Source: an uncultured Clostridia bacterium | GTDB taxonomy: Bacteria > Bacillota > Clostridia > UBA1381 > CAJOGA01 | Length of the DNA stretch: 58,858 nucleotides | Direction of reading: 5' to 3' | Assembly (NCBI GenBank): GCA_905233855.1 | Contig: CAJOGA010000013.1 | Location: 1-58,858 of the forward strand | Part shown: positions 1 through 58,858 of the stretch, in pieces | Position numbering within the stretch: the stretch's first letter is position 1 | How the letters are laid out: each line of letters starts with the position of its first letter | Notes under the pieces: generated by a model | Told to the model about the DNA's origin: nothing | The model's database searches: none | The model's input: the letters and a program-made list of their open reading frames with translations, nothing else | Program-made: the position numbers and the translations under genes

Positions 1-26
1 ATGATCCCCCTTTATCTGAAATAAAT

Positions 27-383
27 TTAGTTCAATACACCGGCGAAAGCCAACTGCAAACTCAACAAACGTCCCTGAACGCTGTTTATGCAGTTGCTAG
101 CGTAGGTCGCCCAGTCAGTAGAATCGTGCGTGGTAGGAATCAAAGCCGTAGCTCCGTTATCACTGGAAGCCACTGTGATTGTAGCAGTATTGGCATCAGG
201 CAACGCACTGTTAGAAATAACCAACGACTGGCTTGTGGTAGCGGTTACCTGCATATTAGTTGCATTAACCACTGTGTTTGCTGCAAACCATGCATAAGTT
301 GAACTTGAAACTGCAATGACTGCTACAAGCACCATTGCTATTGCAGCGAAAAGCTGCTTTTGTAATGCCTTTGTGTTTACCAT
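27..383 (-). CDS. small exported hypothetical protein with SipW/TasA-like N-terminal signal region
   Basis: 118-aa ORF. The N-terminus MVNTKALQKQLFAAIAMVLVAVIAVSSSTYAWF has a basic stretch, a TM helix and a TYAWF motif resembling SipW-cognate signal peptides. The body is Thr/Ser/Asn-rich. It lies directly downstream of the riboswitch and terminator. Confidence 0.5.
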   Translation of the reverse strand: MVNTKALQKQLFAAIAMVLVAVIAVSSSTYAWFAANTVVNATNMQVTATTSQSLVISNSALPDANTATITVASSDNGATALIPTTHDSTDWATYASNCINSVQGRLLSLQLAFAGVLN

Positions 384-553
384 AATTTTTTCCTCCTTAA
401 ATTTTTTTATTTTTGGATAAACTATGTATTATTAACGTGCCACGATTTCGTAGTATCCTTACAAAATCACGACGCTGTTCTACGGTGCTGCACTTTTTTC
501 TATCGGATGTTAAAGGCTTATGCGTATCGTTGCACTTAATAAACAAAAATAAA

Positions 554-590
554 TAAAAAAACCGATCCGCACATAACGTGTACGAATCGG
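554..590 (-). terminator. intrinsic terminator forming the riboswitch expression platform
   Basis: Minus strand reads CCGAUUCGUAC-ACGUUAU-GUGCGGAUCGG followed by U7. Its 5' arm overlaps the 3' strand of aptamer P1. Confidence 0.7.
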
Positions 591-662
591 CAACTGGCTG
601 ACTTCTTTCTGAGTCCCTATAGCTTTGCGTCACCACTTCACAGTGGCTTTGCCTTTCGATTT
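585..662 (-). promoter_or_regulatory. c-di-GMP-I (GEMM-I) riboswitch aptamer
   Basis: Minus-strand RNA is AAAUCGAAAGGCAAAGCCACUGUGAAGUGGUGACGCAAAGCUAUAGGGACUCAGAAAGAAGUCAGCCAGUUGCCGAUU. It carries the GGCAAA, GNRA-capped P2 (GUGA), GACGCAAAGC and GCCAGUUGCCGA hallmarks of the class. Confidence 0.85.
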
Positions 663-680
663 ATTTTATTCTCTACAATA

Positions 681-709
681 ATGTTATACCATTTTTTAAA
701 ATTTGTCAA
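681..709 (-). promoter_or_regulatory. sigma-A type promoter driving the riboswitch leader
   Basis: Minus strand has TTGACA (704-709), a 17-nt spacer and TAACAT (681-686). An alternative reading is TGGTATAAC as an extended -10. Confidence 0.55.
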
Positions 710-862
710 TACTTTTTTTAAAAATTTTTTTAAAGCTTTTCCGCGTTGCCACGGAAGGCTTGGTCTCTGCCGTTCTGCTCACTGCAATTCCTGCTGCAAC
801 GCCATGAGCAAAGCCGAACATTCTTATGTTATAACCTTTCTTAAGTCGCTTTCTTTATGCCC

Positions 863-891
863 ATAATATACCATTTTTTTCCTGTTGTCAA
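863..891 (-). promoter_or_regulatory. second copy of the same promoter module
   Basis: Minus strand has TTGACA (886-891), a 17-nt spacer and TATTAT (863-868). About 55 nt around it is near-identical to the 676-730 module. Confidence 0.5.
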
Positions 892-972
892 TACTTTTTT
901 AAAAAATTTTTTCAAAAAGAAAATTTTCAGGTAAAATACCGTCAATGTAATAACAGTCAAACACCTTAATTT

Positions 973-2334
973 TTAAAATCTTCTTATGTTGATATTTTCC
1001 ATATGTCTTTTCTGTTCCATACGCAGTTTGCTTCTTCTGCGGCGTCTGTTTATTCTTCTCAGTATAAGCAGATAAATATATATGCCGGCGATCAGCAGCA
1101 CGATAATTATGAACCACCAACTGCACACAACGGCTTTCACACCGCTGCCGATAAGCGAAAGAATACTCTTTTTCACGTCGTTCTGTGATACCAGGTCGCA
1201 GCTTGCAATAACTTCATCATTATAGCTGTATGTGATTGTGCCAAGCTTTTCACCTTTTGCCACAGGTGCTTTTATTTTTTCGTTTATTGTTACCTGAGTT
1301 GTTATATCCTCTTTTTTGTAGTTCTTCGGCAGCAACGCAAACACATCATCGCCTGTCGTAAGAATTGTGTAATCCTTACCTTTGGCATACTTAACGTTTA
1401 CTTCCGATACAATATCGCCCGCTTTTGCAATAGTTGAATAGGCAAAATTGTCAAACGCATAGTTAAAAAGGGATATTGTGTCGGAAAACGAGTACAAGCT
1501 CTTTGTTCCGGCGTTGGTAACGTTCATAACAGCGGTTATAACACTCGTGTTATTCTTTGTCGCCGATGCCACCAGACAGTTTTTCGCCTTTTCCGTATAA
1601 CCTGTTTTTATACCCGTCGCACCGTTGTAAAAATAATTTGAATTTCTGTATCTGCTTATCAGATGGTTTGTTGTAGGCATAATGCGTTCGGTAGTGTATT
1701 TATTTGTAGGCGGCATTCTGTACATAGGCGTTTTTACAATGTCTGCAAAAACCGGATTTGTCATTGCATACCTTGCTATAACAGCCATGTCGCGTGCGGT
1801 GGTATAGTGGTTATCATCATGCAGTCCGTGCGGATTCACAAAATTGGAGTTTGTTGCACCCAGCTCTTTTGCCCTTGTGTTCATCATCTGTGCAAAACCC
1901 TCTATGCTTCCGGCAATATAATCTGCTATCACAGCCGCAGCGTCGTTTGCGGAATATATCATCATGCTGTAGACAAGGTCTTTAAAAGTGAGCTGTTCGC
2001 CCGCTAACAGTCCCATCGTTGAAGAACCTGCCTCAATGCTGTTTACCGTAGATGCTTTTACAGTTATAACATCGTCAAGATTACCTTTTTCCAAAGCCAC
2101 AAGTGCGGTCAGAATTTTTGTTGTACTTGCCGGATACACCTTTTCGTCCGCATTTTTGCTATACAACACCCTGCCGGTGTTCTGCTCTATCATTATGACA
2201 GACGGTGATTCTGTTTCCGGTTGTGCAGGCATATTTTCTTCTGCAAAGCAAACAACACAGCTAAACGCCAATACAACTGAAACAAGTAACGAAACTATAC
2301 TTTTTTTCACTTTCTTACCCCCGTAAACACACAT
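973..2334 (-). CDS. D-alanyl-D-alanine carboxypeptidase (serine-type, PBP5/DacB-like)
   Basis: SxxK motif in PASTTKILTALVAL, an S11 peptidase-like body, and a C-terminal TM anchor with a basic tail. The start is uncertain: TTG 2355, ATG 2334, or GTG 2310 preceded by GGGGGT. Confidence 0.85.
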   Translation of the reverse strand: MCVYGGKKVKKSIVSLLVSVVLAFSCVVCFAEENMPAQPETESPSVIMIEQNTGRVLYSKNADEKVYPASTTKILTALVALEKGNLDDVITVKASTVNSIEAGSSTMGLLAGEQLTFKDLVYSMMIYSANDAAAVIADYIAGSIEGFAQMMNTRAKELGATNSNFVNPHGLHDDNHYTTARDMAVIARYAMTNPVFADIVKTPMYRMPPTNKYTTERIMPTTNHLISRYRNSNYFYNGATGIKTGYTEKAKNCLVASATKNNTSVITAVMNVTNAGTKSLYSFSDTISLFNYAFDNFAYSTIAKAGDIVSEVNVKYAKGKDYTILTTGDDVFALLPKNYKKEDITTQVTINEKIKAPVAKGEKLGTITYSYNDEVIASCDLVSQNDVKKSILSLIGSGVKAVVCSWWFIIIVLLIAGIYIYLLILRRINRRRRRSKLRMEQKRHMENINIRRF

Positions 2335-2351
2335 TCTTTTGTTTTTTTCGG

Positions 2352-3428
2352 TCAATCATTGTTAAGAGCCATTTTTGCTGCTTGGTCCGCTGTTATAAGT
2401 GCATCTATTATTTCATCAAGGTCGCCGTTTAATATATTGGTCAGTTTATATAAAGTCAGGTTAATTCTGTGGTCTGTAACACGTCCCTGCGGAAAATTAT
2501 ATGTTCTTATACGTTCGCTTCTGTCGCCCGAGCCAACCTGACTTTTTCGTTCCTGTGCAATTTTGTCGTTCTGCTCGGAAATCATTGCGTCATACAAACG
2601 CGAACGCAGTATTTTCATGCCTTTATCTTTATTTTTATGCTGTGATTTTTCGTCCTGACACGACACCGTTATACCCGTAGGCAAGTGAGTTATACGCACG
2701 GCGGAGTCGGTTGTGTTAACGCACTGTCCGCCCGGACCGCCGGCGCGGAATACATCTATTCTTAAATCGTTCGGATTTATTTCCAGCTCAACATCTTCAA
2801 CCTCCGGCAACACCGCTACCGTTACCGCACTGGTGTGTATACGTCCGCCCGACTCGGTGGACGGTACTCTCTGAACACGGTGCACACCGCTTTCAAATTT
2901 GAACCTGCTGTATGCCCCCGCTCCCTCTATCATAAACGATATTTCTTTGTATCCGCCGATATCGGTAGGGTTGGAATTCATTATATCTATCTTCCAGTTT
3001 TTTGTTTCGGCATACATCGAATACATACGCATAAGATCCGCCGCAAACAAAGCCGCTTCTTCGCCGCCCGTTCCACCGCGTATTTCCACAATAACGTTTT
3101 TTTCGTCGTTAGGATCTTTAGGCAAAAGCAGAATTTTCAACTCGCTCGATATTTCTTCCAGACTCGCCTTTGCATTATCCAGCTCCTCCTGAACAAGCTC
3201 GGCAAAATCCTTGTCTATATCTGTTTTTAAAAGTTCCAACGATTCATCTATAGTTTCTTTAGCCTTTTTGTATTCGCGATATTTAACTACAACAGGCGTA
3301 AGATCAGAATGTTCCTTGCAATACTTTCTGAACATATCCTGGTCATTTATGACGTTAACATCCGATATCTTTTCGCTCAGATATTCATACCGTTCTTCAA
3401 GACCTTTAAGTTTATCGAACATTCTCAA
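2352..3428 (-). CDS. prfA: peptide chain release factor 1
   Basis: GGQ motif ([25 protein letters not shown]) and the RF1-type PST tripeptide ([17 protein letters not shown]). Confidence 0.95.
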
Positions 3429-3451
3429 GCTCCCTCCAAATATAACTTGTC

Positions 3452-4048
3452 CTAAATAACTTGTCTGCCCTCCAAGGCTTTTACGATTGTCATTTCATCG
3501 GCATATTCAAGGTCGGACCCTATAGGTATACCGTGAGCTATACGAGTAACCTTAACTCCCATAGGCGATATAAGACGTGCTATATACATAGCTGTCGCCG
3601 TCCCTGCCACGTTGGGATTGGTAGCCATTATTATTTCTTTAACCTCTCCGTCTGACAACCGCTCCAACAATTCTTTTATCTTGATATCCTCGGGACCTAT
3701 ATTGTCCATCGGCGACAATGCCCCGTGTAACACATGATACAACCCGTCAAATTCGTTTGTGCGTTCTATTGCCAAAACGTCTTTTGGCGTTTCAACAACA
3801 CATATAACGCTTCTGTCTCGCTTGGGAGACGAGCATATCACACACGGTGTGGCGTCGGTAAGATTTTGACAAACCGGACACAGCGTTATGTTGTGTTTTG
3901 CATCTAACATATTGTTTGCCATAAACTCAACATCTTCAACCGACATATTGTTAAGCAGATAAAATGCCAGCCGTTCCGCAGTTTTATGCCCTATACCCGG
4001 CAGCTGTTCAAAGCTTTCTATAAGCAACTGTATAGGAACCGGATGCAT
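3452..4048 (-). CDS. recR: recombination protein RecR
   Basis: Helix-hairpin-helix [14 protein letters not shown], a C4 zinc finger [16 protein letters not shown] and a Toprim region. I chose ATG 4048, which is preceded by GGAGG. Confidence 0.93.
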
Positions 4049-4145
4049 AAGCCTCCACTCCATTCCGTAATCAGGCAACAGACAAAAATCTCTTTCGCCC
4101 GTTACTTATTATCCTTTTTAATAAACCAAAGAAAAACGGGTTCTG

Positions 4146-4505
4146 TTAAAACAAACCCGGAATATTCATTCCTCCGGTTACCTTTTCCATACCTTCCTGC
4201 ATCATTTCGTCAGCTTTACGCATAGCCTCGTTAACAGCTGCAAGCACAAGGTCTTCAAGCATTTCAACATCGTCTGCGTCAACAACGTCCGGATTTATTT
4301 TGATAGACAAAACCTCTTTTTTTCCGTTCACTTTAACATTTACCGCACCGCCGCCCGACGACGCTTCAACTTCGTTTTTCCCAAGCTCCTCCTGAACATT
4401 TTCCATTTCAGACTGCATCTTCTGAGCCTGACGCATTACCTGGTTAATATCCATCTTGCCGCCCATTGCTCCACCCTGAAATTTACCCGGTCTGTATTTT
4501 GGCAT
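4146..4505 (-). CDS. ybaB: YbaB/EbfC family nucleoid-associated protein
   Basis: 119 aa with [18 protein letters not shown]...[18 protein letters not shown], typical of the family. It sits in the conserved position between dnaX and recR. Confidence 0.9.
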
Positions 4506-4548
4506 ATAAAATCAATCCTCTCATTATAAAACATCATTCAATATTTTG

Positions 4549-6402
4549 TTATTCTTCTATCTCTGTTATTTGTGCCGCACGGGCTATAACGTTATCCAGC
4601 GGGTCGATACCGTCGTCAAAATCATCTTCTCTAATATCGTAATCATCAACGTCCGGCAGCGGTGCGTCTTCATATGCATCCGCCGCTTCCTGTGCGTCTG
4701 TTCCCTCGCCTGCAGGCACGGTATCAACTGCCGATGCGGCAGGATCCGGCTTGACAGAATCTGTCTTGACAGAATCTGTCTTGACAGGAGCTGTCTCGGC
4801 AGACTCATTTGCGGATTCGTTGTCGGATGCTATGGCATTAAAATCTATAATATCGTCAACATCCTTCTCAAAAACCGCCTTTACCTCCAAAGCATTACCC
4901 GTAACACGTTTCACCGCTTTTTTTATGTTATTCAGATTCATAGGAAGCGACACTATCTGTTTGGAGGTTTGCTCGTTCTCCTCGAAAAGAATCACTATGC
5001 CTTCGGCATCTATGGTTATCTTCTTTCGGAAAATCTGTGCATACACAGGCACACCGCCCGGCACCGTTTCCAACGCGCCTAAAATTTTTGCCCAGCTTTT
5101 TGCCGCTTTGACAATAACGTTATCGGCGGTAAGCTCACCCTTTTTGAATGGCTTTGTTACTGAAAAATTCTTTTCCGGCTTTTCCTCGGCACGTTCGGCT
5201 TCAGGTTGTTTTGACGTCTCTGCTACAGATTCGTTCTTTTCAACCTTAACCGTAACACCGTCTTTTATCTGCTGTTCAAGGGTAGACACCCTGTCCAGCA
5301 ACGCATCGTATGAAACGTCAAATTCGGTTCTGGTAAGCTTTATAAGTGCCAATTCATACACTATCTTAACATTCGGTGCCCATTTTGCCGTGCTTACGGC
5401 AGATGACAGCACGTTTATCATGTTTGATATTTTCTCTATTGATATTTTTTCGCTCTGACGTTTGAGCTTAATCACAAAATCGCTGTTATAGTCAAGCTCT
5501 ATATCCGGTGCAACCTTGCAGACCATTAAATCTCTGCAATACTTTATCAGCGAATTTATAAAGCTGTTCATATCGCTGCCTGCGGCAAACAAGCTGTCGT
5601 TTATATTTATCAGCGTTTTTGTATCGGAATCTATAACCGCCTGTACGGTTTTATACAATGTATCGTCATTCACGCCGCCCATTATCTGCGACACTTCGTC
5701 GGCAGTAAGCTTATCCTGCGACGCAAGCAGACACCTTTCAAGAATTGACAGCCCATCACGCATCGAGCCGTCCGCAAGAGTTGCTATCATATTCAGGGCA
5801 TCGTCGGTAACGTCAAAGCCGTCGCCGTACGCAATCTCTTTCATTCTGACAACTATGTCCGACACTTTAATACGCTTAAAGTCAAAGCGTTGGCATCTTG
5901 ACAAGATAGTCTGCGGCAGCTTATGCACTTCTGTTGTTGCAAGTATAAAAATAACGTGCTCGGGCGGTTCCTCCAGCGTTTTTAACAGTGCGTTGAACGC
6001 ACCTGCCGAAAGCATATGCACTTCGTCTATAATGTATATCTTATACTTTGCCACGCTCGCACTGTACACAACCTCGTCACGAATCTGACGTATATCGTCA
6101 ACGCCGTTGTTGGATGCAGCGTCTATCTCGGTAACATCCAGCACGCTCCCGTCCAATATGCCCTTGCATACATCACATTCGTTGCACGGGTTACCGTCTT
6201 TACTGTTCGTGCAGTTTACGGCACGCGAAAATATTTTTGCGGCAGTTGTTTTTCCTGTGCCTCTTGTGCCGCAAAACAAATATGCGTGAGCCGTTTTATG
6301 GTTCATTATCTGATTTTTAAGCGTTCTTGTTACATGCGTTTGACCGACAACGTCGTCAAACACCATAGGCCGCCATTTTCTGTATATAGCTTGATATGCC
6401 AT
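4549..6402 (-). CDS. dnaX: DNA polymerase III subunit gamma/tau
   Basis: MAYQAIYRKWRP start motif, Walker A GTRGTGKTT, zinc module CNECDVC and SRC motif LSRCQRF. ATG 6402 is preceded by AAGGAG. The C-terminus is an acidic low-complexity tail. Confidence 0.95.
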   Translation of the reverse strand: MAYQAIYRKWRPMVFDDVVGQTHVTRTLKNQIMNHKTAHAYLFCGTRGTGKTTAAKIFSRAVNCTNSKDGNPCNECDVCKGILDGSVLDVTEIDAASNNGVDDIRQIRDEVVYSASVAKYKIYIIDEVHMLSAGAFNALLKTLEEPPEHVIFILATTEVHKLPQTILSRCQRFDFKRIKVSDIVVRMKEIAYGDGFDVTDDALNMIATLADGSMRDGLSILERCLLASQDKLTADEVSQIMGGVNDDTLYKTVQAVIDSDTKTLININDSLFAAGSDMNSFINSLIKYCRDLMVCKVAPDIELDYNSDFVIKLKRQSEKISIEKISNMINVLSSAVSTAKWAPNVKIVYELALIKLTRTEFDVSYDALLDRVSTLEQQIKDGVTVKVEKNESVAETSKQPEAERAEEKPEKNFSVTKPFKKGELTADNVIVKAAKSWAKILGALETVPGGVPVYAQIFRKKITIDAEGIVILFEENEQTSKQIVSLPMNLNNIKKAVKRVTGNALEVKAVFEKDVDDIIDFNAIASDNESANESAETAPVKTDSVKTDSVKPDPAASAVDTVPAGEGTDAQEAADAYEDAPLPDVDDYDIREDDFDDGIDPLDNVIARAAQITEIEE

Positions 6403-6494
6403 GCAACTCACGCTCCTTTTAAAATTCTCATAATTCAAAACAAACGCCTGTTACGGCGTTTATCTGACTGTGTATTAATTTTAACAAACAAATA

Positions 6495-6628
6495 AACGGC
6501 TCCGATTGAGCACCCCTGCAACGCATCGGATAAACCGCTTATTGCTGCTCGGTTCCCCGCCTGACAAGGTTCACAGCCTCCGATCGTACAGGACTCAATC
6601 ATCATCGCCGAATTATTCACACACTTTA
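6495..6628 (-). ncRNA. ffs: signal recognition particle RNA (small, 4.5S-like)
   Basis: Minus strand contains CCUUGUCAGGCGGGGAACCGAGCAGC, the domain IV GUCAGG...GGAA...AGCAGC signature. The flanks GAUUGAGUCCUG and CAGGGGUGCUCAAUC pair with each other. TATAAT lies at 6636-6641 and the hairpin AAACGCCGUAACAGGCGUUU lies downstream. The position upstream of dnaX matches Bacillus scr. The ends are approximate. Confidence 0.75.
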
Positions 6629-6820
6629 CATATGGATTATACACCATATCTGTAAAAAGTGCAACACCTAATTTATAATATTTTAAAACAAGTTCTCTCT
6701 GTTGAGGATTTGCACAAAATTTTTTACAAATATATGATTATTTTTATTGTTTGTGTTGTAATTTTTATAAAGGTGATGTATAATCGGAGCATACAGATAT
6801 TTTTTGAAGGGTGGATTCCA

Positions 6821-9442
6821 ATGAAAAAACGCATTTCTCTGTTTTTGGCACTTATGCTGATATTTCAAACCATGTCTGTCATTATGACATCAAATGTGTT
6901 CGCAAGAAACTCAGGCGGTCGTTTTGAAGAAAGCTTTGACTATGCAAGGCTTAAAGACGGCGACAATTTTCCTACCGTAAGCAACTCCACATGGAACCAT
7001 AACGCTGACGGCGACTACGACGCTTACAGTTTATGGAGAAGTTTTGCCTCTCCCAAAAAGATAATACGCGGCACAGGCAACAGATACCTGGAGCTTGCAC
7101 ACTCCGGAAGCACATCCGGCGTGCAGAAATTCGGTCAGGTATTATTTGACGATTGGGATAAAAAGGCTTTGTTTATATCCGGCACAATAACAACTTTGGC
7201 TGAATTTTCGTTTAATGCAAGATTTACATCAGACGCTCAGGTAGACATTAAAACCTTCAGCGGAGGCGATATACAAAAAACAAGCGATGTAGGTCTCGAC
7301 TTATATTACAAAAACGGTAAACTGTACCACGGAAGTACCGCTTTGGCAAATATAGAAAAAAATAAATGGCATACTTTAAGCTTCATCATAGACAACGAAA
7401 GCAATAAATACTATGTAAGCGTTGAAAACATCGATGATGATGTAACCGTTGTATCGTTTGCCGACGATGTTGTTTGTGAATTTACAAACAAAAACAGCAA
7501 GACAAATTCCTTTGCACTGTGGCTCTACAGCGGTTCAAGCCTCGATTTGGACGAAGTTGCTCTCAAGGCTATACCGCTTGAAGAAATATCCGACTACACA
7601 GGTAAAGCATATACAAAGGCTGACTATATAAACTTTAAAAAGCAAACCTTCAATTATAATATAATTGAATCCGACTTTTTAAAAGTCAACGGACGCGACC
7701 TTTACAACAGACGGGGCGAAAAGGTTGTTCTCAGAGGCATCAACCTCGGCAACTGGCTGTTGCAGGAAACATGGATGTGTCCTATTCCGATAGATAATTG
7801 GGCATACTGGAACACAATAACCACTTTTGAACAACGTTTTGGTAAAGAAAAGGCCGATGCCCTCATCAAGCTTTGGGAAGATACATATTTAACCGAAAAA
7901 GACCTTGACTATATACATGAATTAGGCATGAATATTGTGCGTGTGCCGTTCTGGTACCGTAACTTCATGGACGACGAAGGCAATTACAGATATGACAAAA
8001 ACGGCAATGTCGATCTTACAAGACTTGAATGGTTGGTTGAAGAATGTTCAAAACGCGGCATATACGTTATGCTTGACATGCACGGTATACCCGGTCTGCA
8101 AAGCAATAACCACTCAACCGGCAGAATGAACAACTGTCATGTGTTCGATGATACCGCAGAAGGCGAAATGTACCGTCAGAGAGCGGAGGATTTGTGGGTT
8201 GAAATAGCAAAACGTTTTGCCGGAAATCCTACCGTTGTGGCTTATGATTTGTTCAACGAACCGTATAATGAAATGTCGCGAAACAGCACAACAAACAGAA
8301 ATGTGTGGAATTTGTACGACAGATTATACAAAGCCATCCGCAAAGTTGATCCTGACCACATAATTTCAATGGAAGCTGTTTGGGAATGGAACTCTTTGCC
8401 TAATCCGTCGGAATACGGTTGGGTTAACATCTGGTATCAGTTCCACAATTATAACTATGAAACAAACGAGATAGACAACAAAATAAAAGATGTTAACAAC
8501 CATGCAAGCTGGAATGTGCCGTCGGTTGTAGGCGAATTCAGGGGCGGCGGTATATGGAACTATACTCTTAACACATACAATAAAAACAACATAAGCTGGA
8601 TAACCTGGACATATAAAGGCACGCAAAGAGGCGATGCCGGTCCTTTCGATTGGTATATATACTATTCTGTCGGAACAGGACCGGAAAATCCGGATTACGA
8701 CTATAACACAACGCCTCGTGTTGATGCACAAAACGACACCTATGAAGAAATATGGGAAAAATACAGTCAAGTTGGTACAGACGACGGATTTTTGAAATAC
8801 AGCGATTTGTTCCACACCCTGGAACCGTATACATATTACTATACCAAATCGCCTGTGGCAAAAAGCAGCTGCACCGTAACCTTTAACACAAACGGCGGAA
8901 GCGATGTTTCCGATTTAACTTTAGCAGTCGGAAGCAAATTACCGAAAGAAGAAGTAATTTCTTCTAAAAACGGAGCATTGTTTGCAGGCTGGTTTAAAGA
9001 TAGCGCTTGCACTCAAAAATGGGACATTGATAACGATATTCTTACAGGCGACACCGTTTTGTATGCAGGCTGGCTGGATGAAGACTCATTATTGTACGAC
9101 ATTTCATTTAAAAACGTTACCGACAACAAAGCCGTGATAAATATAAACAACATTGCTTACACAACACCGGACGCTGTTATGGTTATGGCACTGTATGACG
9201 ATAACGGTAACATGCTGAAGGCAGAAAGCAAAGCAATAGCAAGTTCGGATAAGGAAGTCGAATTTACAACGAATTTCAGTTATAAGTATATAAAGGCGTT
9301 CTTGCTGTCCGACATGCAAAATATAAATCCGTTGAGCGAACCTGTTACAGCAATAAATACAAATACTATAAAACGCAGTTTCTTTAACGCGTTTACTCAA
9401 GACGACGGTACTCCGACAACAACCTACAGAATACACCGTTAA
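6821..9442 (+). CDS. secreted glycoside hydrolase family 5 enzyme with N-terminal jelly-roll-like domain and C-terminal Listeria-Bacteroides repeat domain
   Basis: Signal peptide MKKRISLFLALMLIFQTMSVIMTSNVFA. GH5 acid/base motif YDLFNEPY and nucleophile region VVGEFRGG. Repeat segment VTFNTNGG...FAGWF...DTVLYAGW. ATG 6821 follows GAAGGGTGG. Confidence 0.8.
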   Translation: MKKRISLFLALMLIFQTMSVIMTSNVFARNSGGRFEESFDYARLKDGDNFPTVSNSTWNHNADGDYDAYSLWRSFASPKKIIRGTGNRYLELAHSGSTSGVQKFGQVLFDDWDKKALFISGTITTLAEFSFNARFTSDAQVDIKTFSGGDIQKTSDVGLDLYYKNGKLYHGSTALANIEKNKWHTLSFIIDNESNKYYVSVENIDDDVTVVSFADDVVCEFTNKNSKTNSFALWLYSGSSLDLDEVALKAIPLEEISDYTGKAYTKADYINFKKQTFNYNIIESDFLKVNGRDLYNRRGEKVVLRGINLGNWLLQETWMCPIPIDNWAYWNTITTFEQRFGKEKADALIKLWEDTYLTEKDLDYIHELGMNIVRVPFWYRNFMDDEGNYRYDKNGNVDLTRLEWLVEECSKRGIYVMLDMHGIPGLQSNNHSTGRMNNCHVFDDTAEGEMYRQRAEDLWVEIAKRFAGNPTVVAYDLFNEPYNEMSRNSTTNRNVWNLYDRLYKAIRKVDPDHIISMEAVWEWNSLPNPSEYGWVNIWYQFHNYNYETNEIDNKIKDVNNHASWNVPSVVGEFRGGGIWNYTLNTYNKNNISWITWTYKGTQRGDAGPFDWYIYYSVGTGPENPDYDYNTTPRVDAQNDTYEEIWEKYSQVGTDDGFLKYSDLFHTLEPYTYYYTKSPVAKSSCTVTFNTNGGSDVSDLTLAVGSKLPKEEVISSKNGALFAGWFKDSACTQKWDIDNDILTGDTVLYAGWLDEDSLLYDISFKNVTDNKAVININNIAYTTPDAVMVMALYDDNGNMLKAESKAIASSDKEVEFTTNFSYKYIKAFLLSDMQNINPLSEPVTAINTNTIKRSFFNAFTQDDGTPTTTYRIHR

Positions 9443-9450
9443 AGAATATA

Positions 9451-9492
9451 AAAAAACTCCGGCTGCTTTAAGCTTAGCAGCCGGAGTTTTTT
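9451..9492. terminator. bidirectional intrinsic terminator between convergent genes
   Basis: AAAAAACTCCGGCTGC-TTTAAGCTTA-GCAGCCGGAGTTTTTT. Confidence 0.8.
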
Positions 9493-9493
9493 A

Positions 9494-10195
9494 TTACGCC
9501 GTTTCAATATCTTTTGCTTCCTGTAAATTCAAAAGGTTAACAGCTTCTTCAACCATCTTGTATTTTAATATTTTTCCTGCGGCATTCATAGGAAAACTGT
9601 CAACAAAACGGACATATTTAGGCACCTTGTGTTTTGCCATATGCTTGAGCACAAAATCTTTTATCTCCTCTTCTGTTGACGTTTCGCCTTCTTTTAATAT
9701 GACGCACGCCATAATCTGTTCGCCGTATTGCTTATCCGGCACGCCTATAACCTGAACATCGCTTACTTTTTCATGCGTATATATAAAATCTTCTATTTCT
9801 TTAGGATATATATTTTCTCCGCCACGGATTATCATATCCTTTATACGTCCGGTTATTTTGAAATTGCCGTCCGGGCGTCTCATTGCCAAATCACCTGTAT
9901 GCAGCCATCCGTCAGCGTCTATGGCATTTGCCGTTGCTGCGGGCATTTTGTAATACCCCTTCATTATGTTGTAACCTCTTGCCACAAACTCACCCGTTTG
10001 TCCGTCAGGTAATTCCTCGTTTGTTTCAGGATCTACTATCTTACACTCTATACCCGGAAGCGGTCCTCCGACTGTGTTGACTTTTATCTCAACAGAGTCA
10101 TCAGAGTGCGACATTGTGCAACCCGGTGAACTTTCGGTCTGCCCGAACACAATGGTTATTTCGGTCATATTCATCTTTTCTATAACCTCATTCAT
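9494..10195 (-). CDS. C-terminal portion of an AMP-dependent synthetase/ligase, continuing the upstream ORF in another frame
   Basis: Contains GWLHTGDLAMRRPDGNFKITGRIKDMIIRGGENIYPKEIE and a terminal KILKYKM motif. It has no N-terminal domain of its own. The open frame extends upstream of the ATG as ...ISAGSPCPIKVMNEV. Confidence 0.8.
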   Translation of the reverse strand: MNEVIEKMNMTEITIVFGQTESSPGCTMSHSDDSVEIKVNTVGGPLPGIECKIVDPETNEELPDGQTGEFVARGYNIMKGYYKMPAATANAIDADGWLHTGDLAMRRPDGNFKITGRIKDMIIRGGENIYPKEIEDFIYTHEKVSDVQVIGVPDKQYGEQIMACVILKEGETSTEEEIKDFVLKHMAKHKVPKYVRFVDSFPMNAAGKILKYKMVEEAVNLLNLQEAKDIETA

Positions 10196-12002
10196 AACCT
10201 TGATAGGACAAGGACTGCCCGCCGAAATCGGTCGAAGGAAAATTCTCGTGAGACAGCATTGCTATAAACATTGTAGGCACGCCGTTAAAAGCCGTTATTT
10301 TTTCTTTATTTATCATTTCAAGTGCCAGACGCGGTGAAAACGCAGGGATAGGACACATTGTCGCACCGTGCGTCATAGACGCCGTCATTGAAAGCACCAT
10401 GCCGAAGCAGTGGAACATAGGCACCTGTATCATAAATCTGTCGGCCGTGGATAAATCCATGCGGTCGCCTATATTTTTACCGTTATTGATAACGTTGTGA
10501 TGTGTGAGCATTACGCCCTTAGGAAATCCTGTGGTACCGGATGTATACTGCATGTTGCAAACATCATGACGGCTGATTGTAGCCATACGCTGATACACTA
10601 TCTCCGGCGGAGTTTCCTCTGACAAAGCCATAGCCTGATCCCATGTCAAACATCCCGGCTGCTGCGACTCTACCGTAACAACATGTCTTAAAAACGGCAA
10701 ACGTTTCGAGAAAAGCGGTTCGCTTGGCTTTTTGTCCTTAAGTTCAGGACAAATCTCATTTATTATGCTTATATAATCGGAATCTTTATAACCGTCAATC
10801 ATAACAACCGTATGTACATCTGCCTGACGAAGCAGATATTCCGCCTCATGTATTTTATATGCCGTGTTCACCGTTACCAATATAGCACCTATTTTAGTTG
10901 TCGCCCAGAATGTGATAAACCATGCCGGCACATTTGTTGCCCAGATTGCAACCTTGTCGCCGCGTTTTACACCCATTGTTATCAATGCACGGGCAAATGT
11001 ATCAACATCATCGCGGAACTGGCTGTATGTTCTGGTGTAGTCATGTGTTATATATTTAAATGCGTACTGATCCGGAAATTCTTCAACTATGCGATCCAAT
11101 AATTGCGGAAAGGTGAGGTCTATCAGCGTTTCCTTTTCCCAGATGTATTGGCCTGTTCCCGCTCTGTTGCTGTATAATCCGCCGCGTTGTGTTGTCTTCT
11201 GGGTATATTCGCTCATGTAATACGCAAACTGAGGAATAACAACGTCTGCCTCCGCAAGATCAGTGCTCCAACGTTTTACCCATTCCAAAGTTACATATCC
11301 TTCAAAATTGATTGAACGCAACGCAAACATCATATCTGATATAGGAAGGTCGCCCTCGCCCATCATTTTATACACTATCTTGCCGTTTTCCATAACGGAG
11401 TCCTTTATATGCACATATTTTATGTATGCACCTAAATTCTGAACAGTTTGCTCAGGCGTCTCACCGGCAACTCTGTACGGATGATGCATATCCCAAAGTG
11501 CCGCAACGGCATCGCTTTCCACCTGCTCAAGCAAATTGCAAAGACGCGAAGTGTCCGCATACACACCGTTCGTTTCAACAAGAAGCGTAACGTTGTTTTT
11601 CTCTGCAACAGGTGCAAGCTCTTTAAGCTGTTGAACAACCTGTGCATCATCAACTTCACCGTCAGGCATAACATCAAGATCGGCAAGAATACGCACATAC
11701 TGCGTGCCTACTTTTGCGGCAAGAGAAATGTATTCCGTTATTTCTTTTTTGTTTTCTTCGGCTTTGTCTGCATATTTCAAGCAGCAGTTGGACGAAAAAC
11801 AGGATATTGTCAAACCCATGTCGTTCAGCTTTTTTATTGTTTTAGGCAATTCGTTATCGGTAAACGGACGTGCGTTAACGGCAAAAATGTCGTTGCCCAA
11901 GCCTCTTACTTCAATACCGTCAAATTCCATATCCTTCGCCATGGAAGTAATGTCTTCCCAGCTTGATTTAGGACATGCCAATGTTGAAAATGATATTTTC
12001 AT
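10188..12002 (-). CDS. fusion of a xylose-isomerase-like TIM barrel (sugar phosphate isomerase/epimerase family) with the N-terminal domain of an AMP-dependent synthetase/ligase; frame broken near 10222
   Basis: MKISFSTLACPK...FDGIEVRG...LLVETNG...HIKD...VTLEW is a TIM-barrel pattern. It is followed by YTSGTTGFPKGVMLTHHN, the AMP-binding motif. ATG 12002 follows GGAGATGG. The ORF stops right after HENFPSTDF, while the family sequence continues in the next ORF. Confidence 0.8.
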   Translation of the reverse strand: MKISFSTLACPKSSWEDITSMAKDMEFDGIEVRGLGNDIFAVNARPFTDNELPKTIKKLNDMGLTISCFSSNCCLKYADKAEENKKEITEYISLAAKVGTQYVRILADLDVMPDGEVDDAQVVQQLKELAPVAEKNNVTLLVETNGVYADTSRLCNLLEQVESDAVAALWDMHHPYRVAGETPEQTVQNLGAYIKYVHIKDSVMENGKIVYKMMGEGDLPISDMMFALRSINFEGYVTLEWVKRWSTDLAEADVVIPQFAYYMSEYTQKTTQRGGLYSNRAGTGQYIWEKETLIDLTFPQLLDRIVEEFPDQYAFKYITHDYTRTYSQFRDDVDTFARALITMGVKRGDKVAIWATNVPAWFITFWATTKIGAILVTVNTAYKIHEAEYLLRQADVHTVVMIDGYKDSDYISIINEICPELKDKKPSEPLFSKRLPFLRHVVTVESQQPGCLTWDQAMALSEETPPEIVYQRMATISRHDVCNMQYTSGTTGFPKGVMLTHHNVINNGKNIGDRMDLSTADRFMIQVPMFHCFGMVLSMTASMTHGATMCPIPAFSPRLALEMINKEKITAFNGVPTMFIAMLSHENFPSTDFGGQSLSYQGYE

Positions 12003-12048
12003 AGATCCATCTCCAATTCTGAAATATAATTTTGTTAAATACAAAAAC

Positions 12049-12352
12049 AAAAAAAATCTTCGTCTCGCATGCATACAGCACAAGAGACGAAGATAACATA
12101 TCTCCGCGGTACCACTCTTATTGAAACCGTTATCTTATATAAAACACGGTTCCCGCTCATTTCATCTTTCAATGAATTTCCTTTTAACGGAGGAAAAGCC
12201 CGGTCGCACTTACTAAGCAAAAACACGCTTTTCGGCTGACTGCTCGAGGGGGAGCGTATATTACGCTTGCGGTCTGCCTTGCAGCAAACGGCAGCTCTCT
12301 GAGCCGCAACATCGTAACAACTTGCCCTGTCATTGCATTTAACTTTATATTC
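12049..12352 (-). promoter_or_regulatory. T-box leader with probable Tyr specifier (UAC)
   Basis: Minus strand carries an AGAGAG bulge, the F-box CCGUUA, the T-box AAUAAGAGUGGUACCGCGG (12104-12122) and the terminator CUUCGUCUC...GAGACGAAG plus U8 (12049-12092). The specifier segment GCGUAAUA-UAC-G aligns with GCGUAAUA-UGG-A in the second T-box of this window. Confidence 0.8.
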
Positions 12353-12365
12353 AATTATGCAATAC

Positions 12366-12394
12366 ATTATATTATGCATTTTTTGATATGTCAA
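12366..12394 (-). promoter_or_regulatory. consensus sigma-A promoter of the T-box leader
   Basis: Minus strand has TTGACA (12389-12394), a 17-nt spacer and TATAAT (12366-12371). Confidence 0.75.
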
Positions 12395-12612
12395 TAATTT
12401 TTTTGCGGCATTTCAAAAAATAACAAAAAACGTCAATTATTGCTCTTGCAATGTCTGTCCTCTGTAATGTATAATTTTACATATATGCTCAACACGTCAA
12501 TAACATGCGGTTGTTTTGTATTATTTTCACGCTTTTATTTTATGAAAATTGACCAAAATGTTTGTTTGGACATATAAAAATGTGTTTATAACCGAAAAAA
12601 CAAAAATTTTTG

Positions 12613-12640
12613 TGGACAAATTCCCAAAATATGATATAAT
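12613..12640 (+). promoter_or_regulatory. candidate ppdK promoter
   Basis: TGGACA, a 16-nt spacer, then TGATATAAT (extended -10), about 70 nt upstream of the start codon. Confidence 0.5.
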
Positions 12641-12708
12641 ATTGACGTGTGTAAAATTTTGGTTTACAATTTTAAAAATATAAATTTATATTAGGAGGGT
12701 TTTACTTT

Positions 12709-15345
12709 ATGAGTAAAAAATATGTTTACCTTTTCAGTGAAGGTGACGCAACAATGAGAAACCTTCTTGGTGGTAAAGGTGCTAACTTGGCAGAAATGAC
12801 CAATCTTGGTATTCCTGTTCCTCAAGGTTTCACTGTTACAACCGAGGCTTGTACACAATATTATAACGACGGCAAAAAGATTTCTGATGAAATCATCGCT
12901 GAAATCGAAGAGAAAATGCTCGATATCGAAAAGATTGCCGGCAAAAAATTCGGCGATAAAACCAATCCTTTCCTGGTATCGGTTCGTTCCGGTGCAAGAG
13001 CATCAATGCCGGGTATGATGGATACAATTCTTAACCTCGGTCTTACAGACGAAGTTACCGAAGGTTTGGCACAAAAAATGAATAATCCTCGTTTCGCATA
13101 CGACAGCTACAGAAGATTTATTCAAATGTTCTCTGATGTTGTTATGGAAATCCCTAAACCTAAATTTGAAAAAATCATCGATGATATCAAAGCCGAAAGA
13201 GGCGTTAAATTAGACACAGAGCTTACAGCTGAAGATCTTAAAAAGCTCATCGTTGAATATAAGAAATTGTTTAAAGAAGAAAAAGGCTATGAATTCCCGC
13301 AAGACCCTAAAAAACAGTTGATTGAAGCTGTTGAAGCCGTTTTCAGAAGCTGGGATAACCCAAGAGCTATCGTTTACAGAAGAATGAACGATATCCCTTC
13401 AGACTGGGGTACAGCCGTTAACGTACAGGCTATGGTATTCGGTAACATGGGCGATACTTCCGGTACAGGTGTTGCTTTCACACGTAACCCGTCAACCGGT
13501 GAAAACAAGCTCTACGGCGAATACTTAATGAATGCACAGGGCGAAGACGTTGTTGCAGGTATCCGTACTCCAAGCCCTATAACATCTTTGCAACAGGACA
13601 ATCCTGCAGTATACAAACAATTCGTTGAAATTGCTCATAAATTGGAAGACCATTATGCAGATATGCAAGATATGGAATTCACCATCGAAGAGGGCAAACT
13701 CTTCATGCTCCAAACAAGAAACGGTAAAAGAACAGCTCAGGCCGCTCTTCAGATCGCTTGTGATCTTGTTGACGAAGGCAAAATCACTCCTGAAGAAGCT
13801 GTTTCCAGAATTGAAGCTAAATCTTTGGATCAACTCCTCCACCCTACATTTGATGCAGCTGCATTGAAAGCAGGCGAAGTTATCGGTTCTGCACTTCCTG
13901 CATCTCCGGGTGCTGCAGCAGGTAAAGTTTACTTCACAGCTGAAGACGCTAAAGCCGCAGGTGCAAGAGGCGAAAGGGTTATCCTCGTTCGTTTGGAAAC
14001 ATCTCCTGAAGATATCGAAGGTATGCACGCCGCTCAGGGTATCCTCACAGTTCGCGGCGGTATGACATCTCACGCAGCCGTTGTTGCAAGAGGTATGGGT
14101 ACTGCTTGTGTATCCGGTTGCGGTGAAATCAAAATAGATGAAGACGCTAAATATTTTGATCTTGGCGGCAAACATATAACCGAAGGCGACTATATTTCTC
14201 TCGACGGTTCAACAGGTAACATCTACTACGGCGACATCAAAACAGTAGACGCATCTGTTACAGGTAACTTCGGCAGAATTATGGCATGGGCTGACGAATT
14301 CAGAACATTGAGCGTACGCACAAACGCTGATACTCCTGCCGATACAGCTAACGCTGTTAAACTGGGTGCTGAAGGTATCGGTCTCTGCCGTACGGAGCAC
14401 ATGTTCTTTGATGCTGACAGAATCCCTAAGATTCGTAAAATGATCCTTTCCGACAGCGTTGAAGCAAGAGAAGAAGCTCTTAACGAATTGATTCCGTTCC
14501 AGAAGGGCGACTTTAAGGCTATGTATGAAGTGCTTGAAGGTAAACCTATGACAGTTCGTTACCTTGACCCGCCTCTGCATGAATTTGTTCCTACAGAAGA
14601 AGCTGATATAAAAGCACTTGCTAAGGATATGGGCTTGTCAGTTGAAGCTGTTAAAGCTAAATGCGACGAACTTCACGAATTCAACCCTATGATGGGTCAT
14701 CGCGGATGCCGTCTTGCAGTAACATATCCTGAAATTGCAAAGATGCAGACAAGAGCAGTTATGGAAGCAGCTATAGAAGTTAAAGCCGAAAAAGGCTACA
14801 ACATAGTTCCTGAAATAATGATTCCGCTCGTTGGCGAAAAGAAAGAATTGAAATTTGTCAAAGATATCGTTATTGAAACTGCTGAATTGGTTAAGAAGGA
14901 AAAAGGTTCCGACATTGAATACCATATCGGTACAATGATTGAAATTCCTCGTGCAGCTTTGCTTGCCGATGAAATTGCTCAGGAAGCTGAATTCTTCTCA
15001 TTCGGTACAAACGACTTGACACAGATGACATTCGGTTTCTCCCGTGATGATGCCGGTAAATTCTTAGATTCTTATTATCAGAATAAAATCTATGAATCAG
15101 ACCCATTCGCAAGATTAGACCAAAACGGCGTTGGACAGCTTGTTAAAATGGCAGCTGAAAAAGGCCGTGCAACAAGACCTAACCTCAAACTGGGTATCTG
15201 CGGCGAACACGGCGGCGATCCAAGCTCCGTTGCTTTCTGCCACAAAGTTGGTTTGAATTACGTTTCTTGTTCTCCGTTCCGCGTACCGATTGCTAAATTG
15301 GCTGCTGCTCAGGCTGCTATCGCAGAAAAGAGAGAATCTAAATAA
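12709..15345 (+). CDS. ppdK: pyruvate, phosphate dikinase
   Basis: 878 aa. ATP-grasp N-terminus MSKKYVYLF...GGKGANLAEM, phosphohistidine motif GGMTSHAAVVARGMG and PEP-utilising C-terminus GICGEHGGDP. RBS is AGGAGGG. Confidence 0.97.
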   Translation: MSKKYVYLFSEGDATMRNLLGGKGANLAEMTNLGIPVPQGFTVTTEACTQYYNDGKKISDEIIAEIEEKMLDIEKIAGKKFGDKTNPFLVSVRSGARASMPGMMDTILNLGLTDEVTEGLAQKMNNPRFAYDSYRRFIQMFSDVVMEIPKPKFEKIIDDIKAERGVKLDTELTAEDLKKLIVEYKKLFKEEKGYEFPQDPKKQLIEAVEAVFRSWDNPRAIVYRRMNDIPSDWGTAVNVQAMVFGNMGDTSGTGVAFTRNPSTGENKLYGEYLMNAQGEDVVAGIRTPSPITSLQQDNPAVYKQFVEIAHKLEDHYADMQDMEFTIEEGKLFMLQTRNGKRTAQAALQIACDLVDEGKITPEEAVSRIEAKSLDQLLHPTFDAAALKAGEVIGSALPASPGAAAGKVYFTAEDAKAAGARGERVILVRLETSPEDIEGMHAAQGILTVRGGMTSHAAVVARGMGTACVSGCGEIKIDEDAKYFDLGGKHITEGDYISLDGSTGNIYYGDIKTVDASVTGNFGRIMAWADEFRTLSVRTNADTPADTANAVKLGAEGIGLCRTEHMFFDADRIPKIRKMILSDSVEAREEALNELIPFQKGDFKAMYEVLEGKPMTVRYLDPPLHEFVPTEEADIKALAKDMGLSVEAVKAKCDELHEFNPMMGHRGCRLAVTYPEIAKMQTRAVMEAAIEVKAEKGYNIVPEIMIPLVGEKKELKFVKDIVIETAELVKKEKGSDIEYHIGTMIEIPRAALLADEIAQEAEFFSFGTNDLTQMTFGFSRDDAGKFLDSYYQNKIYESDPFARLDQNGVGQLVKMAAEKGRATRPNLKLGICGEHGGDPSSVAFCHKVGLNYVSCSPFRVPIAKLAAAQAAIAEKRESK

Positions 15346-15358
15346 TAAAATAATTTAT

Positions 15359-15386
15359 GCAGGCTGTATCGCAAGATACAGCCTGT
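15359..15386 (+). repeat. ppdK terminator-type hairpin, copy 1, without a U tract
   Basis: GCAGGCTGTATC-GCAA-GATACAGCCTGT. An identical 28-mer recurs at 15620-15647. Confidence 0.9.
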
Positions 15387-15387
15387 C

Positions 15388-15472
15388 AGACTGTCGAAAA
15401 AGTCGCCCGACCGCAGAAATATTATTATTTGCGGTCAGCGGCTTTTTGTATTTATTACGTAAAATCATATCT
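15388..15472 (+). repeat. ~85-nt conserved structured module, copy A
   Basis: ACTGTCGAAAAAGTCGCCCGACCGCAGAAATATTATTATTTGCGGTCAGCGGCTTTTTGTATTTATTACGTAAAATCATAT is near-identical to 38522-38607. It contains the hairpin GCCCGACCGCA...TGCGGTCAGCGGC followed by a T run. Confidence 0.85.
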
Positions 15473-15619
15473 ATAACTTCTTTTAAAAACAGTTCTGTTA
15501 ATTGCTTTTGCCGATTTTGAACTCTAACGTACACACGTACGCCGACGAATTCAAAATCGCCAAATCTGCCTTCCTTTTTCGAAGTCTCCCAGTGTGTCGA
15601 TAGGTTTATCGACACACTG

Positions 15620-15655
15620 GCAGGCTGTATCGCAAGATACAGCCTGTTTTTTTAT
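15620..15655 (+). terminator. ppdK terminator-type hairpin, copy 2, with U tract
   Basis: The same 28-nt hairpin, followed by TTTTTTT. Confidence 0.85.
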
Positions 15656-15766
15656 ACTATCTGACGTCATTATAAAAAAGTTTTCCGTTTTGTAATAAAG
15701 CTTTGTACCGGTCAATATATATAGTATTGAATTGTACAACTTTAAAATCAAAAGGAGGACAAAAAC

Positions 15767-17245
15767 GTGCAAAGCTATAACATATATCAAGACATAGCAG
15801 AACGTACACAAGGAGATATATACATGGGTGTGGTAGGACCTGTGCGAACAGGTAAATCCACCTTCATAAAACGGTTTATGGATCTGTTGGTTATTCCCAA
15901 CATAACAAATGAATACCAGCAGGAACGTGCAAGAGATGAACTTCCGCAAAGTGCGGCAGGCAAGACGATTATGACTACAGAGCCAAAATTCATACCAAAC
16001 GAAGCCATTGAAATCACCGTTGCGGATAACGCAAAACTTAAGGTTCGTATGATAGACTGTGTCGGATATGTTGTGGACAGTGCACTCGGTCATATAGAAA
16101 ATGATGCACCGCGAATGGTAAGCACACCGTGGTTTGATCACGACATTCCATTCAACGAGGCCGCTGAAATAGGCACAAAAAAGGTGATAACAGAACATTC
16201 AACCATAGGCATCATGATTACCAGCGACGGTTCTGTAACCGAAATAAACCGCGATGAGTATGTAAAATCAGAGGAACGCGTGGTGAATGAGCTAAAAGGC
16301 ATAAACAAGCCGTTTGTAATTATCCTTAACTCTGCCCACCCTACTGCGGCAAACACGCAAAGCCTGCGTATGGAATTGGAGACAAAATACTCCGTTCCCG
16401 TAATGGCAATAAACTGTGTAGAGATGAATCAAAGCGATATCCAAAACATAATGGAAAAGGTGTTGTTTGAGTTTCCTTTGCGTGAAATCAAATTTAATAT
16501 GCCTAAATGGATAGACAGTTTAGACTCAACTCATTGGCTCAAACAAAGCATCTTCAACTGTGTAATATCCTCGTTGGATAACGTCAACAAAATCAATGAT
16601 ATCCATAAGCTTAATTCAAAAGCGGAGGAATGTGAATACATAAGCAGATGCTTTGCGGACACAATGTATCCGGGCAAAGGCAGTATCGTAATGCAAATCA
16701 ACGTAAACGAAGGACTGTTTTATAAGGTACTTGGCGAGATGTCCGGCTTTGAAATTGCCAATGACGGCAAGCTGATAAAACTCATGCGTGAGCTGTCCGA
16801 CATGAAGAAAAACTATGACAAGATAGAATACGCTCTGCATCAGGTAAACGAAACAGGATACGGTATTGTTTGTCCGACTATAGACGACTTAACCTTAGAA
16901 GAACCTGAAATGTTCAAACAAGGCGGAAGATTCGGCGTGCGGCTTAAAGCGTCCGCCCCAAGCATACACATGATACGTGCCGACATCGAAACAGAGGTAT
17001 CGCCTGTTGTCGGAAGCGAAAAGCAGTCTCAGGAGCTGGTGAATTACCTGCTTGAAGAATTTGAAGTAGATCCGAAGAAAATATGGGAATCGAACATATT
17101 CGGCAAATCCTTGCATGAACTGGTGAATGAAGGACTGCACAACAAGCTGAATCGCATGCCGGAGGACGCTCAGAGCAAACTCCGTGAAACACTGCAAAAA
17201 ATCATAAATGAAGGCAGCGGTGGTTTAATATGCATAATATTATAA
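15767..17245 (+). CDS. spoIVA: stage IV sporulation protein A
   Basis: 492 aa with YQDIAERTQGDIYMGVVGPVRTGKSTFIKRFM (Walker A) and the C-terminus GGLICIIL, typical of SpoIVA. GTG start after AAAGGAGG. Confidence 0.95.
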   Translation: MQSYNIYQDIAERTQGDIYMGVVGPVRTGKSTFIKRFMDLLVIPNITNEYQQERARDELPQSAAGKTIMTTEPKFIPNEAIEITVADNAKLKVRMIDCVGYVVDSALGHIENDAPRMVSTPWFDHDIPFNEAAEIGTKKVITEHSTIGIMITSDGSVTEINRDEYVKSEERVVNELKGINKPFVIILNSAHPTAANTQSLRMELETKYSVPVMAINCVEMNQSDIQNIMEKVLFEFPLREIKFNMPKWIDSLDSTHWLKQSIFNCVISSLDNVNKINDIHKLNSKAEECEYISRCFADTMYPGKGSIVMQINVNEGLFYKVLGEMSGFEIANDGKLIKLMRELSDMKKNYDKIEYALHQVNETGYGIVCPTIDDLTLEEPEMFKQGGRFGVRLKASAPSIHMIRADIETEVSPVVGSEKQSQELVNYLLEEFEVDPKKIWESNIFGKSLHELVNEGLHNKLNRMPEDAQSKLRETLQKIINEGSGGLICIIL

Positions 17246-17940
17246 ACAAAATTAAAAAGGTGTTCCCTATCCTGCTCTGTATCAGTGTTTTGACAGGCTG
17301 TCATACAAAAACCGTTAATATGAAAACTCATGATATAGTATATGATAAAGACTATATAAGCGTGAATGCAAAGATACCTGTGTTTTCAGGCTTAGACAAA
17401 GCCTTTGCCGAATTTCTTAACGACAACACAATGAAAAAATACGAAAAATACATAAGTGATTTTGACGCCGATGCATTATCGGTGCATGACGGAGGCAACG
17501 GGCCAAAATTTGAACTGAACATAGAGCCTGTTTTAACGTGCAACAAAAAATTTCTAAGTTACATCATGGTTACGGATTCCTTCAGCGGCGGCACTCATAA
17601 ACTGACCGCAAAAGCCGCCACTACCGTGGATTTATCGTCAAATTCACCGATTTTTATAAGCGATATGTTCACAGACGGCACAGACTATGCCTCCATCCTG
17701 ACTGAATACATGCAAAATCTTGCCAAAACCGATTTTAAAACTTATAACGATTTATGGGAAGCCCCCTCCTTTACCGCACAGCAAAACGAAGATTTTTACA
17801 TACAGGACGACAAAATAATAATATTCTATCCGCCGTACGATCTGGCACCGTATTCTGCCGGCTTTATAGAATTTCCAATACCACTGAGCGATATAAATGA
17901 ATACCTTAAACCGGAATACCAATCTCTTACATCAAAATAA
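17230..17940 (+). CDS. lipoprotein with DUF4163/DUF3298-like (RsiV/PdaC-type) domains
   Basis: Lipobox-like signal ILLCISVLTGC, the SGGTHKL motif and a FIEFPIPLSDI end typical of DUF3298. It overlaps the spoIVA stop by 16 nt. Confidence 0.6.
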   Translation: MHNIINKIKKVFPILLCISVLTGCHTKTVNMKTHDIVYDKDYISVNAKIPVFSGLDKAFAEFLNDNTMKKYEKYISDFDADALSVHDGGNGPKFELNIEPVLTCNKKFLSYIMVTDSFSGGTHKLTAKAATTVDLSSNSPIFISDMFTDGTDYASILTEYMQNLAKTDFKTYNDLWEAPSFTAQQNEDFYIQDDKIIIFYPPYDLAPYSAGFIEFPIPLSDINEYLKPEYQSLTSK

Positions 17941-17972
17941 ATAAAATATGAGGCGTACTCGCAGGGACAGTA

Positions 17973-18002
17973 AAAGGCTCTCGCAAATCAGCGAGAGCCT
18001 TT
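17973..18002. terminator. hairpin between convergent genes
   Basis: AAAGGCTCTCGC-AAATCA-GCGAGAGCCTTT. Confidence 0.65.
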
Positions 18003-18513
18003 AATCATTATGAAAACAATCTTTTTCCCATCTTATAACATTTGTATCAATATATTCCCATATTTTCCGATAATCTTTTTCGCCGCGAATGATATGGTCA
18101 TGACAAGAGGATTGCCAAATTGGCGTTTTGACGGAATGCATAAACTCATTCCTTGCAATCCTTGTTACTCCCGCCTTGAATTTACCTACAACATTTGGAA
18201 TATCGTATTTTTTGTAGGGAACGGATTTATCCGTTCCGCAATTTATCCCTTTTGCTTCTAAAATCACAATAATCATATGTATGTGATTAGGCATGATAAC
18301 ATATTTATCTATTCGAATATTTTCGTAACGAGGTTCAATATTCATGATTTCTTTATTAACAATTTTTCCTAAATCACTTAAGCACATTTTCTCATTGTTT
18401 ATTTCACCGAATAAATGTAATTTTCGATTTGTACAAATTGTAATAAAATATGCTCCCGGCGTCCCATAATCATATCCTTTTAATCTAGTTGGTTTTCGTT
18501 CTGGTAAATTCAT
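18001..18513 (-). CDS. REP-associated tyrosine transposase-like protein (RAYT / IS200-Y1 HUH family, COG1943-like)
   Basis: 170 aa with RLKGYDYGTPGAYFITICT, the HUH motif MPNHIHMII, and WQSSCHDHIIRGEKDYRKIWEYIDTNVIRW typical of this family. Confidence 0.8.
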   Translation of the reverse strand: MNLPERKPTRLKGYDYGTPGAYFITICTNRKLHLFGEINNEKMCLSDLGKIVNKEIMNIEPRYENIRIDKYVIMPNHIHMIIVILEAKGINCGTDKSVPYKKYDIPNVVGKFKAGVTRIARNEFMHSVKTPIWQSSCHDHIIRGEKDYRKIWEYIDTNVIRWEKDCFHND

Positions 18514-18521
18514 AATTACAC

Positions 18522-18761
18522 CTATTTAGTTTCTTGTTCTAAATTATCAAAATCCTCTGTAGAGAAAAACTCACCTAATGTTATTTATCTATCACAAAAT
18601 TTTTTGATTGTTCTTATGGAAACATCTCTGCGTAATTTATCCATCATACTATAAGCAGTTGAGGGTGTAACTCCTGAAACATTTGCAAGCTCATTTATTC
18701 GCATATTTCTTTCTGCACATAGTTCATTAAATCTTTTTACTATTACATCTTTAACATCCAT
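18522..18761 (-). pseudogene. XRE-family HTH regulator interrupted by an in-frame TAA
   Basis: MDVKDVIVKRFNELCAERNMRINELANVSGVTPSTAYSMMDKLRRDVSIRTIKKFCDR-TAA(18585-18587)-ITLGEFFSTEDFDNLEQETK. The post-stop peptide ITLGEFF is the usual last helix of HTH_3 domains. RBS is AAGGTG. Confidence 0.7.
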
Positions 18762-18829
18762 TTTAAAACACCTTATAAAGATATTCTAAAATAATTTACA
18801 TTTTTGCGTATTTAGCAAAATTATGATAT

Positions 18830-18997
18830 CCTACGACTATGCGGAATGGATAAATCCATTCCCTACGACTATGCGGAACGGATAAATCCGTTCCCTACAA
18901 CTATGCGGAACGGATAAATCCATTCCCTACAACTATGCGGAATGGATAAATCCATTCCCTACAACTATGCGGAACGGATAAATACGTTCCCTACAAT
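18830..18997 (-). repeat. tandem array of five 32-nt REP-like units (GTAG plus hairpin)
   Basis: The minus-strand unit is GTAGG-GAATGGA-TTTA-TCCATTCC-GCATAGT(T/C). Hairpins lie at 18843-62, 18875-94, 18907-26, 18939-58 and 18971-90. The stem variants T/A and C/G covary. Confidence 0.85.
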
Positions 18998-19078
18998 AAA
19001 GGCTGAACGATTTTATTTCATTCAGCCTTTTAAACTACTTTCCTTTAGAGTACACCTATTATGTTGCAGGGATTTTAA

Positions 19079-20731
19079 TTATTCCGGTTTAAAACTGCTC
19101 TTTAGCGGAGCTGTGCGGTTAAACACGCCGTCGTTTTTGCTGTCTTTAACAAAATATCCTGTACGGACAAATTGAAAACGTTCGTCCGGCGTTGCATCTT
19201 TAAGCGACGGCTCAACAAAGCAATCGGTGTATTCCACCAATGAATCATCGCTCAAAAATTCTTCAAATGTGTCCTCCTCCAAAAGGGTTGCCACATTTTC
19301 TTTATTAAACAAATTGTTATATATTCTTATCTTGCATTTTTCACAGTTCGACGCCGAAAGCCAGTGAATTGTACCTTTTACCTTTCTTCCGTCAACAGGC
19401 TTGTTGTTGCCAGTCTCAAGGTCTACCGTACACATAAGCTGTGTAACATTTCCGTTTTCATCATGCACAACTTCGTTGCATTTTAAGATGTATGCACTCA
19501 TCAAACGCACTTCTTTTCCGGGAGCAAGCCGTATAAAGCCCGGCACAGGTTCCTCCATAAAATCGGAACGGTCGATGTATATTTCTCTTGTGAACGCCAA
19601 CTCACGTTTGCCCCATTCCGGTTTTTTAGGATGGTTCGATGTTTCAAACATTTCGGTTTTGTCTTCCGGATAGTTTGTGATAACAACTTTAAGCGGCTCC
19701 AAAATTGCCACTCTACGCTGTGTTGTTTCGTTAAGCTCCTCGCAAACACAGTATTCCAAATATCTCACGTCCGCAACGCTGTAATTTTTGGAAACACCGT
19801 TTCTTGATATAAAATCCAATATAGCCGTCGGCGTGTAGCCTCTGCGGCGAAGTCCGCAAAGCGTCGGCATTCTTGGGTCGTCCCAACCGTCAACAATTTT
19901 GTTCTCAACAAGCTTACGCAGATACCTCTTGCTCATGACGGTGTATGTCATGTTTAAACGTGCAAATTCGTATTGATGCGGGCTGACCTCAAATCCTACA
20001 TTTTCAACCACCCAGTCGTAAAGCGGTCGATGATTTTCAAACTCTATACTGCACAGCGAATGTGTTATGCCTTCAAGACCGTCCTGTATCGGATGTGCAA
20101 AGTCGTACATAGGATATATGCACCATTTATTCCCGTGTCTGTGATGATTAACATGCAATATTCTGTATATAACAGGGTCTCTCATATTGATATTCGGCGA
20201 TGACATGTCTATCTTTGCACGCAATGTTCTTGAGCCGTCGGCAAATTCGCCGTCTTTCATTCTTTTGAACAAGTCTAAATTTTCTTCAACGCTTCTGTCT
20301 CTGTACGGACTGTTCTTGCCCGGCTGAGTAAGTGTGCCGCGGTATTCGCTCATCTGTTCCTGAGAAAGGTCGCACACATATGCCTTCCCTTCCCTTATAA
20401 GCTTTTGTGCAAACTCATAGCATTTATCAAAATAGTCAGAACCGTAGAATATTCCGCCGGTAGGCTCCATGCCGAGCCATCTTAAATCTTCTTCTATAGA
20501 CTTAACATATTCGTCATCTTCTTTAACCGGATTGGTATCGTCATAACGCAGGTTGAACTTACCGCCGTATTTTTTTGCAGTGCTTGCGTTTATCCATATT
20601 GCCTTTGCACTACCTATATGCAGATACCCGTTAGGTTCCGGAGGAAAACGCGTGTGTATTTCTTTAACTTTGCCCTCTGCCAGATCCTTATCTATCACAT
20701 CATGTATAAAATTAGAATTAGTCTCCCCCAT
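19079..20731 (-). CDS. glnS: glutamine--tRNA ligase
   Basis: HIGH region FPPEPNGYLHIGSAKAI, a class I core and a C-terminal anticodon-binding beta-barrel pattern typical of GlnRS. ATG 20731 is preceded by GGAG. Confidence 0.93.
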   Translation of the reverse strand: MGETNSNFIHDVIDKDLAEGKVKEIHTRFPPEPNGYLHIGSAKAIWINASTAKKYGGKFNLRYDDTNPVKEDDEYVKSIEEDLRWLGMEPTGGIFYGSDYFDKCYEFAQKLIREGKAYVCDLSQEQMSEYRGTLTQPGKNSPYRDRSVEENLDLFKRMKDGEFADGSRTLRAKIDMSSPNINMRDPVIYRILHVNHHRHGNKWCIYPMYDFAHPIQDGLEGITHSLCSIEFENHRPLYDWVVENVGFEVSPHQYEFARLNMTYTVMSKRYLRKLVENKIVDGWDDPRMPTLCGLRRRGYTPTAILDFISRNGVSKNYSVADVRYLEYCVCEELNETTQRRVAILEPLKVVITNYPEDKTEMFETSNHPKKPEWGKRELAFTREIYIDRSDFMEEPVPGFIRLAPGKEVRLMSAYILKCNEVVHDENGNVTQLMCTVDLETGNNKPVDGRKVKGTIHWLSASNCEKCKIRIYNNLFNKENVATLLEEDTFEEFLSDDSLVEYTDCFVEPSLKDATPDERFQFVRTGYFVKDSKNDGVFNRTAPLKSSFKPE

Positions 20732-20764
20732 AACAATCTCCATTCCGCTACTGAAATAATTAAT

Positions 20765-22210
20765 TTACGATAATTTATCTATAGCCATTTTTAATCTTTT
20801 TATCGTTTCGTCTTTGCCGAACAGGTCTGCCAGCTCAACTCCACCGCCCGGAGTTGATAATTTGCCCGACAACGCCACACGCAACGGATACAAAACCTGA
20901 CCGTTTTTCATGCCAAGCTGTTCAACCAAAGCCATCATTTTATCGTGCAGCTCTTCCATACACCAATTTTCCACGCCCTCAAGCACCGGCAGAATTGCCT
21001 GCAAAACAGGAAGCGATGTTTCAGGTGTCGTTTTCATCTTTTTATTCACATACAGTTCGTTATCGTATTCCGGCATAGTCTCCATAAAATCTATCTTTTC
21101 CAATATGTCCGGGAACACTTCTGTTCTGCCCTGCAGTAAAGTATTAAGCTTATTATAGTCTATTTTTGCGGTTTTAAGGACGCTGTCGTAATACGGCTTT
21201 GCGTATTTGCCAAACTCATCCGGCGAAAGGGCACGGATATATTCAGAATTCATCCAGCGTAATTTCTTCTCGTCAAACACAGCAGGCGACTTACTGATAC
21301 CCTTAACATCAAATTCCTGTATAAGTTCGTCGAGCGTGAAAATTTCCTGTTCGGCTCCCGGGCTCCAACCTAACAGAGCAACATAGTTTATCAACGCATC
21401 CTTTAAAAATCCGCTCTTTATAAAATCTTCATACGACGCGTCGCCATCACGCTTTGACAGCTTATGCTGTGCATCACGCATAACAGGAGAAACGTGGATG
21501 TAAGTAGGAATTTCCCAACCGAATGCCTCATACAACAAATTATATTTAGGCGTAGACGACAGATACTCGCTTCCGCGTATAACATGTGTTATATTCATTA
21601 AATGGTCGTCCACAACGTTTGCAAAGTTATATGTCGGCAGCCCGTCAGACTTAAGCAAGACATTGTCGTCCAAAATGCTGTTTTCAACGGTAATCTCGCC
21701 AAACACCTCGTCTTTGAATGTGGTAACTCCCGTTTCAGGTATATTCTGACGAATAACATACGGCACGCCGGCATCAAGCTTTTGCTGTATCTCCTCCTTG
21801 GAAAGATGCAGGCAATGCTTGTCATACTTACCTCCCACACCGGAACCGTCAGATGCGTGCAGTGAATCCAAACGTTCTTTATCACAAAAACAATAATATG
21901 CCGCTCCCATGTCCACAAGCTTTTGTGCATACTCTTTATATATTTCCCGTCTTTCACTTTGGATATACGGGCCGTAACCGCCGTCCTTATCCGGCCCTTC
22001 ATCGTGTATAAGACCGGTTTCCGCCAATGTACGGTATATCAAATCCACAGCACCTTCAACGTAACGCTGTTGGTCTGTGTCTTCTATTCTTAAAACAAAA
22101 CTGCCGTTATTCTTTTTTGCCAGCAAATACGCATATAATGCCGTTCGCAAATTGCCTATATGCATATATCCCGTAGGGCTTGGGGCAAAACGTGTACGTA
22201 CTGTCGCCAT
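20765..22210 (-). CDS. gltX: glutamate--tRNA ligase
   Basis: [23 protein letters not shown] (HIGH) and KLSKRDG (KMSKS). Confidence 0.95.
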
Positions 22211-22301
22211 TTTAACATTCCTTTCAATAAGCACAGAATAATCCCATGCACATTTTTCCTGATTATATATGACCTATTATATATGACATAGTCTGTTTTT
22301 G

Positions 22302-22919
22302 TCAATACATCAAGCGTTTTATTTCACTCACCGCATCTTTATATTCTTCATACGTCATAACGCGGTTTAAATACTTTATAAGCATATTGACGGATATTTT
22401 CCCCGGCAGGTTAAGGCTTTGTGCAAAAGCTTTACGCAAGGACGAAGAATCGTCTCTGCCCCAAAGCCCGTCCTCAAACAAATCCTGTTTGGATATTTTG
22501 CCGCTGTCAGGCAAATCGTCTCGCTTGCAGCCGGCTTTTTCCAACGCCTCAACTATAACGCCGGCATCCATACCCTCAACACCCAAAAGTCCTTCCGCTC
22601 CGGAATGGTCTTTACGCTTTTCCTTCCCATATATTTCCGGTATGTAAGCGTGTTTGATCTTACTCTCCGGCACACCCAAACTTAACAAACGCTGATTTAT
22701 GTGATAGCGTATTTTAAGACCGGCGGAATCGGAATCTGTCATTATGATGACGCCGTCGTTTTGTGCTATTGTTTTTATGGCCTGCATTTGTTCGTCATTT
22801 TTAAACACCGCAAAGCCAAAGGTTTGTATTATATATGCATCAATAACCGACTCAAGCTTTATCTTGTCATACCTGCCTTCGACGATTATTGCCTCTTTTA
22901 TTTTTGTTTTATCCATCAT
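22302..22919 (-). CDS. rnmV: ribonuclease M5-like Toprim domain protein
   Basis: EAIIVEGRYDKIKL...VIIMTDSDSAGLKIR is a Toprim signature. Start ATG 22919 follows GGGGG. Confidence 0.75.
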   Translation of the reverse strand: MMDKTKIKEAIIVEGRYDKIKLESVIDAYIIQTFGFAVFKNDEQMQAIKTIAQNDGVIIMTDSDSAGLKIRYHINQRLLSLGVPESKIKHAYIPEIYGKEKRKDHSGAEGLLGVEGMDAGVIVEALEKAGCKRDDLPDSGKISKQDLFEDGLWGRDDSSSLRKAFAQSLNLPGKISVNMLIKYLNRVMTYEEYKDAVSEIKRLMY

Positions 22920-23154
22920 AAACCCCCGCAATCTTAAGTTTAAGTTTAACATATACAACGTTCGGTTGCAAAGGTTTGTTAAAATTTTTCACCGTTTTGA
23001 CGAAATAATGAAAAATTTTTGAAAAAACATTGCATTTTTTTATTTAATTACTATTGTAAATCAAATAAGATTACTATATAATATATGAGTAATTTTATGG
23101 ATTTTTTTGACATAATGTCAATTTATCATCTATATTTTGAAAGGAATGTATCTG

Positions 23155-24153
23155 ATGAATTTTTTAGAAAGTATCAAAGAAAGAGCTAAGCAAGACAAAA
23201 AGACAATAGTTCTTGCGGAGGGCGAAGAAATCCGTACTGTCAAAGCTGCGGACATCATCTTAAGAGAAGGCATAGCAAACGTTATTTTGTTGGGCAACAA
23301 AGACAAAATAGCAGAAATCTCCAAAGGCTTGGATATTTCAAAAGCAACAATCATAGACCCTGTAAAAAGCGACAAGCTTGAAGAGTTTGCTCAAAAGTTC
23401 TATGAGATGAGAAAGAACAAGGGCGTTACTCCTGAACAGGCATTGGAAACAATGAAGAGTGTTTTGTATTACGGTGTTATGATGGTTAAAGAAAATCTGG
23501 CTGACGGCATGGTAGCCGGTGCTGTTAACGCAACGTCAAACGTTTTGAGACCGTGCCTGCAGATATTAAAAACCGCTCCGGGTACAAAACTTGTTTCGGC
23601 ATTTTTTGTTATGGTTGTGCCTAACTGCGAATACGGTGAAAACGGCATATTCATATATGCAGATGCAGGTCTTAACGAAAATCCTGATGCAGACGCTGTA
23701 AGCGAAATTGCCATTTCTTCGGCTAAATCGTTTAAAGACCTTATTCAGGCAGACCCAAGAATTGCAATGCTTTCATATTCGACTTACGGCAGTGCAAAGA
23801 GTGAGCTTGTTGAAAAAATGCAGCTGGCAACAAAACTTGCCAAAGAAAAACGTCCTGACTTAGATCTTGACGGCGAATTGCAGGCAGATGCCGCTATTGT
23901 TCCCGCTATAGGCAAATCAAAAGCTCCGGGCAGCAAAATTGCCGGCACAGCAAACGTGCTTGTGTTCCCTGATCTTAACTGCGGTAACATAGCATACAAA
24001 CTTACCGAACGTCTGGCAAAAGCAGAAGCTTACGGCCCTATCACACAGGGTATAGCTAAACCGGTTAACGACCTTTCAAGAGGATGTACTGCCGAAGATA
24101 TCGTAGGTGTTTGTGCTATCACATGCGTTCAGTCGCAAATGCAACAAAAATAA
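23155..24153 (+). CDS. pta: phosphate acetyltransferase
   Basis: [25 protein letters not shown]...[17 protein letters not shown], typical Pta. Confidence 0.93.
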
Positions 24154-24187
24154 TAAAAAATACAAACGAAAGGTGTGCTTTAAGTTA

Positions 24188-25381
24188 ATGAAAATTTTGG
24201 TTATTAACGCAGGAAGCTCTTCGTTAAAATATCAGCTTATTGATATGGACACACACGAAGTTATGGCTAAGGGCTTATGCGAAAGAATAGGCATAGACGG
24301 TTCACGTCTTGTGCATAAATACGGCGATGACCAAAAAGTTACCATCGAAAAGCCTATGAAAAACCATGCAGAAGCTATACAGATGGTTATAGATGCTCTT
24401 GTTAACCCTGAATACGGCGTTATCAAATCAATGGATGAAATAGGTGCTGTGGGACACAGAGTTGTTCACGGCGGCGAATTCTTCTCTAAATCGGTTATAA
24501 TAGATGAAGGCGTTAAAAAGGCTATTGAAGCGTGCAACGACCTTGCACCGCTTCATAATCCGCCAAACCTTATCGGCATAAACGCTTGCGAAAGCATTAT
24601 GCCTAACGTTAAACAGGTTGCTGTGTTTGACACGGCATTCCATCAGACAATGCCTCCTAAAGCGTACATGTATGCTTTGCCGTATGAGTATTATGAAAAA
24701 TACAAAATAAGAAAATACGGTTTCCACGGCACAAGCCATAAGTATGTGTCTATGAAAGCGGCTGAATATCTTGGAAAAGATATAAAAGACCTCAAAATCA
24801 TCACATGCCATTTGGGCAACGGTTCATCCATAACAGCTGTTGACGGCGGTAAGTCGGTTGACACCTCGATGGGCTTTACCCCTCTTGCAGGCGTACCGAT
24901 GGGTACAAGAACAGGTCTTATCGACCCTGCCATCATTCCGTATATCATGGAAAAGGAAAACATGGACACCAAGCAGATAAACAACCTTATAAACAAAAAA
25001 TCAGGCGTGCTGGGCGTGTCCGGCGTAAGCAGCGACTTCAGAGATTTGTCCGATAAATCCGAAGAAGGCGACGAAAAGTCTAAATTGGCTTTGGAAATGT
25101 TCGGCTACGGCGTTAAACGCTATATCGGCACTTATGCCGCTGCAATGGGCGGTGTGGACGTTATCGTATTCACAGCAGGCGTTGGTGAAAATGACAATGT
25201 TTTAAGAGAATACATCACCAAAGACATGGATTTCATGGGCATTAAGATAGATCCTGCGAAGAATAACGTTCGCGGCACTGTTGACATCACCGCTCCGGAT
25301 TCCAAGGTTAAAGTTTTGGTTATTCCTACAAACGAAGAACTTATGATAGCAGAAGACACCAAAAAGCTTGTTGAGGGTTAA
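24188..25381 (+). CDS. ackA: acetate kinase
   Basis: [25 protein letters not shown] and FHGTSH motifs. Confidence 0.96.
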
Positions 25382-25429
25382 GCATATTTATTGAATTATT
25401 CCGTCCGTTCACGAAAGGGTAAAGACATA

Positions 25430-25798
25430 ATGGAAATTGAAGATACAAGAGTTATGTTCGGCCGACGTTTGCGTCAGTTAAGGGCAGAAGTTGCCATGAC
25501 TCAAACCGAGCTCGCCAAACGGCTGGGTGTAACGCGTGCATGCATTGCAAATTGGGAGTCTGCCACAAGAGAGCCTGATACCATTTATCTTAATAAACTG
25601 TCCGTCATTTTTGATGTATCGATAGATTATATGCTCGGCAGAACCGATATACGTAATTACCTCCAGCGTTTAAACCGTATGTCGTCAAGCTCGAATTGTG
25701 AATACATTTTGGATATAAGCTCATTAAACCCAAAAAACAAACGTGCATTGACAAGCTATTACACATTTTTAAAGAAAAAACAGTTTCTTGAAAAATAA
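25430..25798 (+). CDS. XRE-family helix-turn-helix transcriptional regulator
   Basis: FGRRLRQLRAEVAMTQTELAKRLGVTRACIANWESATREPD is an HTH_3 pattern. Confidence 0.8.
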   Translation: MEIEDTRVMFGRRLRQLRAEVAMTQTELAKRLGVTRACIANWESATREPDTIYLNKLSVIFDVSIDYMLGRTDIRNYLQRLNRMSSSSNCEYILDISSLNPKNKRALTSYYTFLKKKQFLEK

Positions 25799-25806
25799 CA
25801 AATTAT

Positions 25807-25846
25807 AAAAAGCGGCTGCAGTGAAGCACACTGTAGCCGCTTTTTG
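25807..25846. terminator. intrinsic terminator between convergent genes
   Basis: AAAAAGCGGCTGCAGTG-AAGCA-CACTGTAGCCGCTTTTTG. Confidence 0.8.
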
Positions 25847-25847
25847 A

Positions 25848-27005
25848 TTATTGTAACAACATTTCTATCGCTTTTTGTAATTGTACATCATCTTTAGAAT
25901 CAGGCTGTATTGCCGTTATCTCCATCTGAACCTCAACATCAGGCTGTATGCCTATGCCATGTATACAAACGCCCGACGGTGTGAAATATTTATCCGTCGT
26001 TACCGACATGCCTGAACCGTCGCTCAGTTTAAACACCGACTGCACAATACCTTTACCGTATGACGTTTCTCCAACCACAACCGCACGTTTGTTATCCTTC
26101 AAAGCACCCGTAAGCACCTCTGATGCCGATGCACTGCCTTGATTTATCAACACAGCAACAGGGCAATCTATCATTTCTGCATCGGAACGCTGATACACTT
26201 TCTCGCCCTTTTTATTTTCAGTATATGTTATAACGCTCTCACCAAGCAGACTGTCTGCAATCTTGCAGACAACATCAAAATCTCCTCCGGGATTATTTCG
26301 CAGGTCTATAACAAGCTTTGACATACCGCTTTTCTGCAAGGATTTGACGTTTTCTTCAAATTCCTCATCTGTGTCTTCATCGAAGCTGGTTATCTTCAAA
26401 TACCCCACTCCGTCATCTAACATGTGCGAAGTTACCGACTTAACATGTATAACTTCCCTTGTCATTGTAACATCAAAATCTGCCATGCCTTCGCGACGTA
26501 TAGTTACAACAACATCTGTTCCTTCGGGATTTTTCAAATCCTGTCCCTTCATCAGATACACAGCTCTGTCAAGATTACCGTTTAAGTCTTCGCCGTCCAC
26601 CTTGATTATCTTATCGCCTGTGAGCATGCCCGCACGGTATGCCGGCGTATCTTCATACGGTGCTACAACCGTAACGTAGCCGTCATTATCAAGCGTTACA
26701 ACAACACCCAAACCCACAAAATTACCTTGTACGTCTTCTAAATATCTTTTAAAATCTTCTTTATTGTAATAGTTGGTGTACGGGTCATTTGTCAATTCCA
26801 ATATGCCTGAAATCGCCCCGTCCGTCATAGCTTCACGGTCCGGAACATCGCCGTTATATGTGTAGGAGAAAACCGTCATTGCCTCTTTCATCTTAACGTT
26901 GTCAAGCACCTGCAACGACCCGTTCAGCACATTTGTGAGCGTAAACGTTATAACTGCCGTTATAACAACCGCAATTGTAATTTTTAATTTGTTGTTCAAA
27001 CACAC
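25848..27005 (-). CDS. S41 family C-terminal processing peptidase
   Basis: PDZ segment GDKIIKVDGEDL, catalytic region INQGSASASEVLTGALKD and an N-terminal anchor. Confidence 0.88.
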   Translation of the reverse strand: MCLNNKLKITIAVVITAVITFTLTNVLNGSLQVLDNVKMKEAMTVFSYTYNGDVPDREAMTDGAISGILELTNDPYTNYYNKEDFKRYLEDVQGNFVGLGVVVTLDNDGYVTVVAPYEDTPAYRAGMLTGDKIIKVDGEDLNGNLDRAVYLMKGQDLKNPEGTDVVVTIRREGMADFDVTMTREVIHVKSVTSHMLDDGVGYLKITSFDEDTDEEFEENVKSLQKSGMSKLVIDLRNNPGGDFDVVCKIADSLLGESVITYTENKKGEKVYQRSDAEMIDCPVAVLINQGSASASEVLTGALKDNKRAVVVGETSYGKGIVQSVFKLSDGSGMSVTTDKYFTPSGVCIHGIGIQPDVEVQMEITAIQPDSKDDVQLQKAIEMLLQ

Positions 27006-27109
27006 ACAGTCCTTTCATGTTGCTGTAAATTTGGGGCGATGAAAACATTACATTTTAAAACATCGCCCCAAAAACTATTATATTATTTTTTAAATCATGT
27101 ATTCACACA

Positions 27110-28288
27110 TCATTTGAAATAGTTCATAGGATTAACTCTGGAGCCGTTCACACTAACTTCAAAATGCAGATGCGGTCCCGTGGCATACCCCGTTGAACCA
27201 ACCAACGCTATTGTTTGACCTCTCTTTACCGTATCGCCCTTTTTCACAAGCAATTTTGAACTGTGTGCATACAAGGTTGTGATGCCCGACCCATGGCTTA
27301 TAACCACATAATTGCCATAGCTTGAGCTGTATGTAGCGGTGATAACGACACCGTCTGCCGCAGCTAAAATATTAGTTCCCGAAGCGGCACCAATGTCTAT
27401 TCCCGAATGATACTTGACTGTTTTAAAGATAGGATGCACCCTGTTTCCGTACGGCGACGTTATCCTTGTAGATGCCTGGGACGGCCATAAAAACGTTCCG
27501 CCAGTGTATTTTGTGTTTACATTAGGTGCAGCTTTAAGTGCCGCATTAAGCTCTGCCTGAGCATCATTCATCTTTTTCAGGGCTTCATCGTATGATTTTT
27601 CAAGTTCTTTAATGTCGCCCTGAAGCTTATCCATAATGCTCTTTTGTTCTGCCTGCTTTTGCTCGGCTTTACGCTGTGTGGTTTTGAGCATATCCCTGAC
27701 TTCTTCCTGCTCTTTCTGTTCCTCCTCAATAACCTGCTTTGCCTCGGTTATTTTTTGGATATTTTCCACCAGCTCGTCAATCATGTTATTGTCATAACGC
27801 ACTATATCCTGTGTTACGGCAATTCTCGTCAACAAATCGCCGAAGCCCTTTGACGACATCAATATATCAAGATAACTTGCACTGCCCTGCTCATACATTA
27901 TTCGCAGACGCTGTTTTAACAAGTCTTTTTTAGCGTCTATTTTTTCATTAACCTCGTCAATTTCCTTTTCTTTTTGTTTTATCAAGCTTTCCTTTTCGTC
28001 TATTACGTCGTTAATGGCGTCTATATCCTCGTTGATATCGTTCAATTCTTTGTCTATCTGTTTTTTCAAGTCCATAGACTGCTGCTTTTCATTTTCTTTT
28101 TGTTTTATCTGCTTGTTTATATCTTCTCTGGCTTTTTGTGCGTCTTCAATTTCCTTTTTTAATTGGTCGGCCGACTTTGCGGCATACACAATTTGTTCTT
28201 CATGTTTGGGAAATTCTATGCAAGAAGCAGAAAATGCAACGGCTGATATCAGCATTACCGATACCGCCTTTTTAAAATAATAATTCAT
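27110..28288 (-). CDS. M23 family metallopeptidase with long coiled-coil (EnvC-like)
   Basis: A Lys/Glu-rich coiled-coil of about 200 aa, then HSGIDIGA...GPHLHFEV, the M23 motifs. Confidence 0.88.
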   Translation of the reverse strand: MNYYFKKAVSVMLISAVAFSASCIEFPKHEEQIVYAAKSADQLKKEIEDAQKAREDINKQIKQKENEKQQSMDLKKQIDKELNDINEDIDAINDVIDEKESLIKQKEKEIDEVNEKIDAKKDLLKQRLRIMYEQGSASYLDILMSSKGFGDLLTRIAVTQDIVRYDNNMIDELVENIQKITEAKQVIEEEQKEQEEVRDMLKTTQRKAEQKQAEQKSIMDKLQGDIKELEKSYDEALKKMNDAQAELNAALKAAPNVNTKYTGGTFLWPSQASTRITSPYGNRVHPIFKTVKYHSGIDIGAASGTNILAAADGVVITATYSSSYGNYVVISHGSGITTLYAHSSKLLVKKGDTVKRGQTIALVGSTGYATGPHLHFEVSVNGSRVNPMNYFK

Positions 28289-28308
28289 CACAAACACATC
28301 CGATCTTT

Positions 28309-29196
28309 CTAAACATGCAAATGCTTTCTAACCGATATAGAGCTGCCCAATGCACCGATACCGATTCCCATAGCCAAAAATATCAAAGCCATAGGGAGCG
28401 ACATATTCTTAAGCGGCAACAACTCAAAAAAGTTCAAATTATTTTTAACAAGTGCGTTTATACACGCAACATACGCCCAAGATATCAAACCATACGCAAT
28501 CAATGCACCGACAAAACCTATCGTCATGCCTTCAAAAAAGAACGGCATGCGTATGAACCTGTTGGTTGCACCTATATATTTCATAATATTAATTTCCTTG
28601 CGTCGATTAAACACGGTGATTTTTATTGTGTTTGAAATCAACGCAACCGAAATAATAATAAGCATCAGCATTATCCATAAACTTGCGTTTTTTGTTATGT
28701 TGCTGACGGACAACACCGCATCTATGGTTTCCTGCTCGTTTTTTACTTCCGCAACGTTCGGTATCTGTTTTAGTGCCGATACCGTAGCGGCAACCTGTGA
28801 AATATCGTCTAATGTTATTTTATATGAATCTCTGAACGGGTTGTCGTCTTCAAAGCCGACAAGTGCCGACTCCTTGCCTTCAAACATCTCTGTCTTAACA
28901 TACTCCAAAGTGTCTTTTTTTGAAAACAACTCGGCAGACTGCACGTTAGCGACAGCTTTTATTTCATCCTGCATCTGTGCAACACGCCCTTCGTCCGTAC
29001 CGTCTTCTATAAACACCTGTATTTCACACTGGTTTTGCAAACGGTCTGACATATAACGGACATTAAACAATAAAACCGTAAAAATTCCCACTATAAACAA
29101 ACATCCGACAACCGTAAACACAGCCGCCGTTGTCATTAATCCATTTCTGAAAAAGCTTCTTAATGCTTGTGAGATGAAATATTTTATATCACGCAT
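28309..29196 (-). CDS. ftsX: cell division permease FtsX
   Basis: Four TM segments, an extracellular loop domain and IMKYIGATNRFIRMPFFFEG. It overlaps the ftsE stop. Confidence 0.9.
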   Translation of the reverse strand: MRDIKYFISQALRSFFRNGLMTTAAVFTVVGCLFIVGIFTVLLFNVRYMSDRLQNQCEIQVFIEDGTDEGRVAQMQDEIKAVANVQSAELFSKKDTLEYVKTEMFEGKESALVGFEDDNPFRDSYKITLDDISQVAATVSALKQIPNVAEVKNEQETIDAVLSVSNITKNASLWIMLMLIIISVALISNTIKITVFNRRKEINIMKYIGATNRFIRMPFFFEGMTIGFVGALIAYGLISWAYVACINALVKNNLNFFELLPLKNMSLPMALIFLAMGIGIGALGSSISVRKHLHV

Positions 29197-29875
29197 CGTA
29201 ACCGTACACCCCTTTTGTTTCGTCACGAACCACAAGCCCGTCCTCTATAGCTATAACCCTCTTTTTCATTGCATTAACAATATCTTTGGCATGGGTTGCC
29301 ATAATAATTGTTGTGCCTCGTTTGTTTATCAGATCAAAAATTTGCATAATCTCGTCAGCCGTTGACGGATTCAAGTTGCCCGTAGGCTCATCCGCAATTA
29401 AAATAGACGGATTATTCACCAACGCTCTTGCCAACGCCACTCTTTGCTGCTCGCCGCCCGACAGCTGTTTAGGCAGCATTTTTGCCTTATGAGACAACCC
29501 CACACTGCTTAATACCGACGGCACACGACGTCTTATTTCGCGTTTTGTCGCACCTATAACACGCATGGCAAATGCCACATTTTCAAAAACGTTTCTATCC
29601 TCCAATAATCTGAAGTCCTGAAACACAACGCCTATTTTTCGTCTTAAATACGGTATATCATCCTCACGCAACAAGGTTACATCTTCCCCGTCAACATATA
29701 CATGACCTGATGTTACATTCTCCTCACGCATCAAAAGCTTGGTGATTGTCGTTTTTCCGGCACCGCTCGGGCCCACCAAAAACACAAATTCACCCTTTTC
29801 TATAATAAGATTAACGTCGTCCAGTGCTTTAGTGCCGTTTTCATACACCTTGACGACATCCTGCAAAACTATCAA
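29189..29875 (-). CDS. ftsE: cell division ATP-binding protein FtsE
   Basis: Walker A GPSGAGKTT, signature LSGGEQQRVALARAL and Walker B ILIADEPTG. Confidence 0.93.
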   Translation of the reverse strand: MIVLQDVVKVYENGTKALDDVNLIIEKGEFVFLVGPSGAGKTTITKLLMREENVTSGHVYVDGEDVTLLREDDIPYLRRKIGVVFQDFRLLEDRNVFENVAFAMRVIGATKREIRRRVPSVLSSVGLSHKAKMLPKQLSGGEQQRVALARALVNNPSILIADEPTGNLNPSTADEIMQIFDLINKRGTTIIMATHAKDIVNAMKKRVIAIEDGLVVRDETKGVYGYDA

Positions 29876-29950
29876 ACCATTACCCTCCAGCCGTAGCTAA
29901 TAAATCCAAACCCGCCCAAAGCGTTCTTCGGGCGGGATATATCTGTTAAA

Positions 29951-31036
29951 TCATATTTTCATTGGATTGGAAATAAGATATTTATTAACCATCATTGCAA
30001 CTTTAAACACGATTGCCTGGTCAAATTTTCTCAAATCCAAGCCTGTTATTTTATATATCTTTTCCAAGCGGTAAACGAGAGTGTTTCTGTGTACAAACAA
30101 CTGTCTGGACGCTTCGCTTACATTAAGATCATTTTCAAAGAATTTCTGAATTGTGATAATCGTTTCGTCATCAAGAGAGTTAATATCGCCCTTCTTGAAC
30201 ACTTCAGACAGGAACATTTCACAAAGCTTTGTAGGCAACTGATATATAAGCCTGCCTATACCCAATTTATTGTAGTATAAAATATCGTTTTCGGTATCAA
30301 ACACCTTGCCAACTTCCAAAGCTACCTGTGCCTCTTTGAAAGAATTGGCAACGTTATCTATATTATTTACAACTGTTCCCACACCCACAGACACTTTTGA
30401 CATAGTTTCTGAACCGAGAGTATCTATAATGGTTGCGGCCGTTTTTTCAACCTGTTTGTCTATATTTGTGCCAAAAAATTCCTTTATTACAACTATATTT
30501 TCCTTGTCCATGCTTATTACAAAATCGCTGTCCTTTTTAGGGAACATTCTGCTGAGCACGTCAAAGCTTTCGTTTTCGGTATCCTTATCTGTTTTAACTG
30601 TAAACACACAACGCGGAACTTCCGCATTTATCTGCAATTCTCTTGCTTTTTGATGAAGGTCAAAGGACATTAAATTATCGAATATTATGTTTTTCATAAA
30701 TGTTGCCTTATCGTATTTTTCGTTGTAGTAGAAACGTACGTTTGAGATTGCAACAGCCAACGCTTTACAGCATGCAACGCTGTCATTGTTCACACCTTCA
30801 ACATATACAAGGTATTCGTATTTGTGTTCATTTGAGATGCTCTTGATTATGTAGCCGGACTGTATTGCAACATCCTCATTGGTCGGCCACGAATAGATAA
30901 ACGAATCCACCACTTCCTGTACCGGTTCTCTGCCTGTCGACACCAACACAAGACCATTATAGTCTATTACGCCAAAGTTCAGATTAAACGCATCGGTCAT
31001 TTGATTAACAATATTTTGGAACGCTTCACTTATCAT
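29951..31036 (-). CDS. PucR/CdaR family transcriptional regulator
   Basis: C-terminal HTH ASRQLFVHRNTLVYRLEKIYKITGLDLR. Confidence 0.8.
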   Translation of the reverse strand: MISEAFQNIVNQMTDAFNLNFGVIDYNGLVLVSTGREPVQEVVDSFIYSWPTNEDVAIQSGYIIKSISNEHKYEYLVYVEGVNNDSVACCKALAVAISNVRFYYNEKYDKATFMKNIIFDNLMSFDLHQKARELQINAEVPRCVFTVKTDKDTENESFDVLSRMFPKKDSDFVISMDKENIVVIKEFFGTNIDKQVEKTAATIIDTLGSETMSKVSVGVGTVVNNIDNVANSFKEAQVALEVGKVFDTENDILYYNKLGIGRLIYQLPTKLCEMFLSEVFKKGDINSLDDETIITIQKFFENDLNVSEASRQLFVHRNTLVYRLEKIYKITGLDLRKFDQAIVFKVAMMVNKYLISNPMKI

Positions 31037-31151
31037 AAATACTCGCATCCTTTCTTCATAACTATACACTGTATATAATAACTCTTTTTCTTTAACATTT
31101 CAAGCAAAAACACAAAAATTTTTGTGAATTTTTTGTTAAAAAAGATAAATT

Positions 31152-32021
31152 TCAGTGATTTATTTGTATGTATTGCGATGGAGTAAGCCCTGTTTGCTCC
31201 TTAAACACCTTTGACAAATGCTGTGATGATGAAAAATTAAGTAAAGCGGCGGTTTCGGTAACCGAATGTGTTTTCAAAAGCTCGCAAGCAAGGTTTATCT
31301 TGCTTTGCAGGATATATTCATGTACGGTAATTCCCATTTCTTTTTTGAACAAAGTCATCATTCTTGCACGGGAATAGTTCAAATGTGAAGCTATCATGTC
31401 AATATCAAGCTCTTCATTAAAAAGATTGTTTTGTATAAACGTCATCGTCTCCATCTGCTCCGGCGACACAGAAACATGGGTGCTGCTTTCGTCGCTGATT
31501 TTCCTGTTAAAATCCGCAAGCTCCAATATAAATAACGTCAGCATTTCACAAGCCCTGAGCATGCAGCTTTTATTCGGATTAAGCATCAAATCAAATGCAC
31601 GTGTAAATTGCAGGCTTACCGATTGCGGCACACGAATCAAATGACGATTGATACTTTTCAGCTCCTGTTTTAAAAAGTCCGAACATTCAGGGGTTTGCTT
31701 GAGCAAAGCAGGACAGCTTTCGTCCAACTGTATCCAGTACAAATGTCCTCGCAGTTGTCTGAACTCGCCGGTGGAATGACATTCATGCGGTTTCGTTATA
31801 AATACTTCACCGCCGTGCAGGTTATACATCTGTGCATTTATATCACCGTCTGACGGCGGATATATATAATAAGGCTGTATTCCGTTTTTCATATAACAGA
31901 TTTCATAGCAACTGCCATGGTCATGCTTAGACATTGCCGGAACAGGCGTTTTGTGCGAATAATAGCCGAACAAAGTTATTCCGCAGTCCTTGAATATAAG
32001 TTCTGTTCTTTCATTAGGCAT
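31152..32021 (-). CDS. AraC family transcriptional regulator (cupin plus HTH)
   Basis: C-terminus LNYSRARMMTLFKKEMGITVHEYI...LLNFSSSQHLSKVFKEQTGLTPSQY. Strong RBS GGAGGAAAGATATG. Confidence 0.85.
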   Translation of the reverse strand: MPNERTELIFKDCGITLFGYYSHKTPVPAMSKHDHGSCYEICYMKNGIQPYYIYPPSDGDINAQMYNLHGGEVFITKPHECHSTGEFRQLRGHLYWIQLDESCPALLKQTPECSDFLKQELKSINRHLIRVPQSVSLQFTRAFDLMLNPNKSCMLRACEMLTLFILELADFNRKISDESSTHVSVSPEQMETMTFIQNNLFNEELDIDMIASHLNYSRARMMTLFKKEMGITVHEYILQSKINLACELLKTHSVTETAALLNFSSSQHLSKVFKEQTGLTPSQYIQINH

Positions 32022-32153
32022 ATCTTTCCTCCAAACAGCAAATGTACAAAATTGTTTTGTGATATATTTTGAACGACGCACAAAATATTGTATATTATAA
32101 TTGTAATAGTCGTGTTAAGTAATGTCAAGATTTGTTCGGGAGTGTGTATTATT

Positions 32154-33119
32154 ATGTCAGATTTATTTCAGGCAATACGTATGGAGCATCCGGATACTAT
32201 ACCTGTCAGCGTGAGTATATTGCCTGCCACATGGATGAAATACGGCGATGAGCTTCAGCGTTTAACAGATCAATATCCGCAATTTTTCGGCGGACGCAAG
32301 GTTAATGTTGACGAACTTAAATCGCGTATCAAAGACAGCTACCGCGAAGGAAACTGGACAGATGAATGGGGTTGTGTCTGGGAAAACGTACACACAGGTG
32401 CGGAAGGATATGTTACGGGGCACCCTCTTAAAACAGAAGAAGATGTTTATAACCTTCAAATTCCGACAAACCGCGACGGACGTTTGCCTCACGGTTTTAT
32501 GTATCTTCGTCTTTTGGATTTATGCGGTTTTGAAAACGCAATGATGTATTTTGCCGAAGAAGGCAAAACAATCGAAACTCTGATAGATAAAGTGCTTGAA
32601 TACAATATTTATCAGATTGCATCAGCACTTCCGAAAATGAGAAAGATGCCGTGGTTTGGCGATGATCTCGGTATGCAAACCGGTCTTGCCATAGGTGCCG
32701 AGGCTTGGCGTAAATACTTAAAACCGTGTTACCGTAAGCTGTACGGAATGGTTAAGGCATATGATCCGGAAATAATGATCTATATGCACACCGACGGTTG
32801 CATATATGAAATTATGCCGGATCTTGTCGAGTGCGAAGTGGATATTATAAATCCTCAGTTCCGGGCGAACGGGCTGGACAATTTAGTGCGTGTCTGCCGC
32901 AAGGAGCAAACCATCACAATAGACCTCGACCTTGACCGTCAGTTGTTCCCGTTTGCAACCCGTTCACAGCTTTTTGACCATATAGGCCAGTGTGTTGAGG
33001 CGTTGTATATGCCGGAGGGCGGACTTGGTTTGGCTGCCGAAATAAACGATGACGTTCCGCTTGAAAATGTGGCGGCAATTTTGGATGCTTTGGAAAAATA
33101 CAGACATTACAAAGGTTGA
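32154..33119 (+). CDS. uroporphyrinogen decarboxylase (URO-D) family protein of unknown substrate
   Basis: 322 aa. The family pattern (GDDLGMQ, MHTDG, IINPQ) was recognised by eye only. It is divergent from the AraC regulator. Confidence 0.5.
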   Translation: MSDLFQAIRMEHPDTIPVSVSILPATWMKYGDELQRLTDQYPQFFGGRKVNVDELKSRIKDSYREGNWTDEWGCVWENVHTGAEGYVTGHPLKTEEDVYNLQIPTNRDGRLPHGFMYLRLLDLCGFENAMMYFAEEGKTIETLIDKVLEYNIYQIASALPKMRKMPWFGDDLGMQTGLAIGAEAWRKYLKPCYRKLYGMVKAYDPEIMIYMHTDGCIYEIMPDLVECEVDIINPQFRANGLDNLVRVCRKEQTITIDLDLDRQLFPFATRSQLFDHIGQCVEALYMPEGGLGLAAEINDDVPLENVAAILDALEKYRHYKG

Positions 33120-33136
33120 TGATAACAGCCCATAAA

Positions 33137-33178
33137 TAAAAATGCGATGCAAACCTTTAGCTTACATCGCATTTTTTA
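33137..33178. terminator. bidirectional terminator
   Basis: AAAAATGCGATG-CAAACCTTTAGCTTA-CATCGCATTTTTT. Confidence 0.8.
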
Positions 33179-33185
33179 ATTCATT

Positions 33186-33734
33186 TCATATTTCAAGATG
33201 TCTGCCTATCACCCCGGCAGCGGACTCGGCAAGCTTACTTTCAACTTCGCCGATTTTCTGTGTGTTGTCAGAGTCTGAAAAGAACACCACGCTGCCTACA
33301 GGATCGCCCTCGGAAACGATAGGCACAACTACTCCGGCATAGTATTTATCCACACCGTCCGCTATAGGCACAAGCTTTGTGTCGCCGTTTTTATGAGTGT
33401 AGTTGACCTTATCGGTCATAAACTGCTCCAATTCAGTGCTGACAGTTTTTTCGTTAAGATCCTTCTTAGGCACACCCGACACCGCTATAATGTTGTCCCT
33501 GTCGGTTATGCACGCTGCCTGACCGCTTGTTCGTGCCAATGTTTCGGCGTATTCTGTGGCAAGGTCTGATAATCCTCCTACAGGTGAATACTTTTTGAAA
33601 ATAACTTCGCCTTCCTTATCGGTGTATATTTCCAGTGAATCGCCCTCGCGTATACGCATTGTACGGCGGATTTCCTTTGGTATTACAACTCTGCCCAAAT
33701 CGTCTATTCTTCTTACAATTCCGGTTGCTTTCAT
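33186..33734 (-). CDS. spoVT: stage V sporulation protein T (AbrB-family regulator)
   Basis: MKATGIVRRIDDLGRVVIPKEIRRTMRIREGDSLEIY, a SpoVT/AbrB swapped-hairpin N-terminus, plus a GAF-like C-terminus. Confidence 0.93.
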   Translation of the reverse strand: MKATGIVRRIDDLGRVVIPKEIRRTMRIREGDSLEIYTDKEGEVIFKKYSPVGGLSDLATEYAETLARTSGQAACITDRDNIIAVSGVPKKDLNEKTVSTELEQFMTDKVNYTHKNGDTKLVPIADGVDKYYAGVVVPIVSEGDPVGSVVFFSDSDNTQKIGEVESKLAESAAGVIGRHLEI

Positions 33735-33834
33735 ATATAAATCTCCTTTATTTCAAATTTTGGGACGGTATTAGTATGTGTAAACAAAGGAGATTTATAC
33801 TTGATTTTTTTTATTGTATTAATTATTTTGAATT

Positions 33835-35052
33835 TTATCTTATACCATATTTTTCTATAATATAATCCATATCTTTATCGCCTCTGCCTGACAGATTAAT
33901 AAGAACAGAACCCTTACCCATCTTTTGTGCAAGCTTAATGCCGTATGCCACAGCGTGTGAACTTTCTATAGCAGGGATTATGCCTTCCATACGCGACAAT
34001 TCAAAGAATGCATCTATAGTATCGTCATCGTTTACAACGTCATATTTAACTCTGCCGATATCATGCAGGAACGCATGCTCAGGTCCGCTGGACGGATAGT
34101 CCAAACCGCTGGCAATAGAATATACAGGTGCAGGATCGCCGTTTTTGTCCTTAAGCATGATACTGTTAAATCCGTGCATAACGCCTTCGCTGCCGTACGT
34201 AATGCTTGCGGCATGATCGCCCAAAGCTGTTCCTCTGCCAAGAGGTTCAACACCGTATATTTCAACAGGATCGTTTAAAAATCCGGAGAAAAATCCCATT
34301 GCGTTTGAACCGCCGCCGACGCATGCAACTATAGCGTCAGGCAATTCGCCGGTCATAGACAAAAACTGCTCTCTTGCCTCTATGCCGACAACGCTTTGAA
34401 AATCACGAACCATCATAGGGAACGGATGAGGTCCAACTACAGAGCCTATGCAATATATAGCATCTTTATATTCTTTGCAATAAGCGTCAAATGCTGCATC
34501 CACAGCCTCTTTCAACGTTTGCAGACCGTCGGTTACCTCAACAACTCTTGCACCCAAAATTTTCATTCTGGCAACGTTCGGTGCCTGTTTTTTAACGTCA
34601 ACCGCACCCATGTATATATCGCACTCAAGTCCAAAATATGCCGCAGCAGTTGCAAGAGCAACACCATGTTGACCGGCACCTGTTTCGGCAATAACCTTTT
34701 TCTTGCCCATATATTTTGCCAAAAGCACCTCGCCCATACAATGGTTAAGTTTGTGTGCACCGGTGTGATTCAAATCTTCACGTTTAACATAGAGTTGAAC
34801 ATTGCCCAATTTGCCTGAAAGTCTTTCCAGATAGGATATAGGCGTTGGTCTGCCCTGAAATTCTTTGCGGATTCTTCTTAATTCGCTTATGAATTTACTG
34901 GATTTACATATTGTCTGGTATGCCTCACTGATTTCGTCCATTGCAGCTTGCAGCTCCGGCGGGATATACGAGCCGCCGTATTTTCCAAAATACCCTTTAT
35001 CGTCCGGGTAGTTTTTAAAGTATGTGCTAAAATCGATGTTGTTAAATTCCAT
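33835..35052 (-). CDS. trpB: tryptophan synthase beta chain-like PLP enzyme, stand-alone
   Basis: [23 protein letters not shown] (PLP lysine) and [11 protein letters not shown] 35052 follows GGAGG. No trpA is adjacent. Confidence 0.88.
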
Positions 35053-35091
35053 TTTATTTTCCTCCATAAATAAATTTTATTTACTAACTGT

Positions 35092-35367
35092 CAAAAACAA
35101 AAACGTCCCTGACAGAAATATACTATCTGTCAAGGACGAACATAAACAAATATCCGCGGTACCACCTTGATTTACGGCTTGAACCGTACACTCAGCAGAG
35201 TACAACCATACTCCCGGCTTCTGACGTTAGCCTTACGTCTGTGCATTTAACACAGCCCTCAGCAGTCCATATTACGCAGGCGTTCTTGCGGAACTCACAC
35301 CATAATCCGCTCGCTTTAAAGACCAACCCTGCCTTTTTTCTGCATCTACGGTTTAGTCTATCAAATT
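35092..35367 (-). promoter_or_regulatory. T-box leader with Trp specifier (UGG)
   Basis: Minus strand carries GCGUAAUA-UGG-A (UGG at 35267-35269), the T-box AUCAAGGUGGUACCGCGG (35154-35171) and the terminator GUCCUUGACAG...CUGUCAGGGAC followed by a U run. Confidence 0.85.
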
Positions 35368-35373
35368 TTCTTC

Positions 35374-35402
35374 ATAATATCATACCAAAAATTTTTTGTC
35401 AA
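35374..35402 (-). promoter_or_regulatory. sigma-A promoter of the Trp T-box leader
   Basis: Minus strand has TTGACA (35397-35402), a 17-nt spacer and TGATATTAT (-10 at 35374-35379). Confidence 0.7.
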
Positions 35403-35423
35403 TGATTTTTTTAAATTTTTTAT

Positions 35424-35460
35424 CATAAAACGGGCAAGCCTTAAATCCGGCTTGCCCGTC
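35424..35460 (-). terminator. terminator of the SLH protein gene
   Basis: ACGGGCAAGCC-GGATTTAA-GGCTTGCCCGT followed by TTTTA on the minus strand. Confidence 0.7.
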
Positions 35461-35476
35461 ATTTATTTTTATGCTG

Positions 35477-37384
35477 TTATTTTGTGTTCATCTCTCTGAT
35501 GGTTGCGGTTTGTCCTTTAACAGGAATATCCAATGAATTATACATCAATATTGCAATACGGCCTCTTGTTGCATCCTTCTTTCCCGATATAACCAAACCG
35601 GTGTTCATCTTTTTCTCGTTTGCCACTCTTATATAACCGTTAGGATATCCGCCTGCGGCGGTTGCTTCTTCGGTATAACCGAGTGCTGCAACTATCATCT
35701 TAACAGCCTGTTCTTCTGTAACATTGTCGTTAGGTTTGAAGGTTCCGTCCTCAAAGCCGTTTATTATACCTGCATTCTTTGCGGCACCTATATAGCCTTT
35801 TGCCCAATGCTCTGCAGGCACATCACTGAATGTTTCTGCTGTTGAAGCCTCTGTTAAGTTGAACGATCTTGCAACTATGGTTGCAAATTCAGCTCTTGTT
35901 ATATTCTTGTTAGGACCGAATGTGCCGTCCTCATAACCTGTAATTATTCCCAAAGCACCGATTGCATTTGTAGCTTTTTCATAAGACGTATTTGCGGTAT
36001 CAGGAAACAATGTAGGCTCTTTTGTAGGCACAGGTGTAGGAGCAGGCGTTGGTTCAGGATCTTTTCCTTCAGGATTATATACTACGATATTGTCCAAATC
36101 CAAGTATCCGGCATCTTTATCAATTCTGACAATCATCTGTTTTATGGCAGGCTTATCAAACAACGTCGAATCATAATCGATCTCAAACGGGTCTGTTTCG
36201 TCGTCTAAATATACACGTTGCTTCTTTTGTGCAAAATCCAATTCCCATTTGACGTGATGCCATACATCAGGCTCAAGCTCAAATGCCACCGGATTATTTT
36301 TGTTCTGCGGATTAGCTATAATCAAAGCACCCTTATTGCCCAGATATATTCTGCCCTTCATTGATGCGTTTTCATCAAGATAGATATATTTACCGGAACC
36401 TGTAGTATAGTTATTTCCTCTGCAGTCAAATTCTATTATTAAGTTATCACCATACGGTGTTGATTTTAAATTCTGTTTGTAAAGCGCACTGCCTTCTGAA
36501 GCTTCTAAATGAGCATAATTACCTTCCGAAACACCGTCGGTATTTTTGATTGAGAATACTGCCGGATCGGACGCCCACATTCTTGTTGCACCTTCAAAGT
36601 CTTCGGAATACAACGTTTTAAGCATATTCGGCTTAGGCGTCGGCGTTGCGTTCGGGTCCTTGGTAGGTGAAGGTGTCGGAGGCACAAATGCCGGTTTTGG
36701 TGTCGGTGTTGCTGTTTCAACGCCGTCAGGATCATAAATACGTATATTGTCAAGATCCATATAACCCGAATTTGTGTCTGAACGAACAACTATATATTTT
36801 ACATTAGGACTGTCTGATATGCCGTCAACAAAAGCTGTCTCGAACGGTTTTTCTTCGTCGTCAAGATATATTGACTGTTTGCTTGTTTCAAACTCAATTT
36901 CCCATTTAATGTGATGCCAAACGTTCGGCTCAAGCTGAAATGCCTTTGCTTCTGTTTTGTCAACAGCAGCCGATTCTCTGCTGTACATGGTTAAAAATCC
37001 GCCTTTGCTTAAATAAATTCTTCCGTATGACGGATTCTCGCTGAGGTATATGTACTTGCCCGCACCGCCGCCGATGTTATCGCCTCGGTAGTCAAATTCC
37101 ATAACCATTTTTTTACTTGTTAAGCCAACATTCGGTTTGAAAAGAGTATTGCTCTCTCCGGCTTCTATATGAGCATAATAGCCCTCATCAACACCGTCCG
37201 TACTTTTGAGGGTAAATACTGTTCCCGATCCGTTTGTTGCTCCCCAATTTCCTGTTGTTCCGTCAAAATCCTCAAAATAAATCGTTTTGCCGACGTTTGG
37301 TGCTGCTGTTGTTGTTGTAATAGTCATAAGGCTAAGCACCATTACAATTGCAAGCACTATTGATACTACTTTTCTCTTCATCAA
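35477..37384 (-). CDS. cell-surface protein with two tandem jelly-roll-like modules, Pro/Thr linkers and C-terminal SLH domains
   Basis: Signal peptide MMKRKVVSIVLAIVMVLSLMTITTTTAAP. Two paralogous modules of about 190 aa (YFEDFDG...VWHHIKWE... and YSEDFEG...VWHHVKWE...). SLH motifs GYEDGTFGPNKNITRAEFA and GFEDGTFKPNDNVTEEQA. Confidence 0.85.
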   Translation of the reverse strand: MMKRKVVSIVLAIVMVLSLMTITTTTAAPNVGKTIYFEDFDGTTGNWGATNGSGTVFTLKSTDGVDEGYYAHIEAGESNTLFKPNVGLTSKKMVMEFDYRGDNIGGGAGKYIYLSENPSYGRIYLSKGGFLTMYSRESAAVDKTEAKAFQLEPNVWHHIKWEIEFETSKQSIYLDDEEKPFETAFVDGISDSPNVKYIVVRSDTNSGYMDLDNIRIYDPDGVETATPTPKPAFVPPTPSPTKDPNATPTPKPNMLKTLYSEDFEGATRMWASDPAVFSIKNTDGVSEGNYAHLEASEGSALYKQNLKSTPYGDNLIIEFDCRGNNYTTGSGKYIYLDENASMKGRIYLGNKGALIIANPQNKNNPVAFELEPDVWHHVKWELDFAQKKQRVYLDDETDPFEIDYDSTLFDKPAIKQMIVRIDKDAGYLDLDNIVVYNPEGKDPEPTPAPTPVPTKEPTLFPDTANTSYEKATNAIGALGIITGYEDGTFGPNKNITRAEFATIVARSFNLTEASTAETFSDVPAEHWAKGYIGAAKNAGIINGFEDGTFKPNDNVTEEQAVKMIVAALGYTEEATAAGGYPNGYIRVANEKKMNTGLVISGKKDATRGRIAILMYNSLDIPVKGQTATIREMNTK

Positions 37385-37586
37385 TCTGACACGCCTTTCG
37401 TTTTAGTAATATTTTTGAGGTTTCCCTCCTGACTATTATAGTTTTAACACTGTTGATATATAAAAGTCAAATAAATTCCTTTCCCTGCAGATTATCAGAT
37501 ATAACACTTGAAATTATTTAATAAGTATGCTATAGTTTCGCTTAAGGAACACCTTTTTGATATTTTGTATGAAGGGGCTGTAACAA

Positions 37587-38477
37587 ATGAAAACAACGGA
37601 AAACCATAAACGCAGAAATTTATCTCTTATAAACGTTGACATAAAACCGTTGGCAAAGTTACTTTTAACCTTTGTAATAATGGTTCTGTTGGTTTTTGTT
37701 GTCTATAAATTCAATATTCCCAATCCCAATATGATTCTTATAGCCGGGCTGGTTATATGCTCTGCATTGTTCGGATATTACGGCGGCGTAGTGGCAACAA
37801 TCATAATGTTCGGTTATACGCTTTTCTTCTTTTCAAAAGGGAACGACTTTATAACTTTTGATTTAGTGAACAGAAATAAGGTTATTGTTTCTTTTATCGG
37901 AATAATTGTAGACATGATTTTTGTATGTGAGTTAAAACGACGTATGGATAAGTCGTTTCGTGAAGTTCGAAGCTTGACAAATAAGCTGAGCGAGGACAAT
38001 GTACGCCTTCATGAAGCATCTCAAATTGACAGCCTGACTAAAATCAAAAATCGCCTTGCACTTCGTTTGGACTATAACTCGTACACCGGAAAGACACTGG
38101 CTGTAGCAATGATAGATATAGACAATTTCAAGCAACTGAATGACCAATATGGTCATATTATAGGCGATAAAGTGCTTGAGGCAACGGGCAGATTACTTTC
38201 CGACCTCTTTGGGCAGAACAACTCATATCGGTACGGCGGCGATGAGTTTCTTATAATAGTGCCGGATCCGGACAAAGACGAATTTGAAACAAAGTTGCAG
38301 CACTTGGCAAAAAACAGTCCGCATATTAATTCAGGCGAAAAGGTAGTTATAGCAAATTATTCCATAGGATATCTGTGTGAAACAGAATCGGCAGAATATC
38401 CGTTACGTTCCATGATTTCCGATGCTGATGACCGTATGTACGAAGACAAGCGCAGAACAAAAAATACAAATCGTTAG
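37587..38477 (+). CDS. membrane-associated diguanylate cyclase (GGDEF)
   Basis: N-terminal TM helices, then DSLTKIKNRLAL...DIDNFKQLNDQYGH..GD...RYGGDEFLII. Confidence 0.9.
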   Translation: MKTTENHKRRNLSLINVDIKPLAKLLLTFVIMVLLVFVVYKFNIPNPNMILIAGLVICSALFGYYGGVVATIIMFGYTLFFFSKGNDFITFDLVNRNKVIVSFIGIIVDMIFVCELKRRMDKSFREVRSLTNKLSEDNVRLHEASQIDSLTKIKNRLALRLDYNSYTGKTLAVAMIDIDNFKQLNDQYGHIIGDKVLEATGRLLSDLFGQNNSYRYGGDEFLIIVPDPDKDEFETKLQHLAKNSPHINSGEKVVIANYSIGYLCETESAEYPLRSMISDADDRMYEDKRRTKNTNR

Positions 38478-38521
38478 TTTAATACAATTCATGAGCCGAT
38501 CTTAATTCAGACCGGTCCTTC

Positions 38522-38607
38522 ATACTGTCGAAACAGTCGCCCGACCGCAGAAATATTATTATTTGCGGTCAGCGGCTTTTTTGCGTTTGTTACGCAAAAC
38601 CATATTT
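38522..38607 (+). repeat. ~85-nt conserved structured module, copy B
   Basis: ACTGTCGAAACAGTCGCCCGACCGCAGAAATATTATTATTTGCGGTCAGCGGCTTTTTTGCGTTTGTTACGCAAAACCATAT. It is followed by unrelated perfect hairpins, including GTACCATCTGTCG-GAAGA-CGACAGATGGTAC at 38670-38700. Confidence 0.85.
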
Positions 38608-38991
38608 AATGCCTACCGAACAAATGCTTTTTCGAAAGCATTTCAATGAAATTGATTGACCACCTGTTTGTACCATCTGTCGGAAGACGACAGATGGTAC
38701 AAAGTGCAAGGCTTTATTTATAATCTCTCGAGCGAAAACGATGCTCCACATTTTCTGCCAAATCCGGAGGTCCTGCATAAAAACTTAAACCATGAACAGT
38801 AACCCACGCAACATGTTTGCTTTATGTGCTTTTTCGATTATATTTTTCAAAAAAACTTTTTGAATTTTATTTTTTTATGTTGATTTTTTTATTGAAATAT
38901 GTTAAAGTTTTGATGGTTATTGTATAAATATGGTCTCTTTTAGATTTTCGGTTTATACCCTTTAATTCAACAGTTGAGGAGCGATTTAACA

Positions 38992-39483
38992 ATGGATAAT
39001 AATGACGCACATAATTATATAACAGAAAAACCGTTCAAAGAAATTACCATTACGGATATAACCAAAAAAGCAAACATTTCAAGAATGACGTTTTACCGTT
39101 ATTATACCTGCAAAGAGGATATACTTCTTGATCATTTGGCAAAAGTTGTAGAAAAATACAATTTGGATTCTTCAATAGGTCAAAATTTTTATAATGAAGA
39201 CACCTGGAGAGAGCTTGTAGATTTAATGAAAAAATCAAGTTCTATGGAGCTTTATTTAAAAGCGGGACTTATGAAACATTTCTTACCTATATTGAGAAAA
39301 TATCTTATAAATACATATAAAAACATTTTTCACAAGGACGTAGAAAACGATGAAGTTTTATTGTCGGTTAATATGCATATGGGTGCCCTGTTTGGAATTA
39401 TCCGTTTTTTGCATGACAATAATTGGGATGTTGACACCGATTTGATTGTGAAAAGTATTATGTCTTTGGAAAAAGCAGATTAA
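38992..39483 (+). CDS. TetR/AcrR family transcriptional regulator
   Basis: ITITDITKKANISRMTFYRYYTCKEDIL HTH. RBS is GAGGAG. Confidence 0.85.
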   Translation: MDNNDAHNYITEKPFKEITITDITKKANISRMTFYRYYTCKEDILLDHLAKVVEKYNLDSSIGQNFYNEDTWRELVDLMKKSSSMELYLKAGLMKHFLPILRKYLINTYKNIFHKDVENDEVLLSVNMHMGALFGIIRFLHDNNWDVDTDLIVKSIMSLEKAD

Positions 39484-39558
39484 CAAGTCATCAATAAACA
39501 CAATCCCCCGAAAGTCTTGATACAAGAATCTTTCGGGGGCTGTTTTTATAATACGGTT

Positions 39559-40446
39559 TTATTTATATCCCATTTCACGGATTATGCTGTTTTTATTTCT
39601 CCAGTCGTCCTTAACCTTAACCCAAAGCTCAAGAAACACCTTTTTATCCAGCATTTTTTCTATATCCGCTCTTGCCATAGAGCCTACTTTTTTCAGCACT
39701 TCGCCGTTTTTGCCTATAATAATGCCTTTGTGCGACTCCTTCTCACAGTATATGTTTGCACTTATATGCACGCTTTTTTCATTATCCTTCATAGTATGAA
39801 CCTCTATAGCAATACCGTGAGGCACCTCTTTATCCAGCAGCCACATCAGCTTTTCACGCACTATTTCCCCCGCTATCTGACGCTGAGTCTGGTCGGTTAT
39901 CATATCGTCATCATAATATTTAGGGCCTTCCGGCATACATGCTTTTATTTCGTTTAACAGCTGATCCACACCGTCGCTGCTTTTTGCACATATCGGCACA
40001 ATTGCCGAAAAGTCGTGCAAATTACTGTAATTTGCTATAAGCGGCAACAAATCTTCTTTTTTTATCAAATCAATTTTGTTTATTACCAATATAACAGGAC
40101 ACTTTGCCGCAGAAATCTTTTTAGCAAGCTCACGTTCGGCATCGTCGATTTTATGTGTGGCGTCTACCACAAACAAAACAGCATCCACTTCGCTTATAGA
40201 TTCATTAGCCACTTTAACCATATATTCTCCAAGTTTGTTCTTGGGTTTGTGTATGCCCGGGGTATCGGTAAATATGATTTGATACTCGTCGTCTGTAAGT
40301 ATTGCCAATATTGTGTTACGTGTTGTCTGAGGCTTGTCTGATATTATTGCCACCTTTTCGCCCACCATCGCGTTCAAAAGCGTGGATTTACCAACGTTCG
40401 GCTTACCCACAATGGACACAAACCCCGATTTGAATTGTTTGTTCAT
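39559..40446 (-). CDS. era: GTPase Era
   Basis: GKPNVGKST (G1), DTPG (G3), NKID (G4) and a KH domain C-terminus. The ATG overlaps the dgkA stop (TGATG). Confidence 0.95.
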   Translation of the reverse strand: MNKQFKSGFVSIVGKPNVGKSTLLNAMVGEKVAIISDKPQTTRNTILAILTDDEYQIIFTDTPGIHKPKNKLGEYMVKVANESISEVDAVLFVVDATHKIDDAERELAKKISAAKCPVILVINKIDLIKKEDLLPLIANYSNLHDFSAIVPICAKSSDGVDQLLNEIKACMPEGPKYYDDDMITDQTQRQIAGEIVREKLMWLLDKEVPHGIAIEVHTMKDNEKSVHISANIYCEKESHKGIIIGKNGEVLKKVGSMARADIEKMLDKKVFLELWVKVKDDWRNKNSIIREMGYK

Positions 40447-40931
40447 CAGTGTTTTTTCTCCTCCCAATCTTCCGGCTTCAATTTAAAAATGAATAACAGA
40501 CCTGCAAAGGTCAAAACAAAAAATGTAATTGCGTAAAACGGATCGGTAAACACCGTTTTAAGCGTTGATATAATTTTTTCAACATTTCCGAAAAGCGTTA
40601 TGCCTACAACGATTGCAACTATCGCCGACATAAACACCGCTCCGGCGGCAACGTCTTTTGCAAGCTTTGCATATTCGTTGTACTGCGTGGTTGCGGTATC
40701 AACGCAATATTCTATGGCCGTATTGATCATTTCGCATATCACGGTAAAAAAACATGTGAGTACAAGAATTGCCCATTCTGCACGGCTTATACCGTACACA
40801 TATGCAAAACACAGTATCAACACCGCTATCAATGTATGTATTCTCATGTTACGTTCGTATCTGAACGCATACACAAGTCCGTTCAAAGCATATTTAAAGG
40901 ATTGGGCAACATGAGTGTTCCTTTTTGACAC
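40446..40931 (-). CDS. dgkA: diacylglycerol/undecaprenol kinase family membrane protein
   Basis: 161 aa with three TM helices, EMINTAIE and KDVAAGAV motifs, and the conserved position between ybeY and era. Confidence 0.85.
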   Translation of the reverse strand: MSKRNTHVAQSFKYALNGLVYAFRYERNMRIHTLIAVLILCFAYVYGISRAEWAILVLTCFFTVICEMINTAIEYCVDTATTQYNEYAKLAKDVAAGAVFMSAIVAIVVGITLFGNVEKIISTLKTVFTDPFYAITFFVLTFAGLLFIFKLKPEDWEEKKH

Positions 40932-40948
40932 AATACATCAAATCCTTC

Positions 40949-41443
40949 CTATCGTGTTATTCCCAGCTCAGCCAGTATTACGTCCTGCCTTTTAAACATT
41001 ATCTCTTCATCGCTGCTGCTTGTTTCATGGTCATACCCCAACAAATGCAGCATGGAATGAATAGTTAAAAACGCTATCTCACGTTCTATGCTGTGTCCGT
41101 ACAGTTCGGCCTGTTCCTTTGCTTTTTCCAGAGAAAGAACAATATCGCCTATAGGCACGCACTTGGTTTGCGGATCGATTTCGTTTGTTAAATCGTAGCT
41201 TGGAACACACGGTGCGTCAAAGTCTATCATAGGAAAGCTCAACACATCGGTGGGACGGTCTATTCCTCTATGCTCTTTGTTGATTTTGTGTATTTGCTCA
41301 TTATCCACATACATAACGCTGACTTCAACGTCAAAATCTATTTTTTCCTGCTTTAACGTTTCTTTAACCGCACGCTCTACCAGCCCGTCCAATTCGTTTG
41401 TGTATTCGACAACGTTTTGCAGATTTTCTGTGTATATATTCAT
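40949..41443 (-). CDS. ybeY: rRNA maturation RNase YbeY
   Basis: HSMLHLLGYDH zinc-binding motif. Confidence 0.93.
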   Translation of the reverse strand: MNIYTENLQNVVEYTNELDGLVERAVKETLKQEKIDFDVEVSVMYVDNEQIHKINKEHRGIDRPTDVLSFPMIDFDAPCVPSYDLTNEIDPQTKCVPIGDIVLSLEKAKEQAELYGHSIEREIAFLTIHSMLHLLGYDHETSSSDEEIMFKRQDVILAELGITR

Positions 41444-41449
41444 AACGCA

Positions 41450-42418
41450 TTACCTTTTTCTTGTCTTTTCAGTCTCATACTTTTCATACGCTTTTATTAT
41501 AGACTGCACCAAAGGATGTCTTATAACGTCCTTTTCCGTCAACGTGCAAAAAGCAATATCATCTATGTTTTTGAGTATTCGCATAACTTCTCTTAAACCC
41601 GACTTCTTGCCGTCGGGCAAATCCACCTGTGTTATATCGCCCGTAACCACGGCTTTTGAACCAAAGCCTATTCTTGTTAAAAACATTTTCATCTGCTCAG
41701 GGGTTGTGTTTTGCGCTTCGTCCAAAATGATAAATGCATTGTCAAGAGTTCGTCCACGCATATATGCAAGCGGTGCAACCTCTATCAACCCTTTTTCCTG
41801 ATATTTATAGTAAGTTTCCGCACCGAACATCTCAAACATGGCGTCGTACAGCGGACGAAGATACGGGTCAACCTTTGTCTGAAGGTCGCCCGGCAAAAAA
41901 CCAAGCTTTTCACCTGCCTCAACAGCAGGTCTTGTGATTATTATACGGTTGACTTCCTTACGTCTGAATGCAGTTACGGCACACGCCACAGCAAGGAAGG
42001 TTTTTCCCGTTCCGGCAGGACCTATACCAAAGGTTACGGTGTTGTTTTCTATTGCTGTGGTATACTGCTTTTGCCCAAGCGTTTTTGCCTTGACCGGTTT
42101 GCCCTTAGATGTTACCGAAAGACAGTCATCACCCAGATTTTTCATGCTGAATGCTTCGTCTTCACCGGTCATCGTTAGAGCATATATAACGTTTTGTTCG
42201 GTGATGTCCTCCCCTTTTTTTATAAGTTCCATTATATTTACAAGCACGTTTTTGCACTGCGATATTTCTTTTTCATCGCCGGTTATCTGCAATGTGTTGT
42301 TTTTATTGTCTATTTTAACTCCAAGTGCTTTTTCTATAAGCTTTATGTTGGAATCAAAACTGCCGAATAATGTGCCTATATCCACTCCCGCCTCTATTGG
42401 CAACTCTGTTTTTTCCAT
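41450..42418 (-). CDS. phoH: PhoH family ATPase
   Basis: Walker A GPAGTGKTFLAV and DEAQNTT. Confidence 0.93.
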   Translation of the reverse strand: MEKTELPIEAGVDIGTLFGSFDSNIKLIEKALGVKIDNKNNTLQITGDEKEISQCKNVLVNIMELIKKGEDITEQNVIYALTMTGEDEAFSMKNLGDDCLSVTSKGKPVKAKTLGQKQYTTAIENNTVTFGIGPAGTGKTFLAVACAVTAFRRKEVNRIIITRPAVEAGEKLGFLPGDLQTKVDPYLRPLYDAMFEMFGAETYYKYQEKGLIEVAPLAYMRGRTLDNAFIILDEAQNTTPEQMKMFLTRIGFGSKAVVTGDITQVDLPDGKKSGLREVMRILKNIDDIAFCTLTEKDVIRHPLVQSIIKAYEKYETEKTRKR

Positions 42419-42445
42419 TCTGTTCCTCCGTTTTTTTCTTTTGTT

Positions 42446-43666
42446 TTATTCTGATATGTTTTCTGTATTTTCCGTCATATCAACAGGTGTTTGAATACCT
42501 ATCTGCTCGTTAAACTGTGCTGTGGCAGTAACGGTAATTATTTCTTCGTCTTTTTGACCGACAGATATGTTTAAATCCTCTAAAACAGCATTTTCGCCTG
42601 CGTTTTTCAGCAGCTCTTTTCTCAGCTCGTTTTCGGCATAATTCAGCGTTTGTTCGTATGTTAAAGGTGTTTTTTCATTCACAATTTCTATGTATTTATC
42701 TATATCTATGCTTATGCCTATAAAATTGTCTTTACCAAGCTGCGGCTCTTTTCTGTTTGAAACATTATAATAATTCTTAAACGGACTTTTCTTTTTGAAG
42801 TACAAAGGTATCTTTTTGGACCAAATATTAAATGTATAATAATTTTTTGTCTTTCCTGTTGGCGTTTGGGTTATTTTATACATAGGAAAATCAGCCGTTT
42901 TTTCCGCCCATGTTCTGGCATACACCTCGCCCGACGCATGCACAAAACGCATTCCGGCAACTTCGCTCAGTGCAGTGCCGGATATAAGGATATCGCCACG
43001 TAAAACGGTATCGCCCGGTTTTACGTTTGCAAAACCGTTAAGCGCCCTCACCGTTGTTACGACAGCGTCCTTTTCCGCCACTATATGACACGGAACCGAA
43101 TTGTCCACCACCTGCGGCTTAGGCGTTTTTTCCTTTACCTCTATAATCGCTTTTGTGCCTTTGATATACGTCCATGTCCAGCTTAATTTATCTAATTTAT
43201 ACAGCATTTGATTTTGCAGGTCTTTTTCGTTTATATTACGCTTGAACACACCTACTTTTAAGCCGCTGTCAAAAGCCGCCTGCATTATTTCGTCTTTTGA
43301 AACATATTCGGTATTGTCCGGCACTTCAACGGTCCATATAAACTGTGTGCTTACAAATGCAAACACAAGAAAGCACAGTATTCCGGCAAAAAACAAATAT
43401 CTCTTTCTGTATTTATTTATTATTATAGGTAATCCCTTTTTCTCCAAAATCTTCACCCGTGTTTTGGTTTTTTTGGCAACAGGTCTGATTTTTGAAAAAG
43501 ATTTGATGCTTATCTTAAGCAATAATGTGTTGTCGCTACGTCTTATTGTGTCCCATATGTATATATTTCTATGCGTACACACATTAATAAACCGTTCAAT
43601 ATAACAACCCCTGATTTGTATTATAACATAACCTTTTAAAAAATTAAAGACTTTAATTAAAAACAT
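42446..43666 (-). CDS. yqfD: sporulation protein YqfD
   Basis: N-terminus FLKGYVIIQIRGCYIERFIN, a central TM helix, about 400 aa, and a position after yqfC. Confidence 0.85.
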   Translation of the reverse strand: MFLIKVFNFLKGYVIIQIRGCYIERFINVCTHRNIYIWDTIRRSDNTLLLKISIKSFSKIRPVAKKTKTRVKILEKKGLPIIINKYRKRYLFFAGILCFLVFAFVSTQFIWTVEVPDNTEYVSKDEIMQAAFDSGLKVGVFKRNINEKDLQNQMLYKLDKLSWTWTYIKGTKAIIEVKEKTPKPQVVDNSVPCHIVAEKDAVVTTVRALNGFANVKPGDTVLRGDILISGTALSEVAGMRFVHASGEVYARTWAEKTADFPMYKITQTPTGKTKNYYTFNIWSKKIPLYFKKKSPFKNYYNVSNRKEPQLGKDNFIGISIDIDKYIEIVNEKTPLTYEQTLNYAENELRKELLKNAGENAVLEDLNISVGQKDEEIITVTATAQFNEQIGIQTPVDMTENTENISE

Positions 43667-43687
43667 TTTATTTTCCCTCCGGGTATA

Positions 43688-43984
43688 TCATTGCTTAAAT
43701 TCCAGGGCTTTTATCTTTCCGTATACTGTTATCTGTGTGTCGGCAATGTTTTTTATGTTAAGGTTGCTGCCTGTTATATTCACCGTTAAATTATTGGCGT
43801 TTACTCTTACCAGCTGAGTGCTGTACTCCGCCACACCCCTGCAATTTTCTATATATATCTCCTTATCGCCTTTGAGTATAAGCTGCGGTAAATCCAGCAT
43901 TATTTCCTTCGGCAACTCCAAATAATCGCTTATTTTTTCCTTTATATGCTTTGACGGTTTATTTTTCAATTTTATCCTCCTCAT
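43688..43984 (-). CDS. yqfC: sporulation protein YqfC (YabP family)
   Basis: 98 aa with LPKEIMLDLPQLILKGDKEIYIENCRGVAEYS. Confidence 0.85.
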   Translation of the reverse strand: MRRIKLKNKPSKHIKEKISDYLELPKEIMLDLPQLILKGDKEIYIENCRGVAEYSTQLVRVNANNLTVNITGSNLNIKNIADTQITVYGKIKALEFKQ

Positions 43985-44095
43985 TTAATTTTGATAATTC
44001 ATTAAAATTTATGCAAATATAAACGCTTTAATTCATATAGATATGTCATAGAGTCAAAAATGCTCTCTGTGGCAAGTTAAAATGATTTCAAGAAG

Positions 44096-45241
44096 GTGTT
44101 TTTATTGCAAAAAAACCATGCTTACAAGATTAAAATTTATAAAATGTTTATCTCTGTTCTGCTTTTATCTATGATCACATTTTTTGTGTTAAAACCCGGT
44201 GTTGTTATTTCATCGGCAAAAAACGCTCTGATACTTTGTTTTAATACCGTTATACCCTCTCTCTTCCCCTTTTTTGTATGCTCGGGATTATTGATAAAGC
44301 TTGGATTTGCTCAGGTTTTAAGCAAACGTATAGGCTTTATAATGAAACCGTTGTTTAATGTTAACGGTAGCGGAAGCAGTGCTTTTTTACTTGGCATAAT
44401 AAGCGGTTACCCCACAGGGGCAATAACCGCAGTACAGCTTTACGAAAACAAGCTTTGCAATAAAACCGAAGCGGAGCGGCTTCTGGCTTTTTGCAACAAT
44501 TCAGGGCCGATATTTATTTTGGGAGCCTTAACCTGTATGTACAACTCTCAGACAGCAGGCGTGGTTTTATATATTTCACATATCCTTGCCGCTCTTACTG
44601 TTGGTATTATTTTCAGATTTTACAAAAAAACGTCTGTGGTACGCGATACGCACACCGACATGTCAAGTATCGCAACACCGTTTGCAACCGTATTTGCCAA
44701 TGTGATGAAAGAATCGTTAAACACAATATTGCTTATCTGTGCATCGGTAGTGTTTTTTAAAGTGGTTATTGACACGGCGGTGTATGTTTTCAATCTGCAA
44801 GGATATGTTTTAGCCTCTGTTGCCGGATTTACAGAGTTCACGTCAGGCATAAACGTCATAGCCGGTATGAATGTTTCTTTGTCTGAAAAGATAGTTCTAT
44901 CTTCCGTTGTGTTGGGGTTTGCCGGAATCAGCGTTCATTTTCAGGTGTTGAACATACTGTCTAAAACGGATTTGAGTGCAAAACCGTATTTTGCCGGAAA
45001 GCTTCTGCATTCGGTATTCAGTTCGCTATACGTCTTGATAATGCTGCGTTTTATCCCTGTGGGCACGCCTGTATTTATGAATATTTTTCCTATGAGGACA
45101 GAGAGCTGTTTTGTTTGCACATCGGTATTTGTTTTTGGAATGGGATATATTTTGAGCGGAATTTTGTTTGCGTTTATGCTGACGGTTATTTCTTATATAT
45201 CTTGCCGTCTTAAAGGCAAACGCAAGCATTGTGAAAAATGA
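44096..45241 (+). CDS. ylbJ: sporulation integral membrane protein YlbJ-like
   Basis: Polytopic membrane protein with ALILCFNTVIPSLFPFFVCSGLL and nucleoside-recognition-like halves. The start is uncertain (GTG 44096 or ATG 44144). Confidence 0.7.
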   Translation: MFLLQKNHAYKIKIYKMFISVLLLSMITFFVLKPGVVISSAKNALILCFNTVIPSLFPFFVCSGLLIKLGFAQVLSKRIGFIMKPLFNVNGSGSSAFLLGIISGYPTGAITAVQLYENKLCNKTEAERLLAFCNNSGPIFILGALTCMYNSQTAGVVLYISHILAALTVGIIFRFYKKTSVVRDTHTDMSSIATPFATVFANVMKESLNTILLICASVVFFKVVIDTAVYVFNLQGYVLASVAGFTEFTSGINVIAGMNVSLSEKIVLSSVVLGFAGISVHFQVLNILSKTDLSAKPYFAGKLLHSVFSSLYVLIMLRFIPVGTPVFMNIFPMRTESCFVCTSVFVFGMGYILSGILFAFMLTVISYISCRLKGKRKHCEK

Positions 45242-45313
45242 GCCTGTTTGTTTTAACAAAAAATACACAGCTTCATATACTGAAAATAACAATATAAGAG
45301 GATGTGTATAATT

Positions 45314-45655
45314 ATGGCTTTATTTTTGGAATATATAGTGATTTTATTTGGACTTGCGGGAATTGTGTACATAATTACAGAAGCGTTTATGCACTTATAC
45401 AAGACAAATTGCGTAAATGAATATATTATTCTTTTCACTTTAAACAACGAAATAAATATCGAATACACAATACTTTCCATAATAAACCGCTGCAGAAAAA
45501 AGTGCTCGGGTATACATATAATCGTTATTGACAAAGGCTCGAACGATGAGACGCTGAAAATATTGAACAATTTATCCGAAAACTATGAATTTATACATAT
45601 ACTTCATTCCGACAATTATGCTCAGCAATTATTGGAATTGATAAATGCTGATTAA
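45314..45655 (+). CDS. small membrane-anchored protein with a truncated GT2-like (glycosyltransferase family 2 N-terminal) segment
   Basis: One TM helix, then IHIIVIDKGSNDETLKILNNL, which resembles the GT-A nucleotide-binding start. It is only 113 aa. RBS is AGAGGA. Confidence 0.5.
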   Translation: MALFLEYIVILFGLAGIVYIITEAFMHLYKTNCVNEYIILFTLNNEINIEYTILSIINRCRKKCSGIHIIVIDKGSNDETLKILNNLSENYEFIHILHSDNYAQQLLELINAD

Positions 45656-45738
45656 ATCCTTGCAAATCGGTCATAACTTTTTATAACGTCAATATACTAA
45701 CAGTGTACACTGTATTGCAAGGAGACAAAAATCAGATC

Positions 45739-47301
45739 ATGCACAAAGTTAAAGCGTTATTGATAAATGTTATTATACTGACTGTTACATCGCTCATTAT
45801 GCGTACATTAGGCGTTGCGTTTAATGTGTATCTTTCCAACAAGTTGGGTGCATCGGCAATGGGACTGTTTCAGCTGATATCGTCCGTTTCGTTTTTGGCT
45901 ATAACCTTTGCAATATCGGGCATACGTCTTGCCGCAACACGTCTGGTAAGCGAGGAACTTGCACTGTCAAATTTAATGGGCACTAAAAAATCTGTTTACA
46001 GCTGCTGTTTATACAGTCTTTTTTTCAGCTGTGTATGCGGCATAATCTTGTTTTGCGGTGCAAAATATATAGGCTCTGTCATGCTCGGTGATGAACGAAG
46101 TGTGTTATCCTTGAAAATATTTGCGTTCAGCTTGCCGTTTACCGCATTGGCATCTGTCATGTGCGGATATTTTACCGCTGTACGGGCTGTGTTTAAGATG
46201 GCATCTGTGCAGATAGCTGAACAATTTATTAGAATTGTTACCACAATTATATGTATTGTGTTTTTTGCAAAGAAAAGCATTGAGCTGTGTTGTGCTTCGA
46301 TTATCATAGGCACTTGTTCGGGTGAGATTTTTTCATTTTGTTTGCTGTATTTATTATACAAATCGGATATACGTAAGCATCAGCAAGGCTATAGCGGGAG
46401 CAAAAACCGCAGTATAGTAAAACGCATGTTTTACATAGCATTACCTATAGCGTTTGGGTCATACATACGTTCCGCAATACGCACTCTGCAAGAAATGCTG
46501 ATTCCTTTCGGTCTGAAAAAGAACGGTGCATCAGCCGAATCGGCTCTGTCGGCATACGGAACAATTGCGGCAATGGCTATGCCCGTGTTGATGTTCCCGG
46601 GAGCATTTTTAGATGCCATATCCGATATGCTTGTGCCTGAGATGTCGGAGATGAACGCATTAAGTCGGAGAAACGGAATAAATCACGTCATAGACCGCGT
46701 TTTCGCCATTGGTTTGATTACATCGGTTTTAGTATCAGGCATCTTTTGGAAATACGCAAACACCATCAGTGTATTGATCTACAAAAACAACTGTTGCGTT
46801 TATTATTTTAAGATGCTGTCCCCACTGATACCGGTTCTTTATATGGACATGGTAACCGACAGCATTTTAAAAGGGCTTGGTGCACAGATAAGCTCTATGA
46901 TATACAATATAACGGAATCGGTGCTGAGTGTATCCATGCTTTATTTTTTGTTGCCGAAATACGGAATAAACGGCTATTTATTTACCATAATTGCTGTAAG
47001 AAGCGTAAACTTTTTATTCAGCGTTAACAAACTAATAAAAATAACCGAATTCAAAACGGACATCGCATATATTTTTAAAATTGTGCTTTCTTTGATTGCA
47101 TCGCTGTTTATAGTGAACATTTTATCGTATATACTGCCGTTATTTAAAAATATAAGCGTGCTGTCTTTTATTATTAACGTAGTATCTGTATTGTTGATAT
47201 ACATTTCACTGTTATTTTTGTCGTCATGTATAACGCGTAAGGACATTATATGGATACGAAGCATATTTGCCGCAAAAAAGGGCTTTGCACAAAATAATTA
47301 A
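45739..47301 (+). CDS. spoVB: stage V sporulation protein B / MOP-family flippase
   Basis: About 14 TM helices and an N-terminus ...RTLGVAFNVYLSNKLGASAMGLFQL typical of SpoVB/MurJ-like flippases. The neighbourhood is sporulation genes. Confidence 0.65.
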   Translation: MHKVKALLINVIILTVTSLIMRTLGVAFNVYLSNKLGASAMGLFQLISSVSFLAITFAISGIRLAATRLVSEELALSNLMGTKKSVYSCCLYSLFFSCVCGIILFCGAKYIGSVMLGDERSVLSLKIFAFSLPFTALASVMCGYFTAVRAVFKMASVQIAEQFIRIVTTIICIVFFAKKSIELCCASIIIGTCSGEIFSFCLLYLLYKSDIRKHQQGYSGSKNRSIVKRMFYIALPIAFGSYIRSAIRTLQEMLIPFGLKKNGASAESALSAYGTIAAMAMPVLMFPGAFLDAISDMLVPEMSEMNALSRRNGINHVIDRVFAIGLITSVLVSGIFWKYANTISVLIYKNNCCVYYFKMLSPLIPVLYMDMVTDSILKGLGAQISSMIYNITESVLSVSMLYFLLPKYGINGYLFTIIAVRSVNFLFSVNKLIKITEFKTDIAYIFKIVLSLIASLFIVNILSYILPLFKNISVLSFIINVVSVLLIYISLLFLSSCITRKDIIWIRSIFAAKKGFAQNN

Positions 47302-47322
47302 TTTTGCAAAGCCCTTTTAATA

Positions 47323-47592
47323 TTATGAATTTTGGATATTTGTGTATTTTGTTTTAGCCTGATCTATCTTACTTTGGTCGGTAGGAGCAACCTGATACCA
47401 ACCGCGTCGGCTCATTTCATTAAACAAATCGAACTGTATATCGTGTTCTTCTTTTAAAATATTCAAAAAATCGTTTCTTAATTGAATGTTTGTACATTCG
47501 TTTGCAAAAGTGTTGTAGCTTGAGCTTATCATTTTTTGACTTGCAATGGAATCGCTCATCATTTCTTTATCGTCTAATACATAATTATTCAT
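47323..47592 (-). CDS. CotF-family spore coat protein
   Basis: 89 aa with DKEMMSDSIASQKMISSSYNTFANECTNIQLRNDF...EEHD, a Coat_F pattern. Confidence 0.75.
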   Translation of the reverse strand: MNNYVLDDKEMMSDSIASQKMISSSYNTFANECTNIQLRNDFLNILKEEHDIQFDLFNEMSRRGWYQVAPTDQSKIDQAKTKYTNIQNS

Positions 47593-47615
47593 GGCATATC
47601 ACTCCTTTATTTTGC

Positions 47616-47801
47616 TTATTTCAAGTATCCCATAAGTGTGTTGTAATGATGCTGGTGTTTATCGGCAATGGCGTTACATTTTGTTTGAAGCTCGGTGTCT
47701 GTGCACTGCAAAGCAAATGCACGATACTTTTTAATCAACACATTTTCATACCCCAATTGGTCTTCCAGTGCGGATAATTCTTTTGCTGTAATGTTAGACA
47801 T
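47616..47801 (-). CDS. small spore coat-associated protein, partner of the CotF-like gene
   Basis: 61 aa, MSNITAKELSALEDQLGYENVLIKKYRAFALQCTD...HQHHYNTLMGYLK. GGAGG RBS before ATG 47801. Confidence 0.6.
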   Translation of the reverse strand: MSNITAKELSALEDQLGYENVLIKKYRAFALQCTDTELQTKCNAIADKHQHHYNTLMGYLK

Positions 47802-47918
47802 AATAAAATACCTCCATGTAATTTTTTTGGACAAAATTATTATGTACATTATCAGAAAAACATATACACTTATTTTGATTTTTTATTTAAAGAAAGTTTG
47901 AACATATACTTTAACTTG

Positions 47919-48158
47919 CTATATATTTTTCTTTATCAAGCCGTCTCTGTTGCAATAAATATATATTATCCCCTTTCCTTTTTTTAAGAATCTTGCCTCT
48001 GCATTTTGTTCGGGATACAACTTTACAATTTCACATCTATCATTTGTAATATAAGCAATAAATGAAATATAATGTTCTTTTGTCATAGTTAATTTTTTAC
48101 TGTTCACGCTTTTGAGAAGAACAAAATAATTACATTGTCTATCCAAATCTATTGTCAA
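47919..48158 (-). CDS. degenerate superoxide reductase (desulfoferrodoxin C-terminal domain)-like fragment
   Basis: LTMTKEHYISFIAYI...LYPEQNAEARF...YIYCNRDGL aligns by eye with HPMxxxHYIxWI...PGxxPEAxF...EYCNLHG. Several metal ligands are replaced. The ORF opens at a TTG start, and the first ATG is at 48086. Confidence 0.45.
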   Translation of the reverse strand: MTIDLDRQCNYFVLLKSVNSKKLTMTKEHYISFIAYITNDRCEIVKLYPEQNAEARFLKKGKGIIYIYCNRDGLIKKNI

Positions 48159-48195
48159 ACCTACAAAAAAATTTTAAAATCAAAGCATATTAAGA

Positions 48196-48224
48196 TTGAC
48201 AACTATGGATAATGATGATATAAT
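48196..48224 (+). promoter_or_regulatory. consensus sigma-A promoter of tRNA-Pro
   Basis: TTGACA (48196-48201), a 17-nt spacer and TATAAT (48219-48224). Confidence 0.8.
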
Positions 48225-48249
48225 GCATATGTTTTTGAAAAAATTACAT

Positions 48250-48326
<77 letters not shown>

Positions 48327-48327
48327 T

Positions 48328-48366
48328 GAAAGAAGCCTGATTTGTCTACCAAATCAGGCTTCTTTC
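48328..48366 (+). terminator. long hairpin after tRNA-Pro (putative terminator or processing stem)
   Basis: GAAAGAAGCCTGATTT-GTCTACC-AAATCAGGCTTCTTTC. It has no clean U tract. Confidence 0.55.
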
Positions 48367-48367
48367 A

Positions 48368-48545
48368 GATATATTCGTCTTCGGCGAGTTATACTGCGCT
48401 GCAATGATAATCGGCTTACGCCGAGTTATATTGCGCTGCGCGCAGTTTGGAAGGCGAATATGATATAACTGCCCTCACAGAGGCAATATAACTGTCCAGA
48501 AGGGACAATATCACTGCCGTCGGAGACGGCAATATCACTTGAAAA
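48368..48545 (+). repeat. array of at least 7 short stem-variable hairpins joined by AT(A/C) or ATGATAT linkers
   Basis: Examples are ACTGCC-ctcacaga-GGCAAT, ACTGTCC-agaag-GGACAAT, ACTGCCG-tcggaga-CGGCAAT, ATTGCGC-tgc-GCGCAGT and AATCGGC-ttac-GCCGAGTT. Confidence 0.8.
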
Positions 48546-48566
48546 ATCACATTTTTATGTTATAAT
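48539..48566 (+). promoter_or_regulatory. candidate promoter with ~160-nt leader for the DHH gene
   Basis: TTGAAA, a 16-nt spacer, then TGTTATAAT (extended -10). Confidence 0.55.
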
Positions 48567-48727
48567 GAATTGCGAAAAGAACTCAACAAATAAATAGAAA
48601 GTTATAATTTTCTTCTCTGTTTTTTAATTTTTCGCTTCTATTATAACACTTTTTTGCGTCTTTGTCAATCATTAACCACCGCGTAAGCGGTTTAGTTCAA
48701 TCGGTATTTGAGGAGGTATCGTAAAGA

Positions 48728-49843
48728 ATGAAACACACAAAACAATGGGTCGCTTTAGGCTGTGCCGTTCTTCTTGTTTTAGTAACGGGAATTAGCTGTT
48801 TCTTTATTGGAAAAGAGTATGAAGCGGCGCAAAACCGGAAAGAACAGGAACTGAACGTTCTTCTGAATCGGAGTGAACTTGAAGGACTTGGAAATGTCGA
48901 AGGGAAGATCTATGTTACCGGGCATAAGAGTCCCGATTCGGACACGGTTTGCAGTTCCATTGCCTACGCGGCTTTACTTCAAAAAATGGGGTATGATGCT
49001 ATTCCCGTAGTGCTTGGCGGTATCAATAAAGAAACCGAATTCATTCTGAAAGAGGCCGGAGTGGAAACGCCCGCGCTGTTGGAGGACGCATCCGGCTTGA
49101 ATTTCGTTCTGATCGATCACGGCGATTACTCGCAATCGGCAGACGGCATGGATAAGGCAAACATTATTTCCATAATAGATCATCACAACAACGGAACCGT
49201 GCAGACCGGCAACCCGATCATCTATGACGCAAGACCTCTCGGATCGACCGGCACGATCGTCTGGATCCGATACCGCAATTACGGGATCGAGCCGGATAAA
49301 CAGACGGCGTTTCTTCTGGTCGGCGCGATCCTCTCGGACACGGGCAATTTTCAAAGCGCTACAACCACGACCGCAGACCGCGAGGCGGTAAATGCTCTTT
49401 GCGATCTTGCGGGGATCTCCGATAAGGACGCTTTGTATCGTGATATGTATAAAAAATCGATCTCTTATGAAGGAATGTCGGACGAGGAGATCTTTTACAG
49501 CGACTATAAGGAATATGAAGTCGGCGGGAAAAAGTATTCTATCGGCTGTATAAGCGTATATGACGAAGATGACGCCAAAGATATGTCGGAGCGAATGAAG
49601 AAGATCGTTCCTCAGGCGGCTGCGACCGGAATGGATATGGCGTTTGCCCAGATCAACATTTTTCACGACGGTATTTCCAGGACCTTTATCGTGCCATCCG
49701 ATGATACCGCTGCGGATGTGATAAGAAGCGCGTTCCCTGACGTGACTTTTGATGGGGTCTCATTCAATTTCAATCCCGGAATGTCCAGAAAGCAAGTACT
49801 TGTCCCGGCGATTACGCCTGTTTTGGAGAGTCTGTCGGAATAG
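48728..49843 (+). CDS. DHH/DHHA2 family phosphoesterase (family II inorganic pyrophosphatase-like) with N-terminal signal/anchor
   Basis: VTGHKSPDSDTVCSSIAYA, LIDHGD, IIDHHNNG and C-terminal GMSRKQVLVPAIT parallel PpaC over the full length. An extra 60-aa N-terminus carries the TM segment WVALGCAVLLVLVTGISCFFIG. The gene is visibly GC-richer than its neighbours. Confidence 0.8.
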   Translation: MKHTKQWVALGCAVLLVLVTGISCFFIGKEYEAAQNRKEQELNVLLNRSELEGLGNVEGKIYVTGHKSPDSDTVCSSIAYAALLQKMGYDAIPVVLGGINKETEFILKEAGVETPALLEDASGLNFVLIDHGDYSQSADGMDKANIISIIDHHNNGTVQTGNPIIYDARPLGSTGTIVWIRYRNYGIEPDKQTAFLLVGAILSDTGNFQSATTTTADREAVNALCDLAGISDKDALYRDMYKKSISYEGMSDEEIFYSDYKEYEVGGKKYSIGCISVYDEDDAKDMSERMKKIVPQAAATGMDMAFAQINIFHDGISRTFIVPSDDTAADVIRSAFPDVTFDGVSFNFNPGMSRKQVLVPAITPVLESLSE

Positions 49844-50085
49844 TTCGACAATCCCGGTTTGCAGAGGTATCGCGTGTACTTTTTAGGTAGTTTTACCTCG
49901 ATTTCGTACCTTTTGGGTAGTCTTTCACATAAAAGAAACCTCTTTAGTCTTTGTCTACCAGGGCAAAAGAGGTTTTTTTTACCGCTGTATAATTGGGAAA
50001 CGCACAATATGAAGCTATAATGATGTTGGAGAATTGAAACCGCTGACCATGATTGATATCATGCCACATAAAGAGAGGAGTCAAC

Positions 50086-51360
50086 ATGCAGTTTTATTTT
50101 AGCTCAATTATCCTGATAGAATTGTTAATGCTTTCCATGACGATACATGTAATTCGTTATTCAGGATTTGACAAACAGCAAAAAACGTGGCATATCATTA
50201 CGTTCGTTTCTGTTATGTTCTGTGCTGCCGCAGAATATGCCGTTCACTGCGGTTATTATAGACCCTCCTTTGCTGTTCCTCTTACAATAATCACAGTATT
50301 ACAGTTCTCTGTCGCGCCGCCCATGGCAGTGTTCTTCTCAGGCGCCTTAGGGTTACACAAACAATCTAAAAAAGCCCTTTGGTTCTTTATTCCGCATGCC
50401 GCTATTGAGATCATTGCCGCTCCATTCGGTTGGGTTTTTTATTTTGCGGAAGACGGATATCACAGAGGGGCCTTTTTCGCGATTTACTCTGTGTTTTATT
50501 TTTTCAGTTTGATTTATCTCATGATCTGTATGTTAGCAGTTGGCAAAAGATTCAAACACAGAGACAAATTTACGATTATAATGGTCGTACTTACGCTGAT
50601 AGCGGGAATAATACCTGTAACGTTTATGAACGTTCATACTGCGTATATTAGCGTCGGTATGGCAGCATGTCTGTGTTACATCTATTACAATGACCTTATT
50701 CAGGAGGACACGCAAGTAGCGCTTATTGCCAACCAGAAGAGGATCACAGATATGCAGGAGCATATGATATCAGGACTTGCCAGCGTAATCGAAAACCGCG
50801 ATACAGACACAGGGCAACACGTATCCAGAACCAGAGAGTATGTTAAGCTAATAACCCTGGGGGCATTGAAGGAAGGTGTTTATACAGACGAAATTGACGA
50901 TCTGTTCCTAAACTTGATCTATACACTTGCGCCTATGCATGATGTTGGTAAAATCGTTGTTTCAGATACGATTCTAAAAAAGCCAGAAAAACTAACGGCA
51001 GAAGAATTTGAGCAAATGAAGCTGCACGCAGCAAAAGGCGGCGTTATAGTTGATCAAATACTGTCTGGAGTCACTGATGAGTCTTATTTGAAATTTGCTT
51101 CGGATATAGCTATGTACCATCACGAGCGGTGGGATGGTACCGGATATCCGGAAGGGTTAAAAGCAAAAGACATTCCTCTTTGCGCAAGGATCATGGCAAT
51201 TGCGGATGTTTACGACGCCTTGATATCTGAGCGATGCTATAAAAAAGCATTGCCGGAAAATGAAGCTCTTGAAATAATTAAGGAAGAGTCAGGGACTCAT
51301 TTTGACCCCCAATTGGTTGCTGTTTTCTTGAAATATATACAAAAAAATACCGATTCGTAG
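50086..51360 (+). CDS. membrane HD-GYP domain protein (putative c-di-GMP phosphodiesterase)
   Basis: About 6 to 7 N-terminal TM helices, then HDVGKIVV...YHHERWDGTGYPEGL...IADVYDAL. RBS is GAGGAG. Confidence 0.88.
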   Translation: MQFYFSSIILIELLMLSMTIHVIRYSGFDKQQKTWHIITFVSVMFCAAAEYAVHCGYYRPSFAVPLTIITVLQFSVAPPMAVFFSGALGLHKQSKKALWFFIPHAAIEIIAAPFGWVFYFAEDGYHRGAFFAIYSVFYFFSLIYLMICMLAVGKRFKHRDKFTIIMVVLTLIAGIIPVTFMNVHTAYISVGMAACLCYIYYNDLIQEDTQVALIANQKRITDMQEHMISGLASVIENRDTDTGQHVSRTREYVKLITLGALKEGVYTDEIDDLFLNLIYTLAPMHDVGKIVVSDTILKKPEKLTAEEFEQMKLHAAKGGVIVDQILSGVTDESYLKFASDIAMYHHERWDGTGYPEGLKAKDIPLCARIMAIADVYDALISERCYKKALPENEALEIIKEESGTHFDPQLVAVFLKYIQKNTDS

Positions 51361-51579
51361 GAGCAAACGCGCGCAGCAATGATTACGTGCTTTTTGCTGT
51401 TCTTCCTTTGGATTTGTGCCGTTTAGCGCAACTTCTGCATAAAAGAAACGTCTTTTATCTACCACGACAAAAGGGGTTTTTGCGGAATCTGCATTTGCCG
51501 TCACATTAAACAGCAACACAAATGAAATAAGCAATGTAAGAATTTTTTTGACTTTAGCATAACCATTCTCCTAAAATTT

Positions 51580-52473
51580 TTATTTTTCGGCAGCATGCAT
51601 AAATGCGCTGCTTATTAACGCATATATGATATATGTAAAGAGTGTGCCAAAACACACATCCGAAAGGAAGTGATTTGTCATGTGTATGCGGTTATATCCG
51701 TATAAAACCACAAAGGCACACGCAAAGCAAAATGCGATAAGTTTTTTTCTTTTACTTTGCTTTTTTGAAACGGCAGTAAGCATTGGCAGGGAAAACATCA
51801 TACTTGCAATCGTCATATTTCCGCTTGGCCAGCTTTTGAAATTATCATTACTTCCTGCGAGATTTGGTATCATATCCCACCAGTTGCGAAACTCAGATAT
51901 AGGATTTTCCAAAGTTAAAAGGTATTTATAGCGTGGGCGTGATGCCACCTGTTTCAGCCATACATTTACATCATCTGCGATTATACCCGCAACAAGAATA
52001 GCAGCCCCAACCGCTATCAGTTTGTTTGGGTTTTCGCGGTCAATCAGCTTGGCTGTTACAAACGGAACCCATGCATACAAAGCGGCAAACAAAATCCAAG
52101 CAAGGACAGACAGCAAAGGAGAAGATTCCCCTGCTGTATATCCAAGTATATCCCGTATTTTTTCGCCATTGTAACTGTTAGAATAGTAAACGGCAATAAA
52201 ATAAGCAATCACTAAAAGCGTCCATGCAAGCAAACGGTACTTTTTGCCTTTTTCTTTTAGTCCGACAAACAGGCATGTCCCTGCTGCGGGATACAGGCAG
52301 TATGATAGATAAGCACCCCATGTTGCAAAGAATGAGCCTATTTTCGTTTTGTTCGCAAGCATCTCGCTTATTTGAAAATCAAAAACAGAGCCTAATACTA
52401 TTCCCAATACACAAAAACCGATTATTCCCCAAAAACATTTTTTTGGCATTTCCATAATTGTTTTTTTCTGCAT
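51580..52473 (-). CDS. PAP2 superfamily membrane phosphatase-like protein
   Basis: KQVASRPRY (motif 1), WPSGNMT (motif 2, with N where PSGH is canonical), and NRIHMTNHFLSD (motif 3). Confidence 0.7.
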   Translation of the reverse strand: MQKKTIMEMPKKCFWGIIGFCVLGIVLGSVFDFQISEMLANKTKIGSFFATWGAYLSYCLYPAAGTCLFVGLKEKGKKYRLLAWTLLVIAYFIAVYYSNSYNGEKIRDILGYTAGESSPLLSVLAWILFAALYAWVPFVTAKLIDRENPNKLIAVGAAILVAGIIADDVNVWLKQVASRPRYKYLLTLENPISEFRNWWDMIPNLAGSNDNFKSWPSGNMTIASMMFSLPMLTAVSKKQSKRKKLIAFCFACAFVVLYGYNRIHMTNHFLSDVCFGTLFTYIIYALISSAFMHAAEK

Positions 52474-52690
52474 TATGTTTTCCCCCCACGCAAGCTATTG
52501 TATCTAATTGCAAAAGCACCATGCAAATCGTAATATTTACTAAGAATTATATCATAAAATCACAGGTTTGACAAGAATTTAAGATAAATTTCGCTAATGC
52601 AAAAAACATCAGGGACTTATATTTACATTTAGGCTACTATATGATAAAATGTATTTGAGATTTTTTATGCGTATAGGAGATATAACAAAA

Positions 52691-54826
52691 ATGAAAAAAA
52701 CATCAAAAATTATTTCGATATTGATAGTGATAGCAGCAGTTATGAGTATTTCATTTGCGGCCGTTTACGCAGATGATATTTATGAGGGTGGTGGCGGAGA
52801 TGTCAAGACTTTTCGCTATCAACACGATCCCCGTCTTAACAATAAGGCTATGGAGGATATTATTATTAATCCTGAAGCCGTTTACGGCTTTTCACCAAGC
52901 TCGACAGGAAGTCTTGCGGCATACGCCGAGTATGACTGGACTGATTCCGAGGCTGTAGAAGCTTACCGTCAAAACCGTATTGAGTATTTGCAAAGTTACT
53001 CACAGATGTACGATATTTTGGATGAAATGACTGCCGAGGGTAAGTCCATAGAAGAAATTGCACGCGCGGTAAGTGCAAAACGCAACGAACTGCGGCTTGC
53101 GGCTTATGAAGGAAATCCCGAAGGGTTGGCAACGGTTAAGGCGTATAATCTTGAACGCTACGGACATGAAGACGGTCCTACGGCGGACGAAATGTTTGAA
53201 AAATACGCATCTTGGGAGCGAGTGATTGAAAAAGCTTTCAGTCACAATCCCGGTATGGATGCGTGTGTAGGATTATATGACGACAACTATAAATACTATA
53301 TAGCGTTTGATTACATAGCGGATGAACGCATAATCGGTGCGTCACGCGAATACACAGTTGCTGCTTTTATGGATGCTGCCGGCTTCTTTGAAAAATCAAG
53401 TTTAGATACATTGTCATCGTTCGCTGACGCACAGGATGTAAATGAAATATTTGCCCCGGAATTGGCACAAGCTGTCGAAGACGGAATTATCAAAGGCTAC
53501 GAAGACAACACTTTGCGTCCGCAGGAAACAATTAGCCGTGTGGAGGCATTGACGATTCTTGCACGTATGCTGCCTGAAACTGAGGCGATGAGGGAGCCAC
53601 TTGCGTTTTTCGACGTTCCTGAATGGGCAAAGGATTCGATTGACAGACTCAGTGCTGCAGGACTTGTGGAGGGTTACGGAAACGGATTGCTTGGTTCTTA
53701 TGATGATTTAAACGTGGAACAGATTTCCATTCTGACCGCAAGGGTAAGCAAATACCAAACCGCCACATATCTCGGAGTTGAAAATTACGGCGAAAAAGAA
53801 ACAAATAAGGACAATAAAAACAATTTCCGCTACAGATTTCTTATTGACGGCAAAGAAACAATCCTTTCCATTGATAACGGCAAAGAGAATGATGACGGAA
53901 AATATGATTATCCCATACAAAACACATTGAAGGAAGGCTATTCCTACAAGCTGAAAATTTCCAACAATACTGTAATTTCAGCAGAAGAAATTATAGGCAA
54001 TGAGGAGGAATTTACACCTGTTGTATCCGGCATCCCAGGCGAAAAAACACTTCTTAATTTTTTAAAAACCGCAATGGAGCCTGTCGGAACAACGCTTTAT
54101 ATCTACGGCGGCGGTTGGGATTGGCAGGATGTCGGAAGCAGCGTACAGGCAAGGACAGTCGGTGTTTCTCCCGACTGGGTACGCTTCTTTAACGCACAGG
54201 ATGAAAATTTTACATACAAGGAAAAGGACGGAGACAAGGACAAAGCAGATCCGAAAACCAGCTATTATCCTTATGGTGAATATAACGAATACTACTACGC
54301 AGGTCTTGACTGCTCGGGATATGTCGGCTGGGTTTTATATAATACCTTTGAAACGGAAGACTTACAAGAAGGCTATGTTATGGGCTCAACAGGCACAGCT
54401 AAAAAACTGGCGGCAAGAGGTCTTGGTGAGTGGACGCAGGACATAACTGAAATGAAGCCCGGCGAAATGATGAGTATGAACGGTCATATCTGGATTTCAC
54501 TTGGCACTTGCTCTGACGGAAGTACGCTTATTCTGCACTCTACACCGAGCAAAAGCAGAACAAACCAACCGGGTGGCGGTGTTCAGATAAGCGCTATTGG
54601 AAAATCCGCCGATTGTGAGGCATATAAGCTGGCAGATGAGTATATGTCAAAACACTACCCCGAATGGTATAGCCGTTATCCCATTTATCTGTGTGATCCT
54701 GATGTTTATTTCACCTTTACGGGTGAAAATGCGGGCAAGTTCACCTGGTCAGCCGATGTTTTGGCGGACGGCGAAAATATCAAAAGTATGACCCCAAAGG
54801 AAGTTTTGGAAATATTATTTAAATAA
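52691..54826 (+). CDS. secreted cell-wall hydrolase with two SLH domains and a C-terminal NlpC/P60 (C40) peptidase domain
   Basis: Signal peptide MKKTSKIISILIVIAAVMSISFAAVYA. SLH motifs GYEDNTLRPQETISRVEAL and GYGNGLLGSYDDLNVEQISIL. Catalytic region GLDCSGYVGWVLY...NGHIWISLG...LHST. Confidence 0.8.
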   Translation: MKKTSKIISILIVIAAVMSISFAAVYADDIYEGGGGDVKTFRYQHDPRLNNKAMEDIIINPEAVYGFSPSSTGSLAAYAEYDWTDSEAVEAYRQNRIEYLQSYSQMYDILDEMTAEGKSIEEIARAVSAKRNELRLAAYEGNPEGLATVKAYNLERYGHEDGPTADEMFEKYASWERVIEKAFSHNPGMDACVGLYDDNYKYYIAFDYIADERIIGASREYTVAAFMDAAGFFEKSSLDTLSSFADAQDVNEIFAPELAQAVEDGIIKGYEDNTLRPQETISRVEALTILARMLPETEAMREPLAFFDVPEWAKDSIDRLSAAGLVEGYGNGLLGSYDDLNVEQISILTARVSKYQTATYLGVENYGEKETNKDNKNNFRYRFLIDGKETILSIDNGKENDDGKYDYPIQNTLKEGYSYKLKISNNTVISAEEIIGNEEEFTPVVSGIPGEKTLLNFLKTAMEPVGTTLYIYGGGWDWQDVGSSVQARTVGVSPDWVRFFNAQDENFTYKEKDGDKDKADPKTSYYPYGEYNEYYYAGLDCSGYVGWVLYNTFETEDLQEGYVMGSTGTAKKLAARGLGEWTQDITEMKPGEMMSMNGHIWISLGTCSDGSTLILHSTPSKSRTNQPGGGVQISAIGKSADCEAYKLADEYMSKHYPEWYSRYPIYLCDPDVYFTFTGENAGKFTWSADVLADGENIKSMTPKEVLEILFK

Positions 54827-54829
54827 ACA

Positions 54830-54863
54830 AGTCAAGACCACCGGTAAACCGGTGGTCTTGACT
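54830..54863. terminator. hairpin after the hydrolase gene
   Basis: AGTCAAGACCACCGG-TAAA-CCGGTGGTCTTGACT with no strong U tract on the plus strand. Confidence 0.55.
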
Positions 54864-55232
54864 ATCGTGCAAAACGGCTTGATATAAGGACTTTCCGCCG
54901 TTTTCAATAAAACAAAAGGCAGCCGTTCCGGGTCGCTATCGACTTTGAGTGGCTACCTTCTTTTTTTGTCCTCAAAAAGTAATCGTTGGATTATGGGATA
55001 ACTGTTGGATTATGACAACAATGTACGACAATTCAACTACGCTTTTTAGCAGATAAACGAATTTGTCATTTTAGCTCCATTATCAATTCAACGCCCATAA
55101 GAGATATGTTTCATGTAAACGATTTTTATATATTTGCATTTTGTCAATGTCTGTTTATTAATATTTGTATTGATTTTAAAATACTGTGGTGTTAAAATAC
55201 AGCTAAACGGACACAAAAGGGAGAGATAAATC

Positions 55233-56429
55233 ATGTATAATAAAAATGATGTTTTAGACTATATTGCATCGGAGGACGTGAAATTTATAAAGCTTGCTTT
55301 TTGCGATGTTTTCGGCGTGCAAAAGAATATATCCATACTTTCAAGCGAGCTTGAAAGAGCGTTTGAACACGGAATATCCTTTGACGCATCGGCGATTGAC
55401 GGCTTTGGCGATGAAGCAAATTCGGATTTGTTCCTTTTCCCCGACCCGTCAACTGTCGAGGTTTTGCCTTGGCGTCCGTCCCAGGGTAAAGTTGTAAGGA
55501 TGATATGCGACATCAAAAACCCCGACGGCACTCCCTACGAAATGGATACAAGACACATTTTAAAAAAAGCCATACAGTACGCAAAGGAAAACGGAATTGA
55601 ATTAAATATCGGCTCGGAATTTGAATTTTATCTGTTTAAAACAGATGATGAAGGCAATCCCACAAACGTTCCGTTTGACAATGCAGGATACTTCGACATA
55701 GCACCGTCGGATCGCGGTGAAAACGTCCGCCGCGAGATATGTCTGACCTTGGAAAATATGGATATATATCCCGAAAGCTCACATCACGAAGAAGGTCCGG
55801 GACAAAACGAAATTGATTTTAAACATTCCGACCCGTTGTCAAGTGCCGACAATGCGGTTACATTTAAGTCCGTTACATGTACAATAGCGGCAAAAAACGG
55901 GCTTTATGCAAGCTTTATGCCAAAGCCTGTCAAAAATGAAAGCGGCAACGGAATGCATATAAACATTTCTCTTAATGACAAATCAAAAACAAACAGCTTT
56001 ATTGCGGGTATACTCGATAATATCCGCGGTATCACCGCTTTTCTTAATCCTATAAACGAATCGTATGAAAGACTGGGCGACAAAAAAGCACCGTTTTATA
56101 TAACCTGGGCCGAGGGCAACCGTTCGCAGCTTATCAGAATCCCGGCAGAAACTGATGAAAGAAGCCGCTTTGAACTGCGTTCTCCCGACCCAATGGCAAA
56201 CCCATATCTTGCTTATGCACTTGTTATATATTCCGGAACAGAGGGCGTTGTGAATAAGAAAGAACTTTGCCGCCCGTGCAATATTAATTTATACAACGCA
56301 GACAAAAGCATAACCGATAAGCTATCAACCCTCCCTCGTAACCTGACAGAAGCGTTGGAAGAGGCAAAAAAGAGCGAAATAGTAAAAAAATACCTGCCGG
56401 AAAATATATATATTAAAAATAAACAGTAA
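55233..56429 (+). CDS. glnA: glutamine synthetase, short type I-like form
   Basis: Beta-grasp N-terminus VKFIKLAFCDVFGVQKN, HHEEGPGQNEIDF, SGNGMHINISL and RSPDPMANPYL. At 398 aa it is shorter than canonical GSI. Confidence 0.85.
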   Translation: MYNKNDVLDYIASEDVKFIKLAFCDVFGVQKNISILSSELERAFEHGISFDASAIDGFGDEANSDLFLFPDPSTVEVLPWRPSQGKVVRMICDIKNPDGTPYEMDTRHILKKAIQYAKENGIELNIGSEFEFYLFKTDDEGNPTNVPFDNAGYFDIAPSDRGENVRREICLTLENMDIYPESSHHEEGPGQNEIDFKHSDPLSSADNAVTFKSVTCTIAAKNGLYASFMPKPVKNESGNGMHINISLNDKSKTNSFIAGILDNIRGITAFLNPINESYERLGDKKAPFYITWAEGNRSQLIRIPAETDERSRFELRSPDPMANPYLAYALVIYSGTEGVVNKKELCRPCNINLYNADKSITDKLSTLPRNLTEALEEAKKSEIVKKYLPENIYIKNKQ

Positions 56430-56444
56430 ACCGGAGTGATTAAA

Positions 56445-57032
56445 ATGCTTCCTGACAAGGAATTGATAAGCATACTCGTGGTTTCCTGTTCAGATAAGGT
56501 TTCCGATGCATTTAACAGCATCTTCGAAGGGAGATATACGGTCGATGTAAACCGTGCGTCAAGCATAAGTGAAGCTAAACGGATGACCCTTTTGCAAAGC
56601 TTCGATATGGTTGTTGTAAACTCTCCACTGAAAGATGAAACCGGAATAGAATTTTCTGTCGATCTGTCGTCTGACGGCTCTACGGGTGTATTACTTTTAA
56701 TAAATAACGAATATTATGATCAGGTTTCGTATGAGGTTGGCAGATACGGCGTTCTTACCCTGTCCAAACCAATGTCCAGACAAACGCTGTATGAAGCGGC
56801 AAACCTTGTCGTCGCAACCAATTTCCGTCTTAAAAAGGTGGAATTAAAAAACGCAAAACTGACTGCAAAAATGGAAGAGATACGCATAGTAAATCACGCC
56901 AAATGGGTGCTTATAGAAAACCTGCATCTGTCCGAAGTTGAAGCTCACAAAATTATTGAAAAACAGGCGATGGATACCAGGCAGTCAAAGCGTGAGGTTG
57001 CTGAAACCATTTTGAAAACATACAGAACTTAA
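56445..57032 (+). CDS. ANTAR-domain response-regulator-like antiterminator (NitR/AmiR-like)
   Basis: Receiver-like N-terminus (ILVVSCSD...MVVVNSPLKDETG) and ANTAR C-terminus IRIVNHAKWVLIENLHLSEVEAHKIIEKQAMDTRQSKREVAETIL. Confidence 0.82.
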   Translation: MLPDKELISILVVSCSDKVSDAFNSIFEGRYTVDVNRASSISEAKRMTLLQSFDMVVVNSPLKDETGIEFSVDLSSDGSTGVLLLINNEYYDQVSYEVGRYGVLTLSKPMSRQTLYEAANLVVATNFRLKKVELKNAKLTAKMEEIRIVNHAKWVLIENLHLSEVEAHKIIEKQAMDTRQSKREVAETILKTYRT

Positions 57033-57132
57033 TATTTGTTTTGTTTTTATAAATAATTCAAATCTGTTTTGTTGCATTTTGTCGGTTTTGACTATTGAAT
57101 TTTTAAATACAAAGTGTTATCATGTTCACGTA

Positions 57133-57178
57133 AAGGCAATGAGGCCTTGGATGAAAGTCCGGTCTCATTGCCTTTTTT
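57133..57178 (+). terminator. leader terminator upstream of glnN, a candidate ANTAR target
   Basis: AAGGCAATGAG-(20-nt loop)-CTCATTGCCTT followed by a T run. The 5' arm can alternatively form GGC-AAUGAG-GCC, a hexaloop with A1/G4. Confidence 0.65.
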
Positions 57179-57247
57179 GTGTTTAAAAAATTATTTATCC
57201 GAAAATTTCCGGATTTTCGAGATGCTGCAAAAAGGGAGAGATGATTT

Positions 57248-58858
57248 ATGAACAAAGTAACAGAAATGTTTGGAAGCAAGGTTTTTAACAGTGCTACCAT
57301 GAAAGAGCGTCTGCCGAAGGAAGCGTACAAAGCTGTACAGAACGCTATCAAAAACGGCAAAAGGCTCGATTCAAGCGTGGCGGACGTTGTCGCAAATTCA
57401 ATGAAAGACTGGGCAATAGAAAACGGTGCAACACATTACACTCACTGGTTTCAACCTATGACAGGAGTTACAGCTGAAAAACACGACAGTTTTATTTCTC
57501 CTACAGAAGACGGTAACATAATAATGGAATTCAAAGGCAAAGAGTTGGTTCACGGCGAGCCTGACGCATCAAGCTTCCCTTCGGGAGGACTTCGTGCAAC
57601 GTTTGAAGCAAGAGGATATACCGCATGGGATCCTACTTCATTTGCTTTTATTAAGGGTAATACATTATGTATTCCGACAGCTTTCTGTTCTTACGGCGGA
57701 GAAGCACTCGATAAAAAAACTCCTTTGTTAAGATCAATGGAAGCGATAAATAAACAGGCATTAAGAGTTTTAAAGCTTTTCGGAAGCAATGCAACCTCAG
57801 TTAAAACAACTGTCGGTCCCGAACAGGAATATTTTCTTATAGACCGCGACATGTTTGACAAAAGACCGGATCTTTTATTCACAGGCAGAACGCTTTTCGG
57901 TGCAAAGCCACCTAAAGGACAAGAGCTTGACGACCATTATTTCGGCACAATAAAATCAAGAGTTTCCGCATTTATGACAGAATTAAACGAAGAACTTTGG
58001 AAGCTTGGAATACTTGCAAAAACCGAACATAATGAAGTTGCTCCCGCACAACATGAGCTTGCACCTATATTTGCCACAACAAATATAGCAACAGACCATA
58101 ACCAGCTTACAATGGAGCTTATGCAAAGAATTGCCAAAAAACATAATATGGTTTGTCTGCTGCATGAAAAGCCTTTCGCAGGGGTAAACGGCAGCGGTAA
58201 ACACAACAACTGGTCCATTTCCACCGATGACGGCGCAAATCTTTTGGAGCCGGGTGAAACGCCTCATGAAAACGCTCAATTCTTATTGTTCCTGTGTGCG
58301 GTAATAAAAGCCGTTGACGATTATCAGGATTTGCTCCGTATATCCGTTGCATCGGCAGGAAACGACCACAGGCTCGGTGCAAATGAAGCTCCTCCGGCTG
58401 TCGTTTCGATGTTCCTCGGAGATGAGCTTACCGAAATACTTGAATCAATAGCAAACGATTCGTCTTACGACACAAAAGAAAGGGTACAAATGAAGATAGG
58501 CGTCCACGTTTTGCCAAGATTCCCTAAAGACACAACCGACAGAAACAGGACAAGTCCTTTCGCATTTACAGGCAATAAATTTGAATTCAGAATGTTAGGC
58601 TCAGCCGCATCCGTTTCAGGTGCTAATATTGCTTTAAACACAGCGGTTGCAGAAAGTCTCAAACAATTTGCCGATGAATTGGAAGGCAAAGATGACTTTA
58701 ATAACGCACTCCATGAGCTTATAAAGAGAGTTATAAAAGACCATAAGAAAATTATATTCAACGGCAACGGCTATGATGATGCATGGATAGCAGAGGCTGA
58801 AAAAAGAGGTCTGCTGAACCTTAAAACCACTCCGGATTGCTTACCGTATTATATTTCC
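57248..58858 (+). CDS. glnN: type III glutamine synthetase, 3'-truncated by the window end
   Basis: [37 protein letters not shown]...[29 protein letters not shown] is typical of the GSIII N-terminus. The frame stays open to position 58858. It is absent from the ORF track because no stop codon lies in the window. Confidence 0.85.

Follow-up and report, generated by a model that had tools for sequence, protein, structure and literature searches.

The locus described here lies on the minus strand of the window, by which we mean the whole stretch of 58,858 nucleotides that was analysed. It comprises a sigma-70 type promoter, a T-box leader RNA with an overlapping intrinsic terminator and, downstream, a gene for a protein that joins an N-terminal TIM barrel to a C-terminal acyl-CoA synthetase (ACS) domain (Table 1). 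Alignment of the leader (12342..12080, minus strand) with the Rfam model RF00230 extended over model positions 1–219 of 219 and scored 101 bits (E 3.8e-21), compared with a gathering score of 93 bits. The initial annotation had listed a set of T-box motifs for this region, and all of them were recovered on the minus strand, including the K-turn at the base of Stem I (GC-AAU-GA ... GA-GC), the AG bulge and the F-box. The TTGACA-17-TATAAT promoter at 12394..12366 (minus strand) is the sole perfect promoter of the region.

Table 1. Coordinates of the features discussed in the text (positions within the window).
Feature	Position	Strand	Basis or remark
Sigma-70 type promoter TTGACA-17 nt-TATAAT	12366..12394	minus	consensus scan, 12/12 positions
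T-box leader RNA (Stem I, Stem II/IIA-B region, Stem III, antiterminator)	12080..12342	minus	RF00230
Stem I (basal K-turn, specifier loop, AG bulge, distal loop)	12242..12336	minus	RF00230 alignment and covariation
AG bulge AGAGAG	12300..12295	minus	within Stem I
UAC triplet, earlier taken as specifier	12256..12258	minus	displaced by 2 nt towards the 5' side of the loop; unconserved
Predicted specifier codon CUC (Leu)	12252..12254	minus	Rfam codon columns; A2 alignment columns 96-98; covariation register
F-box CCGUUA	12185..12190	minus	RF00230 alignment (model CGUUA) and direct reading
T-box sequence and antiterminator helix, 7-nt bulge UGGUACC	12081..12121	minus	folding
Intrinsic terminator: 11-bp outer stem AUCUUCGUCUC/GAGACGAAGAU and inner hairpin, then U tract	12049..12094	minus	folding
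Target gene, first ORF: TIM barrel (aa 1-~270) and N-terminal AMP-binding part	10188..12002	minus	PF01261, PF00501; premature end by frameshift
23-nt deletion site	10223..10227	minus	comparison with 99.3%-identical sister contig
Target gene, remainder in other frame: rest of AMP-binding and AMP-binding_C	9494..10222	minus	Pfam, frame-2 translation
Second T-box, UGG-A specifier region	35357..35129	minus	RF00230, 86.8 bits, below gathering score

The 3' part of the leader can adopt two alternative folds. The antiterminator, with its 7-nt bulge containing UGGU at 12114..12111 (minus strand), was predicted to fold with –13.3 kcal/mol (z –3.56), and the terminator stem (12094..12056, minus strand) with –22.4 kcal/mol (z –6.8). 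The 5' strand of the terminator overlaps the 3' strand of the antiterminator, the common strand being UUCGUCUC, such that formation of one fold precludes the other. A consensus terminator scanner had missed the terminator because its loop is larger than 8 nt. The T-box motif AGUGGUACC(G/A)CG is identical in 40 orthologous leaders, to be read in view of the fact that these leaders were selected by that very motif. Judged by its sequence features, the RNA is a bona fide transcriptional T-box leader and an ordinary member of RF00230.

The gene behind the leader had been described in the initial annotation as a TIM-barrel/adenylating-enzyme fusion. Its domains and its character as a non-canonical T-box target were borne out, but the assumption of an intact gene did not hold for the window, where a 23-nt deletion splits it. 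The deletion, identified relative to a 99.3%-identical metagenome contig, eliminates the SQMRTGIM codons and causes a frameshift, leaving two ORFs at 12002..10188 and 10195..9494 (minus strand). The sister contig encodes an intact protein of 843 aa (P0001), with 100% identity to the window copy over the alignable part; frame 2 of the window reads ...AGSPCPIKVMNEVIEKMNM..., again identical to P0001. In the strain represented by the window, the gene under T-box control is probably a pseudogene, provided that the deletion does not stem from misassembly. The fusion lies outside the usual classes of T-box regulons, which are aminoacyl-tRNA synthetases, classical biosynthesis genes and transporters.

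At the protein level, Pfam searches of the target returned PF01261 with 98.5 bits (gathering score 31.1) and PF00501 with 217 bits, and PF13193 was present as well. By its domains and core motifs, the C-terminal domain is assigned to the acyl-CoA synthetases of the ANL superfamily: the motifs YTSGTTGFPKG and GRIKDMIIRGGENIYP and the C-terminal GK are invariant, with the frameshift interrupting this domain in the window copy. Its best NCBIfam model over the C-terminal 550 aa, about 260 bits above the next one, is NF009233/PRK12583, the fatty acid CoA ligase family, which represents ACSF2/YngI-like ANL enzymes and with which it shares the intact ANL motifs. The ACS domain of P0001 aligned with positions 12–556 of the 558 in this model at 695.3 bits, a score below the curated cut-off of 832 bits; in contrast to the fusion, members of the NF009233/PRK12583 family have no N-terminal TIM barrel. 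Searches of the PDB by sequence and by fold gave no specific hint at the substrate: the hits were generic ANL enzymes, whose substrates are diverse, and generic xylose-isomerase-like barrels.

The N-terminal domain is classified, by sequence and structure model, as a PF01261 xylose-isomerase-like barrel that is putatively metal-dependent. Residues E143, D171, H198 and E240 are invariant and align with the metal ligands of the xylose-isomerase-like fold, and four cysteines (C10, C68, C73 and C74) are invariant as well. The AlphaFold model of the domain (pLDDT 85.8) gave Foldseek matches to AsbF, IolI and DPEase/ketose 3-epimerases with TM values of 0.70–0.77 at 12–19% identity. The dehydroshikimate dehydratase AsbF ranked first (E 7e-14, 19% identity), with epimerases and IolI following within one order of magnitude. 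NCBIfam dehydratase models did not match the TIM domain, nor was any NCBIfam equivalog reached by it (best score 49 bits versus 305 bits). Thus, the domain shares its fold and the aligned metal ligands with ketose 3-epimerases, IolI, AsbF and FrlC, but it differs from the characterised barrels in its low identity to them (12–19%), in its four invariant cysteines and in being joined to an adenylating enzyme. Since the fold matches are only 12–19% identical, no specific reaction can be assigned to it.

The point on which our analysis departs most clearly from the initial annotation is the specifier. There, the triplet UAC (Tyr) had been placed in the specifier slot, whereas the structural alignment with RF00230 and the covariation register put CUC (Leu) in this position. 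In T-box RNAs, a single base, as a rule a purine, separates the three bases of the specifier codon from the lower Stem I helix on their 3' side. According to the TBDB rule, the specifier occupies positions 2–4 of the bulge when counting starts at its 3' end (PMC7778990). In the window leader, C12251 separates CUC from the helix strand CCCU (12250..12247). The eight model loop positions GAAauuca of the Rfam alignment read UACGCUCC in this leader, with CUC in the codon columns (uuc) and UAC in the usual place of the S-turn GAA. CUC likewise fills the Rfam codon columns in the leaders L008 and L082, the latter from A. thermocellus (5014–5293 of L082). We further aligned the Stem I sequences from 40 orthologous leaders, the window's included (alignment A2). 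Over these leaders, the codon columns hold CUC in 37/40 and CUG in 3/40, both of which are Leu codons, and CUC was also found at nine further metagenome loci with orthologues of 63–69% identity.

The position of the loop relative to the helix below it is defined by compensatory base changes. The specifier loop is closed by a helix of four pairs, in which 98.8% of the cells are paired over the 40 leaders and three of the four pairs show compensatory changes, with AGGG:CCCU, GGAG:CUCC, GAAG:CUUC and CGGG:CCCG as variants. When all three tested Stem I helices are considered (11 pairs, 40 leaders), pairing amounts to 99.5%, with compensatory changes in 10 of the 11 pairs. Sliding the 3' partners by 1–3 columns reduced pairing of the whole structure from 99.5% to 40–57%, and none of 500 shuffles matched the observed Stem I values for covariation and pairing. 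As covariation fixes the boundary between loop and helix in this way, UAC is 2 nt out of register, and the codon is therefore CUC. Read in this register, the window leader is a Leu-specific T-box with the codon CUC. Two neighboring frames of the specifier were considered and rejected: the –1 frame gave NCU without a conserved codon, and the +1 frame gave mostly UCN together with UGG in the three CUG leaders, amounting to an inconsistent mixture of Ser and Trp.

Some features of the loop set the window leader and its closest relatives apart. Of the 40 leaders, 15 have G directly 3' of the codon, 14 have A, 10 have C and one has U, and most orthologous leaders keep the S-turn GAA. In the leader of the window and those of its two nearest relatives, the codon is followed by C, and ACG or GCG stands in place of the S-turn GAA (ACG in the window). 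The loops of these two relatives read ...UUCGCG-CUC-C-CCCU (L001) and ...UUGGCG-CUC-C-CCCU (L002). This subclade thus deviates from usual Leu T-boxes in having C rather than a purine 3' of the codon and, for the window leader, ACG instead of the S-turn GAA. At the positions equivalent to UAC, L001 has UUCG, L002 has UUGG and most other leaders have (G)UGAA or CGAA. UAC itself is found there in 0/39 orthologous leaders, including those of the closest relatives with 75–78% protein identity. The thermodynamic minimum free energy (MFE) fold gave a deviating picture: GCU, which contains the first two codon bases, is paired with a 5' AGU, and UAC bulges out as three unpaired nucleotides. In our view, this mismatch with the specifier shows the limits of energy-only folding, as tertiary contacts shape the loop. 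The MFE bulge at UAC is the one structural feature that could have prompted the Tyr assignment.

On the side of the tRNA, the UGGU bulge could pair with a discriminator base A73, which is present in the tRNA-Leu(UAG) of the related genome L053; tRNA-Tyr shares A73, and the bulge therefore does not tell Leu from Tyr. No gene for tRNA-Leu(GAG) was found within the 58,858-nt window.

The initial annotation had derived its specifier from a position-for-position match to a Trp T-box in the same window. This second T-box does exist, with UGG-A in its specifier region, and the gene behind it encodes a PLP-dependent enzyme of the tryptophan-synthase-beta type. The string GCGUAAUAU is common to both window leaders and is followed by UGG-A in the Trp T-box. 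In the Leu leader, CGUAA forms a 3' helix strand that pairs with UUACG. The likeness of the two leaders around GCGUAAUAU is, at the level of the aligned sequences, a coincidence, and the proposed correspondence of their specifiers falls with it.

We accord hardly any credence to the view that the leader is a Tyr-specific T-box, in which UAC (12258..12256) plus G would serve as specifier, tRNA-Tyr would be sensed and an enzyme acting on tyrosine or an aryl acid would be controlled. It is true that UAC-G agrees with the rule of a codon plus purine while CUC-C does not, that the string preceding UAC is the one preceding UGG-A in the Trp T-box, that the MFE fold keeps UAC unpaired and that AsbF is the top Foldseek match of the TIM domain. 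However, UAC is offset by 2 nt from a loop/helix boundary that covariation supports, it is conserved in none of the 39 orthologous leaders, whereas CUC/CUG is invariant at the canonical position, and the AsbF match, at 19% identity, is indistinguishable from those to epimerases and isomerases. By the initial annotation's own standard, a structural alignment with another codon at the specifier would overturn the Tyr call, and the RF00230 alignment is of this kind. With Leu codons in 40/40 leaders, the proposals built on tyrosine lose their basis. This applies to a tyrosine-related function of the fusion with activation of 4-hydroxyphenylacetate, and equally to a dehydroshikimate-dehydratase-like step, for which the AsbF match does not stand out from the matches to epimerases and isomerases.

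Orthologues of the fusion were found in at least 597 species genomes, nearly all of them Clostridia. Full-length identity is about 70% for A. thermocellus, C. cellulosi, Dehalobacter, Pelotomaculum, Hydrogenispora and Ruminococcus. At this level of identity, the groups represented are Oscillospiraceae, Acetivibrio, Peptococcaceae (Dehalobacter, Pelotomaculum), Hydrogenispora, Christensenellaceae and Lachnospiraceae. The initial annotation had suggested to inspect orthologous fusions for Tyr T-boxes. A profile search with nhmmer indeed located a T-box directly upstream of the fusion gene at 41/80 genome loci, and contigs of A. thermocellus likewise carry one, but the codon is Leu rather than Tyr. 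The same predicted Leu switch appears to precede the fusion gene in about fifty Clostridia leaders. At the remaining 39/80 orthologue loci, which include those of R. flavefaciens, the T-box is missing; 27 loci of T-box-less orthologues were scanned for other Rfam riboswitches upstream, with no hit.

The fusion gene is monocistronic. A search for conserved neighbors in 80 genomes found none, the biggest neighbor cluster comprising only 5 loci, and because of this the T-box is the only contextual clue to the fusion. Unfused ACS homologues from metagenomes (about 50% identity) had no T-box upstream; they often have an XRE+cupin regulator in this place, which is uninformative. The contigs checked for standalone TIM homologues (267 aa, Oscillospiraceae) contained no T-box, no adjacent ACS gene and no amino-acid genes. 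Our literature search found no paper on the fusion or on a CoA ligase gene preceded by a T-box, and TBDB or RegPrecise may already list the element.

Taken together, the locus is very probably a transcription-attenuating T-box riboswitch that is specific for tRNA-Leu and precedes the gene of an 843-aa fusion protein. Transcription would start from the consensus promoter, and the anticodon of tRNA-Leu(GAG) would bind to CUC (12254..12252) in Stem I. As long as this tRNA is uncharged, its free NCCA end would pair with the UGGU bulge and thereby favor the antiterminator over the far more stable terminator (12094..12056 plus U tract), such that RNA polymerase would read on into the gene at 12002. 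With charged tRNA-Leu, the terminator would form. By established T-box biology, the fusion enzyme would be made when leucine is scarce.

What the enzyme contributes under these circumstances is a more speculative matter. T-box targets normally increase the supply of the cognate amino acid. As leucine starvation would switch expression on, the fusion most likely feeds the supply of leucine or branched-chain amino acids. Reductive carboxylation of isovalerate as a source of leucine has been known from physiology since the 1960s. It may provide the context here, since this pathway needs an ATP-dependent activation of the branched acid, which an ANL enzyme could perform. We consider it most plausible that the fusion activates isovalerate, and maybe other branched short acids, to the CoA thioester at the expense of ATP. 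From isovaleryl-CoA, leucine might then arise through reductive carboxylation to 2-oxoisocaproate followed by transamination; as another option, the CoA thioester might spare 2-oxoisocaproate from use as a lipid primer. For rumen anaerobes, carboxylation of isovalerate on the way to leucine is described in the work of Allison (1962, 1966), as cited in PMC7356843. Activation of isovalerate leaves the TIM barrel without an obvious job. A more far-reaching idea holds that the fusion singled out by the Leu T-box is the gene, so far missing, for the first step of a salvage route for leucine or branched-chain amino acids that is widespread in Clostridia, for example by activating isovalerate for ferredoxin-dependent reductive carboxylation to 2-oxoisocaproate, with the TIM domain adding an undescribed step; we deem this rather doubtful. 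Replacing Tyr by Leu takes away the ground on which the tyrosine hypothesis stood, and the conserved control by leucine starvation gives a testable lead on an otherwise opaque fusion family, members of which occur in the genetically tractable Acetivibrio thermocellus. The fusion could turn out to be the activating enzyme in the isovalerate-to-leucine pathway of anaerobes.

Leucine sensing would also be compatible with roles of the fusion other than leucine supply. One of these is a sparing function, in which the enzyme would convert exogenous branched short acids to isovaleryl-CoA or other branched acyl-CoA primers for iso-fatty acids when the T-box signals a lack of leucine, such that 2-oxoisocaproate and leucine would be protected from being drained. 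Control of the fusion gene by leucine starvation would fit this role, and iso-branched lipids are found in many Clostridia. Nonetheless, we consider the sparing function improbable: lipid-synthesis genes were not encountered near the fusion gene, Leu T-boxes usually control supply, as in the ilv-leu operon of B. subtilis, and the TIM domain would be left unexplained. Acyl-CoA synthetases that make branched primers from free acids do exist (PMC10026030, PMC11167679). One such enzyme is MbcS of S. aureus, which supplies branched acyl-CoA primers (PMC10026030); unlike the protein considered here, MbcS is not a fusion. The TIM domain, in turn, is central to a different proposal, according to which the fusion catalyzes two successive steps on a substrate that is sugar-like or a keto acid and unrelated to branched-chain acids, the barrel isomerizing, epimerizing or dehydrating it and the ANL domain activating the product. 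The invariant residues E143, D171, H198 and E240 that align with metal ligands speak for such an activity, as does the confident model that matches ketose epimerases, IolI and AsbF. Moreover, identity of about 70% across both domains and retention of the fusion in hundreds of species suggest coupled catalysis. In this scheme, control by leucine would reflect some other link, such as a new route to a leucine precursor. On the other hand, we can name no candidate substrate, the standalone TIM homologues have uninformative neighbors and the unfused ACS homologues have no T-box, so that we regard the two-step reaction as a serious alternative, if one on the unlikely side.

A further alternative concerns the strain in the window rather than the family. 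Here, the locus may be a decaying remnant, with a pseudogene as target and a T-box that has no current function. The frameshifting 23-nt deletion, seen against a contig of 99.3% identity with an intact gene, argues for decay, but the leader differs from its counterpart in the intact sister strain by no more than an additional U in the U tract, and the deletion itself could be an artefact of assembly. We take the remnant as a realistic option that nevertheless falls short of being the expected one. The identity of the element as a Leu-specific T-box would be unaffected by it.

Comparison with characterized systems places the leader close to the Leu T-boxes of B. subtilis leuS and ilv-leu. These belong to the same family (RF00230), have the specifier CUC and respond to uncharged tRNA-Leu by read-through. 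The window leader shares with them the K-turn, specifier loop, AG bulge, distal loop, F-box, UGGN bulge and competing terminator. One difference lies in the targets, which are leuS and ilv-leu in B. subtilis as opposed to a TIM-barrel/acyl-CoA-synthetase fusion in the window. The tyrS Tyr T-box represents the same RNA family and mechanism as well, but the window leader has CUC at the specifier and UAC out of register. As to the isovalerate pathway, the R. flavefaciens orthologues are without a T-box; several host lineages of the fusion, such as Ruminococcus and Acetivibrio, are cellulolytic anaerobes.

The Leu T-box that precedes the fusion gene has an unusual specifier loop in three leaders, that of the window and those of its nearest relatives, loci L001 and L002: Stem I (12242–12336 in the window) carries ACG/GCG in place of the S-turn GAA, a C directly follows the specifier codon, and the 5' loop AAG(U/C) is able to pair with GCU, including the first two bases of the codon. 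The specifier loop of these three leaders might represent an occluded form that is peculiar to this lineage.

The gene downstream of this leader (9494–12002, minus strand) is itself disrupted in the window by a 23-nt frameshifting deletion at 10223–10227 relative to the 99.3% identical sister metagenome contig L081, where the intact counterpart encodes an 843-aa protein. The window copy is either a recent pseudogene or the result of an assembly error. In the TIM domain, four cysteines (C10, C68, C73, and C74; motif C-x-S-S-x-C-C) are invariant across the fusion family and are retained only in part in standalone TIM homologues. Four such cysteines are unusual for xylose-isomerase-like barrels; they might serve in metal or cluster binding or in redox activity.

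Homologues of the acyl-CoA synthetase (ACS) domain without the fusion (L103–L137, about 50% identity) were found mostly in one set of metagenome assemblies. No T-box was detected at these loci, and a gene for an XRE-type HTH plus cupin regulator lies upstream in 17 of 39 loci. Among the orthologous fusion loci, one from Lachnospiraceae (L068, 3039–3435) has a small membrane-protein ORF of about 95 aa inserted after the Leu T-box and ahead of the fusion gene; the T-box thus governs a two-gene unit there. A HEARO RNA (L014, 8532–8778) and a ZMP/ZTP riboswitch (L016, 877–988) in the flanks of two others bear no relation to the fusion gene.

The window harbors a second T-box, which is overlooked in a default Rfam scan because its score falls below the gathering score of 93; the gene downstream (33835–35067) encodes a 410-aa PLP-dependent enzyme (PALP, TrpB-like). 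The c-di-GMP-I riboswitch is followed by a small minus-strand ORF (27–383).

Features of the window with their coordinates
Feature	Position	Strand	Details
c-di-GMP-I riboswitch	586–663	minus	RF01051, 63.7 bits
Bacterial large SRP RNA, partial match	6482–6628	minus	model positions 84–230
TIM domain	11151–12002		aa 1–284
T-box, specifier UGG-A (Trp)	35129–35357	minus	86.8 bits
tRNA-Pro(CGG)	48250–48326	plus

Follow-up and report, generated by a model that had tools for sequence, protein, structure and literature searches.

We read the locus described here as a REPtron, that is, a single-copy RAYT (TnpA_REP) accompanied by copies of its cognate REP, with the RAYT closest to subclass 2.4 (Bertels Group 4), and we assign a probability of about 0.8 to this reading as a whole. 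The locus lies within the clostridial DNA analysed (58,858 nucleotides, hereafter the window). The 170-aa protein is a divergent RAYT, and its operon is preceded by five head-to-tail copies of a short repeat carrying the GTAG tetranucleotide at the foot of a hairpin. The features of the locus are as follows:

17946–18811, minus strand: HTH–RAYT cassette, extent in common with one other species (82% nucleotide identity to locus L004 by blastn)
17973–18002, unstranded: G+C-rich terminator-like hairpin over the RAYT stop codon, facing a convergent DUF3298/PdaC gene
18001–18513, minus strand: RAYT/TnpA_REP-like Y1 HUH enzyme, 170 aa (ORF, profile, structure and alignment evidence)
18133–18156, minus strand: REP-B, degenerate second REP within the ORF (sense strand), GCAAGGAATGAGTTTATGCATTCC; homologs have GTAGGGAATGCATTTATGCATTCC (VGNAFMHS)
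18214–18240, plus strand: REP-A, in-frame copy inside the RAYT ORF, inverted with respect to the array, GTAGGGAACGGATTTATCCGTTCCGCA; encodes CGTDKSVPY
18522–18584, minus strand: remnant of the HTH C-terminus, in frame after the premature stop, ITLGEFFSTEDFDNLEQETK
18585–18761, minus strand: Cro/C1-type HTH gene (Pfam HTH_26), 58 aa, ending at an in-frame TAA; homologs have 80 aa
18783–18810, minus strand: putative operon promoter, sigma-70 type (-35 TACGCA, 16-nt spacer, -10 TAGAAT)
18830–18994, minus strand: head-to-tail REP array, five 32-nt units plus a terminal GTAGG (TRF, pattern search, ssDNA folds)
18994–18963, minus strand: unit U1, GTAGGGAACGTATTTATCCGTTCCGCATAGTT, stem with one mismatch
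18962–18931, minus strand: unit U2, GTAGGGAATGGATTTATCCATTCCGCATAGTT
18930–18899, minus strand: unit U3, GTAGGGAATGGATTTATCCGTTCCGCATAGTT, mixed unit
18898–18867, minus strand: unit U4, GTAGGGAACGGATTTATCCGTTCCGCATAGTC
18866–18835, minus strand: unit U5, GTAGGGAATGGATTTATCCATTCCGCATAGTC
18834–18830, minus strand: terminal GTAGG closing the array
18998–19030, minus strand: terminator-like hairpin belonging to the glutaminyl-tRNA synthetase gene upstream, with the array beginning right after the T-run of this hairpin

Each array unit consists of a 24-nt REP (GTAGGGAAYGGATTTATCCRTTCC, GTAGG followed by an 8-bp hairpin) and an 8-nt linker (GCATAGTY). The REP is short, with an 8-bp stem, a TTTA loop and a GG/CC base followed by A-T pairs. 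TRF identified a single array in this region (18830–18996; period 32, 5.2 copies, 94% matches, score 285), the units folded as predicted when treated as ssDNA (-5 to -8.3 kcal/mol), and the fold of the whole array departed strongly from that of shuffled sequences (z = -7.9). The preliminary description had reported five GTAG-hairpin units 5' of the operon and on the same strand, and this is borne out by TRF, unit dissection and the ssDNA folds; the mixed unit said to pair on one strand only is U3, in which T.G pairs form on the minus strand. The two ORFs, encoding the 170-aa protein with the NHIHMII segment and the HTH protein, are likewise as described, both on the minus strand. A search for the 20-nt hairpin pattern (up to three mismatches, both strands, whole window) returned 13 matches, all inside 18133–18990, against 0.02 in shuffled sequences. 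No REP copy was found beyond 18133–18994 in the 58.8 kb of the window, an absence that rules out only high copy numbers (about 130 or more per assumed 2.5-Mb genome). No REPs were found 3' of the RAYT gene in the window, the copies being the five located 5' of the operon together with one perfect and one degenerate copy within the ORF. The GTAG strand of all five units is the minus strand. Both GC skew and gene orientation switch near 44–45 kb of the window, and these local signals hint that the minus strand may be the lagging-strand template; no dnaA was found near the switch, where the neighbouring genes encode YqfD, PhoH, a transporter and a polysaccharide-synthesis protein.

The 24-mer is a dispersed, mostly extragenic REP family of Oscillospirales. 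Exact copies were found in at least 120 stretches in genome contigs, mostly from Oscillospirales MAGs, and several of the genomes among the matches listed contained many copies on many contigs; the loci among these matches all came from species other than that of the window. Among the matches listed, 14% of the REPs were located in ORFs of at least 200 aa, versus 79% of random positions, and 2 of 146 were inside RAYT-like ORFs. The REP pairs among the matches listed were inverted with GTAG outside (184), direct (75) or inverted with GTAG inside (56). The 24-mer is identical or nearly so across many genera, at loci with a G+C content ranging from 22 to 62%. The array-specific combination of unit and linker had no match in a scan of viral contigs. 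The array units are therefore true REPs, since the 24-mer is dispersed, mostly extragenic and often found in inverted pairs. The stem variants that had been interpreted as compensatory are present and correspond to two REP alleles, both common elsewhere, but the selection on structure that they were taken to imply is weak within the array, because the stem is broken in many units of other strains.

Array length, which the preliminary description had proposed comparing between strains, was found to differ among four strains with flanks 99.2–99.5% identical, at 4, 5 (the window), 8 and at least 8 units. The units nearest the promoter are perfect and do not differ between strains, and the distal units in strains L001–L003 have accumulated spreading mutations breaking the stem and the GTAG (e.g. 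GTACGG...TTTACCCAATCC). No array was found at the homologous operons of the closest other species (L004, L008, L236 and L238), in which the HTH is intact, with 80 aa; at a further locus, L082, direct REP arrays lie on both sides of a RAYT without an HTH. Among the homologous loci compared, the tandem array beside the operon is restricted to the window species. The one-sided direct tandem arrangement had been considered atypical, and it is indeed unusual; it nevertheless has a precedent, because head-to-tail REP clusters are already known (PMC3733652). In the window species, one REP with its 8-nt linker would have multiplied into a head-to-tail series just in front of the operon promoter. The array probably expands, contracts and reshuffles in the manner of a minisatellite, through slipped-strand or unequal recombination, with RAYT nicking possibly promoting these changes in length.

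The alternative that survives best is a relic minisatellite, in which the array is derived from REPs and is now inert, changing by slippage or unequal recombination only, and the RAYT mobilises nothing in this genome. It overlaps with the REPtron reading as regards origin and differs from it as regards present activity. The lack of dispersed copies in 58.8 kb, the decay of the distal units in L001–L003 and the absence of the array from the closest other species are consistent with such a relic, as is the damage to the rest of the locus: with REP-B degenerate, the HTH truncated and the putative operator half deleted, the system may be decaying in the window species. However, four strains retain an intact RAYT ORF with all the residues that are invariant in the family, REP-A is perfect, canonical and seemingly overwritten recently, and the promoter-proximal units have remained perfect and identical across strains. 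We regard an inert array as possible, with the odds somewhat against it.

The REPtron reading is also consistent with the REPs found within the RAYT gene. REP-A, REP-B and the in-frame TAA of the HTH gene were absent from the preliminary description. An antisense GTAGG hairpin was found just past the HUH strand in 64 of 73 distinct genes of the family, and the window copy occupies the same position. There were 46 perfect in-ORF hairpins, versus a mean of 0.2–1.4 after synonymous resampling. Six of the eight stem pairs are changed on both sides, in elements pre-selected for pairing; the figure of 98% paired is circular for this same reason, and the informative observations are the recurrence in 64 of 73 genes and the synonymous-codon controls. 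G+C-rich relatives have REPs with a GGG/CCC stem base. Where REPs lie outside but close to a RAYT gene (L043, L154, L172, L188 and L225), they match the one within the ORF of that gene. Most family members have two identical inverted in-frame REPs (REP-N and REP-A) bracketing the HUH-coding segment, in the layout of the commonest extragenic REP dimers. Quentin, Siguier, Chandler and Fichant (2018, PMC6006769) have already described in-ORF REPs for TnpA_REP subclass 2.4.

The REP-A site of the window differs from that of homologs by a 16-nt gain and a 1-nt loss, and residues 89–99, encoded around REP-A, form a low-confidence loop in the AF2 model. An inverted REP is thus placed in frame within a surface loop of the RAYT, as in most members of the family, and in the window species it looks to have been overwritten by a canonical REP like those that are dispersed, which suggests that sequence is exchanged between the REPs and the gene. 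The GCA following the in-ORF REP was considered as a mark of conversion from the array, and this idea was dropped: GCA follows the REP in 23 loci of other genomes, so the donor of REP-A could be any canonical REP. A more ambitious proposal holds that the enzyme has functional targets in the in-ORF REPs, which would serve as a master copy that seeds, and is re-seeded by, the genomic REPs, or as a switch for self-cleavage or auto-regulation, that loss of the HTH and its operator unleashed the local amplification, and that the REP–RAYT pair spreads horizontally; we consider this combination doubtful.

The small gene upstream from the RAYT matches Pfam HTH_26 (E 1.9e-6, profile positions 2–48 of 63), and the same 58-aa protein was called in three other strains. 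In tblastn searches, all 80 residues of the L004 HTH aligned across the stop in strains L001–L003. The putative -35 lies 19 nt downstream from the end of the array. A generic promoter scan made no call at the proposed operon promoter, for which conservation argues: the stretch is conserved in L004, L008 and L236 and varies only at the third base of the -10. A palindrome, TACGCAAGYGCGTA, is conserved at the promoter of homologs and half deleted in the window species. The HTH protein is probably an autorepressor acting on this putative operator, in which case both partners of the regulatory circuit would be damaged in the window species. It could be argued that the repeats are themselves operators or iterons for the HTH, their hairpin symmetry reflecting dimer binding to double-stranded DNA, given the position of the array immediately 5' of the operon promoter and the palindrome present in every unit. 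However, L004, L008, L236 and L238 combine an intact 80-aa HTH with no array, L082 has arrays and no HTH, the 24-mer is intergenic in genomes with no HTH homolog seen in the loci examined, and the palindrome conserved at homolog promoters is a different one, making such a role for the repeats very improbable.

Profile searches, as suggested in the preliminary description, placed the 170-aa protein with the RAYTs. It matched the NCBIfam model REP_Tyr_transpos (NF047646; E 4.8e-16, profile positions 10–133 of 146) far better than the IS200 model (NF033573; E 0.097), although its scores were below the curated cut-offs (59 bits versus 80 for REP_Tyr_transpos and 22 versus 23 for Pfam Y1_Tnp). All 20 aligned relatives matched REP_Tyr_transpos, with a best E of 2.8e-21. 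The E. coli TnpA_REP structure 4ER8 was the sole PDB sequence match, with the aligned motifs PNHIH/PEHMH, IWQssfhDHiiR/IWQprfwEHaiR and EYIdtN/DYIyiN (4ER8 given second). The AF2 model had a pLDDT of 78.5, and the top 30 Foldseek matches were all Y1 transposases, 4ER8 having the best TM-score (0.59, rmsd 4.9, 21% identity). With its own REPs alongside and the same REP dispersed in other genomes, the identification as a RAYT-like Y1 enzyme stands.

The key residues of the protein are H77/H79 of the HUH motif, W133-Q134, D139-H140, R143 and Tyr154. The P75-N-H77-I-H79 motif is invariant in the 20 relatives and lies on strand 77–84 of the AF2 model. The segment WQSSCHDHIIR has the same spacing as W94-Q95...E100-H101..R104 of E. 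coli TnpA_REP, in which W94, Q95, E100 (or D), H101 and R104 read GTAG (PMC6006769); the change from E to D at position E100 is present in other REP-associated subclasses (PMC6006769). Among the 20 relatives, no variation is seen at Q134, D139 or R143, and conservation is at least 90% at W133 and H140. Y154 aligns with the region of the catalytic Y115 of 4ER8 (EYIDTNV versus DYIYINP), and N158 is conserved; position 159 is V in the window and its nearest relatives and P (giving NP) in other relatives, so that the Y motif of the window is YIDTNV, versus Y---NP for class 2. From homology with E. coli TnpA_REP, we would expect an HUH/Tyr nuclease-ligase of single-stranded DNA that binds the 8-bp REP hairpin when the DNA is single-stranded, reads the 5' GTAG through W133, Q134, D139, H140 and R143, and cuts and rejoins nearby through H77/H79 and Y154.

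An ordinary insertion sequence of the IS200/IS605 type, with its end hairpins repeated by chance, would share the fold of the IS608 and ISDra2 TnpA proteins. It would also be consistent with the behaviour of the cassette, which is found in differing neighbourhoods across species (that of L004 is in an unrelated gene neighbourhood) and has a G+C content dipping to 28–32%, versus 40–45% in its flanks. However, apart from the poor match to the IS200 model, the Y motif is of class 2 (Y...N) rather than Y...Q (PMC6006769). Furthermore, the RAYT is present in one copy in the window, at an unchanged position in four strains, and in one copy per contig among relatives, and the cassette has no bracketing left-end and right-end hairpins. 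Its 3' end has only the terminator-like hairpin at 17973–18002, conserved with L004 despite the different neighbouring genes. We therefore give this interpretation very little credence. The least probable of the alternatives is a transcribed structured RNA (an sRNA, a leader or a CRISPR-like array), as might be imagined from a regular array of stable hairpins and a sub-threshold match to Rfam RUF4 (30.8 bits versus a gathering score of 55, taken as chance), but the array has a terminator on one side and the -35 of the promoter downstream on the other, the Rfam searches gave no family at threshold (E-value scan of 17800–19200 and gathering-threshold scan of the whole window), and elsewhere the unit occurs as a dispersed DNA repeat in both orientations. 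A CRISPR array was ruled out because the 32-nt period corresponds to the entire repeated unit and there are therefore no unique spacers.

The REPtron identified here most resembles TnpA_REP subclass 2.4 (Quentin et al. 2018, PMC6006769), which corresponds to RAYT Group 4 (Bertels et al. 2017, PMC5581495), a likeness resting on motifs and REP layout set against the published descriptions. The shared features are the HuH motif NH[IFV]H (here NHIH) with the WQ motif, a class-2 Y motif (YIDTNP or, in L082, YIDNNP in relatives), a variable insertion that separates the HuH strand from the following helix and results from in-frame REPs between HuH and Y, a small additional insertion earlier in the protein (REP-N in distant relatives), a low copy number with a patchy distribution suggestive of HGT, and GTAG REPs near the gene. 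The YIDTNV of the window is similar, but not identical, to the YIxNNP of subclass 2.4. The differences are that the REPs are short here (8–9-bp stem, 23–26 nt) rather than "long" or "double-foot" with three G-C pairs forming the base of the stem, the protein has 165–170 aa versus a median of 194, and the hosts are Clostridia (Oscillospirales) rather than Cyanobacteria or Bacteroidetes. In addition, the window sub-clade has a separate upstream HTH_26 gene, and the window species has a homogeneous one-sided head-to-tail array.

The E. coli REPtron (TnpA_REP/RAYT, YafM, 4ER8) has in common with the window locus the HUH/Y1 fold, the aligned catalytic Tyr and the GTAG-reading residues, and its REPs and BIMEs likewise have a 5' GTAG at the hairpin foot, adjoin a gene that is apparently single-copy in both cases, and belong to a family dispersed extragenically (for the window REP, in related genomes). 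However, the two proteins are only about 21% identical, the E. coli REPs are longer, bulged and arranged as inverted pairs on both sides of the gene, which those of the window are not, and the E. coli RAYT has neither an in-ORF REP nor an HTH partner, whereas the window locus has both. The array also resembles the head-to-tail (HT) REP dimers and tandem clusters reported by Di Nocera et al. (2013, PMC3733652), in which GTAG palindromes are tandemly reiterated with flanking DNA, amplification is tied to clustering and REPs occasionally lie in frame in ORFs. Their examples come from Proteobacteria and a few other phyla, with Firmicutes unmentioned, and the window array differs from them in being strictly periodic (32 nt), abutting the RAYT promoter and being polymorphic between strains. 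The TnpA proteins of IS200/IS605 elements (IS608, ISDra2) are similar in fold, chemistry, ssDNA hairpin recognition and preference for the lagging-strand template, but their Y motif is Y---Q rather than the Y...N found here, and these elements exist in multiple copies bounded by defined left-end and right-end hairpins and often carry tnpB, none of which was seen at the window locus.

REP–RAYT systems have been studied almost entirely in Proteobacteria, where they are seen as vertically inherited, genus-specific partners. The RAYT/REP literature that we searched did not mention Firmicutes and referred to Clostridia only for the Group 1 RAYTs of Bertels and the IS200-type subclass 1.1, and our limited literature search yielded no description of a REP family in these taxa. 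Many related Clostridia of the gut and rumen carry scattered copies of the 24-nt repeat found in the window, and the locus therefore extends a known system rather than representing a new kind of element. If true, a horizontally spreading REP–RAYT pair would contrast with the strictly vertical symbiont described for Proteobacteria. The locus constitutes a natural experiment, in that array length and unit decay are the only differences between the strains, the gene holds its own target, and both regulator and operator are damaged. Should the enzyme act on the units, the system would provide a simple model for REP multiplication; if it does not, the array would be an ordinary repeat-derived minisatellite beside a domesticated transposase. 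The enzyme belongs to a large family, with more than 3,300 protein clusters from gut and rumen Clostridia, and one of the loci compared, L172, encodes two distinct RAYTs that each have a REP type of their own.

The tandem array of GTAG hairpins reported 5' of the HTH-RAYT operon is real. TRF delimited a repeat at 18830-18996 with a period of 32 nt, 5.2 copies and 94% matches, and five full units were read on the minus strand. The features of the locus are as follows:

18830-18994, minus strand: REP array of five full units, each GTAGG, 8-bp stem, TTTA loop, return stem and linker GCATAGTY, with a terminal GTAGG at the end
18214-18240, plus strand: sixth REP copy (GTAGGGAACGGATTTATCCGTTCCGCA), inverted and in frame in the RAYT gene, overlooked in the preliminary description
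18522-18587, minus strand: in-frame stop codon of the HTH gene and the remnant beyond it, which matches 80-aa homologs
about 18811-18829, minus strand: region compared with the promoter palindrome TACGCAAGYGCGTA of L004 (2690-2716), L008 (2683-2706) and L236, homologous HTH-RAYT loci without the array

As to the proposed compensatory stem variants, the variable pair is T-A in two units, C-G in one and mixed in one, the mixed unit pairing as T.G on the minus strand only, and one unit has a mismatch. Within the 58.8-kb window, the 20-nt hairpin pattern is confined to 18133-18990 (chance expectation 0.02 matches). Folded as ssDNA, single units gave -5 to -8.3 kcal/mol and the whole array a z of -7.9. 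At its start the array directly follows a terminator-like hairpin belonging to the glutaminyl-tRNA synthetase gene; at its other end, 19 nt separate it from a downstream, conserved stretch that resembles a promoter (TACGCA, 16 nt, TAGAAT) and precedes the 58-aa HTH_26 ORF and then the 170-aa ORF. Array length, for which a comparison between strains had been suggested, is polymorphic, with 5, 8, 4 and at least 8 units in four strains whose flanks are 99.2-99.5% identical. The promoter-proximal unit is constant across these strains, and the distal units gather and propagate mutations breaking the GTAG and the stem. Six other loci from the sub-clade to which the window locus belongs lack the array; they have the two in-ORF REPs and, in most cases, the HTH.

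The assignment of the 170-aa protein to RAYT-like HUH proteins was upheld. It matched NCBIfam REP_Tyr_transpos with an E value of 4.8e-16 (59 bits, where the cut-off is 80) and the IS200 model with only 0.097, and all 20 aligned relatives matched the former. The single match of the family profile among PDB sequences was E. coli TnpA_REP (4ER8), which aligned at PNHIH/PEHMH, IWQ..DH..R/IWQ..EH..R and EYIDTN/DYIYIN; these stretches hold the HUH motif, the residues that read GTAG (W94/Q95/E100/H101/R104) and the catalytic tyrosine, as described in PMC6006769. As these residues show little or no variation across the family, the segment WQSSCHDH, which had raised doubts about catalytic competence, is the expected motif. 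The top 30 PDB structure matches of the AlphaFold model (pLDDT 78.5) were all Y1 transposases, 4ER8 having both the best TM-score and the best identity. The family comprises 3,382 clusters at E below 0.001, and those with an organism named in the source are labelled Clostridia, Ruminococcaceae or Oscillospiraceae.

REPs also lie inside the RAYT genes, a phenomenon already published by Quentin et al. (PMC6006769). The window copy encodes CGTDKSVPY where relatives have (E/R)(G/R)INPFPT, and the residues that it encodes (89-99) form a low-confidence loop in the AlphaFold model. L004, from a different species, has an antisense copy, GTAGGGAAGGGATTTATCCCTTCC (EGINPFPT), and a sense copy, GTAGGGAATGCATTTATGCATTCC (VGNAFMHS). 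An antisense GTAGG hairpin was present at this position in 64 of 73 distinct genes (46 of them perfect), against a mean of 0.2 to 1.4 in the synonymous-codon resampling control, and six of eight in-ORF stem pairs were changed on both sides. In the RAYT loci L012 and L082, both stem arms had changed, which replaced E by A and F by C in the protein. In most of the distant relatives an identical sense copy precedes the antisense one by about 150-170 nt, so that the HUH-coding segment is bracketed by two in-ORF REPs:

Two identical inverted in-frame GTAGG-hairpin REPs: L160, L161, L165, L166, L184, L190, L199, L201, L205, L213, L219, L221, L225
Example, L184: 4109-4131, plus strand; 4280-4302, minus strand

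Encoding VGxG..AP, the upstream sense copy may represent the '8-aa insertion at the end of alpha-B' listed by Quentin et al. for subclass 2.4. External REPs close to RAYT genes were of the same type as the in-ORF REP. At L226 (a RAYT ORF) and L228, a 26-aa segment encoded by a REP pair is duplicated in tandem and in frame inside the RAYT ORF (VGDDGNRPAEPRSDCHPPLRESIPN, twice), which parallels the growth of a REP array within a gene.

The units are REPs at the family level. The exact 24-mer GTAGGGAAYGGATTTATCCRTTCC matched at least 120 stretches of genome contigs; nearly all matches listed were in Oscillospirales MAGs (e.g. Faecousia, Acutalibacteraceae, Oscillospiraceae), and several genomes among them contributed many contigs (e.g. 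SUG2060, S36M_St_45). RAYT-like ORFs contained only 2 of the 146 matches listed, and stop-to-stop ORFs of at least 200 aa held 14% of them, versus 79% of random positions. Many lay 4-25 nt from a second type of hairpin in the opposite orientation, in a REPIN-like arrangement; over all fetched loci, 184 pairs were inverted with GTAG outside, 75 were direct neighbours and 56 pairs had GTAG inside. The proposed dispersed family therefore holds for related Oscillospirales genomes, but no copy was found outside the array-RAYT locus in the 58.8-kb window, and the window species was not among the genome-contig matches listed.

Several side observations concern these dispersed copies. A looser REP pattern also retrieved copies from IMG/VR contigs classed as viral, where REPs and G+C-rich GTAGGG-hairpin relatives lie between genes, some in clusters of three or four. 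In the 'Bacillota bacterium SUG2060' MAG, a composite repeat some 120-200 nt in length contains the 24-nt REP as its core, between conserved flanks (aaattggaatttg...gatgtttc REP gaaacgtc.gttacca...ggatgg), and is often found in inverted pairs.

REPs on IMG/VR contigs: L019, 841-910; L026, 1086-1368; L031, 5980-6180
SUG2060 composite repeats: L051, L052, L064, L069, L084, L095, L102, L110

Single exact 24-mers in MAGs of unrelated phyla (L039, labelled Thermoguttaceae; L094, labelled Oxalobacter) could be due to bin contamination or horizontal transfer. The L004 genome, source of the closest array-less homolog, has an extragenic G+C-rich REP at 1641-1664 (GTAGGGGCGATTCACGAATCGCCC) with the same sequence as the REP inside the RAYT ORF of L158, which belongs to another RAYT subfamily; this points to several REP-RAYT pairs in a single genome. 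Two RAYTs with distinct REPs occur in L172.

The HTH-RAYT cassette (17946-18811) has a G+C content below that of its flanks and is 82% identical to L004, whose gene neighbourhood differs. Aligned with L004 and L008, the window in-ORF REP has gained 16 nt and lost 1 nt; these changes keep the frame and yield a perfect canonical REP beside what is left of the former one, its loop and 3' arm. The in-ORF REP was probably overwritten by, or recombined with, another REP copy. The second in-ORF REP of the window species is degenerate. Its HTH gene has an in-frame TAA at codon 59, after which the C-terminus of the homologs can still be recognised in 20 codons, and the truncation is identical in three other strains. 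The homologs have the palindrome and a third TACGCA half-site at -35; the window lacks 14 nt of this palindrome, a likely HTH operator, exactly at the array junction.

A REPtron, i.e. a RAYT gene with copies of its cognate REP, is the best-supported account of the locus. The RAYT would recognise the GTAG-footed hairpin in ssDNA, nicking and joining it via the HUH motif and tyrosine; one REP with its linker would have multiplied in tandem next to the gene to form the array, which would now behave as a minisatellite. That the array is instead an inert REP-derived tandem repeat, the RAYT no longer mobilising anything in this genome, is a real but less probable alternative. As regards the REPtron, local GC skew and gene orientation would place the GTAG strand of all units on the lagging-strand template. 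This assignment is weak, since no replication origin was identified around the skew switch: at about 44000-45700 the skew changes sign and the main gene strand goes from minus to plus, and dnaA is absent from the genes there, which encode YqfD, PhoH, a nucleoside-recognition transporter and a polysaccharide-synthesis protein.

The closest known family appears to be TnpA_REP subclass 2.4 (Bertels Group 4), with which the locus shares HuH and WQ motifs, in-frame REPs and a patchy distribution. The one-sided direct array had been considered atypical; however, head-to-tail REP clusters, like in-ORF REPs, have already been described (PMC3733652, PMC6006769). The short REPs, Clostridial hosts, separate HTH gene and strictly periodic polymorphic array do differ from subclass 2.4. 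In the RAYT/REP literature examined, the word Firmicutes is absent and Clostridia appear only for Bertels' Group 1 RAYTs and the IS200-type subclass 1.1; a literature search of limited coverage found no publication on REPs in these Clostridial taxa. L082 (280-1054, minus strand) independently shows direct arrays on either side of a RAYT: the gene, without HTH, has four units with a 47-nt period upstream and two units downstream, all in sense orientation, and its in-ORF REP has compensated stem changes.

Elsewhere in the window, four Rfam matches scored above the gathering score, and two copies (89% identical) of an intergenic sequence of about 93 nt, centred on a long palindrome with imperfections (GTCGCCCGACCGCAGAAATATTATTATTTGCGGTCAGCGGC) and with a T-run after it, look like a repeated bidirectional terminator:

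586-663: c-di-GMP-I riboswitch
6482-6628: large SRP RNA
12080-12342: T-box leader
48250-48323: tRNA
15382-15473 and 38517-38608, plus strand: repeated palindromic intergenic sequence

Follow-up and report, generated by a model that had tools for sequence, protein, structure and literature searches.

The closest described relative of the hairpin array reported here is the Gut-1 motif (RF01706), which was published as a single 77-nt unit, "human gut only, non-coding RNA" (Weinberg et al. 2010, PMC2864571), and has been in Rfam since 2010 without function, host or context. PF05635, the family of "23S rRNA IVS proteins", is widespread and equally unexplained outside diversity-generating retroelements (DGRs). 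Both Avd, the DGR accessory protein, and the 23S rRNA intervening-sequence (IVS) proteins belong to it and are homologous (PMC10053308); we refer to the Avd-like PF05635 genes as IVP genes. The array lies behind a tRNA-Pro gene in the window, by which we mean the whole 58,858-nt stretch of clostridial DNA that was analysed. We identify it as a variant of Gut-1, a repeat family of gut Clostridia, in a worn copy. More widely, the catalogued Gut-1 motif makes up one half of a bigger oriented module, which is found flush behind tRNA, tmRNA and RNase P genes. For the window itself the message is smaller, that of an eroding solo copy rather than a new repeat family.

In Table 1, we report the features of the locus. 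The initial annotation described at least seven consecutive mini-hairpins in non-coding DNA, and we agree on both counts: seven can be counted by eye between 48368 and 48538, each flush to a 7-nt word, and no two of the seven stem sequences are alike. Its parse of the linkers as ATA, ATC and ATGATAT was imprecise, the constant unit being a heptamer with the consensus GTKATAT in the left arm and its reverse complement, ATATMAC, in the right arm. It overlooked the mirror-image arms, a long-range stem, and the last heptamer abutting a -35 box. The long-range closing stem has 12 bp with one G.T and encloses the left arm. Its 5' strand, which includes the final bases of linker 0, overlaps H1, so that the closing-stem and H1 folds are mutually exclusive. 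Tandem Repeats Finder detects no repeat in the array, which fits stems that vary from unit to unit. The module is about 210 nt long and oriented: a palindromic terminator comes first, the left arm with the closing stem begins 1 nt further on, and the right arm, its mirror image, is followed by an outward promoter. The palindromic hairpin of the window starts at the first base past the tRNA-Pro CCA and is the module's bidirectional terminator, with an A/T tract that is interrupted in this copy; a CCA-flush GA6-stem-T6CA hairpin is also found in 26 other loci. The outward promoter is flush with the last heptamer, an arrangement that recurs at equal offset in 5/27 loci (the window included), and it is predicted to drive the DHH gene.

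Table 1. Features of the array locus (window positions; an empty cell means that nothing is reported).
Feature	Position	Strand	Description	Evidence
tRNA-Pro promoter	48196-48224	+	sigma-70, TTGACA-17-TATAAT, TG-extended	12/12 matches
tRNA-Pro (CGG)	48250-48326	+	CCA encoded	ARAGORN; Rfam tRNA 66.3 bits
Palindromic hairpin	48327-48367		TGAAAGAAGCCTGATTTG / CAAATCAGGCTTCTTTCA, 18 bp perfect	fold
Linker 0	48368-48374	+	GATATAT, degenerate first heptamer	alignment columns 1-7
Closing stem, 5' strand	48371-48382	+	ATATTCGTCTTC	MFE folds, consensus fold, pair counts
Left (F) arm	48375-48444	+	H1-H4 and the heptamers between	sequence, Gut-1 match, covariation, 82-85% identity
H1	48375-48387	+	5 bp including one G.T	
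Left-arm heptamer	48388-48394	+	GTTATAC	
H2	48395-48403	+	3 bp only	
Left-arm heptamer	48404-48410	+	ATGATAA	
H3	48411-48424	+	5 bp	
Left-arm heptamer	48425-48431	+	GTTATAT	
H4	48432-48444	+	5 bp	
Closing stem, 3' strand	48450-48461	+	GAAGGCGAATAT	MFE folds, consensus fold, pair counts
Right (R) arm	48463-48538	+	H5-H7 and heptamers	sequence, Gut-1 match, covariation helices 5-7
Right-arm heptamers	48463-48469, 48486-48492	+	ATATAAC	
H5	48470-48485	+	4 bp	
H6	48493-48507	+	5 bp	
Right-arm heptamers	48508-48514, 48532-48538	+	ATATCAC	
H7	48515-48531	+	7 bp	
Outward promoter	48539-48566	+	sigma-70, TTGAAA-16-TATAAT, TG-extended	11/12 matches
Minus-strand promoter	48640-48668	-	TTGACA-17-TATAAT, TG-extended	perfect, 12/12
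DHH/DHHA2 phosphoesterase gene	48728-49843	+	membrane-anchored	ORF; Pfam DHH 58 bits, DHHA2 48 bits

Both halves of the array match the Gut-1 lineage, and the suggestion of an undescribed repeat family falls with that, membership in a known annotated family being what the initial annotation itself had named as refuting it. In a 3-kb search the left arm is matched at 48366-48436 on the plus strand (33.8 bits, E = 4e-4) and the right arm at 48481-48559 on the minus strand (40.6 bits, E = 8e-6), both under the gathering threshold of 50 bits, and the model aligns full length, positions 1-77, to each arm. Shared with Gut-1 are three or more consecutive short hairpins with variable, covarying stems, a constant 7-nt linker, and the gut bacterial source. 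The linker word differs, GUKAUAU against the model's GUGAAAU, with only word positions 4, 6 and 7 in common with the window linkers; mixed arrays at three loci (L021, L036 and L016) bridge the two types. The extent differs as well, a 77-nt published unit against a two-armed module of about 210 nt, and the model is without the closing stem, the tRNA-flush terminator and the outward promoter seen in that module. The Rfam model captures just a generic half of it, and the opposite-strand match of the right arm is probably an artefact of the symmetry of the pattern.

Taken at face value, those strands would make the two arms convergent stand-alone small RNA genes in the style of Rfam, the right arm being transcribed from the minus-strand promoter (48668-48640) to the palindromic terminator. 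Each arm does match Gut-1 on its own strand, and the layout in the window is suitable, with a 12/12 promoter 100 nt to the right, which would transcribe back across the array, and a bidirectional terminator to the left. But that promoter is present in 0/26 other loci, and it sits within a window-specific 129-nt insert (48570-48698) that is absent from L283, the closest relative, so that we rejected it as a general feature of the module. The segment 48540-48569 is common to the window and L283. The insert has no second copy in the genome, and we discarded the idea that it is itself a repeat. Moreover, the left arm lies 1 nt from the terminator with no room for a promoter, and the arms are not equivalent: the closing stem belongs to the left arm only, and the right arm has its tandem G.A on the tRNA-sense strand. 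We consider convergent small RNA genes improbable.

Folding against shuffles shows a structure content of the array (48368-48538) well beyond chance expectation. The segment 48367-48545 folded alone as DNA has z = -5.65 on the plus strand and -4.45 on the minus strand, with 0/200 shuffles folding as well, and 48327-48560, which takes in the terminator, has z = -8.7 when folded as RNA. That the stems vary yet stay complementary, as had been noticed from the window alone, is confirmed by covariation in 16 same-word sequences, the window copy and 15 relatives. In this set the closing stem and six hairpins are 96% paired, with double changes at 24/43 pairs, and the covariation score is 0.414, compared with 0.124 for shuffled alignments (0/500) and at most 0.098 when the structure is slid. 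The closing stem by itself (helix 1) is 98% paired with 2 covarying pairs, and in 22/27 loci its strands are perfectly complementary over 10 nt or more, with sequences that differ between loci. The compensatory changes in the hairpins and in the closing stem imply that the element folds as a single strand. We also considered a four-way-junction ladder in which left words pair with right words, and rejected it: the pairs form in 89% of cases, the score is 0.012 against 0.008 shuffled (80/500), and G/T variation at word position 3 is uncompensated in 9-15 of the 16 sequences.

The folded strand is most likely the sense strand, and we infer that it would most likely act as RNA. This reading is backed by the fixed orientation of the array, by a tandem G.A in one right-arm hairpin that is kept on the sense strand only (15 cells versus 2), and by the GCTAAAT word class, in which the promoter lies upstream of the array and the array is thus the 5' UTR of the IVP gene. 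Against it, in the window's word class a strong palindromic terminator precedes the array and a promoter follows it, so that RNA would arise only by read-through. The near absence of G.U pairs in the arrays (3/735, 0.4%) is also unusual for RNA; the adjacent terminators have 8/479 (1.7%, p = 0.03), a control itself so nearly free of G.U that the comparison discriminates little between RNA and DNA. Finally, a protein reading GUGAUAU would not read the AUAUCAC of the right arm, and arms that mirror each other agree better with a protein that recognises double-stranded DNA.

In a rival reading at the level of DNA, the heptamers are duplex binding sites of an operator or iteron array, and an oligomer of IVP or of a host factor controls the flush promoter; extrusion of the palindromes might bring the 7-bp duplexes next to each other. 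The right word is the reverse complement of the left in at least 7 word classes, like inverted DNA sites; the stems are perfect Watson-Crick on both strands; in the 5 loci with a flush promoter the -35 box adjoins the last heptamer; in the window's word class the array, between terminator and promoter, is nominally untranscribed; and basal IVP genes have contiguous heptamer repeats. A known system of this kind is the omega repressor of inc18 plasmids, with its contiguous heptad operators 5'-WATCACW-3'. Here too copies of a 7-bp word, both direct and inverted, lie beside promoters, and ATATCAC(T) contains WATCACW. The array words, however, are split by palindromes of 9-17 nt, the word classes GTGAAAT, GCTAAAT and ATGAAG do not conform to the omega consensus, and no ribbon-helix-helix gene is linked to the array. 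The heptamers are spaced at 16-26 nt across loci and thus show no phasing with B-DNA, duplex DNA cannot form a covarying closing stem with a span of about 80 nt, and stems of 4-7 bp are too short for spontaneous extrusion as cruciforms. The tandem G.A confined to the sense strand and the GCTAAAT-type cassettes, with the array downstream of the promoter, also argue against duplex operators, which we judge unlikely.

The module is dispersed. This genome has 13 Gut-1 matches in about 10 loci, three of them above threshold, and matches are found in 21/41 genomes of the order, the other 20 having none. The arms are arranged as 77 convergent pairs versus 1 divergent, the word classes of left and right arms agree in 29/29, and in every word class the right arm carries the left-arm word in reverse complement. 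The position at a tRNA 3' end is, as had been supposed, no accident: in about half of 41 loci the array is preceded, on its own strand, by a tRNA gene that ends 30-45 nt away or by a tmRNA gene that ends about 240 nt away. This genome has four arrays that immediately follow tRNAs, of differing isotypes, and arrays are also found behind RNase P RNA and groEL genes. The orientation with respect to tRNA and downstream gene is fixed, and the downstream genes, aside from the IVP cases, are unrelated to each other. The proposed integration hotspot is not borne out: a duplicated tRNA 3' end of the integrase type, the mark of an att site, was looked for and not found, the mean local alignment score of tRNA 3' ends being 13.3 against their own right flanks and 13.1 against the flanks of other loci. 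An origin by template switching is likewise unsupported: single hairpins are homologous between loci behind different tRNAs (82-85% identity in the left arms) and have been altered by compensatory substitutions. The heptamers of the window copy have 7/56 mismatches, compared with 0-3 in each of the 15 same-word relatives; its words are the most degenerate of the sixteen and are probably eroding.

Arrays placed in this way behind tRNA, tmRNA, RNase P RNA and groEL genes, always between a terminator and the next promoter, could be host-beneficial trailers or insulators without a dedicated protein, serving as a termination back-up, as a block to 3' exonucleases, or as a shield of the promoter against read-through or supercoiling. 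Their persistence in genomes without IVP agrees with such a role. It leaves unexplained, however, the constant heptamers, the mirror layout, the word classes and the IVP link, and 20 of the 41 related genomes do without any match. We give this explanation little credence.

Among mobile and repeated elements, a CRISPR array alternates a constant repeat of at least 23 nt with unique spacers. The array is not of that kind, as was recognised at the outset: its constant part is 7 nt and its variable parts are palindromes. The integron attC site has its inverse core first and its core second, and resembles the array in being a folded single-strand site of recombination type, of conserved structure and variable sequence, with 7-nt core words and unrelated neighbour genes. 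It differs in being a single hairpin per cassette, not an array, and the array words converge in 77/78 pairs. REP, BIME and REPIN elements are alike in being dispersed extragenic palindromes at gene 3' ends in clusters of opposed orientation, and RAYT-like genes are present in this genome and tend to occur together with arrays. REP stems, though, are copies of one conserved palindrome with a fixed 5' GTAG foot, whereas the seven stems here all differ and only the 7-nt linker is constant. The GTAG-type REP of the window was rightly kept apart; it lies at 18825-18900 and belongs to the RAYT-like gene at 18009-18512.

The module could nonetheless be a selfish repeat of the REPIN or BIME type, non-autonomous and without cellular function, copied as single-stranded DNA by an HUH/Y1 (RAYT-like) enzyme in trans, with the IVP gene as occasional cargo. 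Homologous modules that follow many different tRNAs or protein genes, tRNA-less copies beginning precisely at the terminator (contig C20 versus C6), mutually unrelated downstream genes, and perfect palindromes with single-strand folding all suit such a mechanism. RAYT-like genes occur in 17/21 genomes with arrays versus 6/20 others (p = 0.0016), a stronger co-occurrence than that of IVP (16/21 versus 6/20), and for families f2 and f3 alone in 16/19 versus 2/8 (p = 0.006), all of these being raw counts that ignore kinship. On the other side, the RAYT-like genes of this genome bear their own repeats and are never flanked by heptamer arrays: those on contigs C26, C29 and C13 have CTGTCCTTTAG-type ends, and the one on C13 has GTAG-type repeats as well. 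On C29 the RAYT element looks inserted in the terminator loop of a module, which makes it a guest, not the driver. We found neither a target-site duplication nor an empty site. A REPIN-like origin seems to us distinctly unlikely.

The gene behind the window array was correctly seen as compositionally foreign. Its GC content is 0.45-0.51, compared with about 0.31-0.42 around it. An exact-protein look-up returned no record, and a metagenome scan gave one useful relative, L283, in which a 93%-identical DHH copy has unrelated surroundings and, next to it, an array built on another word. The DHH gene occupies the slot that in complete cassettes is held by an IVP gene directly after the array, and there is no PF05635 gene directly downstream of the window array. 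The array marks the junction where the foreign DHH unit was placed behind tRNA-Pro.

Across the order, PF05635 genes have arrays or contiguous heptamer repeats upstream. For 18/30 IVP genes, versus 0/27 control genes, the 300 nt upstream contain a heptamer in four or more copies (p = 3e-7), and on the IVP tree the word is clade-specific, with 10 changes compared with 24.4 when shuffled (0/200). Basal IVP lineages have contiguous repeats, and in L288 an IVP relative with heptamer repeats in front of it lies within a 23S rRNA IVS. The small four-helix-bundle protein of PF05635 may be the partner of the array, in cassettes that differ from DGRs in having neither a reverse transcriptase nor a template or variable repeat. 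A protein-binding array of the iteron type, one of the suggestions of the initial annotation, is thereby a viable reading, with PF05635 as the candidate protein. In Bacteroidota and other phyla, contiguous GTGAAAT-like repeats were discarded as independent support, an IVP-like gene being near 1/8 of these loci (L188).

We tentatively favour, at somewhat less than even confidence, the reading that the window array, as one copy of the dispersed non-coding module, is the cis-module of an IVP cassette, orphaned and eroding. Orphan status follows from the absence of an IVP gene behind it and from the words TATTCAT/ATGAATA, unlike those of the window, at the only PF05635 gene of this genome (contig C28). 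The array RNA would come from read-through of a stable RNA, or be the 5' leader of the IVP gene, and its flush hairpins would bring the heptamers next to one another for an oligomer of the IVP protein. The outcome might be autoregulation, or formation of an RNP, in a small selfish cassette parked behind stable-RNA genes. At present the window copy is likely to serve as a structured spacer that separates tRNA-Pro from the DHH promoter and supplies the -35 box of the latter. Against an IVP partnership, 5/8 array-bearing genomes examined have no PF05635 gene and yet intact heptamers, an IVP gene is adjacent to only about 5/77 arrays, and the tracking of word and clade could be plain cis-linkage of neighbouring DNA, not recognition.

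It is possible, if on balance doubtful, that Gut-1 arrays and stand-alone PF05635 proteins together make up one small selfish cassette, of a kind not recognised so far, which colonises stable-RNA genes. The words, in at least 7 co-evolved classes, would be read by a ring-shaped oligomer of IVP, the folded single strand gathering 4-5 copies of the 7-nt word by means of the flush hairpins. The 23S rRNA IVS, carrying contiguous heptamers, and the tRNA-flush modules, carrying hairpin-interrupted ones, would be two landing sites, and orphan arrays like that of the window would be solo remnants. The module layout, the arrays or heptamers that regularly precede PF05635 genes, and the tracking of word and clade make Gut-1 and PF05635 a directly testable pair.

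As for finding further copies, the probe AATATMACTG that had been suggested has only 2 matches in the window versus 0.4 expected and is a poor one. A generic search of the genome for chains of short hairpins was too noisy to be useful, with 57 chains of at least 5 hairpins versus 16 in shuffled sequence; its top matches are AT-rich junk. The detector of heptamer chains that took its place finds 11 real chains versus 0-2 when shuffled.

The palindrome that begins directly behind tRNA-Pro is followed by seven mini-hairpins, the stem of each being flush with a 7-nt word (heptamer). Words are of the type GTKATAT on the left arm and of its reverse complement, ATATMAC, on the right arm; this constant-heptamer description replaces the linkers into which the initial annotation had parsed the region. 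A long-range stem around the left arm and hairpin H1 are mutually competing, and minimum-energy folds prefer the long-range stem. The final heptamer ends at 48538, and from 48539 runs the -35 box of a TTGAAA-16-TGnTATAAT promoter, the predicted promoter of the downstream DHH/DHHA2 gene. Folded alone as DNA, the array has z = -5.65 (+ strand) and -4.45 (- strand), and 0/200 shuffles equal it. The hairpin array first noticed by eye is thus real, by sequence parse and by folding far better than shuffles. Just upstream of tRNA-Pro, a Coat F domain (spore coat protein; Pfam 80 bits) is encoded by a small ORF (47323-47592, - strand).

Features of the array, its flanks and related elements in the window
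Feature	Position	Strand	Basis or score
RAYT-like Y1 transposase gene	18009-18512	-	
GTAG-type REP hairpins (GGAACGGATAAATCCGTTCC + CTAC), flanking the RAYT-like gene	18825-18900		
Promoter of tRNA-Pro, perfect TTGACA-17-TATAAT	48196-48224		sequence prediction
tRNA-Pro (CGG)	48250-48326	+	
18-bp perfect palindrome, from first base past tRNA-Pro CCA	48327-48367		folding
Gut-1 match 1	48366-48436	+	33.8 bits
12-bp long-range stem around left arm, one G.T	48371-48382 with 48450-48461		minimum-energy folds
Left-arm words GATATAT, GTTATAC, ATGATAA, GTTATAT			
Left-arm hairpins H1; H2; H3; H4	48375-48387; 48395-48403; 48411-48424; 48432-48444		
Right-arm words ATATAAC (twice), ATATCAC (twice)			
Right-arm hairpins H5; H6; H7	48470-48485; 48493-48507; 48515-48531		
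Gut-1 match 2	48481-48559	-	40.6 bits
Perfect TG-extended TTGACA-17-TATAAT promoter in leader insert	48668-48640	-	sequence prediction
Membrane-anchored DHH/DHHA2 gene	48728-49843		

We built an alignment of the window element and 15 same-word elements, in which the closing stem and six hairpins are 96.0% paired, with double changes in 24 of 43 pairs (95 cells) and a covariation of 0.414, versus 0.124 when shuffled (0/500 as high) and at most 0.098 when slid. RNAalifold independently recovers the closing stem. A covarying stem spanning 80 nt can form only in a folded single strand. We rejected a ladder in which left-arm heptamers pair with right-arm heptamers. Its covariation is 0.012 versus 0.008 shuffled (80/500 as high; the slid control is not informative here), double changes occur in 1 of 28 pairs, and the common GTT/GTG word variation goes without compensation in 9-15 of the 16 sequences; the ladder owes its 89% pairing solely to the constancy of the words.

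Heptamer spacing ranges from 16 to 26 nt, which makes a rigid protein array on B-DNA unlikely. The stems are near-purely Watson-Crick (880 Watson-Crick pairs, 3 G.T, 2 A.C), except that one conserved hairpin of the right arm has a tandem G.A, found on the tRNA-sense strand (15 cells versus 2 for the complementary pattern). That G.U pairs are nearly absent keeps two other explanations in play: a DNA-level operator, which we regard as unlikely, and a selfish repeat spread by REPIN-like mobilisation, which we regard as quite improbable. The G.U comparison of arrays with neighbouring terminators is weak, because the terminators are also near-perfect palindromes.

Across loci, the arms face each other (77 convergent pairs versus 1 divergent), a mirror relation that likewise keeps the operator and the REPIN-like repeat in play. 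The whole element exceeds the Rfam motif in size and has an orientation. About half of 41 loci have a tRNA gene, of any isotype, that ends 30-45 nt short of the first arm and shares its strand; two more have a tmRNA gene ending about 240 nt short of it, and RNase P RNA and groEL are also among the upstream neighbours. The window's own genome has four arrays directly behind tRNAs (tRNA-Tyr, tRNA-Lys, tRNA-Glu and tRNA-Pro). A perfectly palindromic GA6-stem-T6CA terminator fills the gap between tRNA and array. In 22 of 27 tRNA-oriented loci the left arm is enclosed by a long-range complement, perfect over at least 10 nt and with locus-specific sequences such as GAAATAAATCC, AAATTCGTTCC, TTATATTCGCC, GAAATTTGCCC and TAAATCCACCC; the right arm lacks a comparable stem, which makes the arms non-equivalent. 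Left arms found in other genomes behind tRNA-Asn, tRNA-Thr and tRNA-Gln share 82-85% identity with the window left arm, which argues that the module was dispersed as a unit. Two arrays of the window's genome, at C20:10585-10790 and C6:180-300, have a common terminator (AAAAAACGACTTGTTTCGACAAGTCGTTTTTT) and common first hairpins; only the C6 array is behind a tRNA (tRNA-Glu), and the duplication begins at the base after CCA.

A permissive Rfam scan finds two full-length matches to the Gut-1 motif (RF01706) in the window, both below the gathering score of 50 bits; the minus-strand match most plausibly reflects the symmetry of the pattern. The same genome (1.67 Mb in 93 contigs, 97.65% complete) has 13 Gut-1 matches, three above threshold, spread over some ten loci, and matches occur in 21 of 41 genomes of the order. 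Pattern scans of GTDB representatives give more than 120 stretches each for the ATATCAC and ATTTCAC words, mainly in Oscillospiraceae, Acutalibacteraceae and unclassified Clostridia gut MAGs, with genuine hairpin arrays in Akkermansia and one Bacteroidaceae MAG too. We are highly confident that the window array belongs to the Gut-1 lineage, as a variant with the complete two-armed, tRNA-flush layout.

After three arrays we noticed genes for PF05635 proteins (Avd-like, "23S rRNA IVS"; IVP hereafter), which are present in 99 of 239 genomes of the order. The 450 nt ahead of the 30 best-scoring IVP genes include either two-armed arrays (words GCTAAAT, GTGATAT, GTGAAAT, GCGATAT, ATGAAG and ATGATG) or, for basal-lineage genes, contiguous heptamer repeats (AGTTAGG, GGAGTGT, AATGCGT and, within a 23S rRNA intervening sequence, GTAAATA). 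A heptamer occurs at least four times within 300 nt upstream of 18 of these 30 genes, versus 0/27 control genes (p = 3e-7). The word is clade-specific on the IVP protein tree (10 changes versus 24.4 shuffled; 0/200), and the word clades cross host-family boundaries. The GCTAAAT class has a predicted TTGAAA-17-TAGAAT promoter upstream of the array, which makes the array the 5' UTR of the IVP gene. This cassette (promoter, 9-bp start-site hairpin, GCTAAAT/ATTTAGC two-armed 5' UTR, IVP gene) is very uniform and common to families f2, f3 and f4 (loci L295, L299, L301, L303, L305, L306, L309-L311, L313 and L315); its IVP proteins are near-identical from one family to another, which suggests that it spread horizontally not long ago. 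Contiguous (A)GTAAAT(A) heptamers lie just ahead of the start codon of a PF05635 gene in a classical 23S rRNA intervening sequence (L288, inside the 23S rRNA gene on G034:C9). Among eight contiguous-heptamer loci of other phyla, only L188 (641-740, Chlorobi bacterium OLB5) has an IVP-like neighbour, a four-helix-bundle gene that resembles IVP only distantly, with six contiguous GTGAAAT copies 45-95 nt upstream of it.

The link between array and IVP is one-way. Only about 5 of 77 arrays, in a pattern-selected sample, have an adjacent IVP gene, and 40 genes after arrays yield 38 unrelated singletons. Five of eight array-bearing genomes checked lack a PF05635 gene, and such carriers again leave room for the operator and the REPIN-like repeat. 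IVP genes occur in 16/21 array genomes versus 6/20 (p = 0.005), an association that does not reach significance inside the two array-rich families (p = 0.18). The best-supported reading, which we infer and hold tentatively, is that the module is a cis element of IVP cassettes. It would fold as the sense single strand, probably as RNA, and present its heptamers to an Avd-like oligomer. The window copy would be a solo, eroding remnant, now serving as a structured spacer and providing the DHH promoter with its -35 box. Its heptamers have 7 mismatches in 56 positions, versus 0-3 in each of 15 relatives, and H2 is down to 3 bp, which fits relaxed constraint. The GTGATAT-clade IVP is absent from this genome, whose sole PF05635 gene (C28:16726-17080; locus L042, C28:16386-17080) is behind tRNA-Asp, tRNA-Thr and a terminator, and is preceded by three TATTCAT and then, mirrored, three ATGAATA, without mini-hairpins. 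The 5' arm of that terminator is matched a second time, again perfectly, 75 nt downstream, which repeats the "three-copy" logic of the Gut-1 closing stem. Elsewhere in the genome (L009, C52:897-990) we find a GTGATAT-type left arm alone, its closing stem intact (TTTTATTCGCC ... GGCGAATAAAA) and its right arm missing; this arm type is the one ahead of IVP genes in L314, L312 and L029.

REP-associated tyrosine transposase (RAYT-like) genes are a second candidate partner, as a REPIN-like repeat would have. The genome has four, the window gene among them, at 54-72 bits on genome search, and whole-protein scans place two of the proteins at 68 and 77 bits (NCBIfam cut-off, 80 bits). They co-occur with arrays, in 17/21 array genomes versus 6/20 (p = 0.0016) and, within f2/f3, in 16/19 versus 2/8 (p = 0.006), but their own flanking repeats differ from the arrays. 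In one case, a 1.7-kb (approximately) element at C29:21270-23010, with a RAYT-like gene (21331-21837, - strand), a secreted-protein gene and CTGTCCTTTAG-type ends, sits in a module-terminator loop (GAAAAAAGCACTTGC, insert, GCAAGTGCTTTTTT) directly ahead of a GCGATAT-word array (23002-23180); from this arrangement it looks like a guest rather than a driver. One more GTAG-type REP copy lies inside the window RAYT-like gene, at about 18216-18243.

The impression of a foreign gene at the junction is supported by one comparison and by composition. A metagenome contig (L283) has a DHH gene 93% identical at the nucleotide level, and the homology is limited to 48540-48569 (the promoter) and 48699-49857, with both flanks unrelated; the gene has a G+C of 0.45-0.51 versus about 0.31-0.42 in its surroundings. 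In L283 the DHH unit is 170 nt past an ATGAAG-word array, behind a protein-coding gene, and a single ATGATG unit follows the unit's terminator. The window leader has a 129-nt insert (48570-48698), absent from L283 and unique in the window's genome. The minus-strand promoter predicted in this insert, with no equivalent at the other loci compared, faces the DHH promoter, the convergent start sites being about 60 nt apart; the DHH leader may therefore be subject to antisense transcription or transcriptional interference. Such transcription would cover the DHH leader and the whole array and end at the palindromic terminator. At the array right ends of L057, L075, L095, L278, L041 and L022, the last heptamer gives way to a conserved "head" of about 50 nt (TCTTGCACCTCC..CGCTTTTATGCTATACTACACATAGGCGGTGA), readable as a promoter plus ribosome-binding site. 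The small genes fused to this head are unrelated to one another, and several code for proteins with an N-terminal membrane anchor.
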